Of a DNA stretch of 64,000 nucleotides, positions 1 through 64,000 are shown one piece after another (position 1 is the first letter of the stretch; every line of letters begins with the position of its first letter). This DNA comes from a virus. The stretch spans positions 13,274 through 77,273 of IMG/VR virus record IMGVR_UViG_3300022871_000011; one strand, given 5' to 3'. The notes beneath the pieces were generated by a model. That model was not told where the DNA came from, ran no database searches, and was given only the letters and a program-made list of their open reading frames with translations. Position numbers and translations under genes: made by a program.

Positions 1-1
1 T

Positions 2-289
2 AGCGGTATAGATGTTGTACAGCATAGTAATGGTAAGCGTTACCTTATATATAATCCATCAGCCGAGGCAAGGACACCGCTGAACATAGCGGAGTTCGAA
101 TTGAATAAGGCTGGTAACCCTGAACTTTTGAAAGTTGTGGAGATAGAAGCAGTGTCGAATGCACAAGCGTGGAACATTGGCACACCAGAGGTTTCTTATC
201 CATATGGAATAGAAGCACCTAACGGCGATATAACAGTGGTCTATACCCATAGGCGTAAAACTATTAAATGTGCTACTGTGGTACCTTAA
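2..289 (+). CDS. C-terminal part of a BNR-repeat exo-alpha-sialidase-like protein (5' truncated by the window)
   Basis: Frame 2 from base 2 reads SGIDVVQHSNGKRYLIYN...RTPLNIA...VSYPYGIEAPNGDITVVYTHRRKTIK, matching the SGID/RTPL/SYP/YT-RR pattern of BNR_2 sialidase C-termini. Confidence 0.7.
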   Translation, partial: SGIDVVQHSNGKRYLIYNPSAEARTPLNIAEFELNKAGNPELLKVVEIEAVSNAQAWNIGTPEVSYPYGIEAPNGDITVVYTHRRKTIKCATVVP

Positions 290-315
290 AACGTCCACAC
301 GGGCATTCTAGGAGG

Positions 316-573
316 ATGATGAAGATACTAAAGAAAACACTTGTAGAAATAAGAGGAATAACAGTATATGCAGTATACTTTGAGATGGGGACAAGGGAGA
401 CTTATCCTTGTGACATATGTTGCTTTGAGCCAGACGCCCCTCCCCCTGCCGGTAGTGATCAGAGTAGACGCTGCCCTCATTCGGATGGTGAGTGTCCTAC
501 TCAAACATACTTCGAAGCACTGGACCCTCTACACGCAGATTTATTAAAAGTAAAGGAGATAACAGATGGCTGA
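316..573 (+). CDS. small Cys-rich hypothetical protein
   Basis: GGAGG next to ATG; CxxC; C-terminal HADLLKV similar to ORF 7100-7498. Confidence 0.6.
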   Translation: MMKILKKTLVEIRGITVYAVYFEMGTRETYPCDICCFEPDAPPPAGSDQSRRCPHSDGECPTQTYFEALDPLHADLLKVKEITDG

Positions 574-910
574 CAAAGAACAAGCAGAGGCGAAGCAGTT
601 ATATACGGCTCGCAAAAGTCACTTAGATGTTCCTGTTGGTTCTTTTAATCTATTAACACACCAATGGGAGCCTTCAAGAACACATAAAGAATGGCAGCCG
701 TGTTGTACGGCTATCCAAGGGTCGGAGAGTCAGGAGGGGTATATGTTTACCCACTGCATGTCTTCCCGACATATAGGCCACAAGTGTGGTTTAGAAGGCA
801 AGGAACTATTAGAGTTCGTTGATTACACCGAATGCCAAGCATTTGATGATGAACTAGCAAAAGGAGATATCTATGACGACGAAGAGATCGAAAAGTGCTG
901 CGATGCTTAG
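566..910 (+). CDS. hypothetical protein
   Basis: ORF with AGGAG RBS, overlapping its neighbours. Confidence 0.65.
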   Translation: MADKEQAEAKQLYTARKSHLDVPVGSFNLLTHQWEPSRTHKEWQPCCTAIQGSESQEGYMFTHCMSSRHIGHKCGLEGKELLEFVDYTECQAFDDELAKGDIYDDEEIEKCCDA

Positions 911-1388
911 GCATGTTTATCATGTCGGGTGGTGCAGGCTATACAGATTGAAGAGAAACTTGTCCAAGCTTTCTAGAAAAGAGTTTGATCCTGTTTTTCT
1001 AAAATACCTTGCTGACCGGTGGTGGGTTAATGAAACAGCACTGCAGGAGCATATAGAGCTGGAGCATGTGTCTCAAAAGCTCAGCTATGGTTACGACGAT
1101 GAGGAGGAGGGCATCCACTATTCCAAGAAGTTGTTCCCTATGCCCTCATGGGCAGTGGACCGATGTAATAGGTTCGATAGGGGTGGCCTGATAGAGGACA
1201 CTTGCGAGCACGGAGTGGGACACCCTAACGCCTTTTGGCTGGAGTTTAATGCCTTGGTAAATGAGTGGAACGGCACACCAGAGCGTAGTAGGCATGATGG
1301 CACACACGGCTGCGATGGCTGCTGTAGGCATGAGGATACCCGTAAAAGAAAAGGAGACCCGCCATGGAGGCCTACCCAGACCCCTTAA
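873..1388 (+). CDS. hypothetical protein with C-terminal Cys/His cluster (CEHGVGHP...HGCDGCC)
   Basis: ORF track; metal-binding-like motif. Confidence 0.65.
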   Translation: MTTKRSKSAAMLRHVYHVGWCRLYRLKRNLSKLSRKEFDPVFLKYLADRWWVNETALQEHIELEHVSQKLSYGYDDEEEGIHYSKKLFPMPSWAVDRCNRFDRGGLIEDTCEHGVGHPNAFWLEFNALVNEWNGTPERSRHDGTHGCDGCCRHEDTRKRKGDPPWRPTQTP

Positions 1389-1600
1389 AAGATGATGCAT
1401 ACACCAATGCACATATGATGCTGGATGAGCTGGTGAGTATTCGAAGGAAGCACACCATTATAAGAATAGCCCTGGAGCAGGCCTCATCTAAAGGTGATTC
1501 AATGCCTGTTCAGGGTTGGAACACGGAGGCCCTCATAACAGGGGCCATGGGCAGGGGTGAGCCTTGTCTACCAGCTGGGCTCCTAGATGAGCTTACTTAA
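1364..1600 (+). CDS. hypothetical protein
   Basis: ORF with AGGAG RBS. Confidence 0.55.
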   Translation: MEAYPDPLKDDAYTNAHMMLDELVSIRRKHTIIRIALEQASSKGDSMPVQGWNTEALITGAMGRGEPCLPAGLLDELT

Positions 1601-1908
1601 AGCTCGCGCTTGTCAGGGTCTTCGTTCTTTTTAAGACGTTGTTCCTTGGCCTCGCCGACGCGCTCAATAATGTCCTTAACGATGTCCATCATGACTTTGG
1701 CATCTTTTACCTTTTCTAGCTTGGAAGCTATTACAACAAGCACCTCTGCTCGTTCGATGGCTTCCTCGATAGAAAGGATCTTGGTTTCGACTGGGTTACC
1801 AATCTCTTTAATACCGTCTTTACGTTTGCCTGTGTCATAGACCTCCAGGACAACATTACCGTTCTTGGCTGTTACGCCCTTAATGTTCGACATGTGTTGG
1901 GATTCCAT
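1597..1908 (-). CDS. hypothetical protein downstream of terminase
   Basis: GGAGG RBS immediately after the terminase stop. Confidence 0.7.
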   Translation of the reverse strand: MESQHMSNIKGVTAKNGNVVLEVYDTGKRKDGIKEIGNPVETKILSIEEAIERAEVLVVIASKLEKVKDAKVMMDIVKDIIERVGEAKEQRLKKNEDPDKREL

Positions 1909-1920
1909 AATATCCTCCGG

Positions 1921-4900
1921 TTACCAAACTACTTTCTCTGGATCAGTCGGGGCCGCTAAGGCCAGCTGCTGTTCCGTTATTGTAAACTTATCCTTGACAG
2001 TGTTCATGTCAGGGTACGATTGACGTGTGTGCCATATGGCCGAACACGCATAATTTAAAGCATGGGCAAAGTCATCACTCTTTTTGGGAGCTTTGCCTAT
2101 AAGATACATAATACCGCCTCTGGGTAATTCCCGGGGCATCTCTACAAGGTTAAGTAGATCATCCAGTACTATCTTGGATTCGTCATCATAGAACGGCAGT
2201 GAGATCTTATGTGCCCTTAACATAGCGCACATAACAGCCAAGCTCCGTGCTTTATCGATGCTGTAAGAGAACCGGGTACCGTTACCTGTAGGTGGGTTAT
2301 AGGTTATAACATCTTTGTTGGTGCTGCTAACGTATGTGTAAGGTATGATCTGATGATCGGGCAAACCTGCCTGTCTCATCAAGGATTCCCTAACATAACC
2401 TGCGCCACCATAATCATGTGCCATATAGACACACTGAAACTTGCGGAACTGATCCATGATATACATGGACTCTTCTTCAGGGCTCATACCCATGGGGAGC
2501 CTCTCAGAGTATAAGTTATCTACTACATCTGTACCGTTACGGAAACCCACGACGGCTAATGCAGTGTAGCTCTCTGATAAGTCTCCGCCACCACTCCAGT
2601 CAACACCCATAACATAACCGGAATACTGGTTGCGCAACTTAATTGTAGCAGCCATATCATTCTTATGTTTACCGGCCGCTGAGATTAAGTCGGCTTGTGA
2701 TAATAGTTTAACGTTTTCATCGCAAGGCACCCCCAGTACCTCGTTATAGAATTTAGCCTTAGAGTAGGACCCGGGACCTTCCATTTTACCGAGTAGGGCC
2801 TGCCACTTAGCTTTAATCCCATAATGAAGAGGATGTGTTACCTGGCAGAAATGATAACCAGCATGCGTGGCAGCCAAGTCAGGCCGTGCATGTACATAGT
2901 AACCCCGGCGCCCATCTAAGGTGCCCCCGCATTTGGCACATATAATAGTTTTCTTACCCAGCATCTTAATCAGGTCCTGCTCAATCGATGCTATATTCTT
3001 TTTACGACAGTGACTACAAGGGATACACCACTCCGCCATACTACTGTCGTTCCACACCACTGCAAGTGTTCCATCCGACGTCTTAGGCGTACCGGTATAT
3101 TGCTGGAAACCGAAGTACCTATTTGCACTTGTTGTTTCGAATAAAATTGGGAGGAAATCGTAGTCAATGTCTTGGCAATTAAGGCTTTGCACATTATTTG
3201 CAAGAATATAATTATGCGTTCCGACCACCTCTATATCGTAAACAGGCTGCACAGCTGTAACCTCTATTTTAGATATTCTGCTAAGGGTTACGCCTGCTCC
3301 AGCTTCCTTGCACGGTAACGCCGCTGGTTGTCCCTCAACTTTAACTTCTGACACACCTCGGCCTGGCAGACGGTGCTTGTCTTCTTGTAGAGGGGTTCCC
3401 CGCAGTACCTGCAATGGCCTGTTGGCCCTTTCGCCAGTATTTTGCGCTTGTGCCGGGCATTCGTTATAAGGCGCTGTCTTTCTTTCTCTGCAGGGTCGTT
3501 GGCAAGCCTCTCTTTCCTGCGTTGGTCCGACCGGGCATTCTGTTCTTTTACTTTGTCGGGGTTGTTCTTGCGCCACTCTTTTGTGTGCACTGCCTCTGCT
3601 TTGTGGTCCCTGCGTGCGTTGGCCTTGTCCAGCCGATCTCTGTAGCGTCCCTGGTCCTTCTTTAATTTTGCATAATACCGTTTGCGCTCCGACTGTAGAC
3701 TTGCTTCGTATGCCGGGTCTCCCTTTAGCGATGTCCGCTTGTCGCGTTTGCGTTCGTTTACAAGGTCCCTGTTGCGTTCCAGGTAGGCTGCTGCATGCTT
3801 TCTTCCCATTGCCCTGCTGTACACTAGGTCCTTGTAGTAACAGCGCCTGGCTATTATCCTGGATTGTTCCGGGTTGGCACGGCGCCACTCCGCGGACTTC
3901 TCCATTATGTATTCTTTGTTTTCTTCGTAATATTCGTGTTTGACTATGTGATCGTACTCCTCTTTGCATGCACCCTCGCATACCCATGCTCCCTTGGTTA
4001 GCTCTGCCCCGCACATTAAGCAACGGTGTTCTATACGGTTTATCTTGTAAGCCATCGGTGCAGGCATGTAAGGTGCTATCAACGGTATCAGGGTTATTGT
4101 GCCCTTCGCAGTTATGTATAGCAGAGGGTACGTGAAGACTTCCCCGTCCCTCGTTTTGTTCACCATATACACTTTGCTCTCCACACCATACTTGGCCATT
4201 AGCCATGTAGATAGCAGGTCCACTTCCTCCGGGCTGAACCCGTGAGTCGATATGCTCACAGTCCTGCGTCCGCTGTCCAGACATCCGTCGTCCCCTATCC
4301 ACCACGCTATCCCCTCGGGGGTCAGCTGTGAGAGCCACTCCGTGTTCACTAGCTTGTGATGCCCGTCCGGGCATGTTAGGGTGAAGATATAGTGAAACAC
4401 TGAGAGGGCCTGCGTCCTCCAGACACTCGACCATTCTCCGTAACCCCCGTTCTTGATCTTGTAAGGTGCTCTGGTGGCGTACTCTGCTAACAGGGCGTAC
4501 TTCTCCAGGTTGTATTGGTGCTGGCACCACCCGTGATTTGAGCGGTAACATACAGTCTGCTTGGCTGCGCTGCTTACCTGCATTGAGCCATCCCCTAGCA
4601 TCGTACCCAGTAACAGCTGCTTCTGTGATGCCGTCAAAGTCTCCGGTTTGTTTTGCATACTCATAATTTATTACCTCCGATAATCGTACAGGGCCTATAG
4701 ATGTGGGGAATGAATGATCACCCGTACACTCTATTGTTTCACCTGTCTCTAGTGTAACTTTAAAACACAGCCGCTCCCCGTGATAGGAAGCATCCTTTGC
4801 TGCGATACTATTTAACACTGTACCATCATTGTTGAAAGAATGCAAGTACTCACCTGCTTTAACTTCACAGACCTTTTTGGATGAAAAAGTCACTCCGTCA

Positions 4901-5427
4901 TAACTCGTTGATATTAAAGTATTTGCGCTGAGGCTCTCGTCAATTGCGACACATGAGATTGAGGATATGCCCCTCACACGATCGGGATTTAGGTAGCAAT
5001 ATTCTAGGAATATCATAGACCCAGAATGGAACTCTTTCGTGTAGAATTTACCCACCTCCTGGTCCGACATCATATCGCTCTTTATGAGAGAGTGTTTAAG
5101 AAGAGGCCTCAGGATGGTAGCATTATAGCGGGCCAACTGGTCAGCACGGGGCTCGATTATAAGTGTATGGAAGCCTTTGTAGTAGTGGGCCCTTAAAATA
5201 GCCTGTGCACTTAGGCTCAGACTTTTTCCTACTTGCCGTGAGCAGCAATATACAACAGATCTAGGTTGTTCAAATTCGAAGAATGGTGCCATCTGATAAT
5301 GGAGGTCAGTTGACATATGTTCTTCACCTATTTTGAACACAGGTAAGAGAGGTGCAAAGGATGTAACCCACCCCTCATCTACAGCGCGGAAGTATTCCGC
5401 AATGAATTGATTCGTATTAAGACCCAA
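1921..5427 (-). CDS. terL: terminase large subunit (GpA-like), intein-containing precursor; ~582 aa after splicing
   Basis: Walker A CSRQVGKS; Walker B AIDE/CQD split by the intein; TGTPKT motif; CxxC...CxxC; C-terminal nuclease GVDW...DDFAHALNY; TTG start with AGGAGG. Confidence 0.92.
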   Translation of the reverse strand: MGLNTNQFIAEYFRAVDEGWVTSFAPLLPVFKIGEEHMSTDLHYQMAPFFEFEQPRSVVYCCSRQVGKSLSLSAQAILRAHYYKGFHTLIIEPRADQLARYNATILRPLLKHSLIKSDMMSDQEVGKFYTKEFHSGSMIFLEYCYLNPDRVRGISSISCVAIDESLSANTLISTSYDGVTFSSKKVCEVKAGEYLHSFNNDGTVLNSIAAKDASYHGERLCFKVTLETGETIECTGDHSFPTSIGPVRLSEVINYEYAKQTGDFDGITEAAVTGYDARGWLNAGKQRSQADCMLPLKSRVVPAPIQPGEVRPVSRVRHQSTLQDQERGLRRMVECLEDAGPLSVSLYLHPNMPGRASQASEHGVALTADPRGDSVVDRGRRMSGQRTQDCEHIDSRVQPGGSGPAIYMANGQVWCGEQSVYGEQNEGRGSLHVPSAIHNCEGHNNPDTVDSTLHACTDGLQDKPYRTPLLNVRGRANQGSMGMRGCMQRGVRSHSQTRILRRKQRIHNGEVRGVAPCQPGTIQDNSQALLLQGPSVQQGNGKKACSSLPGTQQGPCKRTQTRQADIAKGRPGIRSKSTVGAQTVLCKIKEGPGTLQRSAGQGQRTQGPQSRGSAHKRVAQEQPRQSKRTECPVGPTQEREACQRPCRERKTAPYNECPAQAQNTGERANRPLQVLRGTPLQEDKHRLPGRGVSEVKVEGQPAALPCKEAGAGVTLSRISKIEVTAVQPVYDIEVVGTHNYILANNVQSLNCQDIDYDFLPILFETTSANRYFGFQQYTGTPKTSDGTLAVVWNDSSMAEWCIPCSHCRKKNIASIEQDLIKMLGKKTIICAKCGGTLDGRRGYYVHARPDLAATHAGYHFCQVTHPLHYGIKAKWQALLGKMEGPGSYSKAKFYNEVLGVPCDENVKLLSQADLISAAGKHKNDMAATIKLRNQYSGYVMGVDWSGGGDLSESYTALAVVGFRNGTDVVDNLYSERLPMGMSPEEESMYIMDQFRKFQCVYMAHDYGGAGYVRESLMRQAGLPDHQIIPYTYVSSTNKDVITYNPPTGNGTRFSYSIDKARSLAVMCAMLRAHKISLPFYDDESKIVLDDLLNLVEMPRELPRGGIMYLIGKAPKKSDDFAHALNYACSAIWHTRQSYPDMNTVKDKFTITEQQLALAAPTDPEKVVW
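3178..4935 (-). mobile_element. intein (586 codons) in the terminase Walker B motif
   Basis: Starts SLSANTLI after DE; block B CTGDHSF; blocks F/G VYDIEVVGTHNYILANNVQSLN followed by Cys; removal restores DECQD. Confidence 0.9.
3288..4664 (-). CDS. LAGLIDADG homing endonuclease nested in the +1 frame of the intein
   Basis: LLGTMLGDG and IAWWIGDDG motifs; own SD GGAGG at 4674-4678; C-terminal CxxC and basic helical region. Confidence 0.88.
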   Translation of the reverse strand: MSMQNKPETLTASQKQLLLGTMLGDGSMQVSSAAKQTVCYRSNHGWCQHQYNLEKYALLAEYATRAPYKIKNGGYGEWSSVWRTQALSVFHYIFTLTCPDGHHKLVNTEWLSQLTPEGIAWWIGDDGCLDSGRRTVSISTHGFSPEEVDLLSTWLMAKYGVESKVYMVNKTRDGEVFTYPLLYITAKGTITLIPLIAPYMPAPMAYKINRIEHRCLMCGAELTKGAWVCEGACKEEYDHIVKHEYYEENKEYIMEKSAEWRRANPEQSRIIARRCYYKDLVYSRAMGRKHAAAYLERNRDLVNERKRDKRTSLKGDPAYEASLQSERKRYYAKLKKDQGRYRDRLDKANARRDHKAEAVHTKEWRKNNPDKVKEQNARSDQRRKERLANDPAEKERQRLITNARHKRKILAKGPTGHCRYCGEPLYKKTSTVCQAEVCQKLKLRDNQRRYRARKLEQA

Positions 5428-5431
5428 ACGT

Positions 5432-6141
5432 TCCTCCTAAGTGCTTCGACAGCACACAAACTTATTATTTAATTTATTCGCATAAAGATGTTTTGTAAAG
5501 TATATTAGCATAAAATACAGGAATTGCAAATGCCGAGTCAGAGCTCAAGAGAAGCACTCAAGCGTAAAAAGCTTGATTTTAATGAATTGAATAATGATTC
5601 TGCCGGTCCTTATAAGACCCGCGGACTCATTTCCCATGACCGACCGTTTGAGGAGACGGTAGCACTACGACCTATTGACACAGTCAAGGATCGTGGGGCG
5701 ACTTTACCTCTGGACGATGGCGAGTGGAACGATTCATCTTCCAGCTCATGACACCCTCTTCAACATACACGGAGGTGTAAGTGTGAAATCGAAGAAGGAT
5801 TATGAAGGCTGAAAAGTATCTCTCAGAGGGCGGAGGTTTAGCCCTTATGGTTATTAGTGGCTTATTGCTGCTATTCTTGTTATGGGTAAGCCCTATAGCT
5901 GCAAGTTGTGCTGGCTTCGCCACCATGATATTAATACTACTCCCCCGCCTCTCCGCTAACCCGGAAACAGGTTCAGGTGTAGGTATTATAGCAGGGCTAC
6001 CGGTTATCGTAGGGTTATGCGTACACCCGGTGGTGTTCTGTGTAGCTGTATTGGCAACTTGGTGGTTAATCGTAGGACTTTCTCAGAGCCTAACCGACTC
6101 AGATTCCCCGTAACAAACACGCTGTCGAGCACCGTGGAGGA
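5432..6141 (-). ncRNA. candidate ~700-nt structured RNA / leader upstream of terL
   Basis: Nested long-range helices whose G-U pairs work only on the minus strand (ends pair; CUGAGUCGG/CUGACUCGG; GGAGAGGCGGGGG/CCUCCGCCCUCU). Confidence 0.55.
5471..5499 (-). promoter_or_regulatory. putative terL promoter TTTACA-N17-TAAATT, overlapping an AATAAATTAAA motif
   Basis: Spacing and position ~45 nt upstream of the terL start. Confidence 0.45.
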
Positions 6142-6170
6142 TTTCTTTAATTTATTAAACCGGAGATAGA

Positions 6171-6383
6171 ATGACTAATTTATTAATTTTAAGTTCGAAA
6201 GATGAGGCTGACACTGTCAGTTCTAAGGTAATGGCTAACCATGACATCGTCATACAGGCCATCGAAGACACAGGGATGTATACAATCCTGAAGAGCAGAG
6301 GCAAGACCAGGCGAGCAAAGATGAACTGGCCTGATGTATGTAAACTGCGAGTAAAGCTTGAGACAGAAATTGCAGAGGCCTAA
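6171..6383 (+). CDS. hypothetical protein
   Basis: GGAG RBS; ORF track. Confidence 0.55.
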   Translation: MTNLLILSSKDEADTVSSKVMANHDIVIQAIEDTGMYTILKSRGKTRRAKMNWPDVCKLRVKLETEIAEA

Positions 6384-6484
6384 AAACCTGCATCTCCTTC
6401 TCATACTCTTCCTCTTAACCTAATATTACAAAAGAATTGAATATTTATTCTAAATATCCCCTTCTTCTGTAGAGATTGAAACAG

Positions 6485-6511
6485 ACGCACCAGCTTTTCG
6501 GCTGGTGCGTT
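6485..6511. terminator. GC-rich hairpin, possible terminator
   Basis: GACGCACCAGC-TTTTCG-GCTGGTGCGTT. Confidence 0.45.
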
Positions 6512-6546
6512 GAGCTACACATTTGTATTACTGAAAAGGAGGTTTA

Positions 6547-6831
6547 ATGTCTATACAAAAGTATAACGCTACACTCAACAGAGTATCAGCATCGTTTGCA
6601 AAAATATCAAAGCTTATTGACAACCACGTTGATAAGTACACCATGCACAAGAAATGGGATTGCTGGTTTAGACTCCATGATGCATTCAGGAAGAAGTATC
6701 ATATCAGAGCCTACAGCAGATCAAAACGCGATAACATGGATATCATGTTCGCAATAGCCTTAGCCCCTGAAGGCAACGGTAAAGGTATGTTAAATGAACT
6801 CGAACAGCTCGCAACGGAGATGTTCACCTAA
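6547..6831 (+). CDS. hypothetical protein
   Basis: AGGAGG RBS. Confidence 0.65.
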   Translation: MSIQKYNATLNRVSASFAKISKLIDNHVDKYTMHKKWDCWFRLHDAFRKKYHIRAYSRSKRDNMDIMFAIALAPEGNGKGMLNELEQLATEMFT

Positions 6832-6846
6832 CCAACAAGGAGTATT

Positions 6847-7131
6847 ATGTCAGAACTAATGTACACACAGTTAATCGGAGTCACAGCAGGCATGGGCCCA
6901 GGAATCATAATTGGTTTCATACTGTGTGCTATCCTGCTTCAGCGGGCTATCATACACAGTACCATGCATGCATTGATGCTTTCGCAGAAGGGCGGGCCGG
7001 CACCAGGAGGAGGCCCTACAGAGGACGGAGAGCAATTAAAAGTTAAAAGCCTGCATGAGATCCACGTAGAGGGTAAACGTAAACAGGAGGCTACTAAGAA
7101 TGACGCACAGGACAAACCACAAGAAGGCTAA
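6847..7131 (+). CDS. small membrane protein
   Basis: AGGAG RBS; hydrophobic N-terminal segment. Confidence 0.65.
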   Translation: MSELMYTQLIGVTAGMGPGIIIGFILCAILLQRAIIHSTMHALMLSQKGGPAPGGGPTEDGEQLKVKSLHEIHVEGKRKQEATKNDAQDKPQEG

Positions 7132-7498
7132 ACCAATCAGATCGATTGTTATACCTACTGACTTGGATAGAGGGAAGTTAGTACCAGTGACGTGGTACCC
7201 TGATGCAGAGATCTATGAGTGTGGTGGTGACTTCTATCGTAGGAACTATGATTTTAGATCAATCGACGAGTACGCAGGCAGATGTGAGACCTGTGATATG
7301 TGCGAGGAAAATACAGGGCTCACAAACACACTCTGTAAAACCGCGCCTCGTAACAAGACTGATTTAGGTATAAAGGACTGCTCGAAGCAGCCACTCTTCA
7401 ATATGAAGCTGATGGATGAAATTCACGCAGAACTGTTAAAGGTATCAACAATACCAGAAAAGGATAATAAAGATGAGAACAATAACAAAGATCCATGA
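7100..7498 (+). CDS. Cys-rich hypothetical protein
   Basis: AGGAGG RBS; CxxCxxC; C-terminal HAELLKV. Confidence 0.6.
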   Translation: MTHRTNHKKAKPIRSIVIPTDLDRGKLVPVTWYPDAEIYECGGDFYRRNYDFRSIDEYAGRCETCDMCEENTGLTNTLCKTAPRNKTDLGIKDCSKQPLFNMKLMDEIHAELLKVSTIPEKDNKDENNNKDP

Positions 7499-8258
7499 TT
7501 ACTACGATGGTTTGATGCGAAGCGATGAAGACGATAAAATAGTTTTCATGCGAAACACCAGTGAGGTTCCCTTTGCGGAACTGGATATAGATACGAAGAG
7601 AACGCAGCATTATAAGCACTGGCATGGAAGCGCGGCTCGTTTTGACTACTTCCTTACAGCCAATGATGATGAAGTCCGTAGATGGGATGGTAAGGTACAC
7701 TCCTCTGAGAGCTTCGTAGTGGGCTTTTGCGGTAAGATCTATACCGGACTACGCGTTAAGAGGACTAATGGTCTCTGCGTTACCGCACAAGGCTATAAGA
7801 AAACAAATGAGATCCTGTACGGAGACGATATGATTGAGTACCTGGAACATATCAGTGCTGATGACTGTGAGAACCATAGTAAATCGCACTGGCCCTGGCA
7901 GTTCACGCATTACGCAGGAACTGCGGCTAAGATACGAGACGCAATGACGCTTATGGAGAATGGACCACTTAAGGAGCTATTTATCAGATACCGGGTGCCT
8001 TACTTTGTGATGGAGGATTATGTGAAGTGTACTCTATTGCCGGTATTGAAGGACTACCAGTTCTACAGGGTATTTGACGCTTATCAGACTTATCAGGAGG
8101 TCCGGATGTTTGTAGAGGGCAACCTTGCACAGGATACTCAAGTCGTAGTACCTGTAGGCGGAGATTTAATAGTCCGCGATAGTAAGGGCTTCGACAAACA
8201 CAGCTTCCGTAAGGACAAGCAGGATAAGAAACAAAAAAGGAGAAAACATAGAACATGA
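7473..8258 (+). CDS. conserved phage hypothetical protein (HDYYD N-terminus, GFDxxSFRK C-terminus)
   Basis: Motifs recalled from a widespread phage family of unknown function. Confidence 0.7.
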   Translation: MRTITKIHDYYDGLMRSDEDDKIVFMRNTSEVPFAELDIDTKRTQHYKHWHGSAARFDYFLTANDDEVRRWDGKVHSSESFVVGFCGKIYTGLRVKRTNGLCVTAQGYKKTNEILYGDDMIEYLEHISADDCENHSKSHWPWQFTHYAGTAAKIRDAMTLMENGPLKELFIRYRVPYFVMEDYVKCTLLPVLKDYQFYRVFDAYQTYQEVRMFVEGNLAQDTQVVVPVGGDLIVRDSKGFDKHSFRKDKQDKKQKRRKHRT

Positions 8259-8560
8259 GTAATATGCAGAAAGACTGGGAAGCTGACCTTATGACTGAGT
8301 CCAAAGAGGATCTCATAGAAATGGTCAAGCATTTCCAGGAAATAGCGCTGGGTACATATGACCCAGACAAAGAGGAAGAGAACTATATGCTGGGGGTGGC
8401 TGTTAACATGTTCACCACACTAGCAAGTTGTATTCACAGGGGCGGTACCATTGAGTACCACGACGAGACAGCTAAATGGAACTGTGTCGAACTTGCCGAT
8501 GTTATAACTAACTGGGAAGTTAAGTACACCCGTGATAACATAAGGATGAAAGAGAAGTAA
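8255..8560 (+). CDS. hypothetical protein
   Basis: ATGA coupling; RBS. Confidence 0.65.
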   Translation: MSNMQKDWEADLMTESKEDLIEMVKHFQEIALGTYDPDKEEENYMLGVAVNMFTTLASCIHRGGTIEYHDETAKWNCVELADVITNWEVKYTRDNIRMKEK

Positions 8561-8566
8561 TATCAT

Positions 8567-8715
8567 ACGTTGGTAGCTAATAGGGTTAAGCGCTCGCATT
8601 TCAAGCGAGGTCAGAATAGACCGTACACCTGGTTAGGTTTATTCCCAAAATTAGGAACGGTATGCGCATACCGGTTCTATGGGTGATGGTAGTTCGAATC
8701 TATCCCAACGTGCCA
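8567..8715 (+). tRNA. tRNA-Glu(TTC)-like gene with a 78-nt structured variable region
   Basis: Acceptor ACGTTGG/CCAACGT, G discriminator, CCA; D arm GCT..AGC; anticodon arm CTCGC-ATTTCAA-GCGAG; T arm GGTAG-TTCGAAT-CTATC. Confidence 0.75.
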
Positions 8716-8725
8716 TTTTATTTAA

Positions 8726-8921
8726 GGTCCTGTAGCTGATATTGGGTTAGCGGCTGGGTGTTGCCTTTGTCATAAGGCACCAGTGTCAGATCGGCAAGAA
8801 ACATAGCCAACCGGTTGGTTATACGAAAAGCCTATCGGCCAAAATTTATGCAGGAAGCGCAGGAACAGTGCGGAATGTGTAATGGGCGTATAAGGAGGTT
8901 CGATTCCTTCTGGGATCACCA
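8726..8921 (+). tRNA. atypical 196-nt tRNA-like gene (possibly Asp-derived, GTC in loop) with an extended anticodon arm and ~105-nt variable region
   Basis: GGTCCTG/TGGGATC-A-CCA; D arm GCT..AGC; GCTGG..TGCCTT-TGTCAT-AAGGCA-CCAGT; T arm GGAGG-TTCGATT-CCTTC. Confidence 0.6.
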
Positions 8922-8926
8922 GTTTT

Positions 8927-9183
8927 TGAGTAGAGCGGGTGACATCCGCGAGTCGTGGTTACTACAGCCCCCTACATCCCGATTGAGCGGCCCAAAAAAA
9001 TATCGGAAGACGGCCGAGGCGCTCAGGGGTGATAAATAAAGGAAGAAGGTGGAGGGATCTATGGCCTATGTAACGGGTTTAATAGCGTTTGCATAGATCG
9101 TCATGAAGCCAAGGCCTATGGAGGGGTTACAAACCTCCGGCCGCTGCCGTAGTTCGAGAAGCCACTTTAACCCGCTCTGCTCA
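8927..9183 (+). ncRNA. unknown ~257-nt structured RNA
   Basis: 14-bp closing stem TGAGTAGAGCGGGT/ACCCGCTCTGCTCA plus several internal hairpins; follows the two tRNA-like genes. Confidence 0.6.
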
Positions 9184-9202
9184 TTTTTAACAAAGGAGAT
9201 AC

Positions 9203-9562
9203 ATGTACAAAGTAATGCATTATAAACACCCAGACGAAGCCAAACTCATACAGCGTATGTTTGTTTGGAAGGGGTATGGGTGCCCTATGAACGAAGACGG
9301 GGTAATGGTCCGCCGCGATACAAACGGCAAGGATGCAGCACTCCTCTACAAGCACAGAACAGTTGTGGCTGTAGGCTTCTTCGAGTCAGTTGAATATTTA
9401 AAGAAGATCGAAGGACTGAGTGATGAGGTACAAAGTATACCGGTGAGACCTGCAAGGGTACCACCTAAACCTCGGCCAAAGCCAGAGGTCAGTCCCATTA
9501 CAAAGGTCGACAAGCCCGCCGATCCTTTTGATGTTAACAAACTAAACGGGCCAGGATTTTAA
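9203..9562 (+). CDS. hypothetical protein with Pro-rich tail
   Basis: AGGAG RBS. Confidence 0.65.
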   Translation: MYKVMHYKHPDEAKLIQRMFVWKGYGCPMNEDGVMVRRDTNGKDAALLYKHRTVVAVGFFESVEYLKKIEGLSDEVQSIPVRPARVPPKPRPKPEVSPITKVDKPADPFDVNKLNGPGF

Positions 9563-9571
9563 GGAGGATGT

Positions 9572-9826
9572 ATACCAGAATCAAAATCAACGGACAAATT
9601 AAGAATACTCACAGGTTATACAGAAGAATTAACCGACGCCATAATAGCGACAGGTCTTGAGAGCATTAACAGGGTGATTGAATCAATTGAAATCACCTGG
9701 GAGTCTGTCACTATCTGTGGTGCTGACAGTATGCCCTGCCCGGGTCTTAAGATTGTATTTAGAGACGGCAATGTAACAGAGAAAACCGTAAGAGACGAAA
9801 AGGAGAACTTTGCAGAAATAACATGA
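9572..9826 (+). CDS. hypothetical protein with a probable ATA start (not in the ORF track)
   Basis: AAGGAGG followed by an 84-codon open frame ending in an ATGA overlap with sbcD. Confidence 0.45.
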   Translation: MPESKSTDKLRILTGYTEELTDAIIATGLESINRVIESIEITWESVTICGADSMPCPGLKIVFRDGNVTEKTVRDEKENFAEIT

Positions 9827-10875
9827 TAATATTTGCAGCAGACATACACCTGACACCTAGAGCCTGGACTAACCGCTGGTCTATAGAGGGCGATGCCTTC
9901 TATGCACTCCAGCAGATCCAGGACTATGTGAAAGGTAAGAAATGCTCAGGCATAGTACTGGGCGGAGACACAACAGACAGCAACACACCGGATGCAGCAA
10001 CACTGTACCACCTGTCTGAGTTTATGCACAAGATGACGGTCATGGGTATACCTGTGTACTTCATCAACGGGCAGCATGACAGAGGCGCTTATGGTCACTC
10101 CATTCTGGAAACCTATGGCGCCAAACATATTGACCAGGAGATTATTCAACTGGAAGGTAAAACATATTATGGCCTGTCATACAGGTCTCGTTCAGATCTA
10201 CTTACTGCACTTGCTGATGTCCCGGAATGTGATTTCCTGGTAATGCACTGTGCGTTTAAACACCTGTTAAGCTTCGAAGGAGCATGGCAGCTGGAGCCTT
10301 CAGACATCCCTGAATACGTATCAAATGTATTGGTTGGAGACATCCATGTACAGGACGTATCAGCGTTTGATAAGCTCAAGATATACAGCCCTGGTTCTAC
10401 TTATGCCTGCAACTCGGCAGAGATAAAACAGAAGCATGGGTTTTACACTATCGATAAGACAGATATTAAACATCATCTATTAAAGACTCGGACGTTTACT
10501 ACACTCTCTGTGGAGGACACATCTCGAGACGAAGTCATGAAAGAACTGGAAGCTATTAATAAGAAAGCTGTTAAGGCAGCATTGCCTCCTGTAGTCTTTG
10601 TGAAAATGACGAAAGATGACACTTTAGCGTTTGACAAATTCGATAAGATCGTTATTGTAAGAATAGACGCAGCATTGGAACTTGTTGATGTGTCAGATCT
10701 ACAGATAGACGCTGTCAAAAGCCTCAATCTGAAAGCTTCCTTACCTGCTGCAGTGGACCGCAAGAAAGATCCAGAACTTTATGATTTCTTAGAAGGGCTA
10801 CTCGACTCTGCTTCGGCGGGGGAGTATATCTCTGACTGGGTTACTAAAGAGGGTGTTAAGCTTGTGGAGAAATAG
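9823..10875 (+). CDS. sbcD: SbcD/Mre11-like nuclease
   Basis: DIH, GGD, GQHD, GDIH and YSPGS metallophosphoesterase motifs; SbcC nearby. Confidence 0.88.
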   Translation: MIIFAADIHLTPRAWTNRWSIEGDAFYALQQIQDYVKGKKCSGIVLGGDTTDSNTPDAATLYHLSEFMHKMTVMGIPVYFINGQHDRGAYGHSILETYGAKHIDQEIIQLEGKTYYGLSYRSRSDLLTALADVPECDFLVMHCAFKHLLSFEGAWQLEPSDIPEYVSNVLVGDIHVQDVSAFDKLKIYSPGSTYACNSAEIKQKHGFYTIDKTDIKHHLLKTRTFTTLSVEDTSRDEVMKELEAINKKAVKAALPPVVFVKMTKDDTLAFDKFDKIVIVRIDAALELVDVSDLQIDAVKSLNLKASLPAAVDRKKDPELYDFLEGLLDSASAGEYISDWVTKEGVKLVEK

Positions 10876-10890
10876 TCTAACGCGTTAGAC
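10875..10890. repeat. 16-bp palindrome GTCTAACGCGTTAGAC, copy 1
   Basis: Perfect palindrome; recurs at 41928 and 60557. Confidence 0.8.
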
Positions 10891-10914
10891 AAAATAAATA
10901 AAAGGAGATATAAG

Positions 10915-11505
10915 ATGATAAACACACCCATACCGATGGTCGTAGAGAACTCAGAACAGGGTCCTAGAGGGTGGGATATCTTTTCCCGTCTGATGAAAGA
11001 CAGAGTTATAATGCTTTCAACACCCATCGACGATATGGTATCGAATGTCATAGTAGCACAATTACTGTACTTGCAATCTGAGGACCCTTCTGCGGATATC
11101 GATATGTATATCAATAGTCCGGGCGGAACAGTCTCAGCAGGTATGGCCATTTATGATACTATGCAGATCCTTGGTTGTGATATTAAGACATACGGTATAG
11201 GCCAGGCCGCGAGCATGGGAGCACTGCTCCTAGCAGCTGGTGCACCCGGTAAACGTTTTGTCATGCCTAATGCACGTGTTATGATTCATCAGCCCCTCGG
11301 CGGAGCTGCAGGACAAGCCACTGATATTGAAATCCATACGAAGGAAATTCTTAGAATTAAGGATGACCTGAATAAGATTATGGTGAAGCATACCGGCCAG
11401 ACTATGAAGAAGGTAAAGCATGATTCGGATCGTGACTTCTTTATGTCCGCGGAGGAAGCCAAGAAGTATGGCATTGTGGATGAGGTCCTAACTAATCTAA
11501 AATAG
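10915..11505 (+). CDS. clpP: ATP-dependent Clp protease proteolytic subunit
   Basis: DIFSRL, YINSPGG, GQAASMG, MIHQP and DRD motifs; catalytic triad intact. Confidence 0.97.
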
Positions 11506-11513
11506 GAGGAGCT

Positions 11514-12230
11514 ATGTTGCTCAATTCAAAAAGAGAAACTGTATCGTCTTGCACTAACTACGGAGATTCTAACTGTCCTCTATGCGATGACAAGTTATCC
11601 GCTAAGGTATGCAAGGACAGGGTTAGTCACTGGGCTCACTATCCATGTGCACATGATAAGAACCCTGATGGGCAGATAGAGAAGCCTAAGTGCATGCACT
11701 TTGAATCAGAATGGCATCTGCGTATGAAGCTTGCTTACATGACGTTTAATGGATGGGACATTGAAGTGCCTATCAAGATGAACGGCGTGAAGTATCTAGT
11801 AGACGCAGTGAACCTTAAGACTAAGGTAGCACGTGAGTTTGTACATACGTTAAACCCACAGCTGATAGAGAAGCATAAAACGCTTAAAGAGAAACGTCCG
11901 GACAATGTGATGTGGATATACGATGGCGAGATGTTTGCCAGTGCATACCGCAGACGGAAGTTCTCTGATAAAGGTACATACTTTCAGAAGATGTTAAAAC
12001 CAACAGCACGACGTCTCTATGCCGTAACAGGCGGCCTTATCCATTTTGATGGCAAGATGTATAAGAAGGGTTCGTTTGGTGATTGCTGGTTTGAACAGAC
12101 TGGTAGGGCTACACGGGAGATCCTTAAAAGGTATGAAGCTATCGACTTTACTAATGTCGAGAACAACCCGGAAGTAATACGTGACTTGGTATCCGACGAG
12201 GCTATCAAGCAATTTGTTAAAAAACTATGA
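11514..12230 (+). CDS. CoiA-like Zn-finger/PD-(D/E)xK nuclease
   Basis: CPLC...HWAH...C..ESEWH...EV...DAV...EF pattern. Confidence 0.65.
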   Translation: MLLNSKRETVSSCTNYGDSNCPLCDDKLSAKVCKDRVSHWAHYPCAHDKNPDGQIEKPKCMHFESEWHLRMKLAYMTFNGWDIEVPIKMNGVKYLVDAVNLKTKVAREFVHTLNPQLIEKHKTLKEKRPDNVMWIYDGEMFASAYRRRKFSDKGTYFQKMLKPTARRLYAVTGGLIHFDGKMYKKGSFGDCWFEQTGRATREILKRYEAIDFTNVENNPEVIRDLVSDEAIKQFVKKL

Positions 12231-12237
12231 GGTAAAG

Positions 12238-12618
12238 ATGGAAAAGAGATTAACACACTTGAAGCTCAGGAGAGCAATCAAGAACAATAAGAAACTTATT
12301 ATGACTGGTATATACCAGCCGGGTACACTCCATAAGAATATGAGTGACGAGGCTTATCATGAATCCAGGGCTGCCATGTATGACATGTACCCGGAGGCTA
12401 AGTCTATCTTCAAGTTTGTGGCAGATATGACGGAGCGTAAGACATATAATCCTACGTATCCTTTGAGTGTTCTTAAGCACTTGATCGAAGAGAAATGCGG
12501 TGAGGAACTGGTAGACGGAGTTGTGATTGCTACTATGCTAGCGCGTGGTTTCAAATGCAACCTTGACATCAGGGACCCACTGTTCAACGTAAGCAGCGCA
12601 TCACCAGCCCTACAATAG
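12238..12618 (+). CDS. hypothetical protein (LKHLIE...G..IATMLARGF...FNVS family)
   Basis: GAGG RBS; motif recalled from phage proteins. Confidence 0.6.
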   Translation: MEKRLTHLKLRRAIKNNKKLIMTGIYQPGTLHKNMSDEAYHESRAAMYDMYPEAKSIFKFVADMTERKTYNPTYPLSVLKHLIEEKCGEELVDGVVIATMLARGFKCNLDIRDPLFNVSSASPALQ

Positions 12619-12651
12619 GGTTGGCGCTTTGCGTCTTAACAGGAGGCTTGA

Positions 12652-14694
12652 ATGCTGAAAATAAATCGTATTGTTATTGAGAACTTTTGCCAACATGAGA
12701 AGGTTGACTTATCTTTAAATGCTGGTATAGTATCATTAACAGGTGTGAATGGCGCCGGTAAGAGCAATCTTATCCGAGCACTATTCTACGGACTCACAGG
12801 CGAGGTCCTGGGGTCTGACAAGCGCGAGGATCTATTGCGCTGGGGCTCTTGTGAAGGGTCCGTTACACTATACGTCACCGATGGTGAACACGATTTTAAT
12901 ATCATCAGAACTATACACAATGGAAAACATAAACTAAATTCAACTAAATACGGCAAGCTCAGTAAGAAATCAGAAGTAAATGAGTTAATTTCTTCCCTCA
13001 TCGGACTCGATGTTAAGCTTCTCGGACAGGTAGTATTCGTACCACAAGGTAAACTTGATGATCTGCTCAAAACAGAACATAGTGATCGCGTACGTACCTT
13101 CAATAGATTGTTTGGATTAGATGCTGCAGAGAAACACCGCGATGTATTGCAGGCGTTTAAAGGCAAGATCATCAACTATCCAGACAGAGAAGCAGAGGTC
13201 AAAGAAGATGTGGAGAAAGTAGCTGAATGCAAAGAACTACTAGATCACGTGAAAAAAGAACAAACAGAGATTAGTGAGATCATGGAAGGTCTCGAGACAC
13301 AGCGCCCGCTCTTCGAGAGTGCATTGCTTGCACCCTCCTATGAAGAAGTCCATAAACTCTTGGACGAGAAGACGGAAGCACACAGGCTATTGGATGTACA
13401 GTTAGGTGAAAAACAAATCGAACTGGAAACCATGCCTGAACAAGCTGTCCAAATCTCTGAAGAAGAGACTCGCAGAGCCCATGCGGCTACTAACCTTAAT
13501 ATCCTGCACGAACAATGTGTAGCTGTACATGATTCCCTCGAAGCCTTCGACAGACAGGTTCCAAAGTTGGAGCCTCGCGTACACACGGAAGACCAGATAA
13601 AACAGACCCAGGACAGGCTGACTGATTTTCAGAAGAAGTACGACTTAGCGAAGGAAGGCAAGTGCCAGGAATGTGAACAGCCCTACATAATGACTCCGGA
13701 GGATATCCAGACTCTTACAGGCCTACTGAATAACACTAAGGATGAGTATAGGAAACTCACTGATGTAGAATCACAGTACAAGGCTACAGAGGCTAGGTAT
13801 ACCCTAGAGTATGAGGCATGGGCAGAAGGACAGCGTCATGTGATGGCTGAGAAGGAGGCCCTTGAGAAGCAGTACGAGGATGCACAGGAATTGGCTAAGG
13901 GCTTTGATCTAGAAGCATATAATGAGAAACGCAACCAACTTGATGAATATCATAAATTCGCTATGGTCAGACAACAGCTCCAAGCTGATATAATGGCTAT
14001 TAAACCAGCGATGGGCAAGGTGGTTGCAGAAATAGAGATGGCAGCACAGCAGCAGGAGGCTGCAGTTACTGTTGAGATTAAGAAGCGAGCTGAGGACGTG
14101 CTCACTAAGATGAACGTCTTCTCAGAGCGCAGGACAGCACTCGAGTTGCAGGAAGCATCACTGAACACAGCCCTTATTATGAGTCAGGATCGTCTGACTA
14201 AGGCTCAAGCAGAGAATGCAGCACACGAGAGTAACACGAAGGCTACAATACTATTCGAAAGGGCTAGAGAAGTACTACACCCTGACATGCTGCCTAAGAT
14301 GACAGCTAGACAGGCTATCGGGTGCTTTAATAAGCTTATCGGTAAGTATCTTGCCTTATTCCATACACCGTTCACACTTAAGTTGAACAATGATATGGAC
14401 TTTAGATGTGGGTTCTCCGGTAAGGAAGACGCATCTATCACAGCCTTGTCAGGGGGTCAGCGAGTAGTCGCAGCACTGACAACACGTTTCGCACTTATGG
14501 AGATGTTAACATATGGTTGTGGCTTACTTGTACTAGATGAACCTACCGCATATCTGGACACTGATAATATCCGTGCCCTCTTAGATGTGCTTAAAGAAGC
14601 GAGCGCACATGTAGAGTCACATGGAATAACTGTGATTGTACCTACCCACGAAGAGGTAGTAGCGACAGCTTGTACGGAGGCGATTACTGTATGA
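12652..14694 (+). CDS. sbcC: SbcC/Rad50-like SMC ATPase
   Basis: GVNGAGKS Walker A, coiled coil with CQEC hook, LSGGQ signature, LDEPT Walker B. Confidence 0.93.
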   Translation: MLKINRIVIENFCQHEKVDLSLNAGIVSLTGVNGAGKSNLIRALFYGLTGEVLGSDKREDLLRWGSCEGSVTLYVTDGEHDFNIIRTIHNGKHKLNSTKYGKLSKKSEVNELISSLIGLDVKLLGQVVFVPQGKLDDLLKTEHSDRVRTFNRLFGLDAAEKHRDVLQAFKGKIINYPDREAEVKEDVEKVAECKELLDHVKKEQTEISEIMEGLETQRPLFESALLAPSYEEVHKLLDEKTEAHRLLDVQLGEKQIELETMPEQAVQISEEETRRAHAATNLNILHEQCVAVHDSLEAFDRQVPKLEPRVHTEDQIKQTQDRLTDFQKKYDLAKEGKCQECEQPYIMTPEDIQTLTGLLNNTKDEYRKLTDVESQYKATEARYTLEYEAWAEGQRHVMAEKEALEKQYEDAQELAKGFDLEAYNEKRNQLDEYHKFAMVRQQLQADIMAIKPAMGKVVAEIEMAAQQQEAAVTVEIKKRAEDVLTKMNVFSERRTALELQEASLNTALIMSQDRLTKAQAENAAHESNTKATILFERAREVLHPDMLPKMTARQAIGCFNKLIGKYLALFHTPFTLKLNNDMDFRCGFSGKEDASITALSGGQRVVAALTTRFALMEMLTYGCGLLVLDEPTAYLDTDNIRALLDVLKEASAHVESHGITVIVPTHEEVVATACTEAITV

Positions 14695-17198
14695 GTCACT
14701 ACACATTAAAACGTAACGGAGCACTTTACTCAATATCACCATGGGATCCTTTGCTGGGTCCATTGATGACCTATACGCTCCGTGAATTTGAATTCGCTGC
14801 ACACAAGGCGAAACCAACATTCACTGAAGAAGAATTATATAGCGTACAACCAGATGGACAGACAGCAGTCTTCCCCTCAGGCCTCTATCAGCGGGTAGTT
14901 AAAAACCTAAAGAAGAGAGGACATACGTATGAAGTAGAAGATTACAGGGACTTGGCAGCTCTTATGCCGGCTCCTGATTTCACAAAAGTAGACGAACTAC
15001 GCAGAGGGCAGGATAAGATCCTCCTTGCAGTGGCCGGACAAGATGGTGGTCTTTTGGTAGGCGGTACAGGACTTGGTAAATCATTTTTGATAGTCCAGAT
15101 CTGTAAAATGTATCCCGATCTGAAGATCGTTGTAGTGTCCCCACGTAAACCTGTCGTAGAAACGCTTTACGAGGGCCTTACAGAAGCTTTAGGCTTCGTA
15201 GCGGTCGGACAGGTAGGTGGAGGCAAGGTGCAGACAGACAGGCGCGTAACGGTCTCTACGGTGAAATCTATATTAAAGGCCCCTATACAGGATTGTGACC
15301 TACTCTTATTTGATGAGGTACATGCTGTAGGGCGAAACCAAATAGGCGACAAACTGGCCTATGTAGCGAAGGGTAGAAAGTTTGGATTTACTGCAACCCC
15401 GGAAGGACGTGGTGACAACGCAGAGCTGGTCATTGAAGCTTTATTCGGACCAATACTCGTTGACATACCGTATGAGGATGCTATAAAGGATGGACTGGTA
15501 ACACCTATTGAGGTGCATAAGTATCCAGTAAGGTCCTCGGCTGCCTTTAATACCGACGGTGCAATTGTAACTAAAAAACGTCATGGATATTGGCGCAATA
15601 CATCTAGAAATGAGACGATGGCTGCTGTAGCTCGCATGTACCCTGAAGATGAACAGGTACTTATTATGGTCGAGACACTAGAGCATGCTATCTATTTACA
15701 TAAGTTATTACCCGAGTTCTCAGTTGTACACTGTGGCGGGGCTAATAAAAAGACAACTATAGGAGGAGTATCCACTGGTAAATATCGTATGGACGATAAA
15801 CGCCTTGGGTACTTACGACGACAGTTCTCTAAAGGAGAGCTAAAAAAGGTGATTTCGACAACCACCTGGCGGGAAGGGGTAATTTTGAATTTGCTCCGTA
15901 TATTGGAAACAATATATGATAATGCTTTTAATTGCTGGAAACTCTTGCTCAGCACAGGGTGCACCAAGACAATCAGCAGCGAAGTTTTAGTTTGATAGAT
16001 TGACAAGAACCACAACATGGAGTATGTTATTAATAACGACAAGAAATAACAACCATGGAGATAGTATGAAATTTACACATGAGATCGGAGATATTATAAG
16101 AGACCACGAGATACTCGCAGTAGTGCCTAATAAGCGTTATGCTTATTCAAAACAAAAAGGCAAAACGGTAGGTATAAATGACCCGAGAGTCTCTCTAAGG
16201 TGCAGCTGCTGCGGATATGAAAAAACCGTACACGGCACAAGACTTAAATATATCAGCTGTGATCATGGGCCCTGCCACCCACGTTTTGTGGACATAGCAG
16301 GCCACCGCTTTGGTAAGTTAGTTGCCCTCGAGTATGTAAATACAGAGGAGGACAAGAACCGGCAGTGGAAGTGGCTTTGTAAGTGTGACTGCGGTGCTAC
16401 TGAGATAATCTCCAGAGGATCCCTTATGGCAACTAAGAAGAGTTGCAGGAACTGTATGTATGGCAGAGTAGGGGACCATAATAGATTACCAAAGGAGCAG
16501 GCAGCATGGAATAGATTAGAAAGAGAGTATATAAGAAATGCAGGCAATAGAGGATATGCTTGGGAATTAACGACAACTCACTTTCGTATTTTATGCGAAG
16601 CGTCATGCTATTACTGTGGAACCCCTCCTCTTCTGAGAGAGCATAGAAATATGATTTGTAACGGAATAGATCGATTGGATAATACCAAAGGGTATACCAT
16701 TGATAATTCTGTGCCTTGTTGTAAGATATGTAACCTGATGAAGAGGGACTATACTAAGGATGGTTTTATTAGCCACCTCTTTAAAATAGTGCAATATCAA
16801 ACTAAAGAACGTTCATCGACTATCCCGGAAGGGAGTACACCTAAGCAGGTGGAAATGGAGCAAACCCTAGCAGGTAATGCTGAGGGTTAAGATATAGTCA
16901 GATCTCATGGGTGACCATGAGCAGCACCTAGAGGTGCGGATTAAGCCTAGCGAGCTTGGTTGAACATAAATGAGATTTCCCGAATTTAGCCGTTTTAATA
17001 AGGGCCGACGGTATGACCAGCCCAATCGCCAGCAATCAGATCCCGGGTAGACTGTCGCGTTTAGCAGATGGTAAAACCTGTGGGATACTAGTTGACATGG
17101 GAGATGAGTTCTCTACGTGGTCCGAACGAAGGGCTAAGGAGAGACACGCCATCTATCGTAAGACAGGCTGGAGAGTTGTTAACAAGGAGCTAACTTGA
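14691..17198 (+). CDS. superfamily 2 (UvsW-like) DNA helicase; exons 14691-15880 and 16973-17198
   Basis: GTGLGKS, DEVH, TAT; splicing restores EGV-DFPNL and motif VI QIPGRLSR. Confidence 0.88.
15881..16972 (+). mobile_element. group I intron in the helicase gene
   Basis: Exon ends in U with P1 GGGGU/GCUCC; AATTGCTGGAAAC, AATCAGCAG, CGACTA and AAGATATAGTC core elements; terminal G; in-frame exon join. Confidence 0.9.
16066..16890 (+). CDS. intron-encoded HNH-type homing endonuclease
   Basis: CYYCG...GIDRLDNTKGY...NSVPCCKICN; GHRFGKL...WLCKCDCG domain; internal promoter TTGACA-N17-TATGTT at 16000-16028. Confidence 0.85.
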   Translation: MKFTHEIGDIIRDHEILAVVPNKRYAYSKQKGKTVGINDPRVSLRCSCCGYEKTVHGTRLKYISCDHGPCHPRFVDIAGHRFGKLVALEYVNTEEDKNRQWKWLCKCDCGATEIISRGSLMATKKSCRNCMYGRVGDHNRLPKEQAAWNRLEREYIRNAGNRGYAWELTTTHFRILCEASCYYCGTPPLLREHRNMICNGIDRLDNTKGYTIDNSVPCCKICNLMKRDYTKDGFISHLFKIVQYQTKERSSTIPEGSTPKQVEMEQTLAGNAEG

Positions 17199-17716
17199 AC
17201 ATAGAAGTAAGAGAAACAATAAGAGATGTGGCCAGGTTCTACTTCGGTAACGAAGCGCTGGGCTGGGATAAATCCCTTGAGGCACTAGGCAAACGTCTGG
17301 ATGCTATTCAGGTCTCTTATTATGAATACTTTGCTTATTTGATTAACAAGTATGCTGATACGGCGCGGTATAGAAACACGCGCACTAGTGAACGAATATT
17401 TGATAGATTCGCAGACTACAAGAAAGACCTGATCCGACACGCAGAACTGAATGCGTACTTGGACATAGAGAACTTTGAGGCCCACATCAATTTGAAGGAG
17501 GAACCGAAAGATATCCTCTTAGATGAGACTGTGGAACTCACACCTCTATTTAAGTACGTTATGGCTTTAACACTGGGACTCTACGGTATAGCACCGCAGT
17601 TCCAGGATAAGGCTGTGCTTCAGCTAAAGGAGAACACGGAGTACTTCCGGACGTTCGCCAAGTTTCGACATGTATTTCCTGTAAAACAGGAGGAAATCAT
17701 AAGTGACAAGACATGA
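17195..17716 (+). CDS. hypothetical protein upstream of the replicative helicase
   Basis: TTG start with AGGAG; operon position. Confidence 0.7.
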   Translation: MNIEVRETIRDVARFYFGNEALGWDKSLEALGKRLDAIQVSYYEYFAYLINKYADTARYRNTRTSERIFDRFADYKKDLIRHAELNAYLDIENFEAHINLKEEPKDILLDETVELTPLFKYVMALTLGLYGIAPQFQDKAVLQLKENTEYFRTFAKFRHVFPVKQEEIISDKT

Positions 17717-19145
17717 GAATACGTTACTACTGATGTGTCTGGCCCATCATGATAAGCTTCTCCAGGAGGCTATCACTAAGACTGGGACACACCCTCTGTT
17801 TGATAATCTTGTGGATCCTTGCTCTACTTTCATATGGACAGTATTGAGAGACTGTAGGATGGACACCAACAGTTACCCAACTAGACCATTGATAGAACTT
17901 GAAGTTAATGGCAGGCTTGACATGATGTTAGGCTTCGAAGACAGCTTTAAGGAGCAGGTACGAGATACGGTCAACAACATATATTCTATAGGCAAGGAGA
18001 ATACATCCGTGGAAATCGGACGTACGTTCCTTGAAGCAGCACTGCAGGAATTATTGACAAGTGACTGGGCGGATAAGATCCACCAGTTGGGTACCATCGA
18101 CGAGATGCGTAAGTACGTCAATGAAGTTACAGCCGATATGGCATCTCTGGCATGCGACGGACAGGCTTTGTCTAAGCCGTTGCAGAACCCGGAAGCCTAT
18201 CTAGTTAGGAAAGTACGCTCTATCTTCGGAGTGCGTGTACTGGACTTAGCGACAGGTGGAGGCCTAGCACCGGGAGAAGTCCTGGGATTGCTTGGACCCA
18301 CAGGTGGTGGTAAGACTGTGTTAGCTGTAGGAATGTTATGCGAGCGAGCCTTAAGAGGTAAGCACGTAATGTTGGCATCGTATGAGCAGAAGACCGAAGG
18401 TGATGTCATGGAAAGGATTTGTACTTACATGACTAAAGAGAATATTGATAACTTCAGAGACAAAGCCTATGCGGAACTAGACCAGGACCTAAAGGATAAG
18501 GTTGAGGAACAGAAGTCCAAGTATGGCCAGTTCGTAACAGTTCTAGACCTGGCTCAGGGTAACCGAGGTACAGGCGGAGCAGAAGAAGTGACACAATATA
18601 TCGAAGAACAGATAGAGGCTGGAGAGAAACCTACGTTGGTCATTATTGACTGGCTTGGGTCCATGATCCAGAGATATCTCGCCGAGAACGGCCTAGCAAG
18701 TGATCAATACAGACACGTTGGACATCAGTTCATTGATAAATTAAGCGGCCACGCCCGCCAACACGGCTACAGTGTGGTTATAAATCATCAGCTGCGTACG
18801 GATGCAGCCAGAAGCAGTGCTTATAGCAAACCTAAGGTTACTGATGCTTTCGAGTTCAGGGCCTTCTCATTCTTTATGGATGGGTGCTTATGCCTCGGTA
18901 CTCTGGATACAGATACTAAGGTAGGGTGGCTGTGTATGGATAAGTTCCGTCGTGGTGCAACTAATGACTTAATGGTTAGGCTGGACGGAGAGCATGTGCG
19001 CTTCGAACCCGCTACAGGATATGTAACAGACCACAGAGGTAAGTTCATTGAGGCAGAGGCAGCACCGCCTGATGTTGATGAGGAAATACAGAATAGTAAA
19101 ACAACAATAAATGAGGAGTTGCAGCAAGCATATAAAACAACATGA
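17703..19145 (+). CDS. DnaB-like replicative helicase
   Basis: GPTGGGKT, VIIDW, HQL and KFR motifs; next to primase. Confidence 0.85.
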   Translation: MTRHENTLLLMCLAHHDKLLQEAITKTGTHPLFDNLVDPCSTFIWTVLRDCRMDTNSYPTRPLIELEVNGRLDMMLGFEDSFKEQVRDTVNNIYSIGKENTSVEIGRTFLEAALQELLTSDWADKIHQLGTIDEMRKYVNEVTADMASLACDGQALSKPLQNPEAYLVRKVRSIFGVRVLDLATGGGLAPGEVLGLLGPTGGGKTVLAVGMLCERALRGKHVMLASYEQKTEGDVMERICTYMTKENIDNFRDKAYAELDQDLKDKVEEQKSKYGQFVTVLDLAQGNRGTGGAEEVTQYIEEQIEAGEKPTLVIIDWLGSMIQRYLAENGLASDQYRHVGHQFIDKLSGHARQHGYSVVINHQLRTDAARSSAYSKPKVTDAFEFRAFSFFMDGCLCLGTLDTDTKVGWLCMDKFRRGATNDLMVRLDGEHVRFEPATGYVTDHRGKFIEAEAAPPDVDEEIQNSKTTINEELQQAYKTT

Positions 19146-20248
19146 GAAATGTGCAACTATACAATGCGTTAGTTCGCGTCTTCAAAGAAGTAAGAATCGC
19201 GAACGAGGACGAAGCAGCAGTGTTCAGAGCCCCGAGGCTTTCAGCAGTGCAGAATCGTTTGAAGAACAAGTATAAGGATCGTAAAGACCTTATGCCTGAA
19301 CGTGTCTTTGGTGGCGAACAATACCAAGTATGCTGCCCTTATTGTGGTGATAACAGGTATAGGCTATATATAAGTCATGCCTGGGATCGTCATATGAAAG
19401 ATGAGGATGGTAAGATGATCTATGCCGGCAAGAGAGCTATGTGTCATAATGAGCAGTGTCTGGATAACTTGGATAACTTCCGTAATTTGGATGCCAAGCT
19501 ACTACAGAACACTAACTCACAAGACTATGTTCCCTTGGCCTGCTCTACTAATGTAGAAGCATTCAGGCATAGAACGGTACAGCTACCACCGGTGACACCT
19601 TTAAATGACCCGAGCGTCCCAGAGGACATTCAGGCATACGTAACAAATAGAGGCTACGACTTAGATGAGTTGACTAATGGATGGGGAGTAGGTGTCGGTG
19701 ACATCTGGTTCTATCCTAAGCCTTCATTAATATTTCCTATTGTACAGAATGGCGTGCGTAAATGTTGGCAGGCTAGGTACACAGGAGAAGACTTTAAAGC
19801 TTTGGGTAAACCAAAGTACTATTGGCCTACAGGCGTCAAGAAGTCCTGGTTACTCTACAACATGGATATGGCTAAGCTGTATCCGGGTGTAGTACTGACC
19901 GAGGGGGTCCTAGACGCGATCAAAATTGGCCCTGTGGGGACGTGCATGTTCGGAAAAATTCCGTCGGCTCACCAAGAGCAGCTATTAGCTACGCACTGGA
20001 AAAACAGTACGTTAGTATGGATTCCGGATGAAGATGATCCGCAAAGTATTAAGACTGCGGAGGAATATACAGAGAAGTGGAACAGAAAAGGACTCTTCAG
20101 GGAAGGTGCACACGTCGTACGTCTTCCTAGCGGAGACCCGGGTGACCACTCTAGGAGGGATTTGTGGAATTTGATTGTGGACAAAGCGCCATCACTGTCC
20201 AGGTTCGCGGACGGACGTACCCAGTCAGAATCTGGAATGGTAGGGTAG
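19142..20248 (+). CDS. DNA primase
   Basis: CPYC..CHN zinc finger; KYY; TEGVLDA TOPRIM motif; DxD. Confidence 0.88.
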   Translation: MRNVQLYNALVRVFKEVRIANEDEAAVFRAPRLSAVQNRLKNKYKDRKDLMPERVFGGEQYQVCCPYCGDNRYRLYISHAWDRHMKDEDGKMIYAGKRAMCHNEQCLDNLDNFRNLDAKLLQNTNSQDYVPLACSTNVEAFRHRTVQLPPVTPLNDPSVPEDIQAYVTNRGYDLDELTNGWGVGVGDIWFYPKPSLIFPIVQNGVRKCWQARYTGEDFKALGKPKYYWPTGVKKSWLLYNMDMAKLYPGVVLTEGVLDAIKIGPVGTCMFGKIPSAHQEQLLATHWKNSTLVWIPDEDDPQSIKTAEEYTEKWNRKGLFREGAHVVRLPSGDPGDHSRRDLWNLIVDKAPSLSRFADGRTQSESGMVG

Positions 20249-23200
20249 ATACCCCGCTTGATGGAACTGAATTTGGAGTTGACACGGAGACGCTCTTAAT
20301 TGAGGGTCCTGTCAAGCTACCGGATATGGTAATCATGCAGGTGTTTAATGGTATATCGGTTGACATTGTAACGTGGGATAAGGTTGATCTTTATCTCAGG
20401 CTACTGGAGAAGCACAACAAGGAGAAGATCCTATTGTACTTCCTTAATGCACCATTTGATATACGTGTGATCAATAGCACGACTCTACACAGAATGTTGG
20501 CTAACGATCAAGTAATAGATGTAGGCTCACGCCATCGTCTTTATAAGTTAGCAACGCAGGGGTACTTCGAAGAACCTGTATCACTGGCTAACCTGTGTCG
20601 TCTGTACTTGCACCAGGAGCTAGATAAGCCTGAGGATATCAGGATGGGCTTCACACGTGATATGGTACTAACAGCAGCGGATGTAAGATATGCAGCATTG
20701 GATGCTGTAGTGACACTGCTGATAGCGAGAGAGATGCCCGAGCAACCAACTGAAGCCTTACAGGCTAAAGCCGACCTTGTACTGGACCTAATAAAAGCAG
20801 CCGGTATTAAGGTAGACAAACCAGCTTGGGATGCTCATAAGCAGAGTATGCAGGACCGTTATGTAGTAGCAGCAGATGTCTTGAGAACCCACGGGTTCGA
20901 ACCAGACTCCAATGCTAATAAGCCTGGTACATTACTAGGTAAGTTCTGTAGTGCCATGGGTATCGATGCCCCACCCAAGGTATGGTCAGTGACTAAGCTC
21001 AAAGGTATACTATATGTAATGTATGCAGAGAGCGGAGGCACATTAGAGCATGCCTGTAGTGAACTGAAGATAGCAATGCCAGCCATTGTGGATAAGAAGT
21101 TCAAGATGACTAAGAAGAACACCCAGGACTTGACTGCTTGTTTAGCCAAGCATGACATGGTGGATCTTATAAGCACACGCAAGAGTAGGCCCTTTACTAA
21201 GGTGCTCCTACTCATGGCGGAGCTCATGAAAGAAGGCAATACCTATAAGGCTGTAATGGCTGAGACAAGTAAGCAGTACAATGCTGCAGGTGGGTGGGAG
21301 GATGACTCCGCTTTTAAAGGCCCCACTGCATTTGTACAAGACCATCTTAAGAAGCTGCAAGCTGTGCATGGTATAACATTCGCAGAGACACCCGGCGGTA
21401 AGATCAAGATGAGCAAGGATGAAGCCTGGCGTCTTGAGTCAAAGGGTATCAAGGACGAGTTCCTAGAAGCCTACATAGACTATAAGCATATCGAGAAGAT
21501 CCTCGGTACATATCTTAATGATGAGTTTATTTATACGGACGGCCGAGTTCATGCCAGATTTAATATCATGGTAAAAACGGGCCGCACGAGTTGTTCAAAA
21601 CCCAATCTTCAAAACCTGCCTAAGGCAGACGGCATCCGGGAACTGTTTACAGTTGAGGATGGTAAAGTCATGGTTAGTATTGATTATAATCAGCTGGAAC
21701 TATGTTCTCTAGCACAACACTGCCATAAGGAGTATGGTGTAAGTCGTATGAGAGAACTAATAAATGCTGAGATTGATTTACATAGTTGGTTCGCGGGGAG
21801 GAAGCTTAGGCATATCACCCCAGAGAATGACTATGATGGAACCGAGGTGTCCAGAGTAGGCCTCCTACCTATCCTTAAGAATATAAAGGATACAGAGGAT
21901 GGAGAACGAAGTAAGGCAAAAGCAGCGAACTTCGGTCAAAACTGCTTGCTTTTGCCTAAGGAACGTAGTATAGTAGCATAAACTATAGGAGTTATGCTAT
22001 GAAGAAATGTTTATTTTGTGGGAAAGGGCCGGTAGCAATAAAATACTGTTCTACGTTATGTAAGAGCAGATACCGGTCGAAACATGTGAGGTATGATAAA
22101 GTGTGTGAGTTTTGTGAAAAAGAGTTTGACACAACAACTAAAGCAACTAGATTCTGTTCCACGAGTTGTGCAGGGAAAGGAACCCCTGTGCCTCTTAAGA
22201 CATTAATCTGTGTTGATTGTGGTGAAGAGTTCGAATTCAAAGGCCGCACTAAAAAGCTACGCTGTGGCACTTGCTGGTCCGCCAAGAGATCAGAGCAATC
22301 CATGACATATAGATGCCAGAAGGACGCCTCCATTAAAAGGGGCGCAGGCAGTGGAGGGGCTCAGTTTGCTGAGGCCAATCACATGTGGAACTCCACAGCT
22401 AAGTATCATAGGCATGATGGCTATCACTACGACTACAGAGCCCGGTGCTTTAAACACTGGATCAAAGCGTGTGTTGTATGTGATAAAGAGGAAGGGCTCA
22501 TAGATGTTCACCATGTAAACGGTGATAGGGAGGATGTCTCTTTTGGGAATCTTGTCCCACTATGCCGCAAGTGCCACTCACAGGTACACAAGATAAATAA
22601 AGAGCTGGGCTACGATAAGTATGAAGAAGCCCTATTTGACCACCTATGGAAGGAAGGCCGAAGTAAAATCGCGGAATTAAGCGGGAACCCTACGTCCGAT
22701 GATAAGGGAATCCGAACCGAAGGCTAAACTAAGTTTAGTCAGGGGCAGAGCATAGAAGATGAAATAATTCTTCCACGAGGCCGCGACACAGTAATGTGAA
22801 AAGATATGCCGAGCTGCGGTGAAAGCCGTAGAAGTAGAGGATAAAAAGCCTTTACGATAACAATTGTTTCCAGGTGGTATGGGCGTAAATAGATTCTTAA
22901 ATGAATCATGGAAGAACGGGATGTATGATATGACATACGAGGAAGCACAGGAGCTACGCTCTGCGTGGTTTGATGCCTTCCCCGAAATGGAATTTCATAT
23001 GAATCCATCGACGTGCTCGGCACCTAATGGAGGGGCTGACACAAACATTTATGTGGGACATTCCTTAGCAGGAACATCACGTAAGTATTGCTCGTATAAT
23101 AGTGCGTGCAATTATCCGTTAAATTGTAGCGGATAAAAAATGAGGTGAATTCATGGGAAGCCAACTTGACAAATTAGCTTGTAACACGTATTGTAGTTAC

Positions 23201-24352
23201 AAGCTGAAGGTGATCATGAGCCAAGCTGCACAGGGATGTGTGGAAGGTGCAACGACTAGTCTGTACAATCTAGACCAGATGATGGGAGACCACGAGCGCC
23301 TCACCCGGGTAAAGTATACCCGGTGATGATATAGTCTGAACTATTACAAATGTCAAGGAGTTAATTAGCATGAAATGTCAGAAAAGGAACGAGAAGTAAG
23401 TCGCGAACGAGGTAGAAAGTATAGAGAAAACATGTCTGAAGAGCAGAGGACACGTAAAAGCGATCGCGACAAACAAAACCGAAGAGCTGCTAAGAAGGAA
23501 AGACTTACACTGAACAAGACTTTGTTTAAGAAGGGTAAGAGAATCTGTAGCAGATGTTATGACAAGAAAGTACTCTCGGCATACTCGACCAAAGGGAACA
23601 GCCCCTCCAATTATAATAAGATATGTGATAGTTGTTTAATAAAGCTCTATCAAACTATCTCTTATTCTCCGGAGGTCTTGACCCCTAAATTCTGGCGTAA
23701 AAAAGCATATAGCTGTAATGGAGGGTTTATATCCCGTCAAAAGCGACGGGGAATCGACACAGCTATACAGACATTAGGCACCCAAAAGATAACAGGAGAA
23801 GAACTCCTAAAATTATTTGAGTGCCAGAATAGGCTTTGCTTATACTGCCATACAGATTTATCTGACGGGCAGTTTCAACTAGACCATAGAACTCCGATTA
23901 ACGGAGGAGGAAAACATGGTATAGAAAATATAGACATAGTTTGTGCTGACTGTAATATGCTTAAATTTGATAAAGACCCTGAGTATTTCAAGGGCTTCAT
24001 CGGATCATATGCTAAACGTATACTCCAAGTAATAGAATTACAGGATAAAGAGCCTGTAAGATAACACAATGTTCAATCACTCGCCGCCACAGGAGCAAAG
24101 GTTGCACTTTGGGATCTGATGCGGAACGGGTACAAAATCGTTAACTTTATTCATGATGAAGTATTGCTTGAAGTAGATCGGGAGGGTCTGCACGAGAATG
24201 TTCTACGTGCACAGCAAATCATGGTAGACGCGATGAAGTTCATACTACCGGACGTCCGTATTGGAACGGAAGCGGCAGCTATGACACACTGGTATAAGGG
24301 CGCTAAACCCTTATTCGATGAACACGGCAAACTCACTTTGTGGGTGCCATAA
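20164..24352 (+). CDS. polA: family A DNA polymerase; exons 20164-21936, 22867-23119 and 24072-24352
   Basis: Exonuclease DTET and YAALDA; TGRTS..PNLQN; DYNQLE; motif B KAANFG/FPGG; NYP/FQS; motif C IHDE. Confidence 0.92.
21937..22866 (+). mobile_element. group I intron 1 of polA, with HNH ORF in the P1 loop
   Basis: Exon ACUUCGGU pairs with guide GCCGAAGU at 22657-22664; core downstream with variant P7 (GAGCAUA/UAUGCC); terminal G; in-frame join. Confidence 0.87.
21999..22727 (+). CDS. intron-encoded HNH endonuclease with N-terminal Cys-rich repeats
   Basis: DVHHVNGD...NLVPLCRKCHSQVH; promoter TTGCTT-N17-TATAGT at 21946-21974. Confidence 0.87.
   Translation: MKKCLFCGKGPVAIKYCSTLCKSRYRSKHVRYDKVCEFCEKEFDTTTKATRFCSTSCAGKGTPVPLKTLICVDCGEEFEFKGRTKKLRCGTCWSAKRSEQSMTYRCQKDASIKRGAGSGGAQFAEANHMWNSTAKYHRHDGYHYDYRARCFKHWIKACVVCDKEEGLIDVHHVNGDREDVSFGNLVPLCRKCHSQVHKINKELGYDKYEEALFDHLWKEGRSKIAELSGNPTSDDKGIRTEG
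23120..24071 (+). mobile_element. group I intron 2 of polA
   Basis: P1 UUAUCCGU/GCGGAUAA; CGACTA and GATATAGTC; terminal G; join gives NYPFQSLAA. Confidence 0.88.
23375..24064 (+). CDS. intron-encoded HNH endonuclease
   Basis: CLYC...LDHRTP..GGKH..ENI..VCADCN; promoter TTGACA-N17-TATTGT at 23166-23194. Confidence 0.87.
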   Translation: MSEKEREVSRERGRKYRENMSEEQRTRKSDRDKQNRRAAKKERLTLNKTLFKKGKRICSRCYDKKVLSAYSTKGNSPSNYNKICDSCLIKLYQTISYSPEVLTPKFWRKKAYSCNGGFISRQKRRGIDTAIQTLGTQKITGEELLKLFECQNRLCLYCHTDLSDGQFQLDHRTPINGGGKHGIENIDIVCADCNMLKFDKDPEYFKGFIGSYAKRILQVIELQDKEPVR

Positions 24353-24387
24353 CAACTAGATCATAGAGATCAGGAGCAAATACCAAT

Positions 24388-25680
24388 ATGGTAATGCGAA
24401 AAACACACAATGCAGGACGTCTGTCCCGCATGATCAACCCAGCCCTCGACGCAGAAGGGAAATACTTGTACGCTAAATGGGCCGTAAGAAGCCCCAACAG
24501 CAAGGGTCCTGTCGAATTCAGGATCTTCCCCCAAGTTATCGATGGCGAAATTATCCCTCAATATATAGACACTGACGTCTATAAGGACAATGGCGAAGAG
24601 TATATCTCTGACGCTGCCTTAGTCACAGAAGCCTGTGTATGTTGGGGAGAGAACTACCACACATTTCTTAGCCCAGAACCGAGTGTACTCAGAGCGGCAG
24701 GCCTCCCGTCTACCCCTGCGTATACAATGTACTGGCAGCTATACAACCTTAAAGAAGACAGACCTACGGAATGTCCTGCTGCTATCCATGCACTCTTCAA
24801 ATATGAAAGAGGCAAGGGATCACAGCTGCAGAGACCCAATGAGATCCTGCTCTTCCAAGGTGTATTACTAGAACATGGTGGTAAGAAAACTACTGATAAA
24901 GATGGTAATGAGAAACCTTGGTTTCCAGTACTGTTACAGATTAACCAAGCCACAGCTCGTAAGAGTCTGTTGGAAGGTTTAGCCACACCTAAGGATTCAT
25001 CTAAAGCGTTGTCCGTAACGAACAACAACATGGGTAATCTCCTAGGATTGGATGGATGCAGTCTCCGTATTGAGCCTAGAATGGTCAAGACGCAGACAGG
25101 CGATCAAACACACTACTTCACTTCCGCTGGGCCACAAATGGTACTTGCCGACGAACAGGTTAAAAATAACTTTGTTCCTTGGGAAGACTTACTCCATTTC
25201 CCGGAAATTGGGCAGAATATTACTTATATAGCAGATGCGATTGGAGCAGAAGCTACCGTATTGGGCTTGGAGAATACTCCATACAAACCCTACGTTCCAG
25301 AGGATGTCAAAGCACGAGCAGCTAGACTGTCAGCACCTACACAAGTAGCAGTGCCTGCAGCCATACCAGCAGTAGCTCCGGCCCCCGCAGTGCAAGCTGT
25401 ACCGGGACCGATAACTGCACCTGCAACTTTGCCACCTGCCGCTCCAGCACCTGCGCCGGTAGCAGCTGCCCCAGCCCCTACTCCAGCTCCTGCACCAGCA
25501 GCAGCACCGGTTGTAGCCGCTCCGGCACCAGCACCTGCGAACACATTATCCCTTGACGAAGCCGTGTCACCGGACGAACCTGCACTGGAGCCTTTCGCTC
25601 CGGACAAGGACATCGTTCCAGATCAGAAAGCCCTCATGGACTCTCTGAATAGTGCACAAGGCAAGTTAGAAGGTAAATAA
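24388..25680 (+). CDS. hypothetical protein, possibly ssDNA-binding; long Pro/Ala-rich linker and acidic tail
   Basis: Lies between polA and recA; function inferred from context only. Confidence 0.55.
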   Translation: MVMRKTHNAGRLSRMINPALDAEGKYLYAKWAVRSPNSKGPVEFRIFPQVIDGEIIPQYIDTDVYKDNGEEYISDAALVTEACVCWGENYHTFLSPEPSVLRAAGLPSTPAYTMYWQLYNLKEDRPTECPAAIHALFKYERGKGSQLQRPNEILLFQGVLLEHGGKKTTDKDGNEKPWFPVLLQINQATARKSLLEGLATPKDSSKALSVTNNNMGNLLGLDGCSLRIEPRMVKTQTGDQTHYFTSAGPQMVLADEQVKNNFVPWEDLLHFPEIGQNITYIADAIGAEATVLGLENTPYKPYVPEDVKARAARLSAPTQVAVPAAIPAVAPAPAVQAVPGPITAPATLPPAAPAPAPVAAAPAPTPAPAPAAAPVVAAPAPAPANTLSLDEAVSPDEPALEPFAPDKDIVPDQKALMDSLNSAQGKLEGK

Positions 25681-25686
25681 TACGGA

Positions 25687-25715
25687 GGCCGGGTCCTACG
25701 GGGCCCGGTTATTTT
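25687..25715 (+). terminator. intrinsic terminator-like hairpin
   Basis: GGCCGGGTCC-TACG-GGGCCCGGTT then ATTTT. Confidence 0.55.
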
Positions 25716-25720
25716 AACGT

Positions 25721-26869
25721 ATGAGCAAATCAGATGTAATGGAGCGAATGCTCCTAGAAGCGCAGAAGAAGTTCGGTAAGGAAGGATGTTATGTAGCACC
25801 CGACCATGCCCAGACACACTATGGTATACCCTTAGGTAATATGGCATTGGAGTATCTCCTATGCAGTACAATCTTACCCATGGAACGTATCATAGAATTA
25901 TCAGGACCATTCGGTTCTGGTAAATCGTCATTGGGATATGACTTCTTGCGCCTCATTGCCGAGAACGGTGGACTCGGTAGTGTTGTAGAAACAGAGAACA
26001 AATCCGCTGCAGCCCTAATGGGCTCCATACTAGGCGAACGAAACGCCGAATGTGTACGACTACACAGAGCCAAGTCTATGGACGATGGCCAAGCTCGTAT
26101 CACACATGAACTGCTCACTTATCAGCAGGCCGTACCGGATAAGGATATACCTATGGGAGTCTTACTTGACTCGCTAGTAGGTAACAAGACAGAAGAAACT
26201 CAGAACAAGATCAACAAGGAAGGCTTCGCTGACAGAACGTTCAGTAAAGAGTCCCTTGTCATATCTTCTTACTTTGGGGCCTTGAGTGACAAGCTCATTG
26301 GTTACCCTATTGTGTTCATGTTCACTAATCACGAGAAAGAGAAGATTAGTGATGGACCAATTTATGGATCTAAGATTAGAAACCCAGGAGGCTCAGCCCC
26401 TGACTTTCATAATACTTACCATATACGCTGTACTAAGATCGGGACCTTTAAGTCCAAGATCGACAATGGCTTTACGATGAAACTGAATACCAAGAAGAAC
26501 TCTATGGGATCAGACAAGCGTAGCATTGAAGTAGATATGCGTTGGAAGTATGTAGAGAAAGACGATGAGTCAATGCACCAGGAAACCTGGTTTGACTGGG
26601 ATAAAGCAACTGCAGAACTGCTAGCAGGAGATGAAGTACCACGTAGCGTAATAAAGGAAATTGTGCAGGTGACTAAGGTTACCAATGCTAAATTCAATTG
26701 CCCGACACTTAAGCTCAGTGGTGTAACACCTCAGGTAGTAGGCGCAGCTATAAACGCGGACCTTGACATATGCAAGAAGCTCAGAACAGCTCTGGGTATC
26801 TTCACATGGAGATCCATCGGTGTCTGTGAGGACCTGACGGCTAAACTAGAGAAGGCAGATGGCAAGTAA
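25721..26869 (+). CDS. recA: RecA/UvsX-like recombinase
   Basis: IIELSGPFGSGKSS, LLDSL, FTNH, PGGSA, KN motifs. Confidence 0.87.
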   Translation: MSKSDVMERMLLEAQKKFGKEGCYVAPDHAQTHYGIPLGNMALEYLLCSTILPMERIIELSGPFGSGKSSLGYDFLRLIAENGGLGSVVETENKSAAALMGSILGERNAECVRLHRAKSMDDGQARITHELLTYQQAVPDKDIPMGVLLDSLVGNKTEETQNKINKEGFADRTFSKESLVISSYFGALSDKLIGYPIVFMFTNHEKEKISDGPIYGSKIRNPGGSAPDFHNTYHIRCTKIGTFKSKIDNGFTMKLNTKKNSMGSDKRSIEVDMRWKYVEKDDESMHQETWFDWDKATAELLAGDEVPRSVIKEIVQVTKVTNAKFNCPTLKLSGVTPQVVGAAINADLDICKKLRTALGIFTWRSIGVCEDLTAKLEKADGK

Positions 26870-27368
26870 TCCACGCAACGTATTAAAATCATTTGACCGG
26901 CTAGACCAGCAGAAGAAGGAAGACGATAGGGTTAAGTACCAATTAAAGGTAGTTAAGATCATCGCCAAATCCCTTAAGCTGGATCTCCGGCCTATTATGC
27001 ATGAGTACAACTCCCTTAGGGATGACCGCCCCGAGCTCTTTATACAAGCTATAAAGGAAGCAACAGGTAGCGGATTCCCTGATGAGTTGTTTATCGAGAA
27101 CGCTCATAAGACCAAGTTTGATGCTCTAGCCTTAAGGGGGCATGAGACATATTGGTTCACGAGGTTCTTGACTCTAGCGTCCGAGAATAATTTACCAGCG
27201 GCGGGATTGATCTTCCCCGTTATGGGTCGCAAAGACTGGATCATACACAACTTACCAGTAAGTCCCAAAGCGGGCAAAGTACGGCTGTTCATCCCATCGG
27301 ATGTAAACAGCATCGATAATGTTCACATAACCTCGTTAATTCAATTTTTAGAGGAGTACAGAAGATGA
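26859..27368 (+). CDS. hypothetical protein
   Basis: ORF in operon. Confidence 0.7.
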   Translation: MASNPRNVLKSFDRLDQQKKEDDRVKYQLKVVKIIAKSLKLDLRPIMHEYNSLRDDRPELFIQAIKEATGSGFPDELFIENAHKTKFDALALRGHETYWFTRFLTLASENNLPAAGLIFPVMGRKDWIIHNLPVSPKAGKVRLFIPSDVNSIDNVHITSLIQFLEEYRR

Positions 27369-28141
27369 CAGAAGAAAAAACAACAGTAGTAGATGCAGAG
27401 ATTGTAGAAGAAGTTGCAACTATAGATGTCTACGAAGAGAACGGAATCAAATTATATGGTTCATATGATGAGTTTATTGAGCGTGCCAAAGGACGCTTTC
27501 TTCAGGAAGGCCAGGCCATGGTTTGGTCACGCTGGACACTAGGAGCACATGTTAAAGTTGTGCTGGAAGACTCTAGTTACGGTTCCCATAAGATGGCAGA
27601 CTTAGAGGCTGACCTGGGTATGAAGAGTAAGACTCTCTACGCATGTAAGACTCTCTTCGAAACCTATGACAGAGACACCATGGAAGAGAAGGTTATGCCT
27701 AAGAACCTATCCTTTCGTGCACTTAACTACATTGCCCGTGTGGATGATGAAGATAAGCGTGACGACTACATGGACCAGGTAGCCGCCGGCGAGATTAAGG
27801 CCGAGGATATACCACAGCTTGAGGCAGGGTTAACCGACGCTGAGTTAGAAGGTGGAGATGATACCACACCTGTAGCAGGTGAAGAGAAGAGTTCTGATGA
27901 GAAGGCTGCAACGGCTATCCGTAAAGCGGTAGGTGCTGTAGATGGACCATTGGATCTGATACTCAGTAACATCAACGCAGCAGAGACATGCCTGGGTGAC
28001 TTGAATCTCCTGGCAGCTAATGATGAACTGTATGATGCAGTGAGTGAAGAGCTCGAAGAGTTCCGTACCAAACTGTCTGACTTACAGCCAAAGATCGTGG
28101 CTCTCATTGACCGTTTAGACAAGACGAGCAATGTAGCATGA
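27365..28141 (+). CDS. acidic hypothetical protein, weak DUF1016-N-like segment
   Basis: W..G......YG....L..DLG pattern; GAGGAG RBS. Confidence 0.6.
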   Translation: MTEEKTTVVDAEIVEEVATIDVYEENGIKLYGSYDEFIERAKGRFLQEGQAMVWSRWTLGAHVKVVLEDSSYGSHKMADLEADLGMKSKTLYACKTLFETYDRDTMEEKVMPKNLSFRALNYIARVDDEDKRDDYMDQVAAGEIKAEDIPQLEAGLTDAELEGGDDTTPVAGEEKSSDEKAATAIRKAVGAVDGPLDLILSNINAAETCLGDLNLLAANDELYDAVSEELEEFRTKLSDLQPKIVALIDRLDKTSNVA

Positions 28142-28929
28142 AATGTGGCGATATAACACCAGCTGGGGACGACCCGCCTAAGGGCGTCCCTCTTAAAAAC
28201 CTCCTTAAGAAGGTTCAGAAGATGTATGTACACTTCAGCGATTTCCTCGGTGAGAATTTTAAAGGCACGGTGGTACCCGCTCTATGTGATGAAATACGAG
28301 CGCGACTTGATTTAACATTCAATGACCTACCAGCTCTACGCTGCTCTTTGGAGGCAATGCTAGAGCCACAACAGGTATTGACAAAGTCCGTTCTGAAGAT
28401 GATATTACTAAAGATGCTGCAGAATAAACATTACTTTCTGCAGAACGAAACCATACCCAGATGGGCAGGTCAACCTCCTGTATGGACTGTAATTAAAGTG
28501 GAGAACGCTGATTACTTGACCATTAAGGAGATATCCTTCCTGAAGGTAGAGGCACATGCTTTAACAGGTAACCTGGCCGGAGAGATGCACCATGTAGTGC
28601 TACCTATTCGATATGTCAGATGGCTTGTAAAAGAGATGGGCTATCCTAGGTATGAACGTGCACACGAGAAAGAGATTGTAGGTATGGTATCCTGGGTACG
28701 CATGGAGACGACTAACCATGGCCGTACAACATTCGGTAAGGCAAAGCCATCGAGTAGCCAGGAAGCATATAACAGAAAGCTTGCTCGCGCACGTATTGAG
28801 AAAGATTGTCCGTATAAGACTATGTCATGCTATAACTGTCCTTTTGGATTAGAGCGGTGTGGCTTGGCTACACGGCAGAAGACAAAGGAGGATTCACATG
28901 AATTCAACAGTTCTAGCATTGGACCCTAG
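28138..28929 (+). CDS. hypothetical protein with C-terminal Cys cluster
   Basis: C..CYNC..C; ATGA coupling. Confidence 0.7.
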   Translation: MKCGDITPAGDDPPKGVPLKNLLKKVQKMYVHFSDFLGENFKGTVVPALCDEIRARLDLTFNDLPALRCSLEAMLEPQQVLTKSVLKMILLKMLQNKHYFLQNETIPRWAGQPPVWTVIKVENADYLTIKEISFLKVEAHALTGNLAGEMHHVVLPIRYVRWLVKEMGYPRYERAHEKEIVGMVSWVRMETTNHGRTTFGKAKPSSSQEAYNRKLARARIEKDCPYKTMSCYNCPFGLERCGLATRQKTKEDSHEFNSSSIGP

Positions 28930-29467
28930 TTTCAGAAATACTGGTTATGCTATTATCGAGCTTACAGCGAACGCTGAGAAGGTTATTGAGACAGGCGTGA
29001 TCAAGACCGAAAAGAACGATAAGACGCGTAAGGTGCGTGCTGCTGATCAAAGACTGGAACAAATCCAGGTATTGGTCACTGGTTTACGTACTCTTATTGC
29101 GAAACATAAACCCGCTATGATGGTGGCCGAGCTGCCGTCGTCAGGAGCAAAGAGCGCTAATGCAGCTGCAGCTATGGCTATAGCACAGGCAGTATGTGGC
29201 GCAGTAGTTGTATACGAAAACCTACCCTATGAATGGGTAACACCCACAGAGAACAAAAAGGCTCTCGCGGGCAAGAAGAACGCTTCCAAAGAAGAGATGA
29301 TGGAAGCAGCCGTAAGATTATATCCAGCTCTACGTGCCAAGTACACCCATCAAAAGGGTCAGTACAAAGGTAGGCTAGTAGGGGAATTCGAACATATAGC
29401 TGATGCACTAGGTACCTTAGAGGTTATCAAAAGCAACAGCCCTTTAATTAGAATGATTCGACCATAA
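28898..29467 (+). CDS. ruvC: RuvC-like Holliday junction resolvase
   Basis: LALDPS..NTGYA, VAE, P...KK...G..NASK, HIADA. Confidence 0.9.
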   Translation: MNSTVLALDPSFRNTGYAIIELTANAEKVIETGVIKTEKNDKTRKVRAADQRLEQIQVLVTGLRTLIAKHKPAMMVAELPSSGAKSANAAAAMAIAQAVCGAVVVYENLPYEWVTPTENKKALAGKKNASKEEMMEAAVRLYPALRAKYTHQKGQYKGRLVGEFEHIADALGTLEVIKSNSPLIRMIRP

Positions 29468-29476
29468 GGAGTTAAC

Positions 29477-29950
29477 ATGGAAGAGAACAAAATGATTCAG
29501 AGCATGCAGACACAGATCAAACTGTTACTAATGGTAACTGGTGATAAGATATCGGAAGGTATGCTAGAGCAGGCTTTTGATGACGACGCTGACTTTCCTA
29601 AGTTGGAGTATCAATGGAAGGAATTCTATGATGATATCATGGAAGGTGGTGTTGATGGGTTCTCTAAGCATTATGACGTAAGTGCAGTGACCACTTCTAA
29701 GTCAGAAGGGCCTATAATGGGAGCAATGCAGCTGAAGCCGCTTAACCCGTTATCACTGGCTGTCATGGTAGGCGTACAAAGCCTAAGAGAGCAGATGGCA
29801 GATGAGCTTGGTACTACTGGTGGTCTTGAGATCATATCTAATCCTGTCAGGGATACTAAACCTGTAGTCGAGGAAGGCTATGTAACACTAACACCCGAAA
29901 GATGTCGGGAGATCGAATTTAATGTAGGAGACTACGATGGCAAAGAGTAA
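29477..29950 (+). CDS. hypothetical protein
   Basis: AGGAG RBS. Confidence 0.7.
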   Translation: MEENKMIQSMQTQIKLLLMVTGDKISEGMLEQAFDDDADFPKLEYQWKEFYDDIMEGGVDGFSKHYDVSAVTTSKSEGPIMGAMQLKPLNPLSLAVMVGVQSLREQMADELGTTGGLEIISNPVRDTKPVVEEGYVTLTPERCREIEFNVGDYDGKE

Positions 29951-30503
29951 AAAGGAGAACGCAAGTGTCAGAATCAGAAAAGCAGAATTCAGCGGGGCCG
30001 AAGACAAGTTCTACGCACCCGGTGATGACATACGCAACTGCTGTATATCGCTTATACGTGGCGGGCTCGAAGCCGCTACTGCCCGCTTTCCTGAGCTTCA
30101 AGAAGAGCTTGGTAAGTGCGCTATTGTACTTGCGAGATACTATCAGGAAGCCTTCTTAGCCGAGGATAAGATCCCGGCTCTTATGCACAAGCTGAATGAA
30201 GACCTTAAGGCTATCAGCCCTACAGCGTCTGAAGCATGCTTGGCGGAGGTAGCAAGATCTATGCTTACCTATTACGGTATAGCACAACGTGAGACAAGCG
30301 GCCACAAGGATCTAACGAAGCCGCAGGTAGAGAAAATAGCTGCCGTGGGTACATTGATGGGGCACTTCGACGAAGAGGACAGAAGGTCGTTCACTAAACT
30401 ATTAGCGAACAACCGTATCTACCCAGAAGAGCTTGATCGGGAACCCATGGAAGGAGTGATCATTGAAAACGAGGATAGAAAAGATACAGAAGAAGCTAAA
30501 TGA
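29937..30503 (+). CDS. hypothetical protein
   Basis: AGGAG RBS. Confidence 0.7.
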   Translation: MAKSKKENASVRIRKAEFSGAEDKFYAPGDDIRNCCISLIRGGLEAATARFPELQEELGKCAIVLARYYQEAFLAEDKIPALMHKLNEDLKAISPTASEACLAEVARSMLTYYGIAQRETSGHKDLTKPQVEKIAAVGTLMGHFDEEDRRSFTKLLANNRIYPEELDREPMEGVIIENEDRKDTEEAK

Positions 30504-31254
30504 GTTCAGTGGACAGTGTTTCCTAGCGTGGCATAGCCCGTTCTTTAAACACGATCCATTTGTTAACTTAGAGAGTTCCTTTCTGGTTGTAGTAACGAAG
30601 AATCGCTTCGGAGACTATGTAGCCTGTCGATTCACAGGCACCCTAGAACAGAATGAGATAAAACACCAGCGGGTGCTGTTCGAGGGTGAAACCCTGGTAC
30701 GTATTCGAAATGGCCCTCGGACCAATCTGGTCGTTAAACCATACCACTTACGTTATGAAGAAACTGCTGTAGTTGCCGGCCTTACCAAACAGGTAGAGTA
30801 CGGCAAGGATCCAGCTAAGCTATTTCATAACAGGGACGGTGATATCGACTTCTTAAAACAAATAGAGACTATGCTGTTCACTAACGCACTGGTACCTGTA
30901 CAGACGCCTCCATATCCTGACCCTTATAAGAAGGTAAGGGATCCGAAGCAAGTACAGCCACGTATCACAGGTGAGATGGTAACCAGGCTCCGAGAGCTGG
31001 GCACCGTGGACCCTGAGGACTCAGTAACGGACAGCTTCTACAAAAACATCGAACACTTTTGTGAAAAGAAAGGAGGAAGTTTATTGTTCCCCATGAAACA
31101 GGTCAATGGAAGAGGCCTCACTGTATTAGACATGAGTTCCGTGGCAAATGAGACATTTCTCTTGCCCACAGAGCAGTTGGACTATAAGTCAGAGACCTTC
31201 CGAATGGACCTTGAACGGACGATCGATAAAGAACAAGTCGAATGGAATTCTTAG
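30463..31254 (+). CDS. hypothetical protein
   Basis: AGGAG RBS; TTG start. Confidence 0.7.
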   Translation: MKTRIEKIQKKLNEFSGQCFLAWHSPFFKHDPFVNLESSFLVVVTKNRFGDYVACRFTGTLEQNEIKHQRVLFEGETLVRIRNGPRTNLVVKPYHLRYEETAVVAGLTKQVEYGKDPAKLFHNRDGDIDFLKQIETMLFTNALVPVQTPPYPDPYKKVRDPKQVQPRITGEMVTRLRELGTVDPEDSVTDSFYKNIEHFCEKKGGSLLFPMKQVNGRGLTVLDMSSVANETFLLPTEQLDYKSETFRMDLERTIDKEQVEWNS

Positions 31255-31862
31255 AATTACTTGATAACTATGGTTACTCTGTCGAAGACTGTGCAGTAGT
31301 AACATTAGGGACAGACGGCTTAGATCCTAATTTCAGCAACTTAGTATGTGTCAGTATATTACCTGTAATGGGTGATGCAGCCCCTCAGACTATCTATGTC
31401 GAAGGGGCAGACATATACTCAAGTGCACCTTACACGAGGGTAAACGAAACAACCTACCAGATTGAGTCTATATCCAGGAAGCTCGCAAGAGAACGCCTGT
31501 ATGATATACTCAAGGACTACAAGATCTTAATAGGACACAATGCAGCAGGATTTACACAGGATTTCTTGTGTACATTCGATAAGCGTTATCGCGAGCATAT
31601 CCTACTAGATACTTGGATACTTGCCCGTTACTATTACCAGCAGTGCCCGGATATTGTAGGGAAGTCACCGACTCTCCCAAGGTATCAAAAAGCCATTGCT
31701 AGATTAGATTTTGATGGACATAGAAGATGGAGGTTGGAGGATCTTTGCCAGTTTGATCCTGGCGATTATTATAATATACCAGAACGAAATGCAGTACGCA
31801 CTAAGACACTTTTCATATATCTGTTGGGTAGGGAAGCCCCCATTCCCCGTGATCTATGTTAG
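31242..31862 (+). CDS. DEDD 3'-5' exonuclease-like protein with degenerate acidic residues
   Basis: TLGTDGLDP in place of D-x-ETTGL; LIGHNA..F..FL; LDT. Confidence 0.55.
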   Translation: MEFLELLDNYGYSVEDCAVVTLGTDGLDPNFSNLVCVSILPVMGDAAPQTIYVEGADIYSSAPYTRVNETTYQIESISRKLARERLYDILKDYKILIGHNAAGFTQDFLCTFDKRYREHILLDTWILARYYYQQCPDIVGKSPTLPRYQKAIARLDFDGHRRWRLEDLCQFDPGDYYNIPERNAVRTKTLFIYLLGREAPIPRDLC

Positions 31863-32118
31863 GCTTAGGTTTTGGTTTGAATATTGGTGGTTTTGTGGTA
31901 TCCGACTTAAAAGTCGTAGTGGAGATTCGAGGTTTGTCGTAGTATCGATTGTATATGGTTGAGGAGAGGTGTGACGGCATAGCTGTCATATCTAAAGCTT
32001 CGAAGGCTCCGCTTAGTTTCTTGCGCTTCTTCTTGCACACCTTGCAGAAGCGATTAGAAGCTGATGAACTTCGGAACATCTTTCTACAACCTAAACATTG
32101 TCGCTGCTTCTCTGACAA
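31813..32118 (-). CDS. small zinc-finger protein
   Basis: CLGC..F.S....NRFCKVC; AGGAG RBS; TTGACA-N16-TATATT at 32143-32170. Confidence 0.65.
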   Translation of the reverse strand: MSEKQRQCLGCRKMFRSSSASNRFCKVCKKKRKKLSGAFEALDMTAMPSHLSSTIYNRYYDKPRISTTTFKSDTTKPPIFKPKPKPNIDHGEWGLPYPTDI

Positions 32119-32186
32119 AATATATCTCCTGGTTAATATCACAATATATAGTGTTAAATGTAAATGTCAAGCGAGGTTTCAATTAA

Positions 32187-32690
32187 ATGACAAAAGAAGG
32201 AACAATCGAAGAAGTAATGAAGAAGGCTACAGTGGGTTATAACCCCGAGACCAGTCCACAACCAGCCCCTCCGGTAGAGTACACTGAACCGTCACCCCCT
32301 ATGCCCGCAACATCCCTTACAGACTTCACTGAGGCCCTCAAAGAGCTTCAGTATGCTACCACAGCTATGGAAAAGACTTCTGCTCTTAAGAAGTTATCCC
32401 ATACTGCTGAAAGTAAGATGACTGATATAGTGGGACAGACGAATAGAGAGTTCAGAAGCCTGCAGGCAGGTAATCCCGATAAGAAGCAGTTCGCGGTAAA
32501 CGGCTGTATCTTTAGAGGGTATACACGACCTGCTACATATAAGTACTCGGAAGAGATCCAGGCTAAGGATGCCGAGGTCAAGCTTATGAAAGCGGCGGCT
32601 AAGAAAGACGGATCAGCGGTAATAACAAAGGTAGCTGCAGACATAGATAAGGATAAAACCTTTGGACTGTCTGTAGTACCTGTTACCTAG
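32187..32690 (+). CDS. hypothetical protein
   Basis: ORF with GAGG RBS. Confidence 0.65.
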   Translation: MTKEGTIEEVMKKATVGYNPETSPQPAPPVEYTEPSPPMPATSLTDFTEALKELQYATTAMEKTSALKKLSHTAESKMTDIVGQTNREFRSLQAGNPDKKQFAVNGCIFRGYTRPATYKYSEEIQAKDAEVKLMKAAAKKDGSAVITKVAADIDKDKTFGLSVVPVT

Positions 32691-33241
32691 TCCATGATAT
32701 AATCGAGGAGCACGTTGTTACGTTTGACTGACTCAATTGTTGTTTGACGGTCATACGTAGCGCGTAGCTCGTCGTATCTATCACCAGGTACTTTGGTGAG
32801 TATACCCTTTACATTGGTGAATATGTCACCAGAGGTTCTATTGCGTATATAGGTGTGATCCGGCTCACAACCATACAAAGCATAGGTTCCTTTCCATGTA
32901 AGCAGGGTACTCAAGTCGCCAAGGTTGGCATCAGGCCAGTAATCAACCCAGTCAACAGCTACTAGTAGTTTATTGCCTGGTTTTTTATTCTTTGGCATAC
33001 GTAGCCATACCTCACCGAACTGAAAGCAGTTAGTATTACATTCAAGGAGTTCAGCGTGAAATATCTTCACGTCTATTTCCTTGGGTATAATTAGAGAAAC
33101 TGCCGCCTCTTCGACGAGGTCCTTTTTGACTTTAGCATTCTCAATAGGGAATGCAGACGCCGGAAAGCCCTTTAAGGCTTTATCTTTTTCCAGTCTGTAA
33201 CAGTGCATGTATAAACATAACCTGATTATTAAGGATTGCAA
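32687..33241 (-). CDS. hypothetical protein
   Basis: ORF; upstream TTGACT-N17-TATATT on the minus strand. Confidence 0.6.
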   Translation of the reverse strand: MQSLIIRLCLYMHCYRLEKDKALKGFPASAFPIENAKVKKDLVEEAAVSLIIPKEIDVKIFHAELLECNTNCFQFGEVWLRMPKNKKPGNKLLVAVDWVDYWPDANLGDLSTLLTWKGTYALYGCEPDHTYIRNRTSGDIFTNVKGILTKVPGDRYDELRATYDRQTTIESVKRNNVLLDYIMD

Positions 33242-33296
33242 GTGTGTATCATTAATATACTATAACAATATGTTGTAGTCAACAAAGGAGACAAAC

Positions 33297-33869
33297 ATGG
33301 ATGAAGTTAAAATGCCAGGGCTAGTAGGTCTTGGAGACATCCTTGGAGACGTCATCTTAGACCTTTATAAAGAGGGTCCTAAGGGTGTAGTCGAAAAGGT
33401 AACGAAAGCCCAGTATTCTGCGTATGTGTGTATCACATATACAAAGACACCCGGCGGATTTACAATTCAGGGACAGCTGCAGATGATTGAAAAGCTGCTA
33501 TGCCCTATCTATCAATCCAGAGGGAGTTCAGGGTCGTACGTAGACGGAATCGTACTCAGAGCCCTTACCACACACGCTCAATATGACCGTGCAGGTAAGT
33601 CGCTTAAACGAAAAACAGAGCAATTCTATCATACTGATGGAGATGCCCTGGAATTTATGAAGTTTGTTAAGGTAAGGGACTACAAGCCTCCTTGCCTGGT
33701 GTATGCAAAGTTGGACGACGAGAGTCGTGACAAGCTGCTCGATAGAGATGCGGGCTTATGGGAGGACTACACTCTAATGGCCGAGCGAGAGTTAAGACAA
33801 CGCTGCAGGTCGTGGAAACAGTCCAGTAAACCTAAAAAGAGGACTATTAATGGGAGCGAAAGCGCCTGA
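33297..33869 (+). CDS. hypothetical protein
   Basis: AGGAG RBS. Confidence 0.7.
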   Translation: MDEVKMPGLVGLGDILGDVILDLYKEGPKGVVEKVTKAQYSAYVCITYTKTPGGFTIQGQLQMIEKLLCPIYQSRGSSGSYVDGIVLRALTTHAQYDRAGKSLKRKTEQFYHTDGDALEFMKFVKVRDYKPPCLVYAKLDDESRDKLLDRDAGLWEDYTLMAERELRQRCRSWKQSSKPKKRTINGSESA

Positions 33870-33995
33870 TGATTTCATGGTGTGGGGCATTGCCCTTGCC
33901 ATAGGCTGTGTTTTCTTATATTGTCTTCCAAAGATTATTCTAGTGATAGCCATTGCCGGTCTGGTAATGGGCTTTGCTACAATAGGGAGCGGAAA

Positions 33996-34703
33996 ATGAG
34001 TAATAAGTTAAAACCATCAGCTGACAGAAAGGTATGGGCCTATAACAATCAAAAGAACACTTTTGGTTTATTGCCCGGACCGGAAGGTACTTGCCCTGGA
34101 GCCACAATGGGTCCCGGCGGATGCCGTACAGTAGTAGGGAAGAATAGACCCGACTGCTACGTTTATAGACTTATGTCGATCTTTAAAGGTGTAAGAAATG
34201 TACTGGAACATAATACGAAACTTCTTAGAGAGGCAACTCCCGAGGAACAGATTGAGCTATTGAACGCTGAGATAGAAAGGTTCAAAAATGTACACAAGAA
34301 CGGAGTACTTGCTGCTGATAAATACCGCTTGCATTGGGCAGGTGATATATTTAACAGACAGTATGCTGAGTCCTTGCGTGCAATGATGCTTACCCATTCG
34401 GATATACAGTTCTGGACATACACCCGTACGTTCGATGTAATCGATGTATTTAAAGATGTAGATAACCTTAAATTGTATCTATCACTAGACGACTGCAATG
34501 CGCAGGAAGGTCTGGATATATACAACAAGCAGAAGTGGAGTAACCTCCATCTATGTTACCTAGGCGATGATAAACCCCCTGAAGAGGTAGGCTCTTTTAT
34601 AGCCTGTCCTGTAGATGAGGGTACTATAGCGCTTGAGGGAGCTTGCCAAAAGTGTAAGCTATGTTTAAGGGGTCACAACATCTGGTTTAAAACAAAAAGA
34701 TAA
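33996..34703 (+). CDS. GP88-like protein
   Basis: FGL.P...TCPGA...C...CY; RLHWAGD; WTYTR; LSLD; C-terminal CP...CQKCKLC. Confidence 0.75.
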   Translation: MSNKLKPSADRKVWAYNNQKNTFGLLPGPEGTCPGATMGPGGCRTVVGKNRPDCYVYRLMSIFKGVRNVLEHNTKLLREATPEEQIELLNAEIERFKNVHKNGVLAADKYRLHWAGDIFNRQYAESLRAMMLTHSDIQFWTYTRTFDVIDVFKDVDNLKLYLSLDDCNAQEGLDIYNKQKWSNLHLCYLGDDKPPEEVGSFIACPVDEGTIALEGACQKCKLCLRGHNIWFKTKR

Positions 34704-34765
34704 ATAGTATTAATTAAAAAGAATCCTGCACACGGCGGGGTTTTTGTTATCCAAACAAGGAGACG

Positions 34766-36139
34766 ATGACAATGGCTAGTAGTAAAATGCAAAGTAGTTT
34801 CGACGTACTTGAAGTAAACCATGAACGCTTAACTGAAGAACTGATTGATTCCATGGACAGCCGTGTGCCTCTGTATATTTGGGGACCTCCAGGAATTGGT
34901 AAATCAGTTGTATGTAATGAGGTTGCTAAAAATGCAGCCAAGAAGAAGGGTAAATTCTATATTGACTGGAACCGTGCTCCTCGCGCCATTAAACACGCTT
35001 TGCGTGACGGTGAATTGGGTTCGGAACTTCTCCAGCTGATGATTAAACCCGAGCCTCCGAAGACTAAAACCACCAAACCCGGTGAAAAACCTGCGAAGGT
35101 TGAACATAGTCACAACCCTGCGGATGATATCCCGTCTGCTCTCGTAAGCGGCCTTATGGTTGCTAGCAACGAAAGAATGGCCAAAGATTTCATTGCAAAG
35201 AAGAAGTCCGCTACTGTAGCAGACTGTTTCATCTTTGCTGATTACAGGCTCTCACAGAGAGATCCTTCTGATATCAATGGTCTTCCCTCCATCAACAGCC
35301 GCGACTACGTCGAATGGCGTCCGACCCTGTTGTTCTCTGTGCTCTCTATGCCAGAGGCTGATGGTATGTTATTCTTTGATGAAATTCCTCAGGCCATGCC
35401 GGTTGTACAGAATGCAGCGTATCAGCTCATTCAGGACCGTTGCTGTGGTGAGATTTCCTTCTCAGATAAGATCGTTGTAATCGCGGCCGGTAACCGTCTC
35501 ACTGACGGTGGTAACCAGTTCCAGATCCCTCCAGCACTTGCTAACAGGTTCACACATGTGGAACTGATGGCTCCGACCATTGAGAAATGGGCTGACTGGG
35601 GTATTGATCACAATGTTGACTCCCGTATTATTGCGTTCTTGCGCTTCAAGCCCTCTTACCTGATGGACTCTATGGATGACGTCCGGAAGAAAAGAGCTAT
35701 GGCTTGGTGTTCACCTCGCTCTTGGGAGAAAGCATCTGATAAGATCAAAGGGTTCTCTGGTGCCGGTGAGAAGTCATTCGACCGTATCTATGGTAAGGTT
35801 GCAATGGCTTGTGGTAAAGCTAGAGCTACGGAATTTCGTGGCTTTATCAAAACCACTGTGTCTTTGAATATCAAAGATATCCTCGCGCACCCGGAAAAAG
35901 CAAAGAGCTTCGAGATCGGTATCAAATGGGCCCTTATCTCTGCGGTTAGTGAATACTACCGTGAAGACAAGAAGTTCCTGGATGATATCCTCGGGCTCTG
36001 TCGCCACCTCTCTGCCGACTTCAGTGTGTCTATGCTGCGTATGATGCGTCGCTATGACCGTACTCAGTTCGCTACCCGTCTTGCTAAATGTAAGAACAAG
36101 GAAGTTGTACTGGACTACATGAAGTACTTCGAGGATTAA
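34766..36139 (+). CDS. MoxR-like AAA+ ATPase
   Basis: WGPPGIGKS, FFDEI, AAGNR, ALANRF, SPRSWE. Confidence 0.9.
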   Translation: MTMASSKMQSSFDVLEVNHERLTEELIDSMDSRVPLYIWGPPGIGKSVVCNEVAKNAAKKKGKFYIDWNRAPRAIKHALRDGELGSELLQLMIKPEPPKTKTTKPGEKPAKVEHSHNPADDIPSALVSGLMVASNERMAKDFIAKKKSATVADCFIFADYRLSQRDPSDINGLPSINSRDYVEWRPTLLFSVLSMPEADGMLFFDEIPQAMPVVQNAAYQLIQDRCCGEISFSDKIVVIAAGNRLTDGGNQFQIPPALANRFTHVELMAPTIEKWADWGIDHNVDSRIIAFLRFKPSYLMDSMDDVRKKRAMAWCSPRSWEKASDKIKGFSGAGEKSFDRIYGKVAMACGKARATEFRGFIKTTVSLNIKDILAHPEKAKSFEIGIKWALISAVSEYYREDKKFLDDILGLCRHLSADFSVSMLRMMRRYDRTQFATRLAKCKNKEVVLDYMKYFED

Positions 36140-36140
36140 G

Positions 36141-36410
36141 TTGAGTTTTCAAGGAATAATTGAGTGCGAACATTGCCGCGTCCACGACATAGCTCTGGAC
36201 CGCGGTGATGGCGTGCCCTTCCCTTGGTATACCCTTGGGTATCCTGATGGCCCCTTATTAAGGGGTCCTCTACATTTTTGTAGTGCGGAGTGTCTTATGC
36301 TATTTCTTTATAGAAAGGAAAAGAATGCAAACACCGCAAATACTGCGATGCGAGATGCTTTAATAAAACTCAGTGCCGAAATAATAACAGAAGGAGGCAA
36401 TAATGCCTAG
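36141..36410 (+). CDS. small Cys-rich protein
   Basis: CEHC...HFCSAEC. Confidence 0.55.
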   Translation: MSFQGIIECEHCRVHDIALDRGDGVPFPWYTLGYPDGPLLRGPLHFCSAECLMLFLYRKEKNANTANTAMRDALIKLSAEIITEGGNNA

Positions 36411-37788
36411 AACAGTAATGACAGCTGAAGAGAAGCTGCACAAAGCTAAGATTAAGCTGCAGGAACTACATCCATTCTTTGCATATTTAATTATGCATAT
36501 GGGTGCTACCGTTGATGAAGACTGCCCAACGATGGGTGTCGACAAAAAGGGTAACCTGTGGTACAATCCGGCGTATGTAGAATCTTTATCAGATTCCCTA
36601 TTAAGAAGTTGTTTAGCACATGAGATCTCTCATGTTATCCTTGCTCATCTGGCTCGCTATCATAAAGATTGGCAGCCTGACATTGGTAACATTGCAGCAG
36701 ATATCGTAGCTAATGACTTGCTTGATACAGAGGGCTTTGAATTGGATTCCAATTGGATTGTCCCGCGTAACCATGAATATGCCTTCCAGGGTAAGAAAGG
36801 TGCCGTCGTAATTGATGACATCGATAACAAGTCCATGGAAGAGATCTATGGTATCCTGGAAGCTAACGTCGATATGAAACCTCAGCCTAAATGTGGTACA
36901 TGCAACGGAACAGGTCAGGTATCTCAGGATCCCGGAGACTCCGATGGCGAGGGTGATGGAGACGGAGACGGACAGGGTCAAGGTAACAAGCCTTGCCCAC
37001 AATGTAATGGCTCAGGTAACAGTGCCCAAGGTCAAGTACCTGGTATGAAAGGTAAATCCCAGGACCAGCATAGGTTCGGAGAAGATAAGGATGAACAGTC
37101 AGACTCATTGGATAAAGATAGTGAACTACCTGATGAGTGGAAGTTCAAAATTGCTGAAGCTGCTGCGTTCGCGAAGCAACGTGGTCGCCTATCTGGTAAT
37201 CTGAGTGGCATGGTCGGTGAAATGATCGAATCAAAGGTTGATTGGCGCTCACAGCTACTGAAGTACATAAGTGCTATGCTGCCATATGATTTTACCTGGT
37301 CCAGGCCTTCTCGTAAGTCGGCTTCACTTGGTATATATCTGCCTGCGGTTCTGAAGGAGTACCTGGAAGTCGTTGTACATATCGACACATCCGGATCTAT
37401 CTGTGGTGAGACTCTTAAGGAGTTCCTAGGAGAGGTCAAGGGTATTCTGACACAGTTCGAAGCAGTTAGGATGACATTGATCATCTGTGACTGTGAGATC
37501 CACCAGGTCTATGACCTGACACCGGACAATGTACCTGAACTCGAAGAGATGCCTATAGGAGGCCGTGGCGGTACAGCTCACAGGCCTGTCGTAGATTGGA
37601 TTAATGAAAACAAACAAACAGCACGTATCTTTATATCCCTTACGGATGGTTACAGTGACATCGAAAGTTGTTACGATGACCTCCCATTTGGCTGCGACCG
37701 TCTTATCTTATTAGATAGAGACAGCGGTGACATGGAAGCACGTATGGAGCCTTATGGAGAGGTGATCTGTTTAGGAGATCAGAGCTAA
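36403..37788 (+). CDS. DUF2201-like metallopeptidase / VWA-domain protein
   Basis: HEISH; NIAAD; MIDAS DTSGS; GRGGT; LTDGY; partner of the upstream AAA ATPase. Confidence 0.88.
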   Translation: MPRTVMTAEEKLHKAKIKLQELHPFFAYLIMHMGATVDEDCPTMGVDKKGNLWYNPAYVESLSDSLLRSCLAHEISHVILAHLARYHKDWQPDIGNIAADIVANDLLDTEGFELDSNWIVPRNHEYAFQGKKGAVVIDDIDNKSMEEIYGILEANVDMKPQPKCGTCNGTGQVSQDPGDSDGEGDGDGDGQGQGNKPCPQCNGSGNSAQGQVPGMKGKSQDQHRFGEDKDEQSDSLDKDSELPDEWKFKIAEAAAFAKQRGRLSGNLSGMVGEMIESKVDWRSQLLKYISAMLPYDFTWSRPSRKSASLGIYLPAVLKEYLEVVVHIDTSGSICGETLKEFLGEVKGILTQFEAVRMTLIICDCEIHQVYDLTPDNVPELEEMPIGGRGGTAHRPVVDWINENKQTARIFISLTDGYSDIESCYDDLPFGCDRLILLDRDSGDMEARMEPYGEVICLGDQS

Positions 37789-37789
37789 G

Positions 37790-38116
37790 TTGACCACGGA
37801 ACCCAAAGTTCCAGTTGAAGTGGTCGGAGAGCACGAACCCGAAGGAGTCCAGGTGGCGTATTACCGTCACCCGGATGACTTCGAGGTTTTCTTCGGCGAG
37901 GAAAAAGACACAGAAGATTTATACTGTGTGGTAATTATACCTTCTAAGAATAGGAGGATATATCAAGGCAAGAAGGCTACTTACGGCTTCTATAAGTCTA
38001 TGCAGACGATAGAGAAGATGATAGCAGTGCAACCATTAGTAGGGGACAAAGTAGACCGGCTTAGAGTATTTGAATTTGATAAGAAGCTGGCTGAGTCCGA
38101 ACCCGGAGGTGAATAA
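37790..38116 (+). CDS. hypothetical protein
   Basis: ORF track. Confidence 0.6.
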   Translation: MTTEPKVPVEVVGEHEPEGVQVAYYRHPDDFEVFFGEEKDTEDLYCVVIIPSKNRRIYQGKKATYGFYKSMQTIEKMIAVQPLVGDKVDRLRVFEFDKKLAESEPGGE

Positions 38117-38676
38117 TGGGGTGTGACATCCATATTTTTATAGAAAGAGAGGTAGGGGACACATGGATACCCTTACGTAAGTATGATGCGTTCTATGCAA
38201 AGCATCCAGAGTGGGGATATGAGATATTCTCATTGGATGGGTGGTATAGCGGTCGCAATTATGAGCTTTTCGGGATATTAGCCGCTGTAAGGCGTGAACC
38301 CGAGAACATAATAGATGTCCCAAGAGGGTTACCTGCTGATTGCTCGGAGGGGGTAAAGGAAAGGAGCGATGAATGGGGCACTGATGCCCATAGTCACTCA
38401 CACTTTACACTGGCAGAGCTGGTAGCGTTCGATTGGACTAGCAATAAGATTCAAATGGAGGGAGTAGTAAGCTCTAAAGCTGCTAAAGCCTATAAGAATA
38501 AAGGTATACCGCCGACGAGGTGGTCTGCTTGGTCGGCTGACGTAAACGATGAGGAGCGGCTTGAGTGGGAGATAACCGCCGAGTCTTATTGCGCTGAGTT
38601 TATGAGTTTAATAGAGGATTTAAAAACACTGGGTAACCCAGATAAAGTTCGAATCGTGTTTTGGTTCGATAATTAG
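38116..38676 (+). CDS. conserved phage protein (MGCDIH...RNY.LF..LA.VR...VFWFDN)
   Basis: Recognisable family of unknown function. Confidence 0.8.
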   Translation: MGCDIHIFIEREVGDTWIPLRKYDAFYAKHPEWGYEIFSLDGWYSGRNYELFGILAAVRREPENIIDVPRGLPADCSEGVKERSDEWGTDAHSHSHFTLAELVAFDWTSNKIQMEGVVSSKAAKAYKNKGIPPTRWSAWSADVNDEERLEWEITAESYCAEFMSLIEDLKTLGNPDKVRIVFWFDN

Positions 38677-38692
38677 GAGGTATGAGTACTTA

Positions 38693-39853
38693 ATGGCTCG
38701 TTATTTTGGTAATTTTATAAGTAGGATACCCTTTCTGCGTGAAGCAGAGAGTGATTTGCGCCTACTAGTGTCCAAAGGAAATCTAGTAGCTGGATTAATT
38801 TATCCGTTGCTGGGCTGGGCATATAATAAGGAACATTTTATAGGAGTATTCGAGACTGACCTAGGGGTCAACTGTTTCGAGATCACTTCGAAGGACAGCG
38901 AGAAGAAAAAGAATCTTAATAAATATGATCTTGTACAGACTGCTGTAGAACTAGGTCAAGTAGCCACTACAGGCTATAATGGACCAACATCATTTTGTCA
39001 ACTTAATATACAACAGGTACCATATGATTTATTCCTTGATGCCGAGGCAACGGCTGACTTCGACGGCTACTTTATAAATAAGAAGCGCGTAGAGAAGATT
39101 GTAGCCAGGAATAAAAAGAGATGTGATACAATAGTCAAGGACTTTAATATACTTGCACAGACAGGCACACAGTGCTTTGATCTGGATAAGAGCCGTAACG
39201 GTTATGGGAGCCACGGTATGACAATATTATCGCCTTTTCATATACTGTTACAACACAAGGAATACCCACACGTACTGTATAATATCGCATCACCGGATAT
39301 GCTGTATAAGCAACCGCAGCTTGAACTGCTGCAGGCTTTTACTAAGGATAAGTCACCCTCCTCCAAGTTTATGGCAATGGTTGAGGACAAGCGTTTAATG
39401 CTTCAGTATGATGATCCTATAACATCAGGTGATGATGGTTACTATCATTCGTCAGACCTGAATGGTACGACTACATATGGTATACCACTAGATGCGGCTG
39501 CTATACATGATATAGTTAAGCCTATATACAGGACTATGTTTTCAAATATAACTCCTTCTCGGAAGCCCGTGGTGGCATTGCCATCATATTGGAGGCGCTT
39601 ATCGTTTCTGTCCCGATTTAAGAATGAACGGCTCGCGGGGTCCCAGATACAACTGGATAGTAACCGCATGTTCCGAACTTCTACATCAGGCGAAGAGGCA
39701 TCTACTGTTGCCACAGAATTCCTTAAAAGGGTAGACGAAGGTAAGCTTGGAACACCTGACTGCGTCGTCCTAGACGATAGCATCAACGTGGATGAGCTAA
39801 TAGACGAGTGTCGCATCTATGAATTAACAGGTGCACTTGGAGGTATAGGATGA
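38693..39853 (+). CDS. hypothetical protein
   Basis: Long ORF with AGGAGG. Confidence 0.75.
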   Translation: MARYFGNFISRIPFLREAESDLRLLVSKGNLVAGLIYPLLGWAYNKEHFIGVFETDLGVNCFEITSKDSEKKKNLNKYDLVQTAVELGQVATTGYNGPTSFCQLNIQQVPYDLFLDAEATADFDGYFINKKRVEKIVARNKKRCDTIVKDFNILAQTGTQCFDLDKSRNGYGSHGMTILSPFHILLQHKEYPHVLYNIASPDMLYKQPQLELLQAFTKDKSPSSKFMAMVEDKRLMLQYDDPITSGDDGYYHSSDLNGTTTYGIPLDAAAIHDIVKPIYRTMFSNITPSRKPVVALPSYWRRLSFLSRFKNERLAGSQIQLDSNRMFRTSTSGEEASTVATEFLKRVDEGKLGTPDCVVLDDSINVDELIDECRIYELTGALGGIG

Positions 39854-40767
39854 AACTAGACGATGTATTAAAAGTATTGAACATTGACCTGAATAATCAT
39901 TATTTAGGCAATAAGTGTTCAGTTATGACAACCTACTATGATAAGATCGATGTGCTGGCATACTGTCAGACTTACACCGATGCTATGATCATATTCGTTA
40001 GAGGCTCAAGAGCATGTGCTTTCCTTTTACGAATGATACCCACACCGGGTAGCATGCATGATGGCTTTCAGCCAATCACAGCTGGCGTATCATCCAGTTG
40101 GTGTATAGACATAGGTAGGATGACTATTAAAAAGAAAGAAGACATAGAGGCTATCTTGACGCATATGAGACGGGTTGGAGATCATCCACTCGGTACGTGC
40201 TTTGAAGAAGACTATGCAGAAGAGAAGCTATATGCAGAGGGTAAGATTATGCCTAAGAAGAAATTCCTAGGTGAGGTCGTACTTAAGAGGTGGTCAAAAG
40301 CTCACCCGAGGAAATCAGGAAATTTATATGAACCACTGACACCTGTTAGACATACCGGTGACCCTTTCCCTTTTGATAGGGCAAGCAACTCAAGAGGTGG
40401 AAACAGAGAAAACACCCAGTTGTATGGATTCTTTCTATGTAAGAACGGTAACGTAATCGTATATGAGAGGTATGGTAGCTACGGCGGCAATACTTATACA
40501 AAGGCGGTTACTGGTGATGAGTTTCCACAAGGCCCGGGCACTATGGTTAATCTGCATAATGCATTGATAGCCTATGAACGAGCAGCAGAAGGACAGCTAT
40601 TCTGCAATATTGACAGATGGCATGAGAATATATACGAAGCCACTAAGAGCTTCGAACTACCGGATGAGGCATATGATAAATTCCGTACCCAGGTTCTATG
40701 CAAAGAACTTGATGGTGCACACAGCACATATATGCCTAAAGAAACATATTGGATACCTAAGCAATAA
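39850..40767 (+). CDS. hypothetical protein
   Basis: Long ORF with GGAGG. Confidence 0.75.
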   Translation: MKLDDVLKVLNIDLNNHYLGNKCSVMTTYYDKIDVLAYCQTYTDAMIIFVRGSRACAFLLRMIPTPGSMHDGFQPITAGVSSSWCIDIGRMTIKKKEDIEAILTHMRRVGDHPLGTCFEEDYAEEKLYAEGKIMPKKKFLGEVVLKRWSKAHPRKSGNLYEPLTPVRHTGDPFPFDRASNSRGGNRENTQLYGFFLCKNGNVIVYERYGSYGGNTYTKAVTGDEFPQGPGTMVNLHNALIAYERAAEGQLFCNIDRWHENIYEATKSFELPDEAYDKFRTQVLCKELDGAHSTYMPKETYWIPKQ

Positions 40768-41432
40768 TGAAAAGAGTCTTAAAAGACTCTCTCAGCAAAG
40801 CGTTCGACTCAATACAGGACGACAGGTATCAAGAATATCTCCAACACTTCATGGCCATAGCGCCACAGGACAGTGAAGAGGTATTCAAGCGATTTTTGTT
40901 CAGCTTCCTTAGTGTCCAGATCAACTGGGAACTAAATGTTAAGCTGTACCAGGAACTAGAGAATTACGATTGGTCACGTGGTGAGGAACCCATTAAACAG
41001 CTCTTCATAAAAGAGGGTGTAGGCTTCCAGAATACCAGGCCGCGATTTATACATGACTTCGCAACGAAGTTCCATGAGGACTCTAAGCCCCTTCTAAGAG
41101 GTGAAGAGACCTGGCAGGCGTATAGAGCACGCCTCAATAGGACAGTATGCGGCCTCGCAATAGCGAAGCTTAGCTTTACTGCCGAGATGTACTCGCCTGA
41201 CCAATCCAGCATCGTATGCCTTGATAGGCATATGCTGAGGGAAGTCTTTCTCATAGAGAAGACTAAGTATGGGATCAGTTGCAACGTTACGAACTATAAG
41301 AAATATGAGCAGATGTGGGTAAAGGAAAGCCAGGCACGGGGCATGGCACCTGCAATTGCTAGGTTACTATACTGGGATCAGTACATGGGTTATGAAGATA
41401 GCTTGTTCTGGTCCAAGGTGTTTGTTGAATGA
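40767..41432 (+). CDS. HhH-fold DNA glycosylase-like protein
   Basis: GLAIAKLSF...VCLDRHMLR...Y...E pattern. Confidence 0.65.
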   Translation: MKRVLKDSLSKAFDSIQDDRYQEYLQHFMAIAPQDSEEVFKRFLFSFLSVQINWELNVKLYQELENYDWSRGEEPIKQLFIKEGVGFQNTRPRFIHDFATKFHEDSKPLLRGEETWQAYRARLNRTVCGLAIAKLSFTAEMYSPDQSSIVCLDRHMLREVFLIEKTKYGISCNVTNYKKYEQMWVKESQARGMAPAIARLLYWDQYMGYEDSLFWSKVFVE

Positions 41433-41932
41433 GTAGAGAGAACTATCTCGAAACAAGCGGCACCTATAGGGCAATGCCTTATTGGGTTGTCGTTTCTCCC
41501 ACTATGGGATATAGATGTGGCTACGTCGGTATACCCGACTGCATACATACTAAGTGGAATGAACTAGCCACTATCGAGGAAGATGGTGAGGAGTTAGCAG
41601 GTACAGATCATATATACGAAGCAGGCATAAACTGCCATGGTGGTGTCACATTCGAAACACAAATGAAAGGTGATGCAGATTGGTACGAATGCTTTGAGGG
41701 TATGATGATAGGCTTTGACTGCGCACATGCGTGGGATGGCACTGACCCTGAACTGTTAAGTGACAACGGTCTGGAACTAGGACACAGAATGAAGGGTGAA
41801 GTACGTACCAAGGACTTCTGTATAGCAGAATGTGAGAGCATCATTGACCAGCTATGGAGCGGGCCAAGTGGAGATGAGATGAAAGGTGTACTCACAGAAC
41901 TTGAGTATCAATTAAAAAAGGAGAATATCTAA
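41429..41932 (+). CDS. conserved phage protein (CGYVG...HGGVTF...GFDCAH)
   Basis: Recognisable family of unknown function. Confidence 0.8.
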   Translation: MSRENYLETSGTYRAMPYWVVVSPTMGYRCGYVGIPDCIHTKWNELATIEEDGEELAGTDHIYEAGINCHGGVTFETQMKGDADWYECFEGMMIGFDCAHAWDGTDPELLSDNGLELGHRMKGEVRTKDFCIAECESIIDQLWSGPSGDEMKGVLTELEYQLKKENI

Positions 41933-41941
41933 CGCGTTAGA
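41928..41941. repeat. palindrome TCTAACGCGTTAGA, copy 2
   Basis: 14-bp core of the 16-bp palindrome. Confidence 0.8.
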
Positions 41942-41949
41942 CTATTTAA

Positions 41950-42483
41950 ATGAGTAGAGAACTATTAAATGATAAGTACTGCGTAAGATGCGGTAAAACG
42001 AGTGCCACACCATACCTGCAGAAATACACCTATCTCTTTACAGAGAAGGAGGGCTGGCAGGGACAGAAAATAGTGGACATTGGGTGTGGTAACGGACGTA
42101 ATAGCGAGCACATGAAAGCAGTAGGGTTCACAGATGTAAACCCGTTGGACATGAAGCCCGACTACGGCGTTGCCATGACACTGGGTGAGGATAAGATGCC
42201 CATAGCAGACGGGTCAGCTGATATTATATTAGCCAACTACGTCCTTATGTTCCTGAATCATCGGGAATTTAATCAGGTAATAGATGAAATCAAACGAATA
42301 GCAGCCCCGGGTGCATACTTAATGTATGAGCTCTACGCTGCTAAAGATAGCCACTGTCCAACCAAACATGAGCTCATCCAATGCAGAGACGGCGTAGCCG
42401 CCAAGCTAGGATGGACTAAGGTACGGTATGCACAGGAACATTGTATCCTAAAGAATAACAATCGGGTAGACGCCTGGTCCTAG
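41950..42483 (+). CDS. class I SAM-dependent methyltransferase
   Basis: VDIGCGNGRN; ADII; IKRIAAPG. Confidence 0.85.
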   Translation: MSRELLNDKYCVRCGKTSATPYLQKYTYLFTEKEGWQGQKIVDIGCGNGRNSEHMKAVGFTDVNPLDMKPDYGVAMTLGEDKMPIADGSADIILANYVLMFLNHREFNQVIDEIKRIAAPGAYLMYELYAAKDSHCPTKHELIQCRDGVAAKLGWTKVRYAQEHCILKNNNRVDAWS

Positions 42484-42548
42484 GAGGACAACGAATGAAA
42501 ATGCTTGTATATTATATATGGAGTCAAGCACCTTAACACAGGATTAGT

Positions 42549-42899
42549 ATGATCTTCGAAGACATCGATAAAGCCGGCGCCGCATTCACTATGGCATTTG
42601 ATTACATGGAATGGATATGGACCGACGATGACGGGCATTCTTTTAGGCCCCGCTTAGATGACGTAATACATACGCTTGTTAATATGAGAGACTCCCTACT
42701 GGACGACGATGGTAAGCATGACTTCATCAAGTCACAGGGTCTTATGGTAGATGTAACAGACAGTGGTACCATAGTGTACAGGCTTGAGCCTGATTTAGAG
42801 CATGCATATAGATTACTGCACTCTAACAACACCGGTGCTAAGTTTGAATGGTTCGGAGAACGCGAAGATGATGTAGATGATTTCCCTTGGGAGAAATAA
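42549..42899 (+). CDS. hypothetical protein
   Basis: ORF followed by a hairpin. Confidence 0.65.
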   Translation: MIFEDIDKAGAAFTMAFDYMEWIWTDDDGHSFRPRLDDVIHTLVNMRDSLLDDDGKHDFIKSQGLMVDVTDSGTIVYRLEPDLEHAYRLLHSNNTGAKFEWFGEREDDVDDFPWEK

Positions 42900-42901
42900 G
42901 A

Positions 42902-42929
42902 AAGCCCCGGTGTGGACGACCAGGGGCTT
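42902..42929 (+). terminator. hairpin, possible terminator
   Basis: AAGCCCCGGT...ACCAGGGGCTT. Confidence 0.4.
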
Positions 42930-43277
42930 AAAGAGAGAGGAGTAACGTGTAATGAAACACGTACTTGTTGAGTGTCTCCCATACATTACCACCATATGTT
43001 GTGGTTATCAAACTACTATACGTAGTATAGTTCAATTTTTATGCTCTAAATATCTTCAAAATAGGCTGGAAATGACCACTTTATTGTGGCATTATATACT
43101 AGAAAGAAGTACTAGCTGCTATTTTTTTAACCCTTAACACAAAGGAGACGATTGTGAGCAATGACAAATTGAGGAAACATGCCGAAAGGCTACGGTCCAA
43201 ACTGGAGAGACCTAAGGATCTATCCAGCTCAGACTATTATTACACACTTCACGAAGCGAAATGTGTAGCAAGACAAA

Positions 43278-43694
43278 TTAAGAGAAGTAATCGAAGGGGG
43301 TGAAAAACTCATCCTCCATTTGAGCACGAAGACCTAGTTGCTGTTTAGAATACTTACCATTACGGGGAGTACTTTTTAAATAGTATTTTAAAATGATAGA
43401 CATCCTGTGTTTTTTACTTCTCTCTTTGATATAAGGGAAGAGAAGTACACAGGCATTATAAGCTCGCCTGTGGGAGATAGACCACACAAAGGCAGGCTTA
43501 TGGTGTGCTTGATATGTTTTTTGTGTTCTTATGCAGCCCCCAAAGTGCTCTGCAAGGAATTCTAAAAGACCTCTATCTGTGTTAGTCATGGATATTATTA
43601 CTGTCTTGTTGCTCTCGGCACTGCGGCGCATGAATGTTATTGTTCCCTCGCCGTCAAAAAGACCAGCAGCATATGCTAGTTCTATCTTTTTCAT
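43278..43694 (-). CDS. free-standing single-motif LAGLIDADG homing endonuclease
   Basis: LAYAAGLFDGEGTI; FGG; LFPYI. Confidence 0.88.
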   Translation of the reverse strand: MKKIELAYAAGLFDGEGTITFMRRSAESNKTVIISMTNTDRGLLEFLAEHFGGCIRTQKTYQAHHKPAFVWSISHRRAYNACVLLFPYIKERSKKHRMSIILKYYLKSTPRNGKYSKQQLGLRAQMEDEFFTPFDYFS

Positions 43695-43750
43695 AACTTA
43701 TATTCTCCTTTATATTATTGGACCATGGTATAATACAAAGGATTACTTGA

Positions 43751-43885
43751 GGGGGCGAAGCGAATCGATTGCTTAGCGAGCAAGTTATCCGGCGTGGTAG
43801 CCCACACGGACAAATGCTTTAGACGTAACCGTGGATGACCCAAGCGTTAATCAAGACCAGGGCTCGCAGCCCTGCGCCTCCACCA
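43751..43885 (+). ncRNA. ssrA: miniature tmRNA-like RNA (tRNA-like domain with G3-U70, 135 nt)
   Basis: GGGGGCG/CGCCTCC-A-CCA; stemless D-loop ending TCGA; GAC before T arm CAGGG-CTCGCAG-CCCTG; extended -10 TGGTATAAT at 43726-43734. Confidence 0.75.
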
Positions 43886-43919
43886 ACACCTCCAACCACT
43901 AACTATGAAAGGATATATT

Positions 43920-45284
43920 ATGAACGATCTAGTATTAAAGCTCGTCGAACAAGCCGAGCTCAAACATTGGCAAGTCCTACTCGTAGGAGGCGCCGTAAGG
44001 GATCAGTTCTTTGAAAAAGCTGAAGAAGTAAAGGACTATGATCTAGAATTCTACGGCCCAACAGCTGAAGAGCTAGAAGAGTTCCTAAGTAAAATAGGAA
44101 ACGTCAAAGCAGTTGGCAAAAGCTTTGGTGTTTATAAGTTAACAGTAGATGATATTGATCTTGATGTGTCCTTACCTAGAAGGGAGAACAAAGTAGGTGT
44201 AGGGCACAAGGGTTTTGTAATTGAAGCGGACGGGAGCATGACTCCTGAGGAAGCCGCTACTCGAAGAGACTTCACTATGAATGCCATCGCAATGAACGTG
44301 CGAAGTGGTGAGGTCCTGGATTACTTTAAAGGCTTGAATGACATCAAGGACAGGATACTTAAGCACACATCGGATCGGTTCATTGAGGACCCACTGAGAG
44401 TGCTACGTGGTTTCCAGTTCTGTGGTCGTTTTGGTCTGTCCGCGGATAAGTCAACGTTAGAGCTGTGCGAACAGCTACTCCCACAATACACCGAGCTACC
44501 AAAGGAACGTGTATGGATGGAGTGGGAGAAATGGGCCGATAGATCTACCAAGCCCTCTTTTGGGTTAAAGTTCCTTAAGAAGACAGGTTGGCTAGAGCTC
44601 TACCCTGAGCTATATGACCTGGTAGGACTGGAACAAGACGCGTTGTGGCATCCTGAAGGGGATGTATTTACACATTCGTGTCAATCCTGCGATGCTATGG
44701 TTAAGCTATGTGATGAGGGTGGTAAGAAGGGTAGGGACCGTCAGGTTCTTATGTTTGCCATACTCTGTCATGACTTAGGCAAGGTTGTAACGTCAGAGAT
44801 CAATGATCAAGGCCGTATAATTTCCAGAGGCCACCCTGAAGCGGGTGAGGAGTACACCAGGCTATTTCTTAATAGTATAGGTGCACCCCAGGAAGTTATC
44901 GAGAGGGTTATACCTCTGGTCGTTAATCATATGATGCACTTATCAGAACACTCGACCAAGTCGGTCAGGCGTTTGTCCATTAGATTAGGGAAAGCCAATA
45001 TCGATGAGCTTGCTTATGTGATAACGGCGGACTCACGTGGACGTGGAAGTTTATCAAAGAATGAAGTACCCGGATTAGCTGAACTGATTAGACTGGCCAA
45101 AGAGGTAAAGGTTCAGACCTTTGCCCCTAAGCCTATCTTAAAGGGTAGACACCTTATGGACCTCGGTCAAGCGGCCGGACCTGATATGGGTAAACACCTT
45201 GAGAGAGCCTACCAAGCACAGCTAGATGGATTCTTCTCCACAGAGACCACAGCAATACAGTGGTTTGTGGATCACACAAAATAA
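43920..45284 (+). CDS. cca: CCA-adding tRNA nucleotidyltransferase with HD domain
   Basis: VGGAVRD, DYD, RRDFTMNA, EDPLRVLR, HPEGDV, HDLGK. Confidence 0.93.
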   Translation: MNDLVLKLVEQAELKHWQVLLVGGAVRDQFFEKAEEVKDYDLEFYGPTAEELEEFLSKIGNVKAVGKSFGVYKLTVDDIDLDVSLPRRENKVGVGHKGFVIEADGSMTPEEAATRRDFTMNAIAMNVRSGEVLDYFKGLNDIKDRILKHTSDRFIEDPLRVLRGFQFCGRFGLSADKSTLELCEQLLPQYTELPKERVWMEWEKWADRSTKPSFGLKFLKKTGWLELYPELYDLVGLEQDALWHPEGDVFTHSCQSCDAMVKLCDEGGKKGRDRQVLMFAILCHDLGKVVTSEINDQGRIISRGHPEAGEEYTRLFLNSIGAPQEVIERVIPLVVNHMMHLSEHSTKSVRRLSIRLGKANIDELAYVITADSRGRGSLSKNEVPGLAELIRLAKEVKVQTFAPKPILKGRHLMDLGQAAGPDMGKHLERAYQAQLDGFFSTETTAIQWFVDHTK

Positions 45285-45305
45285 AAACTAAATAAGGAAA
45301 TCAGA

Positions 45306-45662
45306 ATGATCTACCAACTGAATAAGGATCAGACTCTTGAAGGGTCTGCAGAAGAAATCATTGAAGCTTTGTTGACAGACCACAGGGAGCACCTGTATCG
45401 TCATAACAAAGTTACACTGGTGAACCCCCAAAATGATGCAAAAGTGTACTACTACAAAGCTAAAACCAACTACTGCCCCACTTGTGGGATGGTACACGGT
45501 AGTCGCATACAATTGATTCCCAAAAACCTGCCAAACTTCGAATCTTATTTCAATCCCGCCGTATGCACAATGTGCAGGCAGGGTGTGGGAACCGAAGTAG
45601 AGGATTGGATGAGGGAGTTCTTGGAGGATGACCATGAAACACTGGCCGCCGCCAAAGGATGA
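45306..45662 (+). CDS. hypothetical CxxC protein
   Basis: ORF track. Confidence 0.6.
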   Translation: MIYQLNKDQTLEGSAEEIIEALLTDHREHLYRHNKVTLVNPQNDAKVYYYKAKTNYCPTCGMVHGSRIQLIPKNLPNFESYFNPAVCTMCRQGVGTEVEDWMREFLEDDHETLAAAKG

Positions 45663-45852
45663 GTATATGAAGGACCTCTTCACACTAGCGTTGCACAATA
45701 AACAGCATGAAGATGCTTTTGTACATCGTAGGGGGCGCACTATGCGTCCCTTGTGTGATGCGGCCGTACCGTTAGAATGGCAGACGTTGGAAGACGACGA
45801 TGTTACTTGCCCCGTCTGCATAGCTAGATTAAAGGAGTTTAAATACAAATAA
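45628..45852 (+). CDS. small zinc-finger-like protein
   Basis: H..LC...VTCPVC. Confidence 0.55.
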   Translation: MTMKHWPPPKDEYMKDLFTLALHNKQHEDAFVHRRGRTMRPLCDAAVPLEWQTLEDDDVTCPVCIARLKEFKYK

Positions 45853-45930
45853 ATGGACAGCGGATTTGCACGGTTAGTTGATAATGTGTCCTACATGGTG
45901 TATCTTAGGTAAACAACTAAGAGGTATACT

Positions 45931-46893
45931 ATGAAATGTGCAGATGTAGGTTCGTTGCTAGAGGAAACACCTCAAGCATATTATTGGATGGGTTTTTTGA
46001 TGGCTGATGGTTATTTGTCCGCTAAGCGGGTTACGTTAACACTCGCTCTAGAGGATGAAGAGCATCTACGTAGGTTTGGTAATTTTATCAGGTACTCAGG
46101 CAGGCGTAAAGCGGAGGGTAATAGCCAGAGCATATCTGCTATGGATACGTGTCTAATTCCTAGATTAAAACGTAAGTTTGATCTAGATAAACAGAAAACG
46201 TATAAACCACCTGCTCAACTACCTGATGTGCCGGATGACCTGTTGTTATCCCTTATTATAGGGTTTATTGATGGGGACGGATGCATCAGAGCCCAGACAG
46301 GACGAATAGACCCCGCGTTGACAGTTAAAGTACACGACTCGTGGCTCGATATAATGGAGGATATGAGTTGTTTTTTACACGAGAGAGCCGGATGCTCTAC
46401 GGTACATGCCCGTATAAATAATGCTGGTTATGCGTTTTTTACTGTAACCAACTCTATCGTCTTAAAATATATTAAGAAGGGAGCACTAAGATTACAGCTA
46501 CCGGTTTTGGCCCGTAAATGGGACAAGGTAGACTTGGCTCATGTGAGCAGGGCAGAGTTGGGCCTTACACGAGTGGGGCAGGTAAAAGAGGCCTCTGCTA
46601 GGGGTTTAAGCCTTCAGGAGATGGCTGATACGTTGAATCTTAAGTATAACACAGTCTACATGATTTGTAGACGTAACGCTATCGCTATGAATAAAGATAA
46701 AGAAGTAAGGCAGGTGGAAACACTAGCCCACGAGGGTTTAACCATCAAACAAATCGCCGCGGAATTAAAACTAAACTACAAGGCTGTTTATCTGCGTTGT
46801 AAAAGACATTCAATCGCGGTTACAAGAGAGAGGAGAGATAAAAAAGCTAATGTCAAATCAGTACTGGAGCGCGGATCTTCACATCTCGCATAA
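45931..46893 (+). CDS. free-standing double-motif LAGLIDADG endonuclease with C-terminal HTH repeats
   Basis: YWMGFLMADG and IIGFIDGDG; promoter TTGATA-N17-TATCTT at 45878-45906. Confidence 0.88.
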   Translation: MKCADVGSLLEETPQAYYWMGFLMADGYLSAKRVTLTLALEDEEHLRRFGNFIRYSGRRKAEGNSQSISAMDTCLIPRLKRKFDLDKQKTYKPPAQLPDVPDDLLLSLIIGFIDGDGCIRAQTGRIDPALTVKVHDSWLDIMEDMSCFLHERAGCSTVHARINNAGYAFFTVTNSIVLKYIKKGALRLQLPVLARKWDKVDLAHVSRAELGLTRVGQVKEASARGLSLQEMADTLNLKYNTVYMICRRNAIAMNKDKEVRQVETLAHEGLTIKQIAAELKLNYKAVYLRCKRHSIAVTRERRDKKANVKSVLERGSSHLA

Positions 46894-47455
46894 GAATGTG
46901 ATAGGTCATAACAATCGACCTTTTTCATGCATAGAGGAGCATGATCAGGCTATGATTGATAATATAAATAATACCTGCACACGTAAGGATACCCTTAATA
47001 TTATAGGGGACTTCGCATGGAACGATCACGGTAAATGGCTTGCTGCTATCAAATGTAAGAAGGTTCTCATCAGCGGGAGCCACGACAGGATGGCGCAGAA
47101 GTACCTGGATTGCTTCACTGCAGTGTACGATATGAGAATAATGAAACATCAACATGAAATATTGGTGATGGCTCATTGCCCCTTCCGTACATGGGAACGT
47201 TCCCATTATGGTAGTGTACTCCTACATGGCCACTGCCATGGTAGACTGGAGACCTGGAACCTGTCGTTTGATGTAGGCGTGGACACCCATGACTACAAGC
47301 CGTATGCATGGGATGAGCTCAAGCCTATGATAGACAAACGCAGAGATGAGATGAGAGCAGCAGGTAGAGTCGTGACAGAGGATAGAACAGGTAAAGTCCT
47401 GTGGAGACAAGATGATGTCAGGTTCTGGAAAGATAAGTACGATAAGAAAGAATAG
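46850..47455 (+). CDS. calcineurin-like metallophosphoesterase
   Basis: DLHISH, GDF, GSHD, HCP, HGHCH, DVGVD. Confidence 0.9.
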   Translation: MSNQYWSADLHISHKNVIGHNNRPFSCIEEHDQAMIDNINNTCTRKDTLNIIGDFAWNDHGKWLAAIKCKKVLISGSHDRMAQKYLDCFTAVYDMRIMKHQHEILVMAHCPFRTWERSHYGSVLLHGHCHGRLETWNLSFDVGVDTHDYKPYAWDELKPMIDKRRDEMRAAGRVVTEDRTGKVLWRQDDVRFWKDKYDKKE

Positions 47456-47508
47456 CTCGCCCTGAGCTTAGCAGGGTATAAGTAATATTTTTCACTAATA
47501 ACAAAGGA

Positions 47509-47787
47509 GTGACCATGTATCATTGCGACAATTGTGGAGCACAAACACCATCAGGACAACGTGCTCTGAAGCATGCAGTTTCCAGGAAGAAAGAGTACCG
47601 CAACCATACCAAGAATGAAGCTAAGAAGCATACAGTCGGGTATGAGACAGAACGTGAGATGAAACTTTGCAGTAAGTGTAAGGACGATGTGGCAGCGGCT
47701 GATAAAGCGCATGAGGCCTTGGCCAGAGCGACGGAGCCCACACCACGTGAGATGACGGACTTTATAAATACACTTAACGAAATTTAG
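47509..47787 (+). CDS. hypothetical zinc-binding protein
   Basis: CDNC...CSKC. Confidence 0.65.
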   Translation: MTMYHCDNCGAQTPSGQRALKHAVSRKKEYRNHTKNEAKKHTVGYETEREMKLCSKCKDDVAAADKAHEALARATEPTPREMTDFINTLNEI

Positions 47788-47798
47788 GGGGTGTAGGG

Positions 47799-48122
47799 AT
47801 GAAACCTCATATAGTAGACTTTCTAAGGAAGACCCTCAACAATGAGGCTGTTCCCGAAGAAGTACATAAAGACATCGTCGACCTCATGCTTGAAGAGCTG
47901 GGGTATGACGGCGTTGCAACAGGTGAACGTTTCAGCTGCGTCCAACTGGTATCCGGAGATTGGATACCTGTTACGGCCTATGCTGAGATTAGCAGTCACA
48001 TACTCGATGATAGTAAAATCGCAGCAATCAAAGCATTGAGGGCCGCAACATCGTGGGGTCTTAAGGACTCTAAGGACTTTATCGAACGTTATTGGAATGA
48101 ATTTAAAAAATCAGGAGATTAA
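47799..48122 (+). CDS. ribosomal protein L7/L12 C-terminal domain-containing protein
   Basis: KIAAIKALRAATSWGLKDSKDFIE matches the bL12 CTD motif KIxVIKxVRxxTGLGLKEAKDLVE. Confidence 0.8.
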   Translation: MKPHIVDFLRKTLNNEAVPEEVHKDIVDLMLEELGYDGVATGERFSCVQLVSGDWIPVTAYAEISSHILDDSKIAAIKALRAATSWGLKDSKDFIERYWNEFKKSGD

Positions 48123-48123
48123 A

Positions 48124-49443
48124 ATGAAAATGTTTTTTACAAAGAAGTTCTCGAAGAAGGAATTGGCAGCTGAGATCTATGATGCTATCCATGATACAGC
48201 GGAGATCAAGGACAACATCGACAGTGACACGAACCTCAAGCTGCTGAAGACTCAAGAAGATATGGGTATGTATGTCTGGAACGCCCTCGTTGAAGTAGGG
48301 ATCTGGGATGGTTATAAGAATAGCTTTGAGGTTGACTTCGAAAACGTCAGCATGACTCATCGTGATTTCGGTGAAAAGGATTTCCTGGGCTTTCATACCC
48401 TGGAGAATGACTTGACCTACCTTGGTGTATGCTTCGGTGGTGATTGGGAGACTCCTGTATATGCGGCTATCTTCCACGGTGGAGGGGAGCTACATGTGGC
48501 TGTACCTATTGATGGTAATACGTATAACACCAAGACTGGTGGTGCGTATGGTAACGATGCCCTTGCAGATGCCTCCAACATGACTCTAAGAGTTATGCAG
48601 GAGCAGTTCAAGGACATGACATGTGATCACATTCCGGATGCAGCAGATGATACAGAGGATGCCCTTATTGATGTAGGGGAGCAGCTCTCTACTATGATTC
48701 ATCCCCGTTGTGACCTGATGATTGCCGAGCTAAACCGTGACTTACTCTATTATGATGTTAAGGCGGAAGAAGGCCAGCAGGTTGAACTACCAGAGCTGGC
48801 TGATATCACTACCATGATCCACGGGTCTAAGCTTGCTGATAATCTATCAGAAGCCATCAATGAAGCAGCAGACGCCCGCTTCCACGAGGATGACGGTAAC
48901 TATGCTTGTGATGGTGCACTGGAGTGCTCAACAGAGGCTGTGGAGGCCTGGGTAGAAGCAGAAGGTCTCCGTAAATGTGACGATAAGGCTACAGAAGACG
49001 AGAAGAAGGAAGAAGCAAAAGAGGTAGCAGCGGCTGTGCGTAAGCATTTCCGTGATAACCTACCTAATGCTTTTCCTCTGCCCATTATCACAGAAGACCG
49101 TGAGATTCTATTCAAGCCTGGTGCACACCAGGACGACGATGCGGAAGGCGAGGCTCTGGAAGATACTACTATGCGTCAGCAGGTAGATAAGTTCAAGGAA
49201 GCCAATGATGTACAGCGCCGTTTAGCGTTGCACAGGCTAACTGCACAGATCGCACAGGAAACTAAAATGCTTGCTCAATTGAGTGAAGCCGACCTCGAGC
49301 TCCTTATGAAAGAAGCCACCGAGAAGGAAGACGCAGCAAAGGAGGCAGCAGATGATAAGGACGATGCAGCCGGACCCGATGCTGATTCGGACGAACCGGA
49401 AGCTACGAGTGGTAGTGAGGGCGGAGACAAAGAGGCTGGGTGA
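48124..49443 (+). CDS. acidic hypothetical protein (DFEN...GGDWE...GNTYN)
   Basis: AGGAG RBS; long ORF. Confidence 0.75.
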   Translation: MKMFFTKKFSKKELAAEIYDAIHDTAEIKDNIDSDTNLKLLKTQEDMGMYVWNALVEVGIWDGYKNSFEVDFENVSMTHRDFGEKDFLGFHTLENDLTYLGVCFGGDWETPVYAAIFHGGGELHVAVPIDGNTYNTKTGGAYGNDALADASNMTLRVMQEQFKDMTCDHIPDAADDTEDALIDVGEQLSTMIHPRCDLMIAELNRDLLYYDVKAEEGQQVELPELADITTMIHGSKLADNLSEAINEAADARFHEDDGNYACDGALECSTEAVEAWVEAEGLRKCDDKATEDEKKEEAKEVAAAVRKHFRDNLPNAFPLPIITEDREILFKPGAHQDDDAEGEALEDTTMRQQVDKFKEANDVQRRLALHRLTAQIAQETKMLAQLSEADLELLMKEATEKEDAAKEAADDKDDAAGPDADSDEPEATSGSEGGDKEAG

Positions 49444-50068
49444 TACAACTTACTCAACCTTGTACGGACCGTCAGGCGCAATATTTATTTCGCCTGTTCG
49501 GTTTACTTCATATGAAAGCCTTGATGTGTATACCAAGGAAGTTTTCGGACTAAGTGCAAGTATACGTATGAGAAGTTTCGACGAAACAAAAAGGAGGTAT
49601 GATATCAAAGACCTAAAGTATAAGAATCCTCCGGACAAGTTGCCGGATGGCTCGCCCCGCCCAATGGGTGCACACGAATACTCCGAGCGAGAGCTTAGAG
49701 AGTTTGCCCTGCACCTAGCGGATAACAAGATCTTCAGTAGCAGGCACATAAGACCCGGTGAAGAGGATATGTTGAGTACTATCTTCATGCCCCTGATATT
49801 TCAAGGGCAACACTTTCGTGCTTACATGATACGTGCGGAGATAACCACACTCTTTGAGTACATAGACAAGGCAGGACCACAGGGTATCAACGGATATCCT
49901 ATGTTCACGTCGTTTCGATGTCTAACAGAAGAACAAAGCAAAAGGATGTTTAACTATTATGACGAAGCAGAAAAAGTCAGAGAAGCCTTCCTATCCGCTG
50001 GTGGATCAGGACAAGTGGTTAAAGAAGATCCGGCTGAACAAAAAGTCAGTGCAGGAAAACCATCTTAA
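49352..50068 (+). CDS. hypothetical protein (FMPL...EYIDKAGP..INGYPMF family)
   Basis: ORF track; true start uncertain. Confidence 0.65.
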   Translation: MIRTMQPDPMLIRTNRKLRVVVRAETKRLGDTTYSTLYGPSGAIFISPVRFTSYESLDVYTKEVFGLSASIRMRSFDETKRRYDIKDLKYKNPPDKLPDGSPRPMGAHEYSERELREFALHLADNKIFSSRHIRPGEEDMLSTIFMPLIFQGQHFRAYMIRAEITTLFEYIDKAGPQGINGYPMFTSFRCLTEEQSKRMFNYYDEAEKVREAFLSAGGSGQVVKEDPAEQKVSAGKPS

Positions 50069-50306
50069 GATATGTATCATGTGTACCGAGCATGGCTTGA
50101 ACTATGCATGGACACAGAACCAGCTGGCGGATATGATGGATAAATTGGAGGGTTGCCGGCGCGATTCCGCTTCTAAGGAGTGGGACTTCGACTTCGGCAA
50201 AGAGGGTGAGCAATGTAAAGGTTGTGGGTTTGTAGCAGCACATGTTGCTTTGAACTTCTCAGATAAACTAGCAAAAGGAGATGACGATGGCGGCAATAAT
50301 GAGTAA
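49959..50306 (+). CDS. hypothetical protein
   Basis: ORF track; start uncertain. Confidence 0.5.
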   Translation: MTKQKKSEKPSYPLVDQDKWLKKIRLNKKSVQENHLKICIMCTEHGLNYAWTQNQLADMMDKLEGCRRDSASKEWDFDFGKEGEQCKGCGFVAAHVALNFSDKLAKGDDDGGNNE

Positions 50307-50781
50307 AGCCAGAAGAATGGCCATATTAGGCCGCATTGGTGTCTATAATGACTTGGAGATGCACTTCAAGACAGGCTTGGCTGGGAAGGGCTATATACCC
50401 GCTAAGTTCATACCCAAAGACGCAGAACGCTTTGCATGTGTAAGCCTTGATTATACAGTCAAGGAATCAGGTGCTAAAAGGCATTCACATTATGTTTTAT
50501 TTAGATGGGTAGTAACCGAAGACGCAGAGGAGGCGAGGGAGCATTGGGTGGCACTAACACTCAAGCAGTGCCCGGATGAACCAGGCAGACCTGGACAGAC
50601 TTGGCGTATGAAGGAAACTACACTCTCGGGCTGGTATTATGGTGTTTATAATGAACGCCTGAATAAAGAGCCCATTAAAGGAATAGAGGTCACAAAGCTA
50701 CATATGAGGAAACGGGTACCTACCGAAACAGAGGACCTGATCCAGGCTATGAAGTTTTGTGAGAAACTAGGAGGAGTGTAA
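50281..50781 (+). CDS. hypothetical protein
   Basis: AGGAG RBS. Confidence 0.65.
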   Translation: MTMAAIMSKARRMAILGRIGVYNDLEMHFKTGLAGKGYIPAKFIPKDAERFACVSLDYTVKESGAKRHSHYVLFRWVVTEDAEEAREHWVALTLKQCPDEPGRPGQTWRMKETTLSGWYYGVYNERLNKEPIKGIEVTKLHMRKRVPTETEDLIQAMKFCEKLGGV

Positions 50782-51191
50782 TGGTTATAATATTCCACGC
50801 AATAAGATGGATGGTAGGACTGTATTTAGCATACACAGCATCTATGCCTATGCTAAACAATTGGGGCGGAGTAGGCCCTGAGCCCACCATGTCTATTACA
50901 TTTCTGTGGTTTGTATGGCTCTTAGGCATGTTTATGATGTACAAGAGTTTAAGAGGCATAGGTGTAGGGCAGTCAAGGATACCTGAAGGAGCCACAAAGA
51001 CGATACACCTTGGCTTCGAGATGGAAACCCTGGAGAGTGGCCAGAAGACTATGGACCAGCTCCAGAAACTACTAACCCGCGCTATCCAGGTAAAGAAGTG
51101 TAAAATGAATACTGATATTGCTGCATTCGAACAGGCAGCAAAGGAGGTAGCTGAAGTAGAAGCGATGAATGAAGAGAAGAATAGTGAATAA
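50781..51191 (+). CDS. membrane protein
   Basis: Two hydrophobic segments; GGAGG RBS. Confidence 0.65.
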   Translation: MVIIFHAIRWMVGLYLAYTASMPMLNNWGGVGPEPTMSITFLWFVWLLGMFMMYKSLRGIGVGQSRIPEGATKTIHLGFEMETLESGQKTMDQLQKLLTRAIQVKKCKMNTDIAAFEQAAKEVAEVEAMNEEKNSE

Positions 51192-51218
51192 ACGTTTTAA
51201 ACAATAAAGGAGAATTAG

Positions 51219-51587
51219 ATGAAAACTTCAAACCGAAACCCCATTCCTGAAGGAGTATACAACTACTACATCAAGGAAGATAAAAAGATCATCGGATCAG
51301 TGGCCTTCAAGCCTAACGATGATGGCACTGTGTCTAGAGGCATAGCTGTGACCGGGCTAGGAGAGTCAGGTAGTAAGAAGATTGGAAGAAAGATTGCACT
51401 GGGAAGACTCCAGAGAGCCTTAAAAGATGCAGAATCCTCCAGTCCTATTAACTTTAGACGGGATGCTTGTGCAAGGTTCGCAACATCGTTCGAGGGCATC
51501 AAGGCTGATATGTTTAAGTCAGGCTTTGAGGTTGAACCAACATCCTTCGAAACAAGGATAATTGAAAGTGTCAGTAGTGACTACTAA
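51219..51587 (+). CDS. hypothetical protein (KKIGRKIALGR family)
   Basis: AGGAG RBS. Confidence 0.7.
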   Translation: MKTSNRNPIPEGVYNYYIKEDKKIIGSVAFKPNDDGTVSRGIAVTGLGESGSKKIGRKIALGRLQRALKDAESSSPINFRRDACARFATSFEGIKADMFKSGFEVEPTSFETRIIESVSSDY

Positions 51588-51612
51588 GTTGACAAAGAAG
51601 AAGTAAGTTTTT

Positions 51613-51707
51613 GGAAGTGCCATGGTTGCAAGATAGTTGAAATAGAGGCCGTCGTGCGCAAGCATACTATCCACCAGCAGGACCGCGGGTAAATTCTGCC
51701 ACTTCCA
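51613..51707 (+). ncRNA. tRNA-like small RNA (acceptor stem and T-like arm, no D or anticodon arm)
   Basis: GGAAGTG/CACTTCC-A; GCGGG-TAAAT-TCTGC; GATAGT/ACTATC. Confidence 0.45.
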
Positions 51708-51713
51708 TCCCTT

Positions 51714-51926
51714 TGTAATATAAAAGGTAGGCCCAGAAGCAGCCATCCTCTAAGGAGTGGGACGCACTTGTAGGCATAGAAAGGTTTCTGAGTTTAGCGA
51801 ACTCTAGTCAGGGACCTACAATGTAGCACAGGCAGGTTAGCGACCTGTTAACCGTCGTCTTGAATGCTACGGCTAGTAAAGATGAACAAATGGTTTCCCT
51901 TTAGCGTAACAGCACACTATATTACA
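51714..51926 (+). ncRNA. ncRNA containing a 23S rRNA L11-binding (H43-H44) mimic
   Basis: GGTAGGCCCAGAAGCAGCCATCCTCTAAGGAGT...GCGTAACAGCACAC closed by TGTAATATA/TATATTACA. Confidence 0.8.
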
Positions 51927-52102
51927 TTTAATTTAAACAAAAGGAGATATTATGAGAGAACAAGAATCAGAAGTAAAAGAGAGCATCCGGAATCTGCTAA
52001 AAGACATGTCTGTTGATCAGCTGAGAGCTGAAGCAGTTAAACAGGAAGCTCACCCTAATCGGATTGATCTGATTGAAGCTGAGCTCAAAACAAGAAGGTA
52101 AT

Positions 52103-52402
52103 ATGGAAGGCAAAGTAATAGAAGAGGGTATTAACTCTGATGATGGTCAACTCTATCGCTGCACATGTGGCTCAGAGATACTGGCTATAGAGTTCGAGAC
52201 GGACCCTAAGTGGCAGGAGGACTGCTACTGTGATGTCTCCATATGGAGATGCGGGGATAGGCACATAGGCTGGTTGTATAGGCTTAGAATGATCTGGCGT
52301 ATACTTACCATAGGTCATCCATATACAGATAATGTCTGTATGGACAAGAAACAATTTAAACAGTTTCGGGAGTACATCCTGAAGCATGAAGTAGAAGCTT
52401 AA
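52103..52402 (+). CDS. hypothetical protein
   Basis: ORF with CxC. Confidence 0.6.
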   Translation: MEGKVIEEGINSDDGQLYRCTCGSEILAIEFETDPKWQEDCYCDVSIWRCGDRHIGWLYRLRMIWRILTIGHPYTDNVCMDKKQFKQFREYILKHEVEA

Positions 52403-52403
52403 T

Positions 52404-52491
52404 GCCTGGCCCTGGTGGGAATCTTTCTGCGAAGTTCTAGAACAGTACCAGGAGAGAAGGTTTGGAGGTTCAATCCCTCCCCTAGGCTTCA
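52404..52491 (+). ncRNA. degenerate tRNA-like element
   Basis: GCCTGG/CTAGGC acceptor; T arm GGAGG-TTCAATC-CCTCC; no D arm. Confidence 0.45.
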
Positions 52492-52499
52492 AGTCTTAC

Positions 52500-53530
52500 G
52501 TGCGGCGGCTTGAGTACAGGCCGGGAAAACTCTACGAACCCTCGGGCTATTAGGTCAGGCGAGGTATCCGGATTAGTACCCTGGATGAACGCCTTGGACA
52601 GTAGTATGGGCCCCTCCGGTCCGTGAAAAGCGGTCCTCGCGCACCAGTTTGTGCCAGAATGGGCCTTAACAGGTCTAGATACTCTGTGGAAGTCGATTGT
52701 AGTACCCTGGGCGAGATAACCGGAAGTAACCTGGGCAGGCAGTAGATTAGTAACAGTAGTCACTCGGAGGGTGAATTGACACCCTCGCTGGCTTTTGATT
52801 TTTAAGGATGTGCCACTATTAAGTTTGACTCGAAGGTCGTGGGTTCGAGTCCCACCTCCGCGAAACCGGCAGTGAACGGGCATCGTCGTTGGCGTGTGTC
52901 TACTAGTACCTGTCTTAATTTGGCGGAGTGGAGCAGTTGGAAAAGCTCGTCGGGTCTTTATTATAACGTCGGATGATCCTGGTGTGGTCTGCTAGCTCCT
53001 AAGCGAACACCATAGGGAAGAGTAGTCATACAAGTAAGCTATTATAAGGATAGCCCAACGTATACAATGCCCCTCTAGAATTACGCAGAGAAGACGTTTG
53101 TCGATCGAACTATGAGTACGATGATCTAATGTTTTGTGCCGCCCCGTATACAACTTAGGCGTGACAGGAGGGAAGCTTTGTGACTGTGGATTTTTAAGTG
53201 TTTACACTTAGTTCTCCCAGCGGGCCTCGAAAAACGCGGTGAATACTTATGAGTTCAAGATACTAGGAACTGGATAGTTTAGAGTTTAACGCCGGAGGGC
53301 ACAGATTTAGCCTGGGACTAGGGGGTAAGCCTCTGTTGTATAGACTTCAGTAGGGTCTCCCAAAAAATACGGTGAAGGCAACTAGTATAAGTAGTATCAG
53401 TGTTGGATGATCTAACGTTTTGTACCGTCTCACGGCCTAAAGGCCGGATTGTCCGAGAGGGGGAATAAGGCCCGACGAGATAACGCGGTCCCCTGGTCCT
53501 CGAAAAACGCGGCGAAGACACTGGTATTAA
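52500..53530 (+). ncRNA. candidate ~1-kb structured RNA (or RNA cluster) with an embedded permuted tRNA
   Basis: No credible ORF; many helices, AGUA/GAA motifs, repeated GAUGA..GAA modules. Confidence 0.6.
52827..52956 (+). tRNA. circularly permuted initiator-tRNA-like fold (3' half 52827-52863, 5' half 52922-52956), no anticodon loop
   Basis: Halves closely resemble tRNA-fMet and pair with each other in the acceptor and anticodon stems. Confidence 0.75.
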
Positions 53531-53534
53531 ACCT

Positions 53535-53569
53535 GGCCCCCTTCTTAACGGGAGGGGGCCTTAACTTTT
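53535..53569 (+). terminator. intrinsic terminator
   Basis: GGCCCCCTTC..GGAGGGGGCC then TTAACTTTT. Confidence 0.6.
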
Positions 53570-53580
53570 GGAGGAATGTG

Positions 53581-53955
53581 ATGGATAAAGAAAGACCAAT
53601 TGATAAAAAGTATATAAAGTATGACATATATAAGCTATGCTCAGCCAAGACTGCCTTGAAAGGTGCTAAGGAGGCAGTGGTGGGTGATGGTGGCGATAGA
53701 ATAAAACTTTTGGGGAGGGGGATGAAAGGCAATGCTGTGTACGCTCTTGCCTACGTAGCTGCGGCTATGTGTGAGCATTTTGATGTGATTAAGGAAACAG
53801 CTCAGGCTATGATCGAACATGATTTGAGAGCCGAGGCTTATACACTACACGGAGAAGCAGGCGAGGCCTTTACAGAGGCTAGCATGGTTGTATTCTCAGA
53901 GAAATTGGAGGATGGAGATGAAGACGACGATGAAGACGATTCCCATCCATTTTAA
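53581..53955 (+). CDS. hypothetical protein with acidic tail
   Basis: GGAGG RBS; the upstream extension in the ORF track overlaps the ncRNA. Confidence 0.65.
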   Translation: MDKERPIDKKYIKYDIYKLCSAKTALKGAKEAVVGDGGDRIKLLGRGMKGNAVYALAYVAAAMCEHFDVIKETAQAMIEHDLRAEAYTLHGEAGEAFTEASMVVFSEKLEDGDEDDDEDDSHPF

Positions 53956-54241
53956 AGTATGCTTCACAGGCAAGATGTATTGGCATCGTAATGTAATGCA
54001 TACACAAGCAAAGATGGACGGACAGATACCTGTTAATTCAGTTACCAAGAATACAGACATACTGGTATTGGCTGACTTTAAGTCAATGAGTATTAAAGCA
54101 TATAAAGCGCGCCGTAATGGCACACGTTTACTTAAAGAGACTGATTGGTATGGTGTACCCTGGCATAAGTCTGAGAAGGAGATTAATGATTATATAGATG
54201 TACATATGTTCGCCGAGGTTTTAAAAGACTATGATGATTAA
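53918..54241 (+). CDS. stand-alone BRCT-domain protein
   Basis: VCFTGKM..R...SVTKNTDILV...K..KA...G..LL.E..W. Confidence 0.75.
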   Translation: MKTTMKTIPIHFKVCFTGKMYWHRNVMHTQAKMDGQIPVNSVTKNTDILVLADFKSMSIKAYKARRNGTRLLKETDWYGVPWHKSEKEINDYIDVHMFAEVLKDYDD

Positions 54242-54266
54242 ACACTAACCAAAAAGGAGGTGCAAC

Positions 54267-54524
54267 ATGCCAGCAATTATAATGTTGGTAGTGATTGTGG
54301 TCGGCATCGCGTTGTATGCTGTCCTCAAGGACAACAAAAAGTTCCATCGTTTCGTGGAGAAGCTCTCCGTGGACAAGGATCTGTTAAAGGATCCGGTGGA
54401 TGTCGTCGAGAAACATGCTGAAGTGGAGCAGGAAGCCGAAGAGATGGCTACCCGTAAAACCGCCGAAGCTAAACAAGCGAAGGAGGATGCTAAAATACTC
54501 CGGAGATTAAGAGGAGGTAAGTAA
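54267..54524 (+). CDS. small membrane-anchored protein
   Basis: AGGAGG RBS; N-terminal TM segment. Confidence 0.65.
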   Translation: MPAIIMLVVIVVGIALYAVLKDNKKFHRFVEKLSVDKDLLKDPVDVVEKHAEVEQEAEEMATRKTAEAKQAKEDAKILRRLRGGK

Positions 54525-54817
54525 TGGCGTCATTACTAATCATAGCAGGGCTTATACTAATAACAGTGATGGTTATGAAAGGAGTCATCGCGAAGTATTA
54601 TGTAGAGCCGTGCTCTCATGAATGGGGGCCTTTGAGTGAAGAAGGAACTCAGCAGTGTGTACACTGTAATATTGTGCACCGGGTACCATGCCGACATAAA
54701 TGGGAAAAAACTGATGAGCATACTGTAAGCCGTAACGGGCGTATAGTGAAGCTGATTAAGGTCTACAACTGCACTGAGTGCGGTGATGAAAAGAAACATG
54801 AAGTTAATGCAGATTAA
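54524..54817 (+). CDS. membrane-anchored protein with CxHxW...CxxC repeats
   Basis: TM segment plus two zinc-ribbon-like repeats. Confidence 0.65.
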   Translation: MASLLIIAGLILITVMVMKGVIAKYYVEPCSHEWGPLSEEGTQQCVHCNIVHRVPCRHKWEKTDEHTVSRNGRIVKLIKVYNCTECGDEKKHEVNAD

Positions 54818-54841
54818 CACAAACTAACAAAGGAATCCAGT

Positions 54842-55144
54842 ATGCAGAAAATTAAAATCGGAGCAATCGTAACGGTAGCATTAATCCTTATCGCGGTAGG
54901 ACTAGCCTGGAAAGGGCTTGTAGGTTACAATGATAACCAGGACTTCCAGATCAGGCAATCGGTTAATGGAACAATCACCATCCAGGACAAAGGTGGTTAC
55001 TATGCACAGTTCATGAACACTATCTGGACTTACCCAAGAGTACAAGAAGCATTCTTCTCAGCGTCTGATAAGGAAGGCGGATCTGTAGATGATAGCATTA
55101 GTGTTACATTCAATGATGGTGGCCAAGCAGATGTATCAAACTAA
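54842..55144 (+). pseudogene. truncated SPFH/band-7-like membrane protein
   Basis: TM segment, Q...G......G.Y, V.FNDGG.A motif, then a stop at 100 aa beside the convergent gene. Confidence 0.55.
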
Positions 55145-55248
55145 AGTTTACTATCTTTTAAAATGCACTTGTGCATTAAAAATATTTTCGACCGCTTTGC
55201 GGTAATGCATTGGGGGACACCCCCACCCCCCCGAAAGTACCAAATAAT

Positions 55249-56313
55249 CTATTGTCCTCCGCGCACCGGCCATACATAGATGCTACCAGACTTATTACTG
55301 CCGTAGACGCTGCCGGCGCCGCTGCGCAGATACACGACCCAGGCGTACGCCGTATTACCAGCGTAGGTAGTACCCGACCAATAGTAGCCCGACTGCACAC
55401 CGGTGAAGGGATCACCCGCAGTCCACTTAGCATTACCTGCTGCATTGGATAATGCGGGAGTAACATATCCATAATTACATAGACTCTGTAACTCATTCAC
55501 ATTTGGTAATCGCCAATCGCCAGCGACAGAACCGTCAGTTAAACCTGCTGTTCCGTTAGCAAGAGTATTACAAGTAGTTAATGCTGTTGCCCAAATTTGA
55601 GTGCCGAATGCATTAGCATTTTTAAGCCATATAAGCTCTGTGTTGTTGTCTGTGACTGTACCGTCTCCATTATCGGTAAAGCGTGGTGCCGTATTAGCTA
55701 CACCTTTTTCATAATAACCATCATCTGCATTAGTTGAAACTTTAGGGTTCACAACAGCACCTGCGGCGTCATAACTTATGGTCTGCCCGGTTTTTGATAC
55801 AAGTGGAAGCCCCGCTGCCGTACCAGTTATTTTAACTCCGTTTACGTAAGCGGTTTTACTAATAGTAATCTCACTTGCAACTGCGTTTGCGTCGGCAGTA
55901 TCAACAACTTCGGTTTTTCCAGCAACTCCAAAAATAGTTGCACCTGATTTGATATTACCAGTTACTAAATTAGCATCAGTTGCAACAACTCCAGACCCGT
56001 CATGATAACCTGCGGTAATCGTATGTGTGGTAGTTGAAGGAGTTATATTTTGAGTTCCCACATTTACCATTGTTCCGGTAAGTCCAGCACTTCCTGTTTT
56101 AGAAAATGTTTTTGTTGCTAATACATTTGCAGCAATAGCATCTCCTGTTGAAACAACAGCTGAACCGTCAACTCCAAAAATATTCTTTCCTGTTACAATA
56201 TTGACTGCGGTTAAATCTGCATCAGCCGCAACAACTCCGAGAGGAAGAGTGTTTCCAGCCAGCTGCGGTACAAACTCTTGATATACCTTCAATGAAGGAG
56301 GTGAATAAGCCAT
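55249..56313 (-). CDS. DUF1566/Lcl C-type-lectin-fold protein, probable DGR target, with tail-fibre-like repeats
   Basis: RFTDNGDGTVTDNNTELIW, DWRLPNVNEL, YWSGT...AW.V...VWPVRGG; NI..G..IFGV.G repeats. Confidence 0.85.
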   Translation of the reverse strand: MAYSPPSLKVYQEFVPQLAGNTLPLGVVAADADLTAVNIVTGKNIFGVDGSAVVSTGDAIAANVLATKTFSKTGSAGLTGTMVNVGTQNITPSTTTHTITAGYHDGSGVVATDANLVTGNIKSGATIFGVAGKTEVVDTADANAVASEITISKTAYVNGVKITGTAAGLPLVSKTGQTISYDAAGAVVNPKVSTNADDGYYEKGVANTAPRFTDNGDGTVTDNNTELIWLKNANAFGTQIWATALTTCNTLANGTAGLTDGSVAGDWRLPNVNELQSLCNYGYVTPALSNAAGNAKWTAGDPFTGVQSGYYWSGTTYAGNTAYAWVVYLRSGAGSVYGSNKSGSIYVWPVRGGQ

Positions 56314-56483
56314 CGCTGTTACTCCTGTTTGTTACTGTTTATTTATTGATTGAATGTGCTATCTTCGAATCGCACTTTCTTTAATATAGGTGCAATCGGA
56401 GCCAATGTCCAACCGCCCTTGTATTTAAACTATTCTGCCTAGTACCCCTATAGGGGTACCCTGTTTTTAACAGGAGAGTTATC

Positions 56484-57068
56484 ATGAAAAAAGTAAAGAT
56501 GCGAAAGCAATATGATGGAATAGCAGAATTCGTCATCGTAGCCATCGGTATCTCTGTACTAGTCATGTCTGTTATATGTATAGGCGGGTGTGTTAAAGAG
56601 GAGACGGCTATCAGAGCAGGTATCGTAGGTACTCCTTATGCAGATGAAAACAACTTCGTACCGAAGTGGCGAGAGAGCCATCCAATGATAGACGATGAAA
56701 GCTATGAAGAGTATACAGCCCGTGCTAAAGAATTCGTTCTTAAGCTACTAAAGGCTAAAAAGGATAAGCACGTCAGATGGGCAGCTGATAAGGCTAAAGG
56801 CCTTAAACATAAAGCTGAGATACAAAAGAAGAACGAGGCTAAGAAGAAGGCAGATGAACTTCTAGCAGCAGTAGATAAGCATAGAGTAGACTGGCAAGCC
56901 ACACAGGCGTGGGAAGCCGAGAAGGGACAATTAGAAGGAAACAAACCTACAACAGTGCGTACAGTTAGGCGCCCTGGTGAGAGGTCTCCCTCTAAGAAAA
57001 CTAAACGAAGCACATACTTCCCAACAGAAACCTTCAAGGTAGATAGGAGTGTGCTTAAGGAATGGTAA
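56484..57068 (+). CDS. membrane-anchored hypothetical protein
   Basis: AGGAG RBS; hydrophobic N-region. Confidence 0.65.
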   Translation: MKKVKMRKQYDGIAEFVIVAIGISVLVMSVICIGGCVKEETAIRAGIVGTPYADENNFVPKWRESHPMIDDESYEEYTARAKEFVLKLLKAKKDKHVRWAADKAKGLKHKAEIQKKNEAKKKADELLAAVDKHRVDWQATQAWEAEKGQLEGNKPTTVRTVRRPGERSPSKKTKRSTYFPTETFKVDRSVLKEW

Positions 57069-57069
57069 T

Positions 57070-57483
57070 ATGAGTGAAAGCACAAACTATCTGACATTCG
57101 ACGAGAGTGTACAGATGCTTAAGCTCTTCTACGAAATGGAAGTACAGCAGGTAAGTTATACTTACACACCGCTCTATGGGTGGTGTATACTGCTGGAAGG
57201 GTTCAACCTTGATTTCTTTAGGCGTAAGGCTGAGGAGAACAAGCTGGACTGTGTCCATGAGTATGAAGGGATGGAAGCAGCAGGTCTTGATACACCAGCC
57301 AGCCTGTGGAAACGGACTGATGGTAAGTACATGACCAATAAGTTATTCGGTATGGATGCTGATGATGTGGATGCGGAACCGCTGAAGCTCAAAGCAGATG
57401 GCCGAACATGGAAGAAGCTCGAGTTCGCCTTGAGTAAACAGATGATTAAGGACTTCGATGAAGCGTTGTCTAAAGGATTCTAA
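57070..57483 (+). CDS. hypothetical protein
   Basis: ORF track. Confidence 0.65.
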   Translation: MSESTNYLTFDESVQMLKLFYEMEVQQVSYTYTPLYGWCILLEGFNLDFFRRKAEENKLDCVHEYEGMEAAGLDTPASLWKRTDGKYMTNKLFGMDADDVDAEPLKLKADGRTWKKLEFALSKQMIKDFDEALSKGF

Positions 57484-57493
57484 AGGAGTTAAC

Positions 57494-57766
57494 ATGAGCA
57501 AACGAAAAGCAAAGAGATCCAAAGGTCGTAGGTGTAACCTCTTAGAGAAGCACCGTACGATCACCTTGAAGTCTATCATGCGACTAAGGATGAGGCTTCA
57601 CTGTCCCTGACATGAGGTGTATGATGCTTTAAGCACTGAACTAGGCCACAGATGGGCAGCACCCGAGCAATGGTCAAGAATAGATGCCCTGAACATTCGT
57701 AATGCGTGCGCCCGGCTTGATGAAATAGTGGACGCCGCAGAAGCAATAACAGCATGTGAGGCATAA
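57494..57766 (+). pseudogene. 90-codon ORF with one in-frame TGA at 57608-57610
   Basis: Strong RBS; frame stays open after the TGA up to TAATAA. Confidence 0.45.
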
Positions 57767-57784
57767 TAAAGTAAAGGAGTTAAC

Positions 57785-58138
57785 ATGAGTAAGGACGAAA
57801 AAAAGATGGGTGTCCCTAAACCCAAGTACGACCCCGAGAAAGCCAAGCCTAAGATTATCCGGGCTTCCCGTACTAAGCCCTTCCTACTCATAATTCCAGA
57901 GCGGGAACCGACGCCAGAAGAAGCGGCATATCATGAGAAGGACAAGCGGGAGCACACATGGTGGCCTGACTGGTTCATGATATGGAAGGAACACCGTATT
58001 AACAAGTATGCTACAGCTAAGGCAGCCGACGAGGCCCTGCGTACATACAAGAAACGAATAGACAATAACGCTGATGAGTACCACTCTAAAATATATGAGA
58101 TGGACCGGGCTATTGTCGTAGATACGAGGAGTAAATAA
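57785..58138 (+). CDS. hypothetical protein
   Basis: AGGAG RBS. Confidence 0.65.
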   Translation: MSKDEKKMGVPKPKYDPEKAKPKIIRASRTKPFLLIIPEREPTPEEAAYHEKDKREHTWWPDWFMIWKEHRINKYATAKAADEALRTYKKRIDNNADEYHSKIYEMDRAIVVDTRSK

Positions 58139-58431
58139 TGATTAGTCTAATGAAACCCGTAAGGGCTGATGTGATGGCTGCGGAGTATACCTTCCGGCTG
58201 ATTGAGGCGACGACCGACGAGGAAATCGAGCGTATTGCCAATAAAATAAGACGGATGAGGAGAGCAATACAAACGGAAGACAATACGTCTGCCTTCTCGC
58301 AGGCTCTCTGTTGCATTCTACTATATCACCCAATCCCAGACGTTAAAAGCCTCCACTGCCTCTCAGAGGAGGAGTGTGCTAAATGGGCCAGTGCTTGTGA
58401 AAGAGCAGAGAAATTAAAGAGGAGTAAATAA
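58138..58431 (+). CDS. hypothetical protein
   Basis: GAGGAG RBS. Confidence 0.65.
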   Translation: MISLMKPVRADVMAAEYTFRLIEATTDEEIERIANKIRRMRRAIQTEDNTSAFSQALCCILLYHPIPDVKSLHCLSEEECAKWASACERAEKLKRSK

Positions 58432-59663
58432 TGAAACTATATCAAGAAGCCCGCACGGGCAAGATCAAATGGATTGATATTACCGCCGATGGTAACATCA
58501 TGAGATCGCAATGGGGCCTAATGGACTCTGACAAAGTCCAGGAAGTAGAGAAGCCCTGCCAAGTAACAAACAAAGGTAAACAAAATGAAAGGAACGAACA
58601 AGAACAGGCCACTTTCGAGGCCAATGCTAAGATCGTTAAGAAGAAAGAGGAAGGCTATCTTAGCTGGGACGACCTCCAGGAAAGCCTCCAATCAGAAGAA
58701 GTGCCAGTGCTCCTGAGTGCTCTCCCTAAAAGCTTCTCCGTGTGCAAGCCTATAAGCAAGTGCCCGGACAAGGTATTAAACAGTGCAGACACATATGCAC
58801 AGCGTAAACATAATGGCCATTGCATTATCCTAGTTAAGGATGAGAAGGGTGGCGAACGTGTATACAGTAGGCGCATGGAAGACATCACTGATGTACTTTG
58901 TAAGATCCCAGCCATTGACCATCGTATGAAGCTCCTTACAATAGGCAGCCTCGTATTCTGTGAGATGACATGGTCTGACAATGAGACGTTTGTTGAGTCG
59001 CCCCGCAAAGTAGCGGAGATAGTACGCGTGAAGGATTCTGCCAAATCATTGGAGAATTACATAGAGAACAGTAAGACCGGTAGATATGACCTTAAGATGC
59101 TGGACGCCCTTTGGTGGGACGACAGCTTTATAGGACACAAGACACACCGGGAACGCTATGACATGCTTACGGAAGAAGGCTTACTACTCCCTTTCATCTA
59201 CACAGATTGGAAGACTATGATAGCATCCGCTGAGGCACAGGACTGGGAAGGATTCGTTCTTCGTACCCCTGATGAGCGCAGCTGTATCAGTTATAGTTTG
59301 GATGGTAAAGCACACCGCGAGGGATCCTGGAAGTATAAGTTCATCAAAGAGGATGACGTTGTACTTGTTGGGGCAACAAAAGGGCTCAGCGGGCGTCACA
59401 TGACGGTATATGCTAGGTTCGACATGCGTCAGTATAATGATGCCGGCGAGCTTACTCATTATGGTTACTGTGGTACAGGTACTTTGAAGCACGATGAGCT
59501 TAAAGAGATGACCAGGCAGATAGATGCTGGTGAGAGCCAGTTTCCGATGGTAGCTGAGATTGAATTCGCTAGTAGACAGGATGATTCGCATAAATTCGAA
59601 TTCCCCCAGATACAACGAATAAGATATGATAAGACTCCTGAAGAATGTATCTTTAACCCATAA
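58431..59663 (+). CDS. ATP-dependent DNA ligase
   Basis: QRKHNG motif I, EGFVLR motif IV, WKYK motif V, CGTG, FP...RIRYDK. Confidence 0.85.
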   Translation: MKLYQEARTGKIKWIDITADGNIMRSQWGLMDSDKVQEVEKPCQVTNKGKQNERNEQEQATFEANAKIVKKKEEGYLSWDDLQESLQSEEVPVLLSALPKSFSVCKPISKCPDKVLNSADTYAQRKHNGHCIILVKDEKGGERVYSRRMEDITDVLCKIPAIDHRMKLLTIGSLVFCEMTWSDNETFVESPRKVAEIVRVKDSAKSLENYIENSKTGRYDLKMLDALWWDDSFIGHKTHRERYDMLTEEGLLLPFIYTDWKTMIASAEAQDWEGFVLRTPDERSCISYSLDGKAHREGSWKYKFIKEDDVVLVGATKGLSGRHMTVYARFDMRQYNDAGELTHYGYCGTGTLKHDELKEMTRQIDAGESQFPMVAEIEFASRQDDSHKFEFPQIQRIRYDKTPEECIFNP

Positions 59664-59671
59664 GGAATAGC

Positions 59672-60103
59672 ATGAGGTATTCTCATAAAGTACACAAGAT
59701 CTTAAATACCTATGGTACTGAGTACTCAACGGACGGGCGCACGCCCGCCCATGTACTCTCCCCATGGCGTATGTTGGCACACCTTAGGATAACGTATGCC
59801 TCACCCTGTGGTGCAGGAATAGGTTACAAGCGCTACAATGTGTATGATCTGGCATTGCTGGATGACTTCACTGTGTATATGAAGGCGCGTAAGGATGTGG
59901 TTCGTAAGGAGACACATAACGTCTGGATGAAACTTGATGTTGATCCTGAGGTAGCATCATATAACTTCTGCCAGCTATTAGAAGCTGACTGGGAGAACGA
60001 TGATAACCTGATTGGGTGGACGTTAAGCTATAAGAAAGAGCCAACCCTGGATGTGATTAATCAAATCAAGGTAGCAGCTCTTTGCAGTAACCTAGGTGAC
60101 TAA
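59672..60103 (+). CDS. hypothetical protein
   Basis: ORF track. Confidence 0.65.
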   Translation: MRYSHKVHKILNTYGTEYSTDGRTPAHVLSPWRMLAHLRITYASPCGAGIGYKRYNVYDLALLDDFTVYMKARKDVVRKETHNVWMKLDVDPEVASYNFCQLLEADWENDDNLIGWTLSYKKEPTLDVINQIKVAALCSNLGD

Positions 60104-60387
60104 TGACAGATGATGTAAATGACAAACTAAATAAGATAGTGCAGGAGTTAGCCTTTATAGTAACCGGTGCACAAGAGGACCGGCAGAAGTTTAATGCTAT
60201 GGCTATTGAGCACAAGATGGGACTACCGTCCCCTGCACGAACTAATGAAATGGAAGCAGAGCTTCAGGATATTGGTAGTAAACTTAGTGGCCGCAAGCTT
60301 GCAATACGCAGGCTACTAGGCGACTACAGTAAGCTACAGGAACATAACCCTGAATTACCAAACCTTCCTAAGGACTTTTTAAAATGA
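60103..60387 (+). CDS. hypothetical protein
   Basis: TAATG coupling. Confidence 0.65.
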   Translation: MTDDVNDKLNKIVQELAFIVTGAQEDRQKFNAMAIEHKMGLPSPARTNEMEAELQDIGSKLSGRKLAIRRLLGDYSKLQEHNPELPNLPKDFLK

Positions 60388-60556
60388 ATACAAAAGGATT
60401 AAAAACAATGTTGGGTATCATAGGCGTGTTATGCTTATTGGAAGGTTTGGGTATAGCTGTATATGCTGTACTGGAGCAAGCACCAATGGCATGTGCACCA
60501 GCAGGATTATGTGTAGTCTGCTCATTTCTAGCGCTAATGGGAGTAAGATTGTAAAA

Positions 60557-60572
60557 GTCTAACGCGTTAGAC
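60557..60572. repeat. 16-bp palindrome GTCTAACGCGTTAGAC, copy 3
   Basis: Perfect palindrome at the boundary of the AT-rich small-gene array. Confidence 0.8.
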
Positions 60573-63231
60573 AGGGCCCTTAAAAGAGCTCTAAAGGAGG
60601 TGTGAGGTGGAACATCCATGCACAAACGAGAAACATAGAGGATTAGAGCTTTATTGTGTGAAATGCATACAAGCCCTTGAGCAGAGGGTTGTAGAGTTGG
60701 AGGAAAGGGAATCAAAGTTCAACCTTGACATGGCAACACTAGAATGTAAATACCATGAACGAGGCAAGGCGTTGGAGGCTCTAAAGGTATTAGCAGTTAA
60801 AGGAGGTGTGAGGTGAAGAAAAAGCTAGGATATAAAACAGGAACGTCAAAACCGTGGCCGTTAAAAATAAACACCCACAACTTTATTGAAAAATGGGCGG
60901 TACACGACAATGACTATAGCTATTACATTAAGATAAAGGAGGAGGCGAAGTGAAAAACAAAAGATTAATTTGCGAGGCATGTGGAGCAGTACAGTTTGAG
61001 ATAATAGTTGAGCCGACTCTACCTGAAACGGAAGAACAGAAATCATGGTTGCGAGATGCTATCTATTGTCCTCATTGTGGCTCTGAATGTGAATAAAGAT
61101 AAAGGAGGTGTGATTATGATGACACACGCTGAAAGACGAAAAAAATTTAATAAAGCAAGCTTGGAAATAGTAGAAGTTTACCGTTGTCCGATATGTAAAA
61201 GGATATTTGAAAGGGCAAATAACTTTAACGACCATATACGGAGTCATGGTGTAGATTTCAACAAAGAGGAAGTTATTTATTATGAGAGTCCTAATGATGC
61301 ACAAGGATTCTGTGACATGTTGGAATGTGGAGATAAATAAAGGAGGTGGCGAAGTGATTGAAAACATAATGGCAAGTTTTGGATTAATATGTTTCATCGC
61401 TGGCTTTTATTGGGTTTATCGTGGAATAAAAGCTCGTGTACAAACAAGAAAAAAACTAAAAAGATAAAGGAGGAGTAGCATGATGTTATTTAAAAACAAG
61501 AACTACCCACATGGGAAATATAGAATTGTCCCATTGCATGGTAAATTTTTTAGGAGATTTAAAGTGGGAAAAGGAATAGGATATTGGAAACACCCATCTA
61601 TCCCTATTGGTGTATTTGCTAAGTGGACTTTGAGATTAGCTTTTGTGGAAATACAAAGATGGTTATCTGAAAAAGAAATAAAGGAGGCGTGACATGGCAA
61701 AAGCAAACCTAAACAAGCGGATGAACACGCCACAATGTAATTGCGAGAAGTACCGCACGGCGTTGGAATTCTATGCTGATGAAGATAATAATAAGGATAT
61801 TCGTTGGGAATTTGGCGGTAAAGGGTTCTCCAAGGTTCAAGACGATAAAGGTAAAATAGCAAGAGAAGCACTAAAGGAGGTGTGAAGTGAAACAGATAAG
61901 TGAAGAAGTATTATACGCACGAAGAGCAGGAGCGAGTCATACCGTTAGTGGAGAGTTGGCAAATCTTGATAATCTCAAAGAGTGCAACTGTTCAGCCCTT
62001 GCGCATAGGGTGGGGGAGTTGGTTAAAGCTAGAAATGAATGCGAAAGACAATTCCAAAATAAAGTAACCAAAATCACTAAGCTACTTGATGATAAAATTA
62101 TGCTCAGCAAGACGCTAGAGGATATAAAAGAAGAATACAACAATATAGAACATACTTGTCAAGAACGATTAAATATTATAGGCAGACACTTAGACGAAGC
62201 CCTAAAGGGAGGTGCGTGATATGAAATTTATAATGCAAATTGAACCGCATACACCAAGCGACAAAAAGAACCCTTGCAAAGAGTGTGTTTTGTCACATGG
62301 AATGATGTGCTTAGATAGAAGTTACTGTAAGTTCAAGGAAACAGGAAAGACTTGGAAAAAGGCCCTAAAGGGAGGCGTAGGATGAATGTGTCAATGAATG
62401 GATTAAGAAGAAATTTATCAAATGCAACAATAGATTTGATGCATCAACTTGCAAAAATAATTGATGAGCATGAAACCTATGAAGGTGAATACGAACCTAT
62501 AACTAAAAGAATGGATGAAGTCAGAGGATATGTGGGAGCATTAAATTGCACTTATAATCCCGATGATGAAGATTTTAAAGAGATAGAAATAGAATTGCCA
62601 TGGATGGAAGATTTATTAAAGGAGGAGGCGAAGTGAATACTCGATATTTTGCTCATACTAGCGGATTTAGAGATAATACAATTTATATGAAAGAACGAAA
62701 TGGTGTTGCTGTTCCCGTTTCTAAAAATGGAGCTACCGGGAATAATGGATGGAGATTAAGAGATTGTCTTGATATGGTTAAGCTTGGTTTATGGAAAGAA
62801 ATAACAAAAACTGAAGCAAGAGAAGCACTAAAGGAGGCATGAAGTGAGTAAATTAGCTGAAACATTAGAAGAAACATTGCAATGCAATATAGGATTAGCT
62901 GATAAAATATGTGAACTTCAGCAGAGGGTGGGGGAGTTGGAGGAGAAATTAACTTATGCAAGAATGGTATATGACCAAATTAGCCAAGACCAAGAAGATG
63001 AGTTAAATAAACTTAAACACTTCTTATTTATAATGGTCAAAGAAGAAGCAACCACCTTAAGCAAGGCTAAAGAATTGCTTAAACTTAAAGACATGAACGA
63101 AGCAAGGGCATGGTACAGTAAACAAGAATCCCTCCCCGCCACCGAGGCCAAGGAAGAGGTGTGTGAGTGTGACTTAGGGAAAAGGTTGCCCGATTGTAAG
63201 TGTGGATTCTGCGGTAAAAAGATAAAGGACG

Positions 63232-63780
63232 GTGAGTGATATGAAATATTATTATTTTTCAAACAAAGAAAAAAGACTAGCTTACGGAGACAACCGTAAA
63301 ATCAAACTAGGAACAACGCACAAAGTCAAAGGTGAACCTATTCTATGTGAACATGGTCTTCACGCATCAAAACGTATAATTGATGCACTAAATTATGCTC
63401 CCGATAGCGTTTTATGGATAGTTGAATTAGGTGGTAAAGTGGTTCACGATGACGATAAGTCCGTAGCAACAGAAAGAACTTATGTGGGCGGGGGAATTGA
63501 TGTTACAGACACACTAAGAAAGTTTGCGAGAATGTGTGCTTTGGATGTTGTTCACTTATGGGACTGTCCACCAATAGTTTTAGAAGGGCTCAAGACAGGG
63601 AATGAAGAAATAAGACAAGAGGCTAGGGCTTGGGCTTCGGCTTGGGCTTGGGCTTCGGCTAGGGCTTCGGCTTCGGCTTCGGCTTCGGCTAGGGCTTCGG
63701 CTAGGGCTTCGGCTTGGGCAAAACAGAACAGAAGACTAGCACAGATGGTTAGTAAAGCACTCAAGGAGGTGGCGAAGTGA
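63232..63780 (+). CDS. phage protein with a CEHGLHAS domain and an Ala-X low-complexity tract
   Basis: CxxGLHAS...FA..CA..V.HLW family. Confidence 0.75.
   Translation: MSDMKYYYFSNKEKRLAYGDNRKIKLGTTHKVKGEPILCEHGLHASKRIIDALNYAPDSVLWIVELGGKVVHDDDKSVATERTYVGGGIDVTDTLRKFARMCALDVVHLWDCPPIVLEGLKTGNEEIRQEARAWASAWAWASARASASASASARASARASAWAKQNRRLAQMVSKALKEVAK
63622..63720 (+). repeat. in-frame hexamer repeat (GCTAGG/GCTTGG/GCTTCG)
   Basis: About 16 units encoding AR/AW/AS. Confidence 0.85.
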
Positions 63781-64000
63781 ATGATTTACCAAAAGAAATA
63801 TACTTCTCGGAACTAATAGGAAGCAATGGAGTTAATTGTTTAGATTATAAAAACTTTGATGATTCTGAAAAATACATTAGAGGCGACATACATGAAGCCC
63901 TTGAGCAGAGGGTGGGGGAGTTGGAGGACTGGAAAAAAATAACAGACACAGCAGGAAAGAAACTAGCTGAAGATAATATCCGACTCCGCAAGGCGTTGGA

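Follow-up and report, generated by a model that had tools for sequence, protein, structure and literature searches.

A mobile class 1 intein that carries its homing endonuclease as a separate, overprinted gene instead of an in-frame domain very probably interrupts the large-terminase gene (terL) of a phage represented by a metagenomic viral contig (IMGVR_UViG_3300022871_000011:13274-77273; the window, i.e., the whole 64,000-nucleotide stretch that was analyzed). The sequence-only reading had claimed a 586-codon intein within an open terL frame and a two-motif LAGLIDADG gene in the +1 frame of the same DNA. Both were recovered, the intein at 3178-4935 on the minus strand as residues 165-750 of a 1168-residue open reading frame (ORF) and the endonuclease gene, 1377 nt long, nested within it on the same strand.

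The terL precursor ORF (1921-5427, minus strand) encodes a 1168-aa large terminase with its intein and starts at a TTG codon 5 nt downstream of AGGAGG. The protein has a weak match to Pfam GpA_ATPase, and a search of protein representatives returned 1180 homologues, among them an intein-free TerL of 584 aa (P0012) with 62% identity to that of the window. Without the intein, the computed mature product is a 582-aa large terminase. The N-extein (4936-5427, minus strand; precursor residues 1-164) contains a Walker A-like SRQVGKS (5221-5241) and, at its C-terminal end, the Walker B-like strand VAIDE (4936-4950), whose D163 and E164 are nearly invariant among 83 TerL sequences. The C-extein (1921-3177, minus strand; residues 751-1168 plus the stop) begins with CQDIDYDF. 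Both exteins have pLDDT values mostly above 90 in the AlphaFold model.

Both intein junctions were set by alignment to intein-free TerL alleles, which read DE-CQD across the insertion site and place the intein at the Walker B DE/C junction. The predicted nucleophile, Ser165, is intein position 1 and opens a block A-like SLSANTLI (4912-4935) directly after VAIDE. The N-terminal splicing region (4666-4935, minus strand) holds blocks A and B and the conserved intein motif RLSEVI (4669-4686) and is modeled as beta strands with pLDDT of about 75-90; its block B TGDH (4714-4725, residues 235-238) aligns with the T..DH of homologous inteins. The C-terminal splicing region (3178-3290, minus strand), also modeled as strands (pLDDT 63-86), comprises block F, VYDIEVVGTHNYIL, at 3202-3243 and block G, ANNVQSLN, at 3178-3201. 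Block G ends with Asn750 and is followed by Cys751; a Cys at the +1 position is also present in most intein-free alleles, while one reads DE-AQD. The penultimate intein residue is Leu749, the usual His being absent, and homologues end in SYN, SKN, SLN, or VHN. A penultimate His in block G is common in class 1 inteins without being universal. The Pfam Intein_splicing model gave a split match over residues 50-582 at 25.7 bits, below the gathering cutoff of 35.8. The host gene is unbroken, a single 1168-codon ORF and not the two ORFs of a fractured gene. As part of the overall reading, which we hold to be very likely, the insert is a mobile class 1 intein for which splicing activity is predicted.

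The homing endonuclease gene (3288-4664, minus strand) encodes 458 aa plus a stop and begins at offset 763 of the terL ORF, that is, in its +1 frame. Its Shine-Dalgarno (SD) sequence, GGAGG at 4674-4678 on the minus strand, lies 9 nt before the ATG at 4662-4664 and overlaps the intein coding sequence, in that the terL-frame codons for S-E-V of RLSEVI form the GGAGG. Two TAA codons stand in the endonuclease frame directly upstream of the ATG, and the TAA stop at 3288-3290 falls where the C-terminal splicing segment starts, ahead of block F. The SD, its spacing, and the stop just before block F are as the sequence-only reading had described them. One relative (L005) has ATCGGAGGT with an identical 9-nt spacer, and GGAG-like motifs are found in three more (L003, L020, and L023); in several GC-rich relatives, no clear endonuclease SD or ATG was visible. 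A scan for an internal promoter gave just weak 9-of-12 matches, none of them convincing. The gene's own SD, its ATG, and the upstream stops suggest that endonuclease expression may be decoupled from that of the terminase.

The encoded protein matches Pfam LAGLIDADG_2 (PF03161) with an E value of 1.9e-21 (77.1 bits, cutoff 25). Residues 1-210 form an I-SceI-like LAGLIDADG core with motif 1, LLLGTMLGDGSM, at 4581-4616 and motif 2, IAWWIGDDGCL, at 4278-4310 (both minus strand). Motif 1 contains D25, in a column conserved in at least 90% of 44 endonuclease sequences, and motif 2 contains D125 and D126, which are invariant. The AlphaFold2 model (mean pLDDT, 89.7) has the double alpha-beta-beta-alpha-beta-beta-alpha fold, and Foldseek matched it to I-WcaI (6x1j; 3.8e-14) and I-SceI (3.4e-13), with a TM score of 0.73 normalized to the target. 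Beyond the core come a first zinc ribbon (3966-4022, minus strand), a basic helical-repeat tail, and a second zinc ribbon (3351-3413, minus strand). An Atlas search with the C-terminal tail gave weak leads only, all to phage proteins whose tails contain zinc ribbons or are HNH associated; the zinc-ribbon and helical tail probably binds DNA.

Across the 1377 nt of the endonuclease gene, the terL frame contains no stop codon; shuffling the synonymous codons of the endonuclease gives an expectation of 14.4, and zero was never reached in 20,000 shuffles. The third frame, used as a control, has 35 stops (34.4 expected), with 7 to 20 in each of the three antisense frames. The route of avoidance can be read from the endonuclease codons: T-ending codons account for 47 of 457 overall and for 0 of 143 before AAN, AGN, or GAN. 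The stop-free terL-frame reading of this DNA (3291-4665, minus strand; precursor residues about 255-713), which had been described as non-domain filler between the splicing blocks, is rich in G, R, Q, A, and P, with only 17% hydrophobic residues. A Pfam search found no domain in it, and it is modeled as disordered, with pLDDT of about 30 over residues 265-706 except for one helix at 319-336. Its hydrophobic fraction of 0.172 is not clearly lower than the 0.178 ± 0.003 obtained under synonymous recoding; the low hydrophobicity comes from the frame itself, and no selection beyond stop avoidance was detected in the filler.

In the phage collection, megablast with the terL region gave no match, and tblastn with the endonuclease gave only three distant ones. 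Since no close DNA relatives were found, conservation was judged by protein identity and not by dN/dS. Identity values were 35.9% in the endonuclease frame, 20.1% in the filler, and 21.2% in the closed frame, with the endonuclease frame ahead in 105 of 105 pairs. Protein sequence is therefore conserved in the endonuclease frame only, the filler faring no better than the closed frame. Together with the stop counts, the comparison supports selection on both frames, as the double openness beyond chance had suggested, acting differently on each: on the terL frame for the absence of stops and on the endonuclease frame for amino acid sequence.

Pattern scans of viral contigs that used one protein as the query, either the C-extein or the endonuclease, gave no match; related loci were then reached with an alignment of homologues. 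A second same-strand frame is open across the endonuclease in 166 of the 177 loci that encode its relatives. The comparison of homologues for stop avoidance that the sequence-only reading had proposed bore out the pattern: in 18 nonredundant TerL loci, the host frame has 0 stops each against a mean expectation of 10.4 (control frame, 15.9 against 16.1), and in 126 helicase or DnaX loci it has 0 against 4.2 expected. In 8 loci without a host frame, the observed stops match the expected number. The host genes encode phage TerL, phage SF2 helicases, and cyanobacterial DnaX, with the endonuclease offset by +1 in TerL and by +2 in helicases and DnaX. The family is present in some 80 cyanobacterial loci, with about 30% identity over the endonuclease core, and their host ORF is DnaX where checked. 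Among TerL representatives of at least 900 aa, 30 of 47 share the shadow of the filler, as does a shorter one of 868 aa (P0017), and no in-frame copy of this endonuclease was found among the TerL representatives examined. In a quick tree, from which no order of events was drawn, the TerL-type endonucleases are set apart from the helicase and DnaX types (SH-aLRT, 93).

Empty and mini-intein alleles both occur at the intein's site among TerL relatives. The nearest relatives (P0012 and P0029) are without this intein, a sign of recent mobility. In the mini-intein alleles, at the same DE/C site, a short peptide loop takes exactly the place of the endonuclease gene, and the two flanks can thus be taken as one predicted Hint domain. 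That a free-standing endonuclease gene invaded a mini-intein, one of the origins offered in the sequence-only reading, fits these loops, a helicase locus in which an endonuclease of the same family lies between the halves of a split intein (L012), and the few endonuclease relatives found outside any intein.

Under the mechanism that we propose, terL ribosomes would traverse all 586 intein codons, about 459 of them as the -1 reading of the endonuclease gene, and this stretch would yield a hydrophilic, disordered loop. The N- and C-terminal Hint halves would fold round the loop and splice through Ser165, TGDH, Asn750, and Cys751 to give the 582-aa TerL. Other ribosomes would initiate in the +1 frame at the internal GGAGG-N9-ATG and produce a free 458-aa I-SceI-type LAGLIDADG enzyme. 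During coinfection, the free endonuclease would cut intein-less terL alleles at the DE/CQD site, and repair would copy the intein and the endonuclease gene together into the empty allele. Translation of both frames, splicing, and the cleavage specificity are predictions drawn from sequence. Initiation inside an actively translated terL ORF may be inefficient, which counts against the proposal, as do Leu749 at the penultimate intein position, the Intein_splicing score below its cutoff, the lack of a convincing internal promoter in the scan, and the GC-rich relatives with no clear SD or ATG.

It is unlikely that the endonuclease frame is a relic within a fixed mini-intein, its long passenger loop persisting while the +1 ORF is not made or is inactive. 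Loss of the endonuclease is possible, as the mini-intein alleles demonstrate; one relative has a host-frame stop, and others have shortened endonuclease ORFs (L058, L066, and L147). In the window, however, the endonuclease ORF runs unbroken for 458 codons against 35 stops in the third frame, both motifs and the catalytic Asp residues are conserved, and the structural model is confident. The presence of an SD and ATG belonging to the endonuclease, the restriction of sequence conservation to its frame, and the lack of the intein in the closest TerL relatives argue in the same direction.

The remaining alternatives, a frameshift fusion, an intron, and an artifact, were rejected. A conventional intein-endonuclease fusion would arise if ribosomes underwent programmed frameshifting, moving +1 to the endonuclease frame and later back; the nesting of two same-strand ORFs and the frequency of frameshifting among phage genes favor this, yet such a fusion has no need for 459 open terL-frame codons, which are open in every TerL-type locus. 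Given the TAA pair before the endonuclease ATG and the TAA before block F, it would require two precisely placed shifts, and with an SD at canonical spacing pointing to initiation and no slippery motif seen, we regard it as very improbable. The chance that the insert is removed from the RNA, as a group I or II intron with the endonuclease ORF inside an intein-like region, appears slimmer again. I-SceI-type LAGLIDADG genes are typically intron encoded, and a few relatives are not inside a protein gene at all but in the company of other LAGLIDADG ORFs (L085). Removal at the RNA level, however, would not demand an open terL frame, and the short peptide loop of the mini-intein alleles at the exact point suggests that the flanks are a single Hint domain. 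An Rfam search over 1500-6500 found no match at E values up to 1 and no group I intron or ribozyme core. That two indels in sequencing or assembly displaced an in-frame endonuclease domain, as the metagenomic source of the contig might suggest, is next to negligible: indels could not have cleared the other frame of the 14 or so stops expected there, no in-frame version occurs among the TerL representatives, and the recurrence of the layout in 166 independently assembled loci, isolate cyanobacterial genomes included, makes such an artifact untenable.

The sequence-only reading had described alternate-frame inteins as only occasional; this understates a record that dates from 1998 and includes two recent preprints. 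The closest known system is the cyanobacterial DnaX intein with an out-of-frame LAGLIDADG endonuclease, described by Gorbalenya (1998, as cited in the preprints) and by Phillips, DeSimone & Gogarten (bioRxiv 10.64898/2026.09.14.751524). Its endonuclease is of the same family and has the same I-WcaI-like fold (the preprint uses 6X1J), and is nested between the splicing halves on the same strand, preceded by an SD; conservation is confined to its frame, the in-frame reading being disordered, and full-length, mini-intein, and empty alleles are found side by side there as well. The intein of the window differs in that the host is phage terL and not bacterial dnaX, the offset is +1 instead of +2, the intein begins with Ser, and the endonuclease continues at its C terminus for about 250 aa in which two zinc ribbons bracket helical repeats. 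In noncanonical inteins of actinobacteriophages, terL included, the endonuclease also occupies another frame (Gosselin, Arsenault & Gogarten, bioRxiv 10.1101/2025.01.02.630785); no structure is recognizable in the in-frame reading, and the authors likewise propose that a free-standing endonuclease gene invaded an intein. Their endonucleases are of three types (antisense LAGLIDADG, antisense VSR-like, and sense frame-3 endonuclease VII-like), none of which is a sense-strand LAGLIDADG_2 gene in terL, and the family of the window comes from uncultured phages rather than actinophages.

Fractured genes, in which a free-standing endonuclease gene lies between the halves of a split intein (Dassa et al. 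2009, as cited elsewhere), also place a separate endonuclease gene at the usual position of the endonuclease domain, a layout shared by the split-intein helicase locus. The terL of the window, unlike these, has a host frame that is stop free throughout and a contiguous intein with predicted cis splicing. The ShiLan insertion in a phage DNA methylase (Arsenault et al. 2025, PMC11855218) hides an out-of-frame HNH gene, similarly an endonuclease gene overprinted on an insertion that is open in the host frame. That element lacks a splicing domain and stays in the protein, whereas the element of the window is flanked by a predicted complete Hint domain.

The layout itself is already known (Gorbalenya 1998; Gosselin et al. 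2025; Phillips et al. 2026), and the intein of the window is a further example of a rare arrangement. What is new here is the link, made through sequence comparison, of phage TerL and helicase copies to the cyanobacterial DnaX endonuclease. The lineage may also have moved between the Walker B DE/C sites of three unrelated P-loop ATPases, and between phages and cyanobacteria. If this is true, the phage copies would be the relatives so far missing for the DnaX endonuclease, for which the 2026 preprint could find no source. We raise, tentatively and with the odds rather against it, the further possibility that this LAGLIDADG_2 lineage is overprinted as a rule, so that the out-of-frame state would be a stable, favored design and not a brief intermediate; the idea stems from the overprinting of nearly all 177 loci, the lack of an in-frame TerL copy, and the occurrence of two frame offsets.

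The window would offer a quantified example of two proteins encoded by one 1.4-kb stretch under two kinds of selection. With at least 30 of 47 long TerL cluster representatives having the layout, such inteins are common in uncultured phages, where their TerL would be annotated as plain long terminases or decaying inteins; the filler of an intein deserves to be checked in all frames. The comparative ties between the DnaX endonuclease, the overprinted phage TerL and helicase inteins, and a split-intein locus support the view that inteins acquire their endonucleases when free-standing genes invade them.

The large terminase gene (terL) is a single ORF of 1,168 codons (1921..5427, minus strand) that starts with TTG, with AGGAGG 5 nt ahead. 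Both ends are of the large-terminase type, with a weak match to Pfam GpA_ATPase and 1,180 homologues among 1.84 billion representative proteins, and both exteins, the terminase parts flanking the intein, were modeled by AlphaFold with pLDDT mostly >90. Alignment with intein-free alleles, the best of which is the representative protein P0012 (584 aa; 62% identity), fixed the junctions of the intein at residues 165 to 750 (3178..4935, minus strand). The insertion thus spans exactly 586 codons inside one ORF, in agreement with the sequence-only reading of a terminase frame that stays open through the intein. On its upstream side is a Walker B-like strand (VAIDE) whose Asp-Glu is nearly invariant, and on its downstream side is CQDIDYDF. 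The insertion shows the features of class 1 inteins: it opens with Ser1 (SLSANTLI), has TGDH as block B and VYDIEVVGTHNYIL as block F, and closes with Asn750, followed by Cys+1. Leu, not His, occupies the penultimate position. The score against Pfam Intein_splicing was 25.7 bits, below the cutoff of 35.8. The Hint halves on either side of the filler, as we call the terL-frame reading of the DNA overlapped by the endonuclease gene, were well modeled (AlphaFold), and no intron signature was found at the insertion.

The start of the endonuclease ORF (458 aa; 3288..4664, minus strand) is at terL offset 763, which places it in the +1 frame. The earlier description of a two-motif LAGLIDADG protein with a Shine-Dalgarno (SD) sequence, GGAGG, 9 nt before its ATG was confirmed: the ORF matches Pfam LAGLIDADG_2 (E value, 1.9e-21), both motifs (LLLGTMLGDGSM and IAWWIGDDGCL) are present with their Asp residues conserved, and the AlphaFold2 model (mean pLDDT, 89.7) has a core that superposes with I-WcaI and I-SceI (TM score, 0.73, normalized to the target). 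Two in-frame TAA codons also precede the ATG. The GGAGG is read in the terL frame as the codons Ser-Glu-Val within the conserved intein motif RLSEVI, and a related locus, L005, has the identical ATCGGAGGT at identical spacing. A promoter scan found no convincing internal promoter for the endonuclease gene. The C-terminal tail (residues 215 to 458; 3288-3990, minus strand), confidently modeled by AlphaFold2, contains two zinc ribbons, the first of the form CxxC...CxxxC, separated by ~180 residues of basic helical hairpins in which the pattern R..Y/N.E..R recurs. Only weak leads were obtained for it, the nearest being tails found in phage HNH and zinc-ribbon proteins; it probably binds DNA. Such tails are found in the window, in the representative protein P0002, and in several copies whose host gene is terL; helicase-type copies are instead extended at the N terminus by a segment bearing CxCGCG motifs.

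Selection on both frames had also been suggested, and the two frames proved to be constrained in different ways. Over the 1,377 nt of overlap, the terL frame contains no stops versus 14.4 expected when synonymous codons were shuffled within the endonuclease gene (0 of 20,000 shuffles reached zero), and the third frame contains 35 versus 34.4 expected. For a stop to arise in the terL frame, a T-final endonuclease codon must stand before AAN, AGN, or GAN. Of all 457 codons, 47 are T-final, but of the 143 that precede such a triplet, none is. The terL frame is thus free of stops beyond chance. Conservation at the protein level, in contrast, was seen in the endonuclease frame alone: when the nucleotide sequences of 15 TerL-type copies were fitted to their pairwise endonuclease alignments, the endonuclease frame showed 35.9% identity, versus 20.1% for the terL frame and 21.2% for the closed frame, and it was the most conserved in 105/105 pairs. 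The filler (pLDDT, ~30) contains abundant G, R, Q, A, and P and only 17% hydrophobic residues, a composition that results from the frame itself and in which no selection beyond this effect was detected.

Amid the otherwise disordered filler, precursor residues 319 to 336 (window 4100-4470) were modeled by AlphaFold as one helix (pLDDT, ~80) and are its best-aligned part among TerL relatives; the helix probably just reflects conservation in the overlapping endonuclease sequence and is unlikely to be a true element of structure. The G+C content is ~0.53 to 0.57 over most of the endonuclease gene (window 3200-4600), dipping to ~0.45 to 0.49 around 3800-4200, versus ~0.42 to 0.47 in flanking terL, and AT skew falls to -0.6 (window 3200-4600). 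These values fit either a foreign origin or a composition imposed by two open frames.

Endonuclease homologues were sampled at 177 loci (17 on viral, 80 on metagenome, and 80 on genome contigs), and at 166 of these a second frame on the same strand remains open over the full length of the match. The stop avoidance that was to be looked for among homologues was found after removal of duplicates: the 18 loci with the host frame as in the window have no host-frame stops versus 10.4 expected (control frame, 15.9 versus 16.1), and the 126 with it at the other offset have none versus 4.2 expected (control, 12.9 versus 13.8). In the eight loci lacking a host frame, observed stops matched expected stops in both frames. 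Hosts are large terminases in the former class and phage SF2 helicases and cyanobacterial DnaX in the latter, and in the TerL-type and helicase loci read, the intein lies at, or a few residues from, the Walker B or DExH Asp-Glu. Two loci have two inteins in one gene, a TerL of 1,506 aa (L023:837-5354) and a helicase of 1,406 aa (L042:2682-6899); in each, a conventional intein containing a LAGLIDADG_3 domain in frame is accompanied by a second intein overprinted with the out-of-frame LAGLIDADG_2 gene. At L085:1961-5413, an endonuclease relative lies among other LAGLIDADG ORFs (GFVDGEGCL and GFLDGDGAI) with no protein-coding host frame, which looks like intron-borne endonuclease genes within a structured-RNA gene.

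Among the best 150 of the 1,180 TerL representatives, 66 are of intein-free length (540 to 699 aa), 18 have 700 to 899 aa, those aligned containing a mini-intein at the same site, and 47 have at least 900 aa, with the filler shadow in 30 of the 47; none of the 150 carries the window's endonuclease in frame. The closest relatives, P0012 and P0029, both lack the window's intein. P0029, the closest intein-bearing TerL relative (66% identity), has an empty Walker B DE|C site, and its Walker A motif is interrupted by a different, conventional intein (GRQLGK|C...SHN|S); therefore, terL of this phage group is targeted at at least two P-loop motifs.

Inteins with out-of-frame endonucleases are already on record. 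Noncanonical inteins, including the Synechocystis DnaX intein, were described by Gorbalenya (1998), as cited in a later paper. Gosselin, Arsenault, and Gogarten (2025; bioRxiv 10.1101/2025.01.02.630785) reported actinophage inteins, terL included, with antisense LAGLIDADG, antisense VSR-like, or sense frame-3 endonuclease VII-like endonucleases. Phillips, DeSimone, and Gogarten (2026; bioRxiv 10.64898/2026.09.14.751524) described a cyanobacterial dnaX intein with a +2-frame LAGLIDADG gene and an SD sequence; its in-frame reading is disordered, dN/dS is frame specific, and they could not trace where the endonuclease came from. The window's endonuclease is a homologue of that DnaX endonuclease and therefore belongs to this described kind; what sets it apart is that it sits in a phage terL, at the +1 offset, and carries a long C-terminal tail. 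New relative to those papers, within the literature searched, are the phage TerL and helicase copies related to the DnaX endonuclease and an endonuclease lineage that is almost always overprinted.

The idea that a free-standing endonuclease gene invaded a mini-intein is consistent with three observations: mini-intein alleles have a short loop exactly where the endonuclease gene sits, the same endonuclease family occurs between split-intein halves at locus L012, and a small number of copies are not located in an intein. At L012:3725-6413, a phage helicase gene is broken into two ORFs by the split intein, whose N half ends ...CTPEHMFFTLNRGWVEA... and whose C half begins MKIV...VFDIEVEKNHNFF...VHN|CHH, with the separate LAGLIDADG_2 gene at 4713-5600 between the helicase halves. 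This is the "fractured gene" layout described by Dassa et al. (2009), as cited in a later paper, but with the window's endonuclease family. The element in the window is best read as a contiguous intein that would splice in cis with a long disordered loop between its halves; the endonuclease would be a separate product, initiated internally in the +1 frame. Its target would be the empty DE|CQD allele, and the intein and endonuclease gene would then be mobile as one unit.

Follow-up and report, generated by a model that had tools for sequence, protein, structure and literature searches.

An inverted repeat bracketing a two-gene cassette upstream of a phage terminase gene, and its possible role as a long-range RNA gate

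A cassette of two ordinary small phage genes with putative promoters, and not a large RNA, occupies positions 5432-6141 of the 64,000-nt window of phage DNA analysed here (positions 13,274 to 77,273 of IMG/VR record IMGVR_UViG_3300022871_000011). The cassette is bracketed by an interrupted inverted repeat of about 22 bp (5432-5456 / 6118-6141), one arm of which includes the Shine-Dalgarno (SD) sequence of the large terminase gene, terL. The base pairings that a preliminary description had listed for this interval are real. Judged from sequence comparison, the repeat that brackets the cassette is probably selected, and its function is putative. The most interesting of the surviving readings is that it may, by analogy, act as a translational gate of known type, that of T4 gene e, working over a very long range.

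The source record is 77,273 bp long, with an estimated completeness of 41%. Nearly all genes of the window are carried by the plus strand, and terL belongs to a minus-strand island of two genes (1597-5427) that meets the upstream plus-strand genes at overlapping gene ends (1597-1600). Translation of terL starts with a TTG codon at 5427, preceded by a GGAGGA SD at 5432-5437. The gene carries an intein, and a LAGLIDADG ORF at 3288-4664 is out of frame. The interval 5432-6141 comprises the 710 nt directly upstream of terL.

Within this interval we found a putative back-to-back promoter region and two plus-strand genes, orfA and orfB, arranged head to head with terL (Table 1). The product of orfA is a small soluble protein with a basic N-terminus, the core RPIDTVKDRGATLPL and a poly-Ser tail. 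Its homologues (n = 7; 73-74 aa, 68-85% identity) share the invariant blocks KLDFNE and DTV.DRGAT. Compared with the copy in the related locus L002, 48/73 residues are identical, 31 of these 48 with synonymous codon changes, and the differences at codon positions 1, 2 and 3 number 22, 20 and 44, respectively. The product of orfB is a small membrane protein with a homologue, P0002, that is 56% identical over 97 aa; membrane-protein genes syntenic with orfB follow orfA in the related loci L002 and L003. Codon-usage log-odds were 0.16 for orfA and 0.18 for orfB, next to 0.15 for terL and about 0.2 for the neighbouring genes, and the score was negative in all other frames over the two genes, each of which has its own AGGA-type SD. 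The two proteins matched no family in Pfam or PHROGs, and the ESM Atlas gave no lead for orfA (best score 0.88). Taken together, 5432-6141 is very probably coding DNA and not the gene of a non-coding RNA.

Table 1. Genes, repeat arms, helix partners and promoter-like sites in and around the cassette (coordinates of the window).
Feature	Position	Strand	Basis or remarks
terL, large terminase	1921..5427	-	PHROG 675, E 1.8e-41; Pfam Intein_splicing and LAGLIDADG_2
Left arm, reading UGUGCUGUCG-A-AGCAC-uua-GGAGGA on the minus strand	5432..5456	.	Sequence and fold
terL sigma-70-like match TTTACA-17-TAAATT, 9/12	5471..5499	-	Consensus scan
orfA-orfB sigma-70-like match TTCGCA-18-TATATT, back to back with that of terL	5477..5506	+	Consensus scan
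3' partners (minus strand) of the middle and inner helices	5516..5553	.	Overlap orfA SD, start and codons 2-8
orfA, 73 aa, conserved hypothetical protein	5530..5751	+	Homologues, codon usage, comparison with L002
orfB, 103 aa, multi-pass membrane protein	5802..6113	+	Homologue, synteny, codon score
5' partners (minus strand) of the middle and inner helices	6080..6112	.	Overlap last 11 codons and stop of orfB
Right arm (anti-SD), reading UCCUCC-acg-GUGCU-CGACAGCGUG on the minus strand	6118..6141	.	Sequence and fold
AATAAATTAAA, copy 1, immediately upstream of the right arm on the minus strand	6146..6156	-	Motif search
orfC, 70 aa, next small gene, beyond the repeat	6171..6383	+	Codon score 0.20
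Promoter-like match GTGTCA-17-TAAAAT	6214-6186	-	Consensus scan

The outermost pairing, which the preliminary description had placed on the minus strand between 6141-6118 and 5456-5432, including the terL GGAGGA, is present both in the sequence and in the minimum free energy (MFE) structure. It consists of 6+6+7 Watson-Crick or G-U pairs in the MFE fold. The energy of the duplex is -33.8 to -34.3 kcal/mol, and MFE as well as centroid folds of either strand close 5432-6141 with this helix. Apart from the terL SD, the left arm contains a local 5-bp hairpin (5441-5455) and a GTGCT-N5-AGCAC dyad. The right arm starts 5 nt past the orfB stop codon, and the arms are 661 nt apart (about 665 nt in L002). 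The nested pairing described as ~6102-6080 with ~5554-5533 was recovered in the minus-strand MFE as an inner helix of 6102-6080 with 5533-5553, at -27.6 kcal/mol on the minus strand and -18.2 kcal/mol on the plus strand, and a middle helix of 8 bp (6112-6105 with 5516-5523) sits between the outer and inner helices. The GGCGGGGG/CCUCCGCC helix likewise appears in the minus-strand MFE (5949-5942 with 5829-5836), with both of its arms inside the orfB coding sequence. Masking of the orfA start by the inner helix in the normal plus-strand mRNA was considered and rejected, as the helix did not form in the partition function.

Two copies of the motif AATAAATTAAA, noted earlier upstream of the element and of the terL leader, are exact and have no further counterpart in the 64 kb; the second (minus strand, 5468-5478) is overlapped by the terL promoter-like site. 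At the first copy a promoter reading TAGTCA-17-TAAATT can be made out by eye (8/12), under the threshold of the scan. With two exact copies only and no gene-upstream pattern, AATAAATTAAA was rejected as a general phage promoter motif. A dispersed regulatory role of the arm was discarded in the same way, a third copy of it not being found in the window, and so was a short trans-acting anti-SD sRNA from 6141, given a weak local hairpin and a short U-run. The terL promoter-like site lies between the arms, its predicted start about 8 nt before the left arm. Read along the minus strand, the order of elements common to the window and L002 is: right arm, about 660 nt antisense to orfB and orfA, promoter match, left arm, SD and terL.

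The complementarity between the two flanks of the cassette was compared with several kinds of control. The outer duplex was matched by 2/3000 random 25-nt segments of the same genome (partner searched 1 kb upstream) and by 0/300 shuffled targets. Flank-to-flank affinity, calculated as the cofold energy minus the separate fold energies, was -27.6 kcal/mol, while 1500 controls of the same geometry averaged -6.2 +/- 3.4 with a minimum of -22.2. Among the 34 gene leaders of the window tested, that of terL was the lone outlier: the distal partner of its 25-nt leader scored -29.8, the next best -26.1 and most others -10 to -20. Local alignment of the two intergenic flanks also returned an inverted match (p = 0.006 in the window), and combining this value with that from L002 (p = 0.018) by Fisher's method gave approximately 0.001. 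We therefore regard it as quite probable that the repeat is a selected feature.

Relatives were scarce. No relative was found among 50,697 records of deposited phages (blastn and tblastn), in IMG/VR (queried with the terL C-extein, with alignments of orfA and of the terL N-terminus, and with a degenerate terL motif) or in GTDB genome contigs (searched with orfA). A scan of JGI metagenomes with the orfA alignment identified three loci, L002, L003 and L004, and a search of the records behind them found nothing further. In L003 and L004, an orfA-like gene and a membrane-protein gene lie among co-directional genes, terL being absent, and no flank complementarity was detected in them (L003: p = 0.43 and 0.72). 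The comparison of syntenic helices took in one relative, L002.

L002 is a 1475-bp locus with 64% GC, versus 46% in the window, in which the layout of a leftward terL and rightward orfA and orfB is kept. Its terL is 65% identical, with an aligned N-terminus and a matching start position. The best long-range partner of the L002 terL leader (467-490) lies at 1142-1164, 3 nt past the orfB stop, and the sequences of these arms are unrelated to those of the window. This pairing was reached by 2/300 shuffled targets, and by 1/1000 with the post-orfB spacer as the target; the net affinity was reached by 0/400 shuffles on the plus strand, with p = 0.02 on the minus strand. The flank DNA alignment likewise yields an inverted match, as given above, and the terminal helix is present in the MFE and centroid folds of both strands. 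The L002 helix ends 6 nt before the SD, leaving GGAGGAG unpaired, and the helix can be extended over the SD only weakly and in competition with a local terminator hairpin. Thus, occlusion of the SD itself is not conserved. The middle and inner helices of the window have no counterpart in L002, nor is the AATAAATTAAA repeat kept. A promoter-like match, TTGAAA-16-TATATT (10/12), occupies the place equivalent to that of the terL match and is the sole match in the contig, as judged by sigma-70 consensus only; on the minus strand upstream of the right arm, the consensus scan gave no convincing promoter.

These comparisons also bear on the strand on which the repeat might act. The mismatches had been read as G-U on the minus strand and hence as a sign of RNA-level pairing. 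They are indeed G-U on the minus strand in the window, yet the L002 helix is better on the plus strand. Energies of the repeat helix on the plus and minus strands were -27.7 and -27.6 in the window, and -21.5 and -16.0 in L002. Since the asymmetry is opposite in the two phages, it was rejected as a strand indicator.

Among the possible functions, we ranked first a fold-back of RNA like that of T4 gene e, here acting on terL, because the geometry matches the principle of T4 e, soc, 49 and I-TevI; even so, the assignment of the repeat to this role is tentative. Under this model, a minus-strand transcript from upstream, antisense across orfB and orfA, would carry both arms, and the two arms on one RNA would close a loop of about 690 nt and bury the terL ribosome-binding site. 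Starting between the arms, a transcript from the terL-proximal promoter would be free of the anti-SD arm and hence translatable. With the promoter-proximal RNA free of anti-SD and the long RNA masked, terminase would, as we propose, be made only from its own promoter. We infer both promoters, the minus-strand read-through RNA and the effect on translation, and that terL translation is in fact gated by an anti-SD about 690 nt upstream, with only the RNA of the terL-proximal promoter translated, is a slightly more doubtful proposition than the fold-back as such.

Several observations are consistent with the fold-back model. In partition function calculations, the predicted probability of the SD/anti-SD pairing is approximately 1.0 in RNAs starting at 6141 or 6300, and for the central bases of the SD the predicted pairing falls to 0.12-0.59 once the RNA begins at about 5464. 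Furthermore, complementarity is kept between window and L002 with different arms, while orfA and terL are 65-68% identical, which favours base-pairing over a protein-DNA code. The earlier proposal thus survives in the narrower form that an upstream anti-SD may sequester the terL SD, as the folds predict for the window; L002 has a repeat at the same positions, but its SD is predicted to be free. Two further points weigh against the model: the plus-strand version of the helix is at least as stable in either phage, and minus-strand promoters beyond the right arm are sub-threshold or weak in the window, with none convincing in L002. Moreover, an untranslated antisense leader of 690 nt would be a natural target for Rho termination, so that read-through may rarely reach terL, and we know of no example of an SD fold-back over such a distance, the known ones being hairpins of some tens of nt.

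Alternatively, the repeat may be an RNase III processing or insulating site, or a split terminator-like stem, in read-through RNA of either strand, likeliest of the plus strand, on which nearly all genes lie. The stem would then shield the cassette from RNA that had come through the terL island in antisense, with the SD not hidden, and no conserved SD coverage would be required. A stem of 15-19 bp with internal loops resembles known RNase III sites, it is at least as stable on the plus strand in both phages, and the plus strand of each has a U-rich run immediately after the right arm. A local terminator after orfB was not found in the window, unlike in L003, where orfB is followed by a strong intrinsic terminator (z -4.5), and in L002, where a GC-rich hairpin and then a U run, missed by the consensus scan, follow orfB. 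Nor was anything terminator-like found between the upstream plus-strand genes and the minus-strand terL island. However, transcription of orfA is predicted to begin from promoters downstream of the left arm, so that a normal orfA-orfB mRNA would be devoid of one arm, and the perfect 6-nt complement of the terL SD in the window's arm is left unexplained. On balance, we consider a processing or insulating site unlikely.

That the repeat is functionless, being a chance match or the decaying scar of a rearrangement that was noticed as one of its arms contains an SD, is an explanation to which we give little credence. The rate of 2/3000 taken alone predicts a few equal 25-nt long-range pairs per 64 kb, counting both strands. 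The GC-rich L002 holds many stronger long-range duplexes (-37 to -45), and its right arm pairs better still with the orfA coding sequence. The loss of the inner helices and of the AATAAATTAAA repeat in L002 and the unexceptional fold z-score point the same way. In contrast, the arms lie exactly in both short intergenic flanks in two genomes and with unrelated sequences (p 0.006 and 0.018), the composite affinity was reached by 0/1500 controls, and the terL leader stands alone among the 34.

A role at the DNA level, with the arms serving as two inverted sites bound by one protein (operator looping around the divergent promoters), as recombination sites of an invertible promoter segment or as the boundaries of a moron-like mobile cassette, appears rather improbable. 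Such a role would suit the strand symmetry of the repeat, and the left arm, at about +8 to +32 of the predicted terL transcript, takes the position of a classical operator, complete with the dyad. The segment also holds both promoters; we infer that its inversion would put orfA-orfB upstream of terL in one operon and aim the terL promoter at orfC. The orfA-orfB pair, moreover, stands in another genomic context in L003 and L004. These points are opposed by the arms themselves, which are wholly different in the window and L002 despite 65-68% identity in orfA and terL and of which the window has no third copy. Neither resolvase (PF00239) nor tyrosine recombinase (PF00589) was matched in the 77-kb record (41% complete), the flanks AAACGT/TCCTCC and GGAGGA/TTTCTT share no target-site duplication, no transposase was found, and L003 is devoid of the inverted repeat.

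The original proposal, that 5432-6141 is a structured minus-strand RNA of about 700 nt with a non-coding or packaging-associated function, is very improbable, for all its minus-strand MFE z of -4.5 and its nested long-range helices with G-U pairs on that strand: the interior codes for two conserved proteins on the plus strand, that strand also has the better fold (z -5.3), the internal helices are absent from L002, and no known RNA family fits. The two strands fold about equally well within the range of nine 710-nt control windows of the same phage (z +1.2 to -6.5, including -5.8), and since controls reach -5.8 and -6.5, the MFE z of the interval is uninformative on structure. Membership of a known large-RNA family, which had been suggested for checking with covariance models, found no support: cmscan of 4800-6800 against all 4227 families of Rfam 15 (both strands, E <= 10) returned five noise matches only, scoring 11-18 bits versus gathering scores of 43-100, none of them below E = 2 and none to a large or packaging RNA. 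Conserved proteins, non-conserved inner helices and the missing RNA family together leave a large ncRNA or packaging RNA unsupported. The preliminary description had itself named the combination of conserved ORF proteins and non-conserved helices as evidence against its proposal, and this is largely what we observed, the inner helices being lost, with the exception of the outermost helix, which has an equivalent in L002.

Should the fold-back exist, a ribosome-binding site could be masked in a promoter-dependent way across a whole gene cassette, and the principle of T4 gene e would reach beyond local hairpins to a loop with a divergent cassette inside it. Antisense transcription of the cassette would thereby be coupled to silencing of the terminase, and terL, which runs against the flow of the surrounding genes, would be protected from mistimed expression by RNA structure. 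This would provide a testable handle on the timing of packaging in an uncultured phage lineage. If it does not exist, the interval illustrates that nested helices, G-U asymmetry and a good MFE z can arise over coding DNA; with control windows and a relative examined, the interior helices and the z-score carry no signal here.

Among known systems, the large RNAs GOLLD, ROOL, OLE and HEARO and phi29-type pRNA share the size range of 5432-6141, and GOLLD and ROOL occur in phage. Unlike these RNAs, the interval has no Rfam match, is coding on the other strand and has internal helices that are not conserved. It also differs from an insertion sequence or MITE in that its terminal inverted repeat is without a target-site duplication and neither of its two proteins has a family match. 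Invertible promoter segments (fimS; Hin, Gin and Cin; gut invertons) are bounded by inverted repeats of about 20-26 bp and span a few hundred bp. Like them, the cassette is a segment flanked by inverted repeats that bears promoters (here consensus matches), but a search of the 77 kb revealed no recombinase gene and the arms are not conserved between relatives. RNase III stems bracket 16S and 23S in rRNA operons, and T7 and lambda have RNase III sites as well. The inverted repeat described here similarly flanks a whole unit, and its arms would pair into a stem of about 15-20 bp broken by internal loops, although this unit is made up of two protein genes and promoters, with one arm outside its normal mRNA.

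Closer in logic is the fold-back inhibition of IS10 and IS50, in which read-through transcripts from outside pair an extra 5' segment with the ribosome-binding site of the transposase, while transcripts from the element's own promoter are without the inhibitory segment; that pairing is short-range, within the IS end. The masking proposed here would be restricted to read-through RNA in the same way, in a region without a transposase or the hallmarks of a mobile element. In T4, the SD or AUG of e (lysozyme), soc, 49 and I-TevI is hidden in the long transcripts, and transcripts from inner promoters are translated (PMC3014915). In contrast to these local hairpins of some tens of nt, our window has about 660 nt between the arms, with two antisense genes looped out; its promoters are predicted from consensus matches only, and SD coverage is absent in L002. 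As in the T4 genes, an upstream sequence here is predicted to pair with the SD, a promoter-like site is predicted inside the structure, and the target gene, terL, has a late function.

The large terminase gene terL, whose frame is open for 1168 codons with its intein included, forms together with a 103-aa gene the sole minus-strand island over many kilobases. The last gene of this island overlaps by 4 nt the 3' end of the plus-strand gene upstream of it, and since no terminator-like site was found between the two, terL is likely to be crossed by convergent and antisense transcription. The intein is inserted directly 3' of the Walker B motif VAIDE. Beneath its low-complexity middle, in a different frame of the same strand, lies a complete LAGLIDADG endonuclease ORF of 458 aa (Pfam LAGLIDADG_2, E 1.9e-21).

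On the plus strand, two control windows of the same phage folded more strongly (z about -6.5 and -5.8, respectively) than the region directly upstream of terL, these z values being noisy, as they derive from 10 shuffles only.

Each arm of the inverted repeat in this region is followed, on the plus strand, by one copy of the direct repeat TT[A/C]TTTAATTTATT (13/14 identical; p = 0.002 for the two flanks), a candidate -10 element, UP-like element or U-tract. The repeat is absent from L002, a metagenome relative with the same gene layout.

Between the arms, orfA belongs with its homologues P0004-P0010 to a small family of 73-74 aa proteins that has no match in Pfam or PHROG. Its members share a basic block, KRKKLDFNE, a second block, RPxDTVKDRGATLPL, and a C-terminal end of 5-7 consecutive serines; wherever neighbouring DNA is visible, a small multi-pass membrane protein is encoded downstream.

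Coordinates of genes, repeats and control windows
Feature	Sequence	Position	Strand
Plus-strand gene upstream of island	window	1364-1600	plus
Last gene of terL island	window	1597-1908	minus
terL open frame	window	1921-5427	minus
Endonuclease ORF	window	3288-4664	minus
TT[A/C]TTTAATTTATT copies	window	5465-5478; 6143-6156	plus-strand reading
orfA	window	5530-5751	plus
Control windows	window	19101-19810; 37516-38225	plus (strand folded)
19-nt direct repeat copies	L003 (L004 same)	2742-2760; 3488-3506	
Intrinsic terminator	L003	3402-3445	

In L003 and L004 a comparable gene pair occurs away from terL. In both loci the pair is flanked on both sides by a 19-nt repeat (15/19 identical, p about 0.09), direct rather than inverted as in the window, and a strong intrinsic terminator (z -4.5) lies 3' of the genes. 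Together with the position of the pair away from terL, these features hint that the orfA-like and membrane-protein genes are a mobile, moron-like cassette.

Follow-up and report, generated by a model that had tools for sequence, protein, structure and literature searches.

A tRNA-Glu-shaped phage RNA gene with a 78-base two-hairpin domain at the variable position, and a paralogue of the same plan

Introduction

The variable region of a tRNA usually counts about 4 to 25 nt, and yet in a phage genome a gene with the shape of a tRNA-Glu was encountered in which 78 nt separate the anticodon stem, ending at 8609, from the T stem, starting at 8688. This raises the question whether the additional bases are retained in the RNA as a domain of their own, are cut out of a precursor, or mark a tRNA gene in decay. 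The first-pass annotation of the locus, made from the letters alone, had offered two answers, a tRNA scaffold carrying a cargo domain or an unknown type of mini-intron.

The gene is located in a window of 64,000 bases, corresponding to bases 13274–77273 of a 77,273-base IMG/VR record with an estimated completeness of about 41%. The gene content is that of a tailed phage of bacteria and comprises an SbcCD-like nuclease, a ClpP-like head protease, a DnaB-like helicase, a family A DNA polymerase, RecA-like and RuvC-like proteins and a CCA-adding enzyme with an HD domain. No close relative was found among 50,697 GenBank phages. Its strong Shine-Dalgarno sites are taken by us to speak against a host from the Bacteroidota.

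Results

A tRNA-Glu body with a single large insertion

Starting 6 nt past the stop codon of the ORF at 8255–8560, a tRNA-Glu(UUC)-shaped gene of 149 nt was identified on the plus strand at 8567–8715, based on an Rfam tRNA match with the helices checked pair by pair. The segment 8567–8712 scored 41 bits with the Rfam tRNA family RF00005 (gathering score 29, E 1.9e-6), with model positions 1–71 all aligned and one large insertion after model position 44; the match appears only under permissive filters. Default ARAGORN, Rfam in gathering mode and a whole-genome tRNA search all missed the gene at 8567–8715. The intron mode of ARAGORN returned a ‘tRNA-SeC (tca) i(39,57)’ and an overlapping ‘tRNA-Phe’, which were rejected as forced fits disagreeing with the Rfam alignment.

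All arms of the cloverleaf could be paired. The acceptor stem (8567–8573/8705–8711) has seven standard pairs, the first being A1-U72, and the D stem has three pairs and an A-A, with GGG in the D loop. The anticodon arm (8593–8609, plus strand), delimited with the Rfam alignment and the pair table, consists of a stem of five standard pairs (8593–8597/8605–8609) and the 7-nt loop ATTTCAA, which contains A32 at 8598, T33, the anticodon TTC at 8600–8602, A37 and A38. The T arm GGTAG-TTCGAAT-CTATC (8688–8704, plus strand), detected by Rfam alignment, T-arm scan and pair table alike, again has five standard pairs (8688–8692/8700–8704) and the T loop TTCGAAT. It is followed, on the same strand and after the 3' half of the acceptor stem, by a discriminator G and an encoded CCA (8712–8715; G73 at 8712, CCA at 8713–8715), which were read directly from the sequence. 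Membership of RF00005 thus goes together with the general marks of a cloverleaf, namely a 7-bp acceptor stem, GG in the D arm, U33 and a TTCRA T loop.

The complete cloverleaf with encoded CCA, the unusual A at position 32 and the 78 extra bases at 8610–8687, between anticodon stem and T stem, had all been described in the first-pass annotation and are real, since the Rfam alignment (41 bits) and the pair table show them. The E. coli-type identity set of tRNA-Glu includes G1-C72, U2-A71 and an augmented D helix. In the phage gene the anticodon UUC and G73 are present, and the acceptor pairs A1-U72 and C2-G71 deviate from the E. coli-type set. The locus is a real, unannotated gene, made up of a tRNA-Glu body and a 78-base two-hairpin domain.

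Two tandem hairpins as the preferred fold of the inserted domain

The 78-nt domain (8610–8687, plus strand) was placed at the variable-region position by the RF00005 insertion and by constrained folding. Its order is a GUCA linker, helix A, helix B directly after it, and a GUGAU linker into the T stem. Helix A (8614–8644, plus strand) has 9 bp (8614–8622 with 8636–8644) and a 13-nt loop, and opens with the GA of the word GTCAGA, which is common to both domains of the locus (see below). In the constrained fold, helix B (8645–8682, plus strand) starts with the 3-bp helix CCA/UGG (8645–8647/8680–8682) and an AAAU bulge, and continues with 5 bp (8652–8656/8675–8679) and 6 bp (8658–8663/8668–8673), separated by a one-base bulge on each strand and closed by a GCGC loop.

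With the cloverleaf fixed, the folding energy was −43.1 kcal/mol for the two tandem hairpins, −32.7 kcal/mol for a corrected four-way junction and −19.4 kcal/mol for the cloverleaf alone. The junction proposed earlier, with three hairpins under one closing stem, is therefore about 10 kcal/mol less stable than the tandem hairpins and had to be given up. As originally drawn, it used G8673 in both the closing helix and the CGGTATG/CATACCG hairpin, and the latter would leave a 2-base loop as a 7-bp stem; it must be 6 bp with the GCGC loop. Upon comparison with 500 dinucleotide shuffles, the insert alone reached a modest z of −2.3, with 1.4% of the shuffles folding as well, and the z for the whole gene was −2.6.

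A neighbouring gene carries a domain of the same plan

Ten bases downstream of the tRNA-Glu gene a second, paralogous tRNA-like gene of 196 nt begins (8726–8921, plus strand), identified with pair tables and the T-arm scan. Its acceptor stem counts 7 bp, a D arm is present, the T arm reads GGAGG-UUCGAUU-CCUUC and the 3' end is A-CCA. In the anticodon arm, which is lengthened, 5 bp are followed by a GUGU bulge and another 6 bp, and GUC lies within the 6-nt loop UGUCAU; the variable position of the gene is occupied by a domain of 109 nt (8785–8893). The paralogue was recognised neither by Rfam nor by ARAGORN; the lengthened anticodon arm and the 109-base domain explain why Rfam missed it. Both RNA genes are located in a 640-base stretch (8561–9202) without convincing ORF, flanked by two same-strand ORFs in a gene array that is otherwise tightly packed. 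The flanking small ORFs had no match in a Pfam scan, and scans for promoters and terminators gave no signal above shuffles.

The two domains are built on one plan: after GUCA comes a helix A that starts with G-C and A-U, and after this CCA/UGG, where the AAAU bulge is the same in both and is followed by a U-A pair. In the paralogue, helix A is formed by 8789–8795/8830–8836 and the CCA-AAAU-U...A-UGG core by 8839–8846/8882–8885; after the U-A pair a distal helix follows, and then a G and the linker. The words GTCAGA, CCAAAATT and ATGGG occur in this order in both domains. When the two inserts were compared outward from the junction, six pairs were found to be changed on both sides and still paired, and one was broken. 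The changed pairs are pairs 3, 5 and 7 of helix A (AU to UA, AU to GC and AU to CG) and pairs 2, 3 and 4 of helix B2 (AU to UA, GC to AU and GU to UG), the broken one is pair 4 of helix A, with C opposite U. The hairpin tips differ in length as well as in sequence.

The collinear chain of exact words of at least 5 bases shared by the inserts totals 35 bases; 5000 dinucleotide shuffles averaged 15.8 and never exceeded 32 (p < 2e-4). The chain GTCAGA...CCAAAA...ATGGG was present at only these two sites in the genome and at none in the fetched loci (about 0.78 Mb in all). A single-sequence covariance model of the first insert did not recover the second, and aligning the two genes with MAFFT gave no useful information. 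Conserved junction words, variable tips and six compensated pairs make up the pattern of a folded functional module. The comparison, a single one within one genome, provides good evidence for one homologous folded module, in which the junction is conserved and the tips are free.

Both hairpin tips have some symmetry. Positions 8658–8673 are a perfect 16-nt palindrome with the GCGC loop, and the hairpin tip of the paralogue at 8803–8822 is a 20-nt near-palindrome with a CCGG loop. Palindromic tips of this kind could in principle pair between two molecules or be a protein site in DNA.

Relatives of the locus

Searching the locus and each gene with blastn against the 50,697 GenBank phages yielded no meaningful match. 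Pattern scans of IMG/VR, combining either the common words with the T loop or the T arm with the acceptor, gave chance matches or none, and the 31 matches of a motif scan in 185,579 prokaryote genomes (one per species) were all spurious on inspection. A sequence look-up gave look-alikes in this genome alone. The SbcD-like neighbour gene has metagenome relatives at 61–71% identity, and its identical protein is recorded on 14 contigs. In one metagenome scan its relatives reached at most 37% identity among the matches listed, and in IMG/VR only four were found, all distant. At the distant SbcD-like loci, ordinary tRNAs or none were located upstream of the gene, and no insert-bearing tRNA was seen.

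A homologue with a conserved insert structure, on which the first-pass annotation had set weight, was therefore found once, as the paralogue in the same genome, and no orthologue was found elsewhere. For this reason support for the fold comes from one paralogue and from thermodynamics with the modest z of −2.3. A limited search of the literature found no matching description and, as far as could be told, an RNA gene with a tRNA-Glu body and such a domain is so far apparently new.

Comparison with known RNA classes and processing enzymes

Besides tRNA, no Rfam family was matched at E ≤ 10 in the 4-kb region, in a 485-base search or by the insert alone. In the region 7500–11500 no group I or group II intron was found at E ≤ 10, RF00028 included; as a control, the same library detects group I introns elsewhere in the window. 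Group I and II introns in tRNA genes are usually longer than 200 nt and located in the anticodon loop, in contrast to the 78 nt at the variable position observed here. The covariance models of known self-cleaving ribozyme families (hammerhead, twister, twister-sister, pistol, hatchet, HDV-like and hairpin) gave no match at E ≤ 10, either in 4 kb or with the insert by itself.

Several candidate classes were set aside. A known ribozyme, riboswitch, intron, tmRNA or Y RNA was rejected on the lack of an Rfam match, and a dispersed repeat or MITE because the genome contains no other copy of the insert. By inspection, neither the tandem G-A of a k-turn nor the CUGANGA of a hammerhead core was present. 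For an archaeal-type bulge-helix-bulge, inspection of the boundaries showed no more than a 4-bp GUCA/UGAU helix and a 2×3 internal loop, and the paralogue is without it. A YrlA or other Y RNA was rejected on 0 hits for PF05731 in the 77-kb record, no match to RF02553 and RNA ends that form an acceptor stem. Nor is the gene a class II tRNA, since its anticodon is that of Glu and two hairpins take the place of the single arm of Leu, Ser, Tyr or Sec.

Six-frame searches of the record revealed no TROVE/Ro60 (PF05731, 0 hits), RtcB, tRNA splicing endonuclease (PF01974, 0 hits) or RNA ligase, and Pfam scans of about 50 ORFs no RNA-processing enzyme besides the CCA-adding enzyme. These absences are weak evidence, because the record is incomplete and host enzymes could contribute. 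RtcB was present in 10 of 14 control bacterial genomes; with RtcB common in bacteria and the record about 41% complete, the missing enzymes could come from elsewhere.

Other RNA-related features of the record

No canonical tRNA was found in the 77-kb record. A strict T-arm scan resulted in five sites, of which two belong to the present genes, two are located at 52.4–54.3 kb and one is probably due to chance. The four T-arm-bearing tRNA-like 3' ends in the record are all non-canonical, and RNAs of this unorthodox tRNA-like shape seem to be a speciality of the phage. The CCA-adding enzyme (43905–45284, plus strand), recognised with Pfam by a PolyA_pol head domain and an HD domain, is 30–33% identical to annotated tRNA nucleotidyltransferases of large enterobacterial phages. 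Glu codons represent 7.3% of the 8,979 phage codons sampled, with GAA and GAG equal.

Several further features of the record were recorded. The region 52403–54260, about 1.8 kb without convincing ORF, contains two tRNA-type T arms (T loops at 52469 and 52844) with acceptor-like 3' strands and no encoded CCA; an apparent tRNA 5' half (52922–52956) is placed after the matching 3' half, and a weak Rfam tmRNA match is present at 52838–52855. Right after the two tRNA-like genes a third structured RNA was observed (8927–9187), with a 14-bp closing helix followed by a T run and a z of −3.0 versus shuffles. No Rfam family matches it, and a CCCAAAAAAAAUAU stretch within it resembles the CCAAAAUU core. 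Group I introns were detected at 15872–16067, 16647–16921 and 23086–23358, one of them clear (63.6 bits) and two sub-threshold (39 and 24 bits). ORFs at 21999–22727 and 23375–24064 encode HNH proteins, the ORF at 45931–46893 a LAGLIDADG-like protein, and the replication genes appear heavily interrupted. At 34766–37788 an AAA ATPase is located beside a DUF2201 metallopeptidase/VWA-like protein, which may be a MoxR-vWA-type pair.

Discussion

The tRNA body, the insert, its preferred fold and a paralogue of the same plan are features observed in the genome of this phage. The question raised by the locus is what becomes of the domain in the RNA. The reading preferred here, to which we give about an even chance, is that the RNA, shaped like a tRNA-Glu, retains the domain as a handle or shield. 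Since all arms are intact and a CCA is encoded, the gene is probably under selection as a tRNA-shaped molecule. The anticodon arm of the paralogue, with 5 + 6 bp and a 6-nt loop, implies that loss of its domain would yield no decoding tRNA, and this suggests that the RNAs work as they are. The CCA-AAAU bulge is an internal element conserved along with the boundaries, and it too suggests retention. Against it, the boundary words resemble splice sites, and a perfect 7-nt anticodon loop would suit a spliced decoder.

The first-pass annotation had named the right alternatives, with a scaffold on one side and a mini-intron on the other. The evidence leans towards the scaffold, given the arm of the paralogue, from which no ordinary tRNA would result, a record in which no ordinary tRNA was found, and the lack of a splicing or ribozyme signature. 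If the 78 nt are an undescribed intervening sequence, they would be cut at GUCA|GA and AUGG|G by an endonuclease or by the RNA itself, and a host ligase such as RtcB would join the halves to a tRNA-Glu(UUC) of about 71–76 nt. A tRNA body and anticodon loop that are canonical apart from A32 would agree with this, as would the same boundary words in two different tRNA bodies, a pattern that splice signals or a mobile element would leave. Self-splicing and homing elements are moreover plentiful in the genome, with group I introns (23086–23358, 16647–16921) and HNH and LAGLIDADG ORFs, and a decoder would be useful to a phage in which Glu makes up 7.3% of 8,979 codons. On the other hand, neither an Rfam group I/II intron nor a self-cleaving ribozyme was detected at E ≤ 10, no bulge-helix-bulge common to both genes was seen by inspection, and the record is without splicing endonuclease, RtcB and RNA ligase. 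A small ribozyme cuts once, and 78 nt are too short for two. The paralogue is still non-canonical once its domain is removed, and the conserved CCAAAATT core is internal to the element instead of at its edge. Excision is considered unlikely. The bolder form of the idea, in which the GUCA / CCA-AAAU / AUGGG junction with its two hairpins would be a portable element removed from the variable region of phage pre-tRNAs, is regarded as distinctly unlikely.

Cleavage could also take place within the domain. A host endonuclease would then cut the AAAU bulge or a hairpin, resulting in a tRNA of two pieces that its stems hold together, or in a small RNA released from a tRNA-framed precursor. The A/U-rich bulge is identical in both genes, AAAUU fits the preference of RNase E, and precursors framed by a tRNA are known to give rise to further small RNAs in other viruses. 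Elsewhere in the genome, however, the hairpin sequences are not repeated and no target-like complement was found, and such a processing site is judged very unlikely. A functionless RNA, from a decaying tRNA gene hit by an insertion, would be in line with the failure of motif scans to find an orthologue in IMG/VR or in 185,579 prokaryote genomes and with the rejection of the gene by standard tRNA finders. It is difficult to reconcile with four intact tRNA arms and CCA, with a second gene that keeps the junction while its helices are changed by paired substitutions, with an insert that is no dispersed repeat in the genome and with an ORF-free block of 640 bp kept within an otherwise tightly packed same-strand gene array; decay is accordingly thought highly improbable. 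Finally, AUAGACC (8616–8622) can pair with GGUUUAU (8636–8642) or with GGUUCUAU (8673–8680), and a ligand or protein might toggle the tRNA shape between the two. Both pairings are present in the sequence, but the second is about 10 kcal/mol worse, no equivalent pairing was seen in the paralogue and no riboswitch family matches, which leaves a conformational switch as a highly improbable explanation.

If the domain is retained, as we prefer to read the locus, an RNA of about 149 nt with a complete tRNA-Glu body would be made from the gene. That this RNA is expressed and keeps its domain is inferred from the sequence, as is every functional step proposed here. The usual tRNA end-processing enzymes would free it from a read-through transcript and the 78-nt domain would be kept. 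In this domain, two variable hairpins would sit on a conserved three-way junction made up of the GUCA linker, the CCA/UGG helix and its AAAU bulge and a purine-rich 3' linker, at the position where class II tRNAs bear their extra arm. As a handle or shield it may be the binding site for a phage or host protein; alternatively, its bulk may alter recognition of the RNA by host enzymes that bind tRNA or by defence nucleases that cut tRNA. The RNA would either deliver glutamate on the ribosome or imitate tRNA-Glu, and we lean to imitation.

Additional structure between anticodon and T stems is also found in the class II tRNAs of bacteria (Leu, Ser, Tyr, Sec) and in the long-armed allo-tRNAs (Mukai et al. 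2017, PMC5389517). There the arm is kept in the mature molecule and is a single hairpin of about 10–25 nt, whereas the phage gene, as read from its sequence, has 78 nt, two hairpins on a conserved junction and a Glu anticodon (UUC). The variable-arm position tolerates additions, since tRNAs engineered to carry aptamer hairpins on the end of a long variable arm stay translationally active in E. coli (PMC7590224). These aptamer-tagged allo-tRNAs (Mukai 2020, PMC7590224) function in translation and can be captured or recruited through the module; like the ‘tRNA scaffold’ chimeras, they have a tRNA body with a foreign folded module. The engineered versions are man-made and carry a small hairpin at the arm tip or a cargo on the anticodon arm, while the phage RNA is natural, larger and branched.

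A similar combination of a tRNA-like module with a protein-binding part is known from the YrlA-type Y RNAs bound by Ro60/Rsr (RF02553), which are present in some phages. In YrlA, which lacks an anticodon arm, the Ro-binding stem is built from the two ends of the RNA, in contrast to the phage RNA, whose ends are an acceptor stem with CCA. Non-canonical archaeal tRNA introns (PMC4090602) are likewise inserted outside the anticodon loop, at any position, and rely on a bulge-helix-bulge. The phage gene is without bulge-helix-bulge, its record without splicing endonuclease, and its gene content looks bacterial, given the class II CCA enzyme and the RecA- and DnaB-type domains.

Cleavage of tRNA is a common anti-phage defence, against which phage tRNAs are known countermeasures (PMC10264068, PMC11464382, PMC11555353, PMC13056530). 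Bacterial defences cut anticodon loops, anticodon arms and 3' tails (PMC13056530, PMC12445682, PMC12851939), altered tRNAs are an answer of phages to them (PMC10264068, PMC11464382, PMC11555353), and phage CCA-adding enzymes have been read as tRNA repair functions (PMC7824862). The present gene is phage-borne like the tRNAs that counter such defences, and A32 and a CCA-adding enzyme are found here as well. The counter-defence tRNAs known so far (PMC10264068, PMC11464382, PMC11555353) differ from host tRNAs by few substitutions, and none is known to have been described with an added domain. A role of the RNA in tRNA conflict, as a shielded decoder or a decoy, is plausible.

Whichever way the domain is handled, standard annotation misses the gene, and counts of phage tRNAs would overlook genes of this kind. 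An excised domain would amount to an intron of a new kind for bacteria or phages. A portable element, if true, would represent a new tRNA intron class or a small ribozyme in the bacterial world, and the function of phage tRNAs would then hinge on a splicing step controlled by the phage or the host. If the domain is retained, it would be by far the largest natural elaboration of a variable arm known to us, branched and about three times as long as any class II arm. Along with its neighbour and the further unusual tRNA-like RNAs of the record, it would suggest that viruses remodel tRNAs into new RNA tools, perhaps as part of an arms race around tRNA-cutting defences.

Follow-up and report, generated by a model that had tools for sequence, protein, structure and literature searches.

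What a piece of the ribosome might be doing in a bacteriophage genome is the question raised by a 365-nt gap between two open reading frames (51219-51587 and 51952-52101, both on the plus strand) in the 64,000-nt stretch of DNA analysed here (the window). The window is part of an IMG/VR viral contig that is linear, 77 kb long and ~41% complete as estimated by CheckV. The gap holds a phage-encoded non-coding RNA of 213 nt (51714-51926, plus strand), both ends of which fold jointly into a self-closed copy of the uL11-binding site of 23S rRNA. An initial annotation had described the locus as a stand-alone copy of the 23S GTPase-associated centre (GAC) carrying an insert, and all the sequence strings that it quoted are present at the positions given for them. 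Few functional sites of the ribosome are as highly conserved or as well studied as the GAC. Judged by its sequence and by those of its relatives, the window element is a stand-alone structural copy of this centre, comprising the top of helix 42 (H42) together with H43 and H44.

The resemblance to rRNA was evaluated with a covariance model (R1) built from the 15 shortest members of the family, with the window copy excluded. R1 scores every member that we collected. Its sole match in the 64-kb window, at 51713-51928, covers the complete model (positions 1-166 of 166) with a score of 83.2 bits and an E-value of 1.4e-24, which excludes a chance resemblance. Applied to the E. coli rrn operon, the same model finds one site, 23S 1045-1115 (47 bits, E = 2.9e-13), in an alignment from which the insert is deleted. 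The relationship is also detected in the reverse direction, with the Rfam LSU model matching family member L027 at model positions 1083-1154 (E = 1.7e-5). The two halves of the RNA can be traced separately: an nhmmer profile of the family 5' half matches E. coli 23S 1055-1088 (E = 1.5e-11), and the best match of the 3'-half profile within the E. coli rrn operon is 23S 1091-1104, adjoining the 5' match. The LSU_rRNA_bacteria model (RF02541) finds nothing at E ≤ 10 over the full 77 kb of the record, the window site itself lying below detection, and the earlier statement that no other rRNA sequence flanks the element is therefore upheld. A blastn search of the element against E. coli genomes likewise gave no match, the similarity being too short for a database of that size.

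Mapping onto the E. coli rrlH gene (locus L015; 23S = L015:260-3163) finds H43, H44, the 1067 and 1095 loops, the 1082-1086 triloop and the presumed tertiary-contact bases all present, column by column (Table 1). Both apical loops are thus retained, as had been proposed. The window copy departs from E. coli 23S at 1065-1066 (U1065C and U1066C, giving CC for UU, positions at which single C substitutions occur in other members), at G1055, which is replaced by A, and at U1101, also replaced by A. The phage RNA shares the three-helix layout, the two loops and the triloop with the 23S GAC (E. coli 1051-1108, the minimal uL11- and thiostrepton-binding domain). However, whilst the 23S GAC is part of a 2.9-kb rRNA, the phage-encoded RNA is a stand-alone molecule of ~213 nt with an arbitrary closing stem (P1) of its own; it lacks lower H42 with its conserved core, has A for U1101, and carries an insert of 58-306 nt in the 5' strand of H44 at 1090/1091, followed by a UUUR linker. 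The window copy has the traits of the family in this regard, with P1 flanking both halves and an insert helix positioned between 1090 and 1091 and then UUUA.

Table 1. Positions in the window of the RNA, its parts and the neighbouring genes. Numbers such as 1067 refer to E. coli 23S rRNA.
Feature	Position	Strand	Remark
CCA-adding-type nucleotidyltransferase (PolyA_pol head and HD domain)	43905-45284	+	upstream of the RNA
Calcineurin-like metallophosphoesterase	46850-47455	+	recognised via homologues
107-aa protein with partial Ribosomal_L12 CTD match	47799-48122	+	3.6 kb upstream; PF00542, 27.8 bits, residues 70-97
LAGLIDADG endonuclease			upstream of the RNA
P1 5' strand (top-of-H42 equivalent), TGTAATATA	51714-51722	+	9 bp with 51918-51926
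5' half, 23S 1056-1090	51724-51758	+	R1 alignment and family profile match
H43 lower stem	51725-27 / 51747-49	+	pairs 1057-1081 and 1058-1080 covary in the family
H43 upper stem	51730-32 / 51742-44	+	mapping onto E. coli rrlH
A1067 equivalent, 1067 loop	51735	+	mapping onto E. coli rrlH
1082-1086 pair closing UAA triloop	51750-54	+	mapping onto E. coli rrlH
G1087, A1088, G, U	51755-58	+	G1087 = 51755
Insert-carrying helix, GGGA 5' strand	51759-51762	+	pairs with UCCC 51896-99
Lineage-specific insert proper, 133 nt	51763-51895	+	between 23S 1090 and 1091
Candidate helix UUGUAGG/CCUACAA	51768 / 51815	+	encloses the first UAGCG-loop hairpin sequence
UAGCG-loop hairpin 1, GAGTTTAGCGAACTC	51790-51804	+	candidate fold
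Candidate helix GUAGCA/UGCUAC (DNA GTAGCA/TGCTAC)	51823 / 51865	+	encloses the second UAGCG-loop hairpin sequence
UAGCG-loop hairpin 2, CAGGTTAGCGACCTG	51833-51847	+	candidate fold
Junction strand GGCUAGU	51871-77	+	matches family GGAYAGU strand
AA facing UU	51878-79 / 51894-95	+	matches the family's covarying 2-bp extension
Insert-carrying helix, UCCC 3' strand	51896-51899	+	partner of GGGA 51759-62
UUUA linker	51900-03	+	directly 3' of UCCC
3' half, 23S 1091-1104, GCGTAACAGCACAC	51904-51917	+	R1 alignment; best match of 3' profile
H44 hairpin G1091-C1100	51904-13	+	A1095 = 51908; mapping onto E. coli rrlH
A1101, C1102 (pairs with G1087), A1103, C1104	3' of H44 hairpin, up to 51917	+	
P1 3' strand, TATATTACA	51918-51926	+	partner of 51714-51722

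Relatives of the element were collected by pattern scans, which returned 13 loci from IMG/VR, 34 from metagenomes and 2 from MAG or genome contigs. One of the last of these (L051) was rejected as a member on account of lacking the 3' half. After removal of duplicates there are 39 distinct members, the window counted, and both halves and a complementary closing stem are found in all 39; homologues conserving both halves, whose absence would have spoken against the initial annotation, thus exist. The cultured carriers fall among phages of Pseudomonas, Aeromonas, Xanthomonas and the Enterobacterales. Aeromonas phage 4_4572, XacN1, GAP32 and pf16 are matched by R1, and blastn alone adds Milchi, Astolliot, UNO-G1W1, fHe-Yen9-03/04, Serratia BF, the Erwinia pEa_SNUABM phages, CBB, XbC2 and XaC1. 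In Pseudomonas phage pf16 the 5' half, found by blastn, lies between the genes for tRNA-Asn and tRNA-Pro; the 3' half is present and the closing stem is fully compensated. The RNA is annotated in none of the cultured-carrier records. A match in Paenibacillus phage Pd_22F was not accepted as a member, as it is probably genuine 23S, without the insert and with rRNA-type flanks. This segment (L056 1491-1561, record 83.9-84.0 kb) lies towards the end of the record, within 1.7 kb of sequence that carries no annotation, and may be host DNA or an assembly chimera. A further kind of element, 75 nt long, without an insert and more degenerate in its likeness to the GAC, was observed at L027 3491-3565 (+) and L047 6156-6232 (-), where R1 scores it at 32 and 27 bits, respectively; in both loci it shares a tRNA array with a full-length member.

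The covariation expected of a conserved structure is present in the family. When 28 members are aligned (A2), the rRNA-derived structure has 92% of its cells paired and 14 pairs are altered on both sides; the covariation score is 0.477, whereas shuffled columns score 0.12 and slid registers do not exceed 0.14. All 11 P1 pairs and three lower H43 pairs covary in these members, and the 1082-1086 pair is U-A, C-G or A-U. Along with the R1 match, the covariation of P1 bears out the original description of a stand-alone and self-closed GAC copy with an insert. The bases that are invariant include U1060, A1067-A1077, A1088, G1091, C1092, A1098-C1100 and C1102, with A1095 also unvarying, and amongst them are what we take to be the tertiary-contact bases of the L11-RNA crystal structures. 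Position 1061 is variable in the phage family and is free to vary in rRNA as well (PMC6239185). Overall, ~40 core bases are near-invariant across carrier phages with a G+C content of 36-68%. Our comparison of sequences has therefore shown that the covariation pattern and the invariant bases of the phage RNA match those of the rRNA. RNAfold applied to the whole window RNA prefers a non-mimic structure (-61.3 kcal/mol) to the constrained mimic fold (-46.1 kcal/mol), but this non-mimic fold is comparatively unsupported because it relies on bases that vary within the family.

The insert had been put at ~145 nt. This is the length of sequence separating the two halves, of which 133 nt remain as the insert proper once the GGGA/UCCC helix and the UUUA linker are subtracted. 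The two UAGCG-capped hairpins and the GTAGCA/TGCTAC complementarity described there are present as motifs, but the detailed fold proposed for them is unsupported, RNAfold favouring a competing 7-bp hairpin over the second UAGCG-capped one. Outside the parts of the insert that match the family (Table 1) no homologous sequence occurs in the other members, and the fold is a prediction only; the UAGCG hairpins and the GUAGCA/UGCUAC helix are plausible but without comparative support. The UAGCG loop is not a family trait, as the pentamer occurs across inserts at about chance frequency when judged by eye.

Across members the insert ranges from 58 to 306 nt in length and falls into several sub-families. 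Its GGGA/UCCC base is invariant among the pattern-selected members, with other complementary pairs in GAP32 and XacN1, and the UUUR that follows the insert helix is invariant in the family. About half of the members have a conserved module in the 3' part of the insert, consisting of a GGAYAGU strand, two covarying pairs that extend the base helix, and a hairpin, GNC-ACC-CC(6-nt loop)GG-UAAG-GNY, whose internal loops are rich in purines and which has modest covariation support. The window RNA retains the GGCUAGU strand and the AA/UU pairs but has a 14-nt loop instead of the module hairpin. Pairing of the strand just 3' of GGGA with the three bases that precede UCCC does not hold in most members, and covariation favours pairing of that strand with the two bases after GGAYAGU. 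Nor is the module a copy of another part of rRNA such as the sarcin-ricin loop, as it has no similarity to E. coli 16S, 23S or 5S rRNA.

Most members of the family lie within tRNA arrays. At no fewer than 15 loci (for example L002, L022, L035 and L048) the RNA shares its strand with tRNA genes and in many cases directly adjoins one on one side or on both, and this placement implies release of the RNA by tRNA-processing enzymes. At L005 a consensus sigma-70 promoter (TTGACA-17-TATAAT) lies directly upstream of the RNA. The GAP32 and XacN1 copies have no adjacent tRNAs and the window copy is not in an array. The 77-kb record, the window included, contains no canonical tRNA, and neither a promoter nor a terminator was recognised near the window RNA. 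A tRNA-like processing element immediately upstream (51610-51712) was considered and rejected, as the predicted fold of this segment is no better than that of shuffled sequence (z = -0.29) and Rfam detects no tRNA in it. The window copy is therefore an atypical member of its family, being outside a tRNA array, without the module hairpin and with CC at 1065-1066.

Neither database nor literature searches place the RNA in a described group. A scan of the whole window at the Rfam gathering thresholds reports only a group I intron and no family for the mimic RNA, in answer to the possibility, raised at the outset, that it belongs to a known family; an E-value scan of 51550-52000 gives only a noise-level preQ1-II match. 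No relative emerged when the 15 kb surrounding the site were compared with phage genomes by megablast. In Rfam 15 and the literature searched we found no described phage rRNA mimic and no free-standing cellular or viral copy of the GAC, and we rate the phage GAC-mimic RNA as a kind not yet described.

The closest known counterpart is the ribosomal site itself, and other RNAs resemble it in part. The leaders of ribosomal-protein operons (L10_leader RF00557, L1, S15), the nearest functional analogues, mimic the site at which a ribosomal protein binds rRNA so as to bind that protein off the ribosome, the L10 leader imitating the neighbouring H42-H44 region. These leaders are, however, cis-acting, positioned upstream of the gene for the protein concerned and only loosely like rRNA, whereas the phage RNA is free, situated in tRNA arrays, near-identical to rRNA and has no ribosomal-protein gene nearby. 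RF00557 and the other Rfam leader families do not match, and the downstream ORFs have no ribosomal-protein domains. The T4 species 1 and 2 RNAs (rnaC and rnaD) are also small stable RNAs of a phage tRNA cluster that, according to their annotation, are co-processed with tRNAs. They are not relatives of the family, since R1 run with filters off scores at most 7.1 bits over T4 68000-76000. The principle of copying the shape of a cellular ligand is shared by 6S RNA, which mimics open promoter DNA, by the tRNA-like Y RNAs and by tmRNA, but these copy other templates and are cellular rather than phage-specific, and the phage RNA has no Rfam match to them.

The corresponding ~58-nt domain of rRNA folds autonomously and binds L11 and thiostrepton (PMC2719339; PMC6239185). 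The stalk protein uL10 depends almost completely on helix 42, including the conserved core there, and this lower-H42 core is thought to be essential for binding of the L10/L12 stalk complex (PMC1635324). In the phage RNA H42 is replaced by a short, arbitrary, covarying stem, and on these sequence grounds uL10 is less likely as the ligand than uL11 or a reader of the loops. Of the candidates, host uL11 would be the likeliest, because its minimal binding site is complete and the phages examined have no uL11 of their own (PF00298 is found in 0 of 12 carrier records). The near-constancy of the core over a G+C range of 36-68% and many hosts argues for a partner common to all hosts, not for a protein of the phage, and the spread of the RNA over diverse phages fits a host-universal ligand. 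Likewise, the retention of all tertiary- and factor-contact bases from phages of Pseudomonas to those of high-G+C, actinobacteria-like hosts would indicate a strong selected interaction with a universal component of the host.

The reading that we favour, and hold to be about evenly balanced between right and wrong, is that of an off-ribosome mimic that captures host uL11. The RNA would be made as a stable RNA, excised from tRNA precursors in most phages and transcribed from its own promoter in at least one. It would fold like the ribosomal centre and act away from the ribosome by capturing a reader of the GAC site. Capture of free or exchangeable uL11 would lead to uL11-poor ribosomes or to a uL11-RNA particle, and could blunt uL11-dependent events such as RelA activation or produce competition for factors docking on the A1067 and A1095 loops, with the variable insert adding lineage-specific stability or partners. 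Several observations count against a decoy role: the insert enters H44 near bases contacting uL11 and U1060; the A at the position of G1055 gives an A-C mismatch at the top of P1; RNAfold prefers the non-mimic fold; and at the window there is neither a tRNA array nor a recognised promoter. A more general proposition is that large phages of many hosts carry a free copy of the GAC RNA that sequesters whichever of host uL11, a factor or a defence enzyme reads the site, with the result that translation would be reprogrammed, RelA-dependent stringent signalling silenced or the ribosomes protected. We advance this tentatively, as possible but somewhat short of probable. If true, it would represent a new class of phage anti-host RNA that works by rRNA-domain mimicry with lineage-specific add-on domains. 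The identity of the partner would reveal a new viral route to the manipulation of translation or stress signalling, and the RNA would provide a natural portable module, putatively binding uL11 and thiostrepton, that tolerates large insertions. The cultured carriers pf16, GAP32, Aeromonas 4_4572 and XacN1 make the family directly testable.

The same site could be read by other partners. With or without uL11, the mimic might bind EF-G, another translational GTPase or RelA at the A1067 and A1095 loops and so retune host translation or stringent signalling directly, not by way of ribosomes that have lost uL11. In favour of this idea, oligoribonucleotides from the thiostrepton domain reportedly bind EF-G, and both loop tips are invariant across the family. 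It is also favoured by the contacts that A1095 makes with cofactors in the ribosome (PMC6239185) and by the presence in the window and one other carrier of a protein with a bL12-CTD motif, this being the factor-recruiting part of the stalk. That protein is, however, encoded in only 2 of the 12 carrier records (that of the window and, as a weaker match, the one behind L007), and its absence from the other ten indicates that it is not an obligate partner. Moreover, nothing in the RNA corresponds to the sarcin-ricin loop, which makes up the other half of the factor site, and the insert module is unlike E. coli rRNA. We regard direct binding of a factor as unlikely. The RNA might alternatively absorb a defence nuclease, a modifying enzyme or a thiopeptide-like compound that attacks the GAC, thus shielding the ribosomes. 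Phage tRNAs are believed to substitute for, or protect, tRNAs that defence nucleases attack, and the location of the RNA in tRNA arrays, the exact copying of the target bases and the occasional proximity of RNA-repair-type genes (a 2'-5' RNA ligase in XacN1; a calcineurin-like phosphoesterase at five loci including the window) would all suit such a role. Yet we know of no defence system that targets H43/H44, no conserved neighbouring gene ties the RNA to a defence theme, and many of the hosts of the carriers are Gram-negative whereas thiopeptide producers are Gram-positive. We consider shielding of this kind unlikely.

The remaining possibilities divorce the rRNA-like core from its ribosomal ligands. 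The core could be a folding or stability scaffold, or a processing handle, for a variable insert that is the functional part and is unrelated to uL11 or to factors. Inserts of 58-306 nt in sub-families, about half of them with a conserved covarying hairpin module, are what this would predict, but a scaffold would not require ~40 near-invariant core bases across very different hosts with a G+C content of 36-68%. The invariant bases, furthermore, include A1067 and A1095, loop bases without a tertiary contact, and a pure scaffold is in our view very unlikely. A strong Shine-Dalgarno sequence and ATG follow 25 nt after the end of the RNA, which raises the idea that it acts in cis, as a leader through which binding of a ribosomal protein would control the small downstream ORF 51952-52101, in the manner of the ribosomal-protein operon leaders. 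Most members, though, have tRNA genes on both flanks and no ORF, no conserved link to a related downstream ORF has so far been seen, the ORF downstream in the window has no ribosomal-protein similarity, and Rfam leader families do not match, making this reading extremely improbable. A functionless piece of host 23S rDNA, captured or chimeric, is what the Paenibacillus Pd_22F match resembles, that being close to plain 23S. The window copy, by contrast, has its own closing stem, an insert and no flanking rRNA, and the stems covary across 39 homologues; for the window the probability of captured rDNA is negligible and this reading is refuted. We treat these last two readings, the leader acting in cis and the defunct fragment of rRNA, as effectively excluded.

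Returning to the favoured mimic of the uL11 site, the genes around it identify no common protein partner: all-against-all clustering of the ORFs of 40 loci yields no conserved protein in more than five of them. A calcineurin-like phosphoesterase is near the RNA at five family loci (the window, L012, L017, L020 and L044) and may reflect a theme of RNA end-healing or repair. In XacN1, ORF260 (L054 834-1484), annotated as a 2'-5' RNA ligase (LigT-like), ends 13 nt before the RNA copy. Proteins of ~500 aa with DUF2828 and DUF7788/vWA domains are encoded near the RNA at three tRNA-array loci (L032 5841-7376 (-), with homologues at L044 and L048).

In the window record, a CCA-adding enzyme is encoded despite the lack of a canonical tRNA in the 77 kb. 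Downstream of the RNA is a region of ~1 kb (52400-53450, plus strand) with few plus-strand ORFs and with T-arm-like hairpins. These include CGTGGGTTCGAGTCCCAC at 52838-52855, which matches a tmRNA/tRNA T-arm (E = 0.0014), and GGAGGTTCAATCCCTCC near 52466, and the region may contain unconventional tRNA- or tmRNA-like genes missed by ARAGORN. Only when long introns are allowed does that program report odd tRNAs, at 8567-8921 and 52203-52490, with inserts of 57-203 nt. The record also carries a replication module comprising an SbcCD-like nuclease, helicases, a family-A DNA polymerase and a ligase. The group I intron (RF00028) at window 23086-23358 (+; 63.6 bits, E = 9e-14) lies amid these replication genes, downstream of the ORF for the family-A DNA polymerase (20164-21981).
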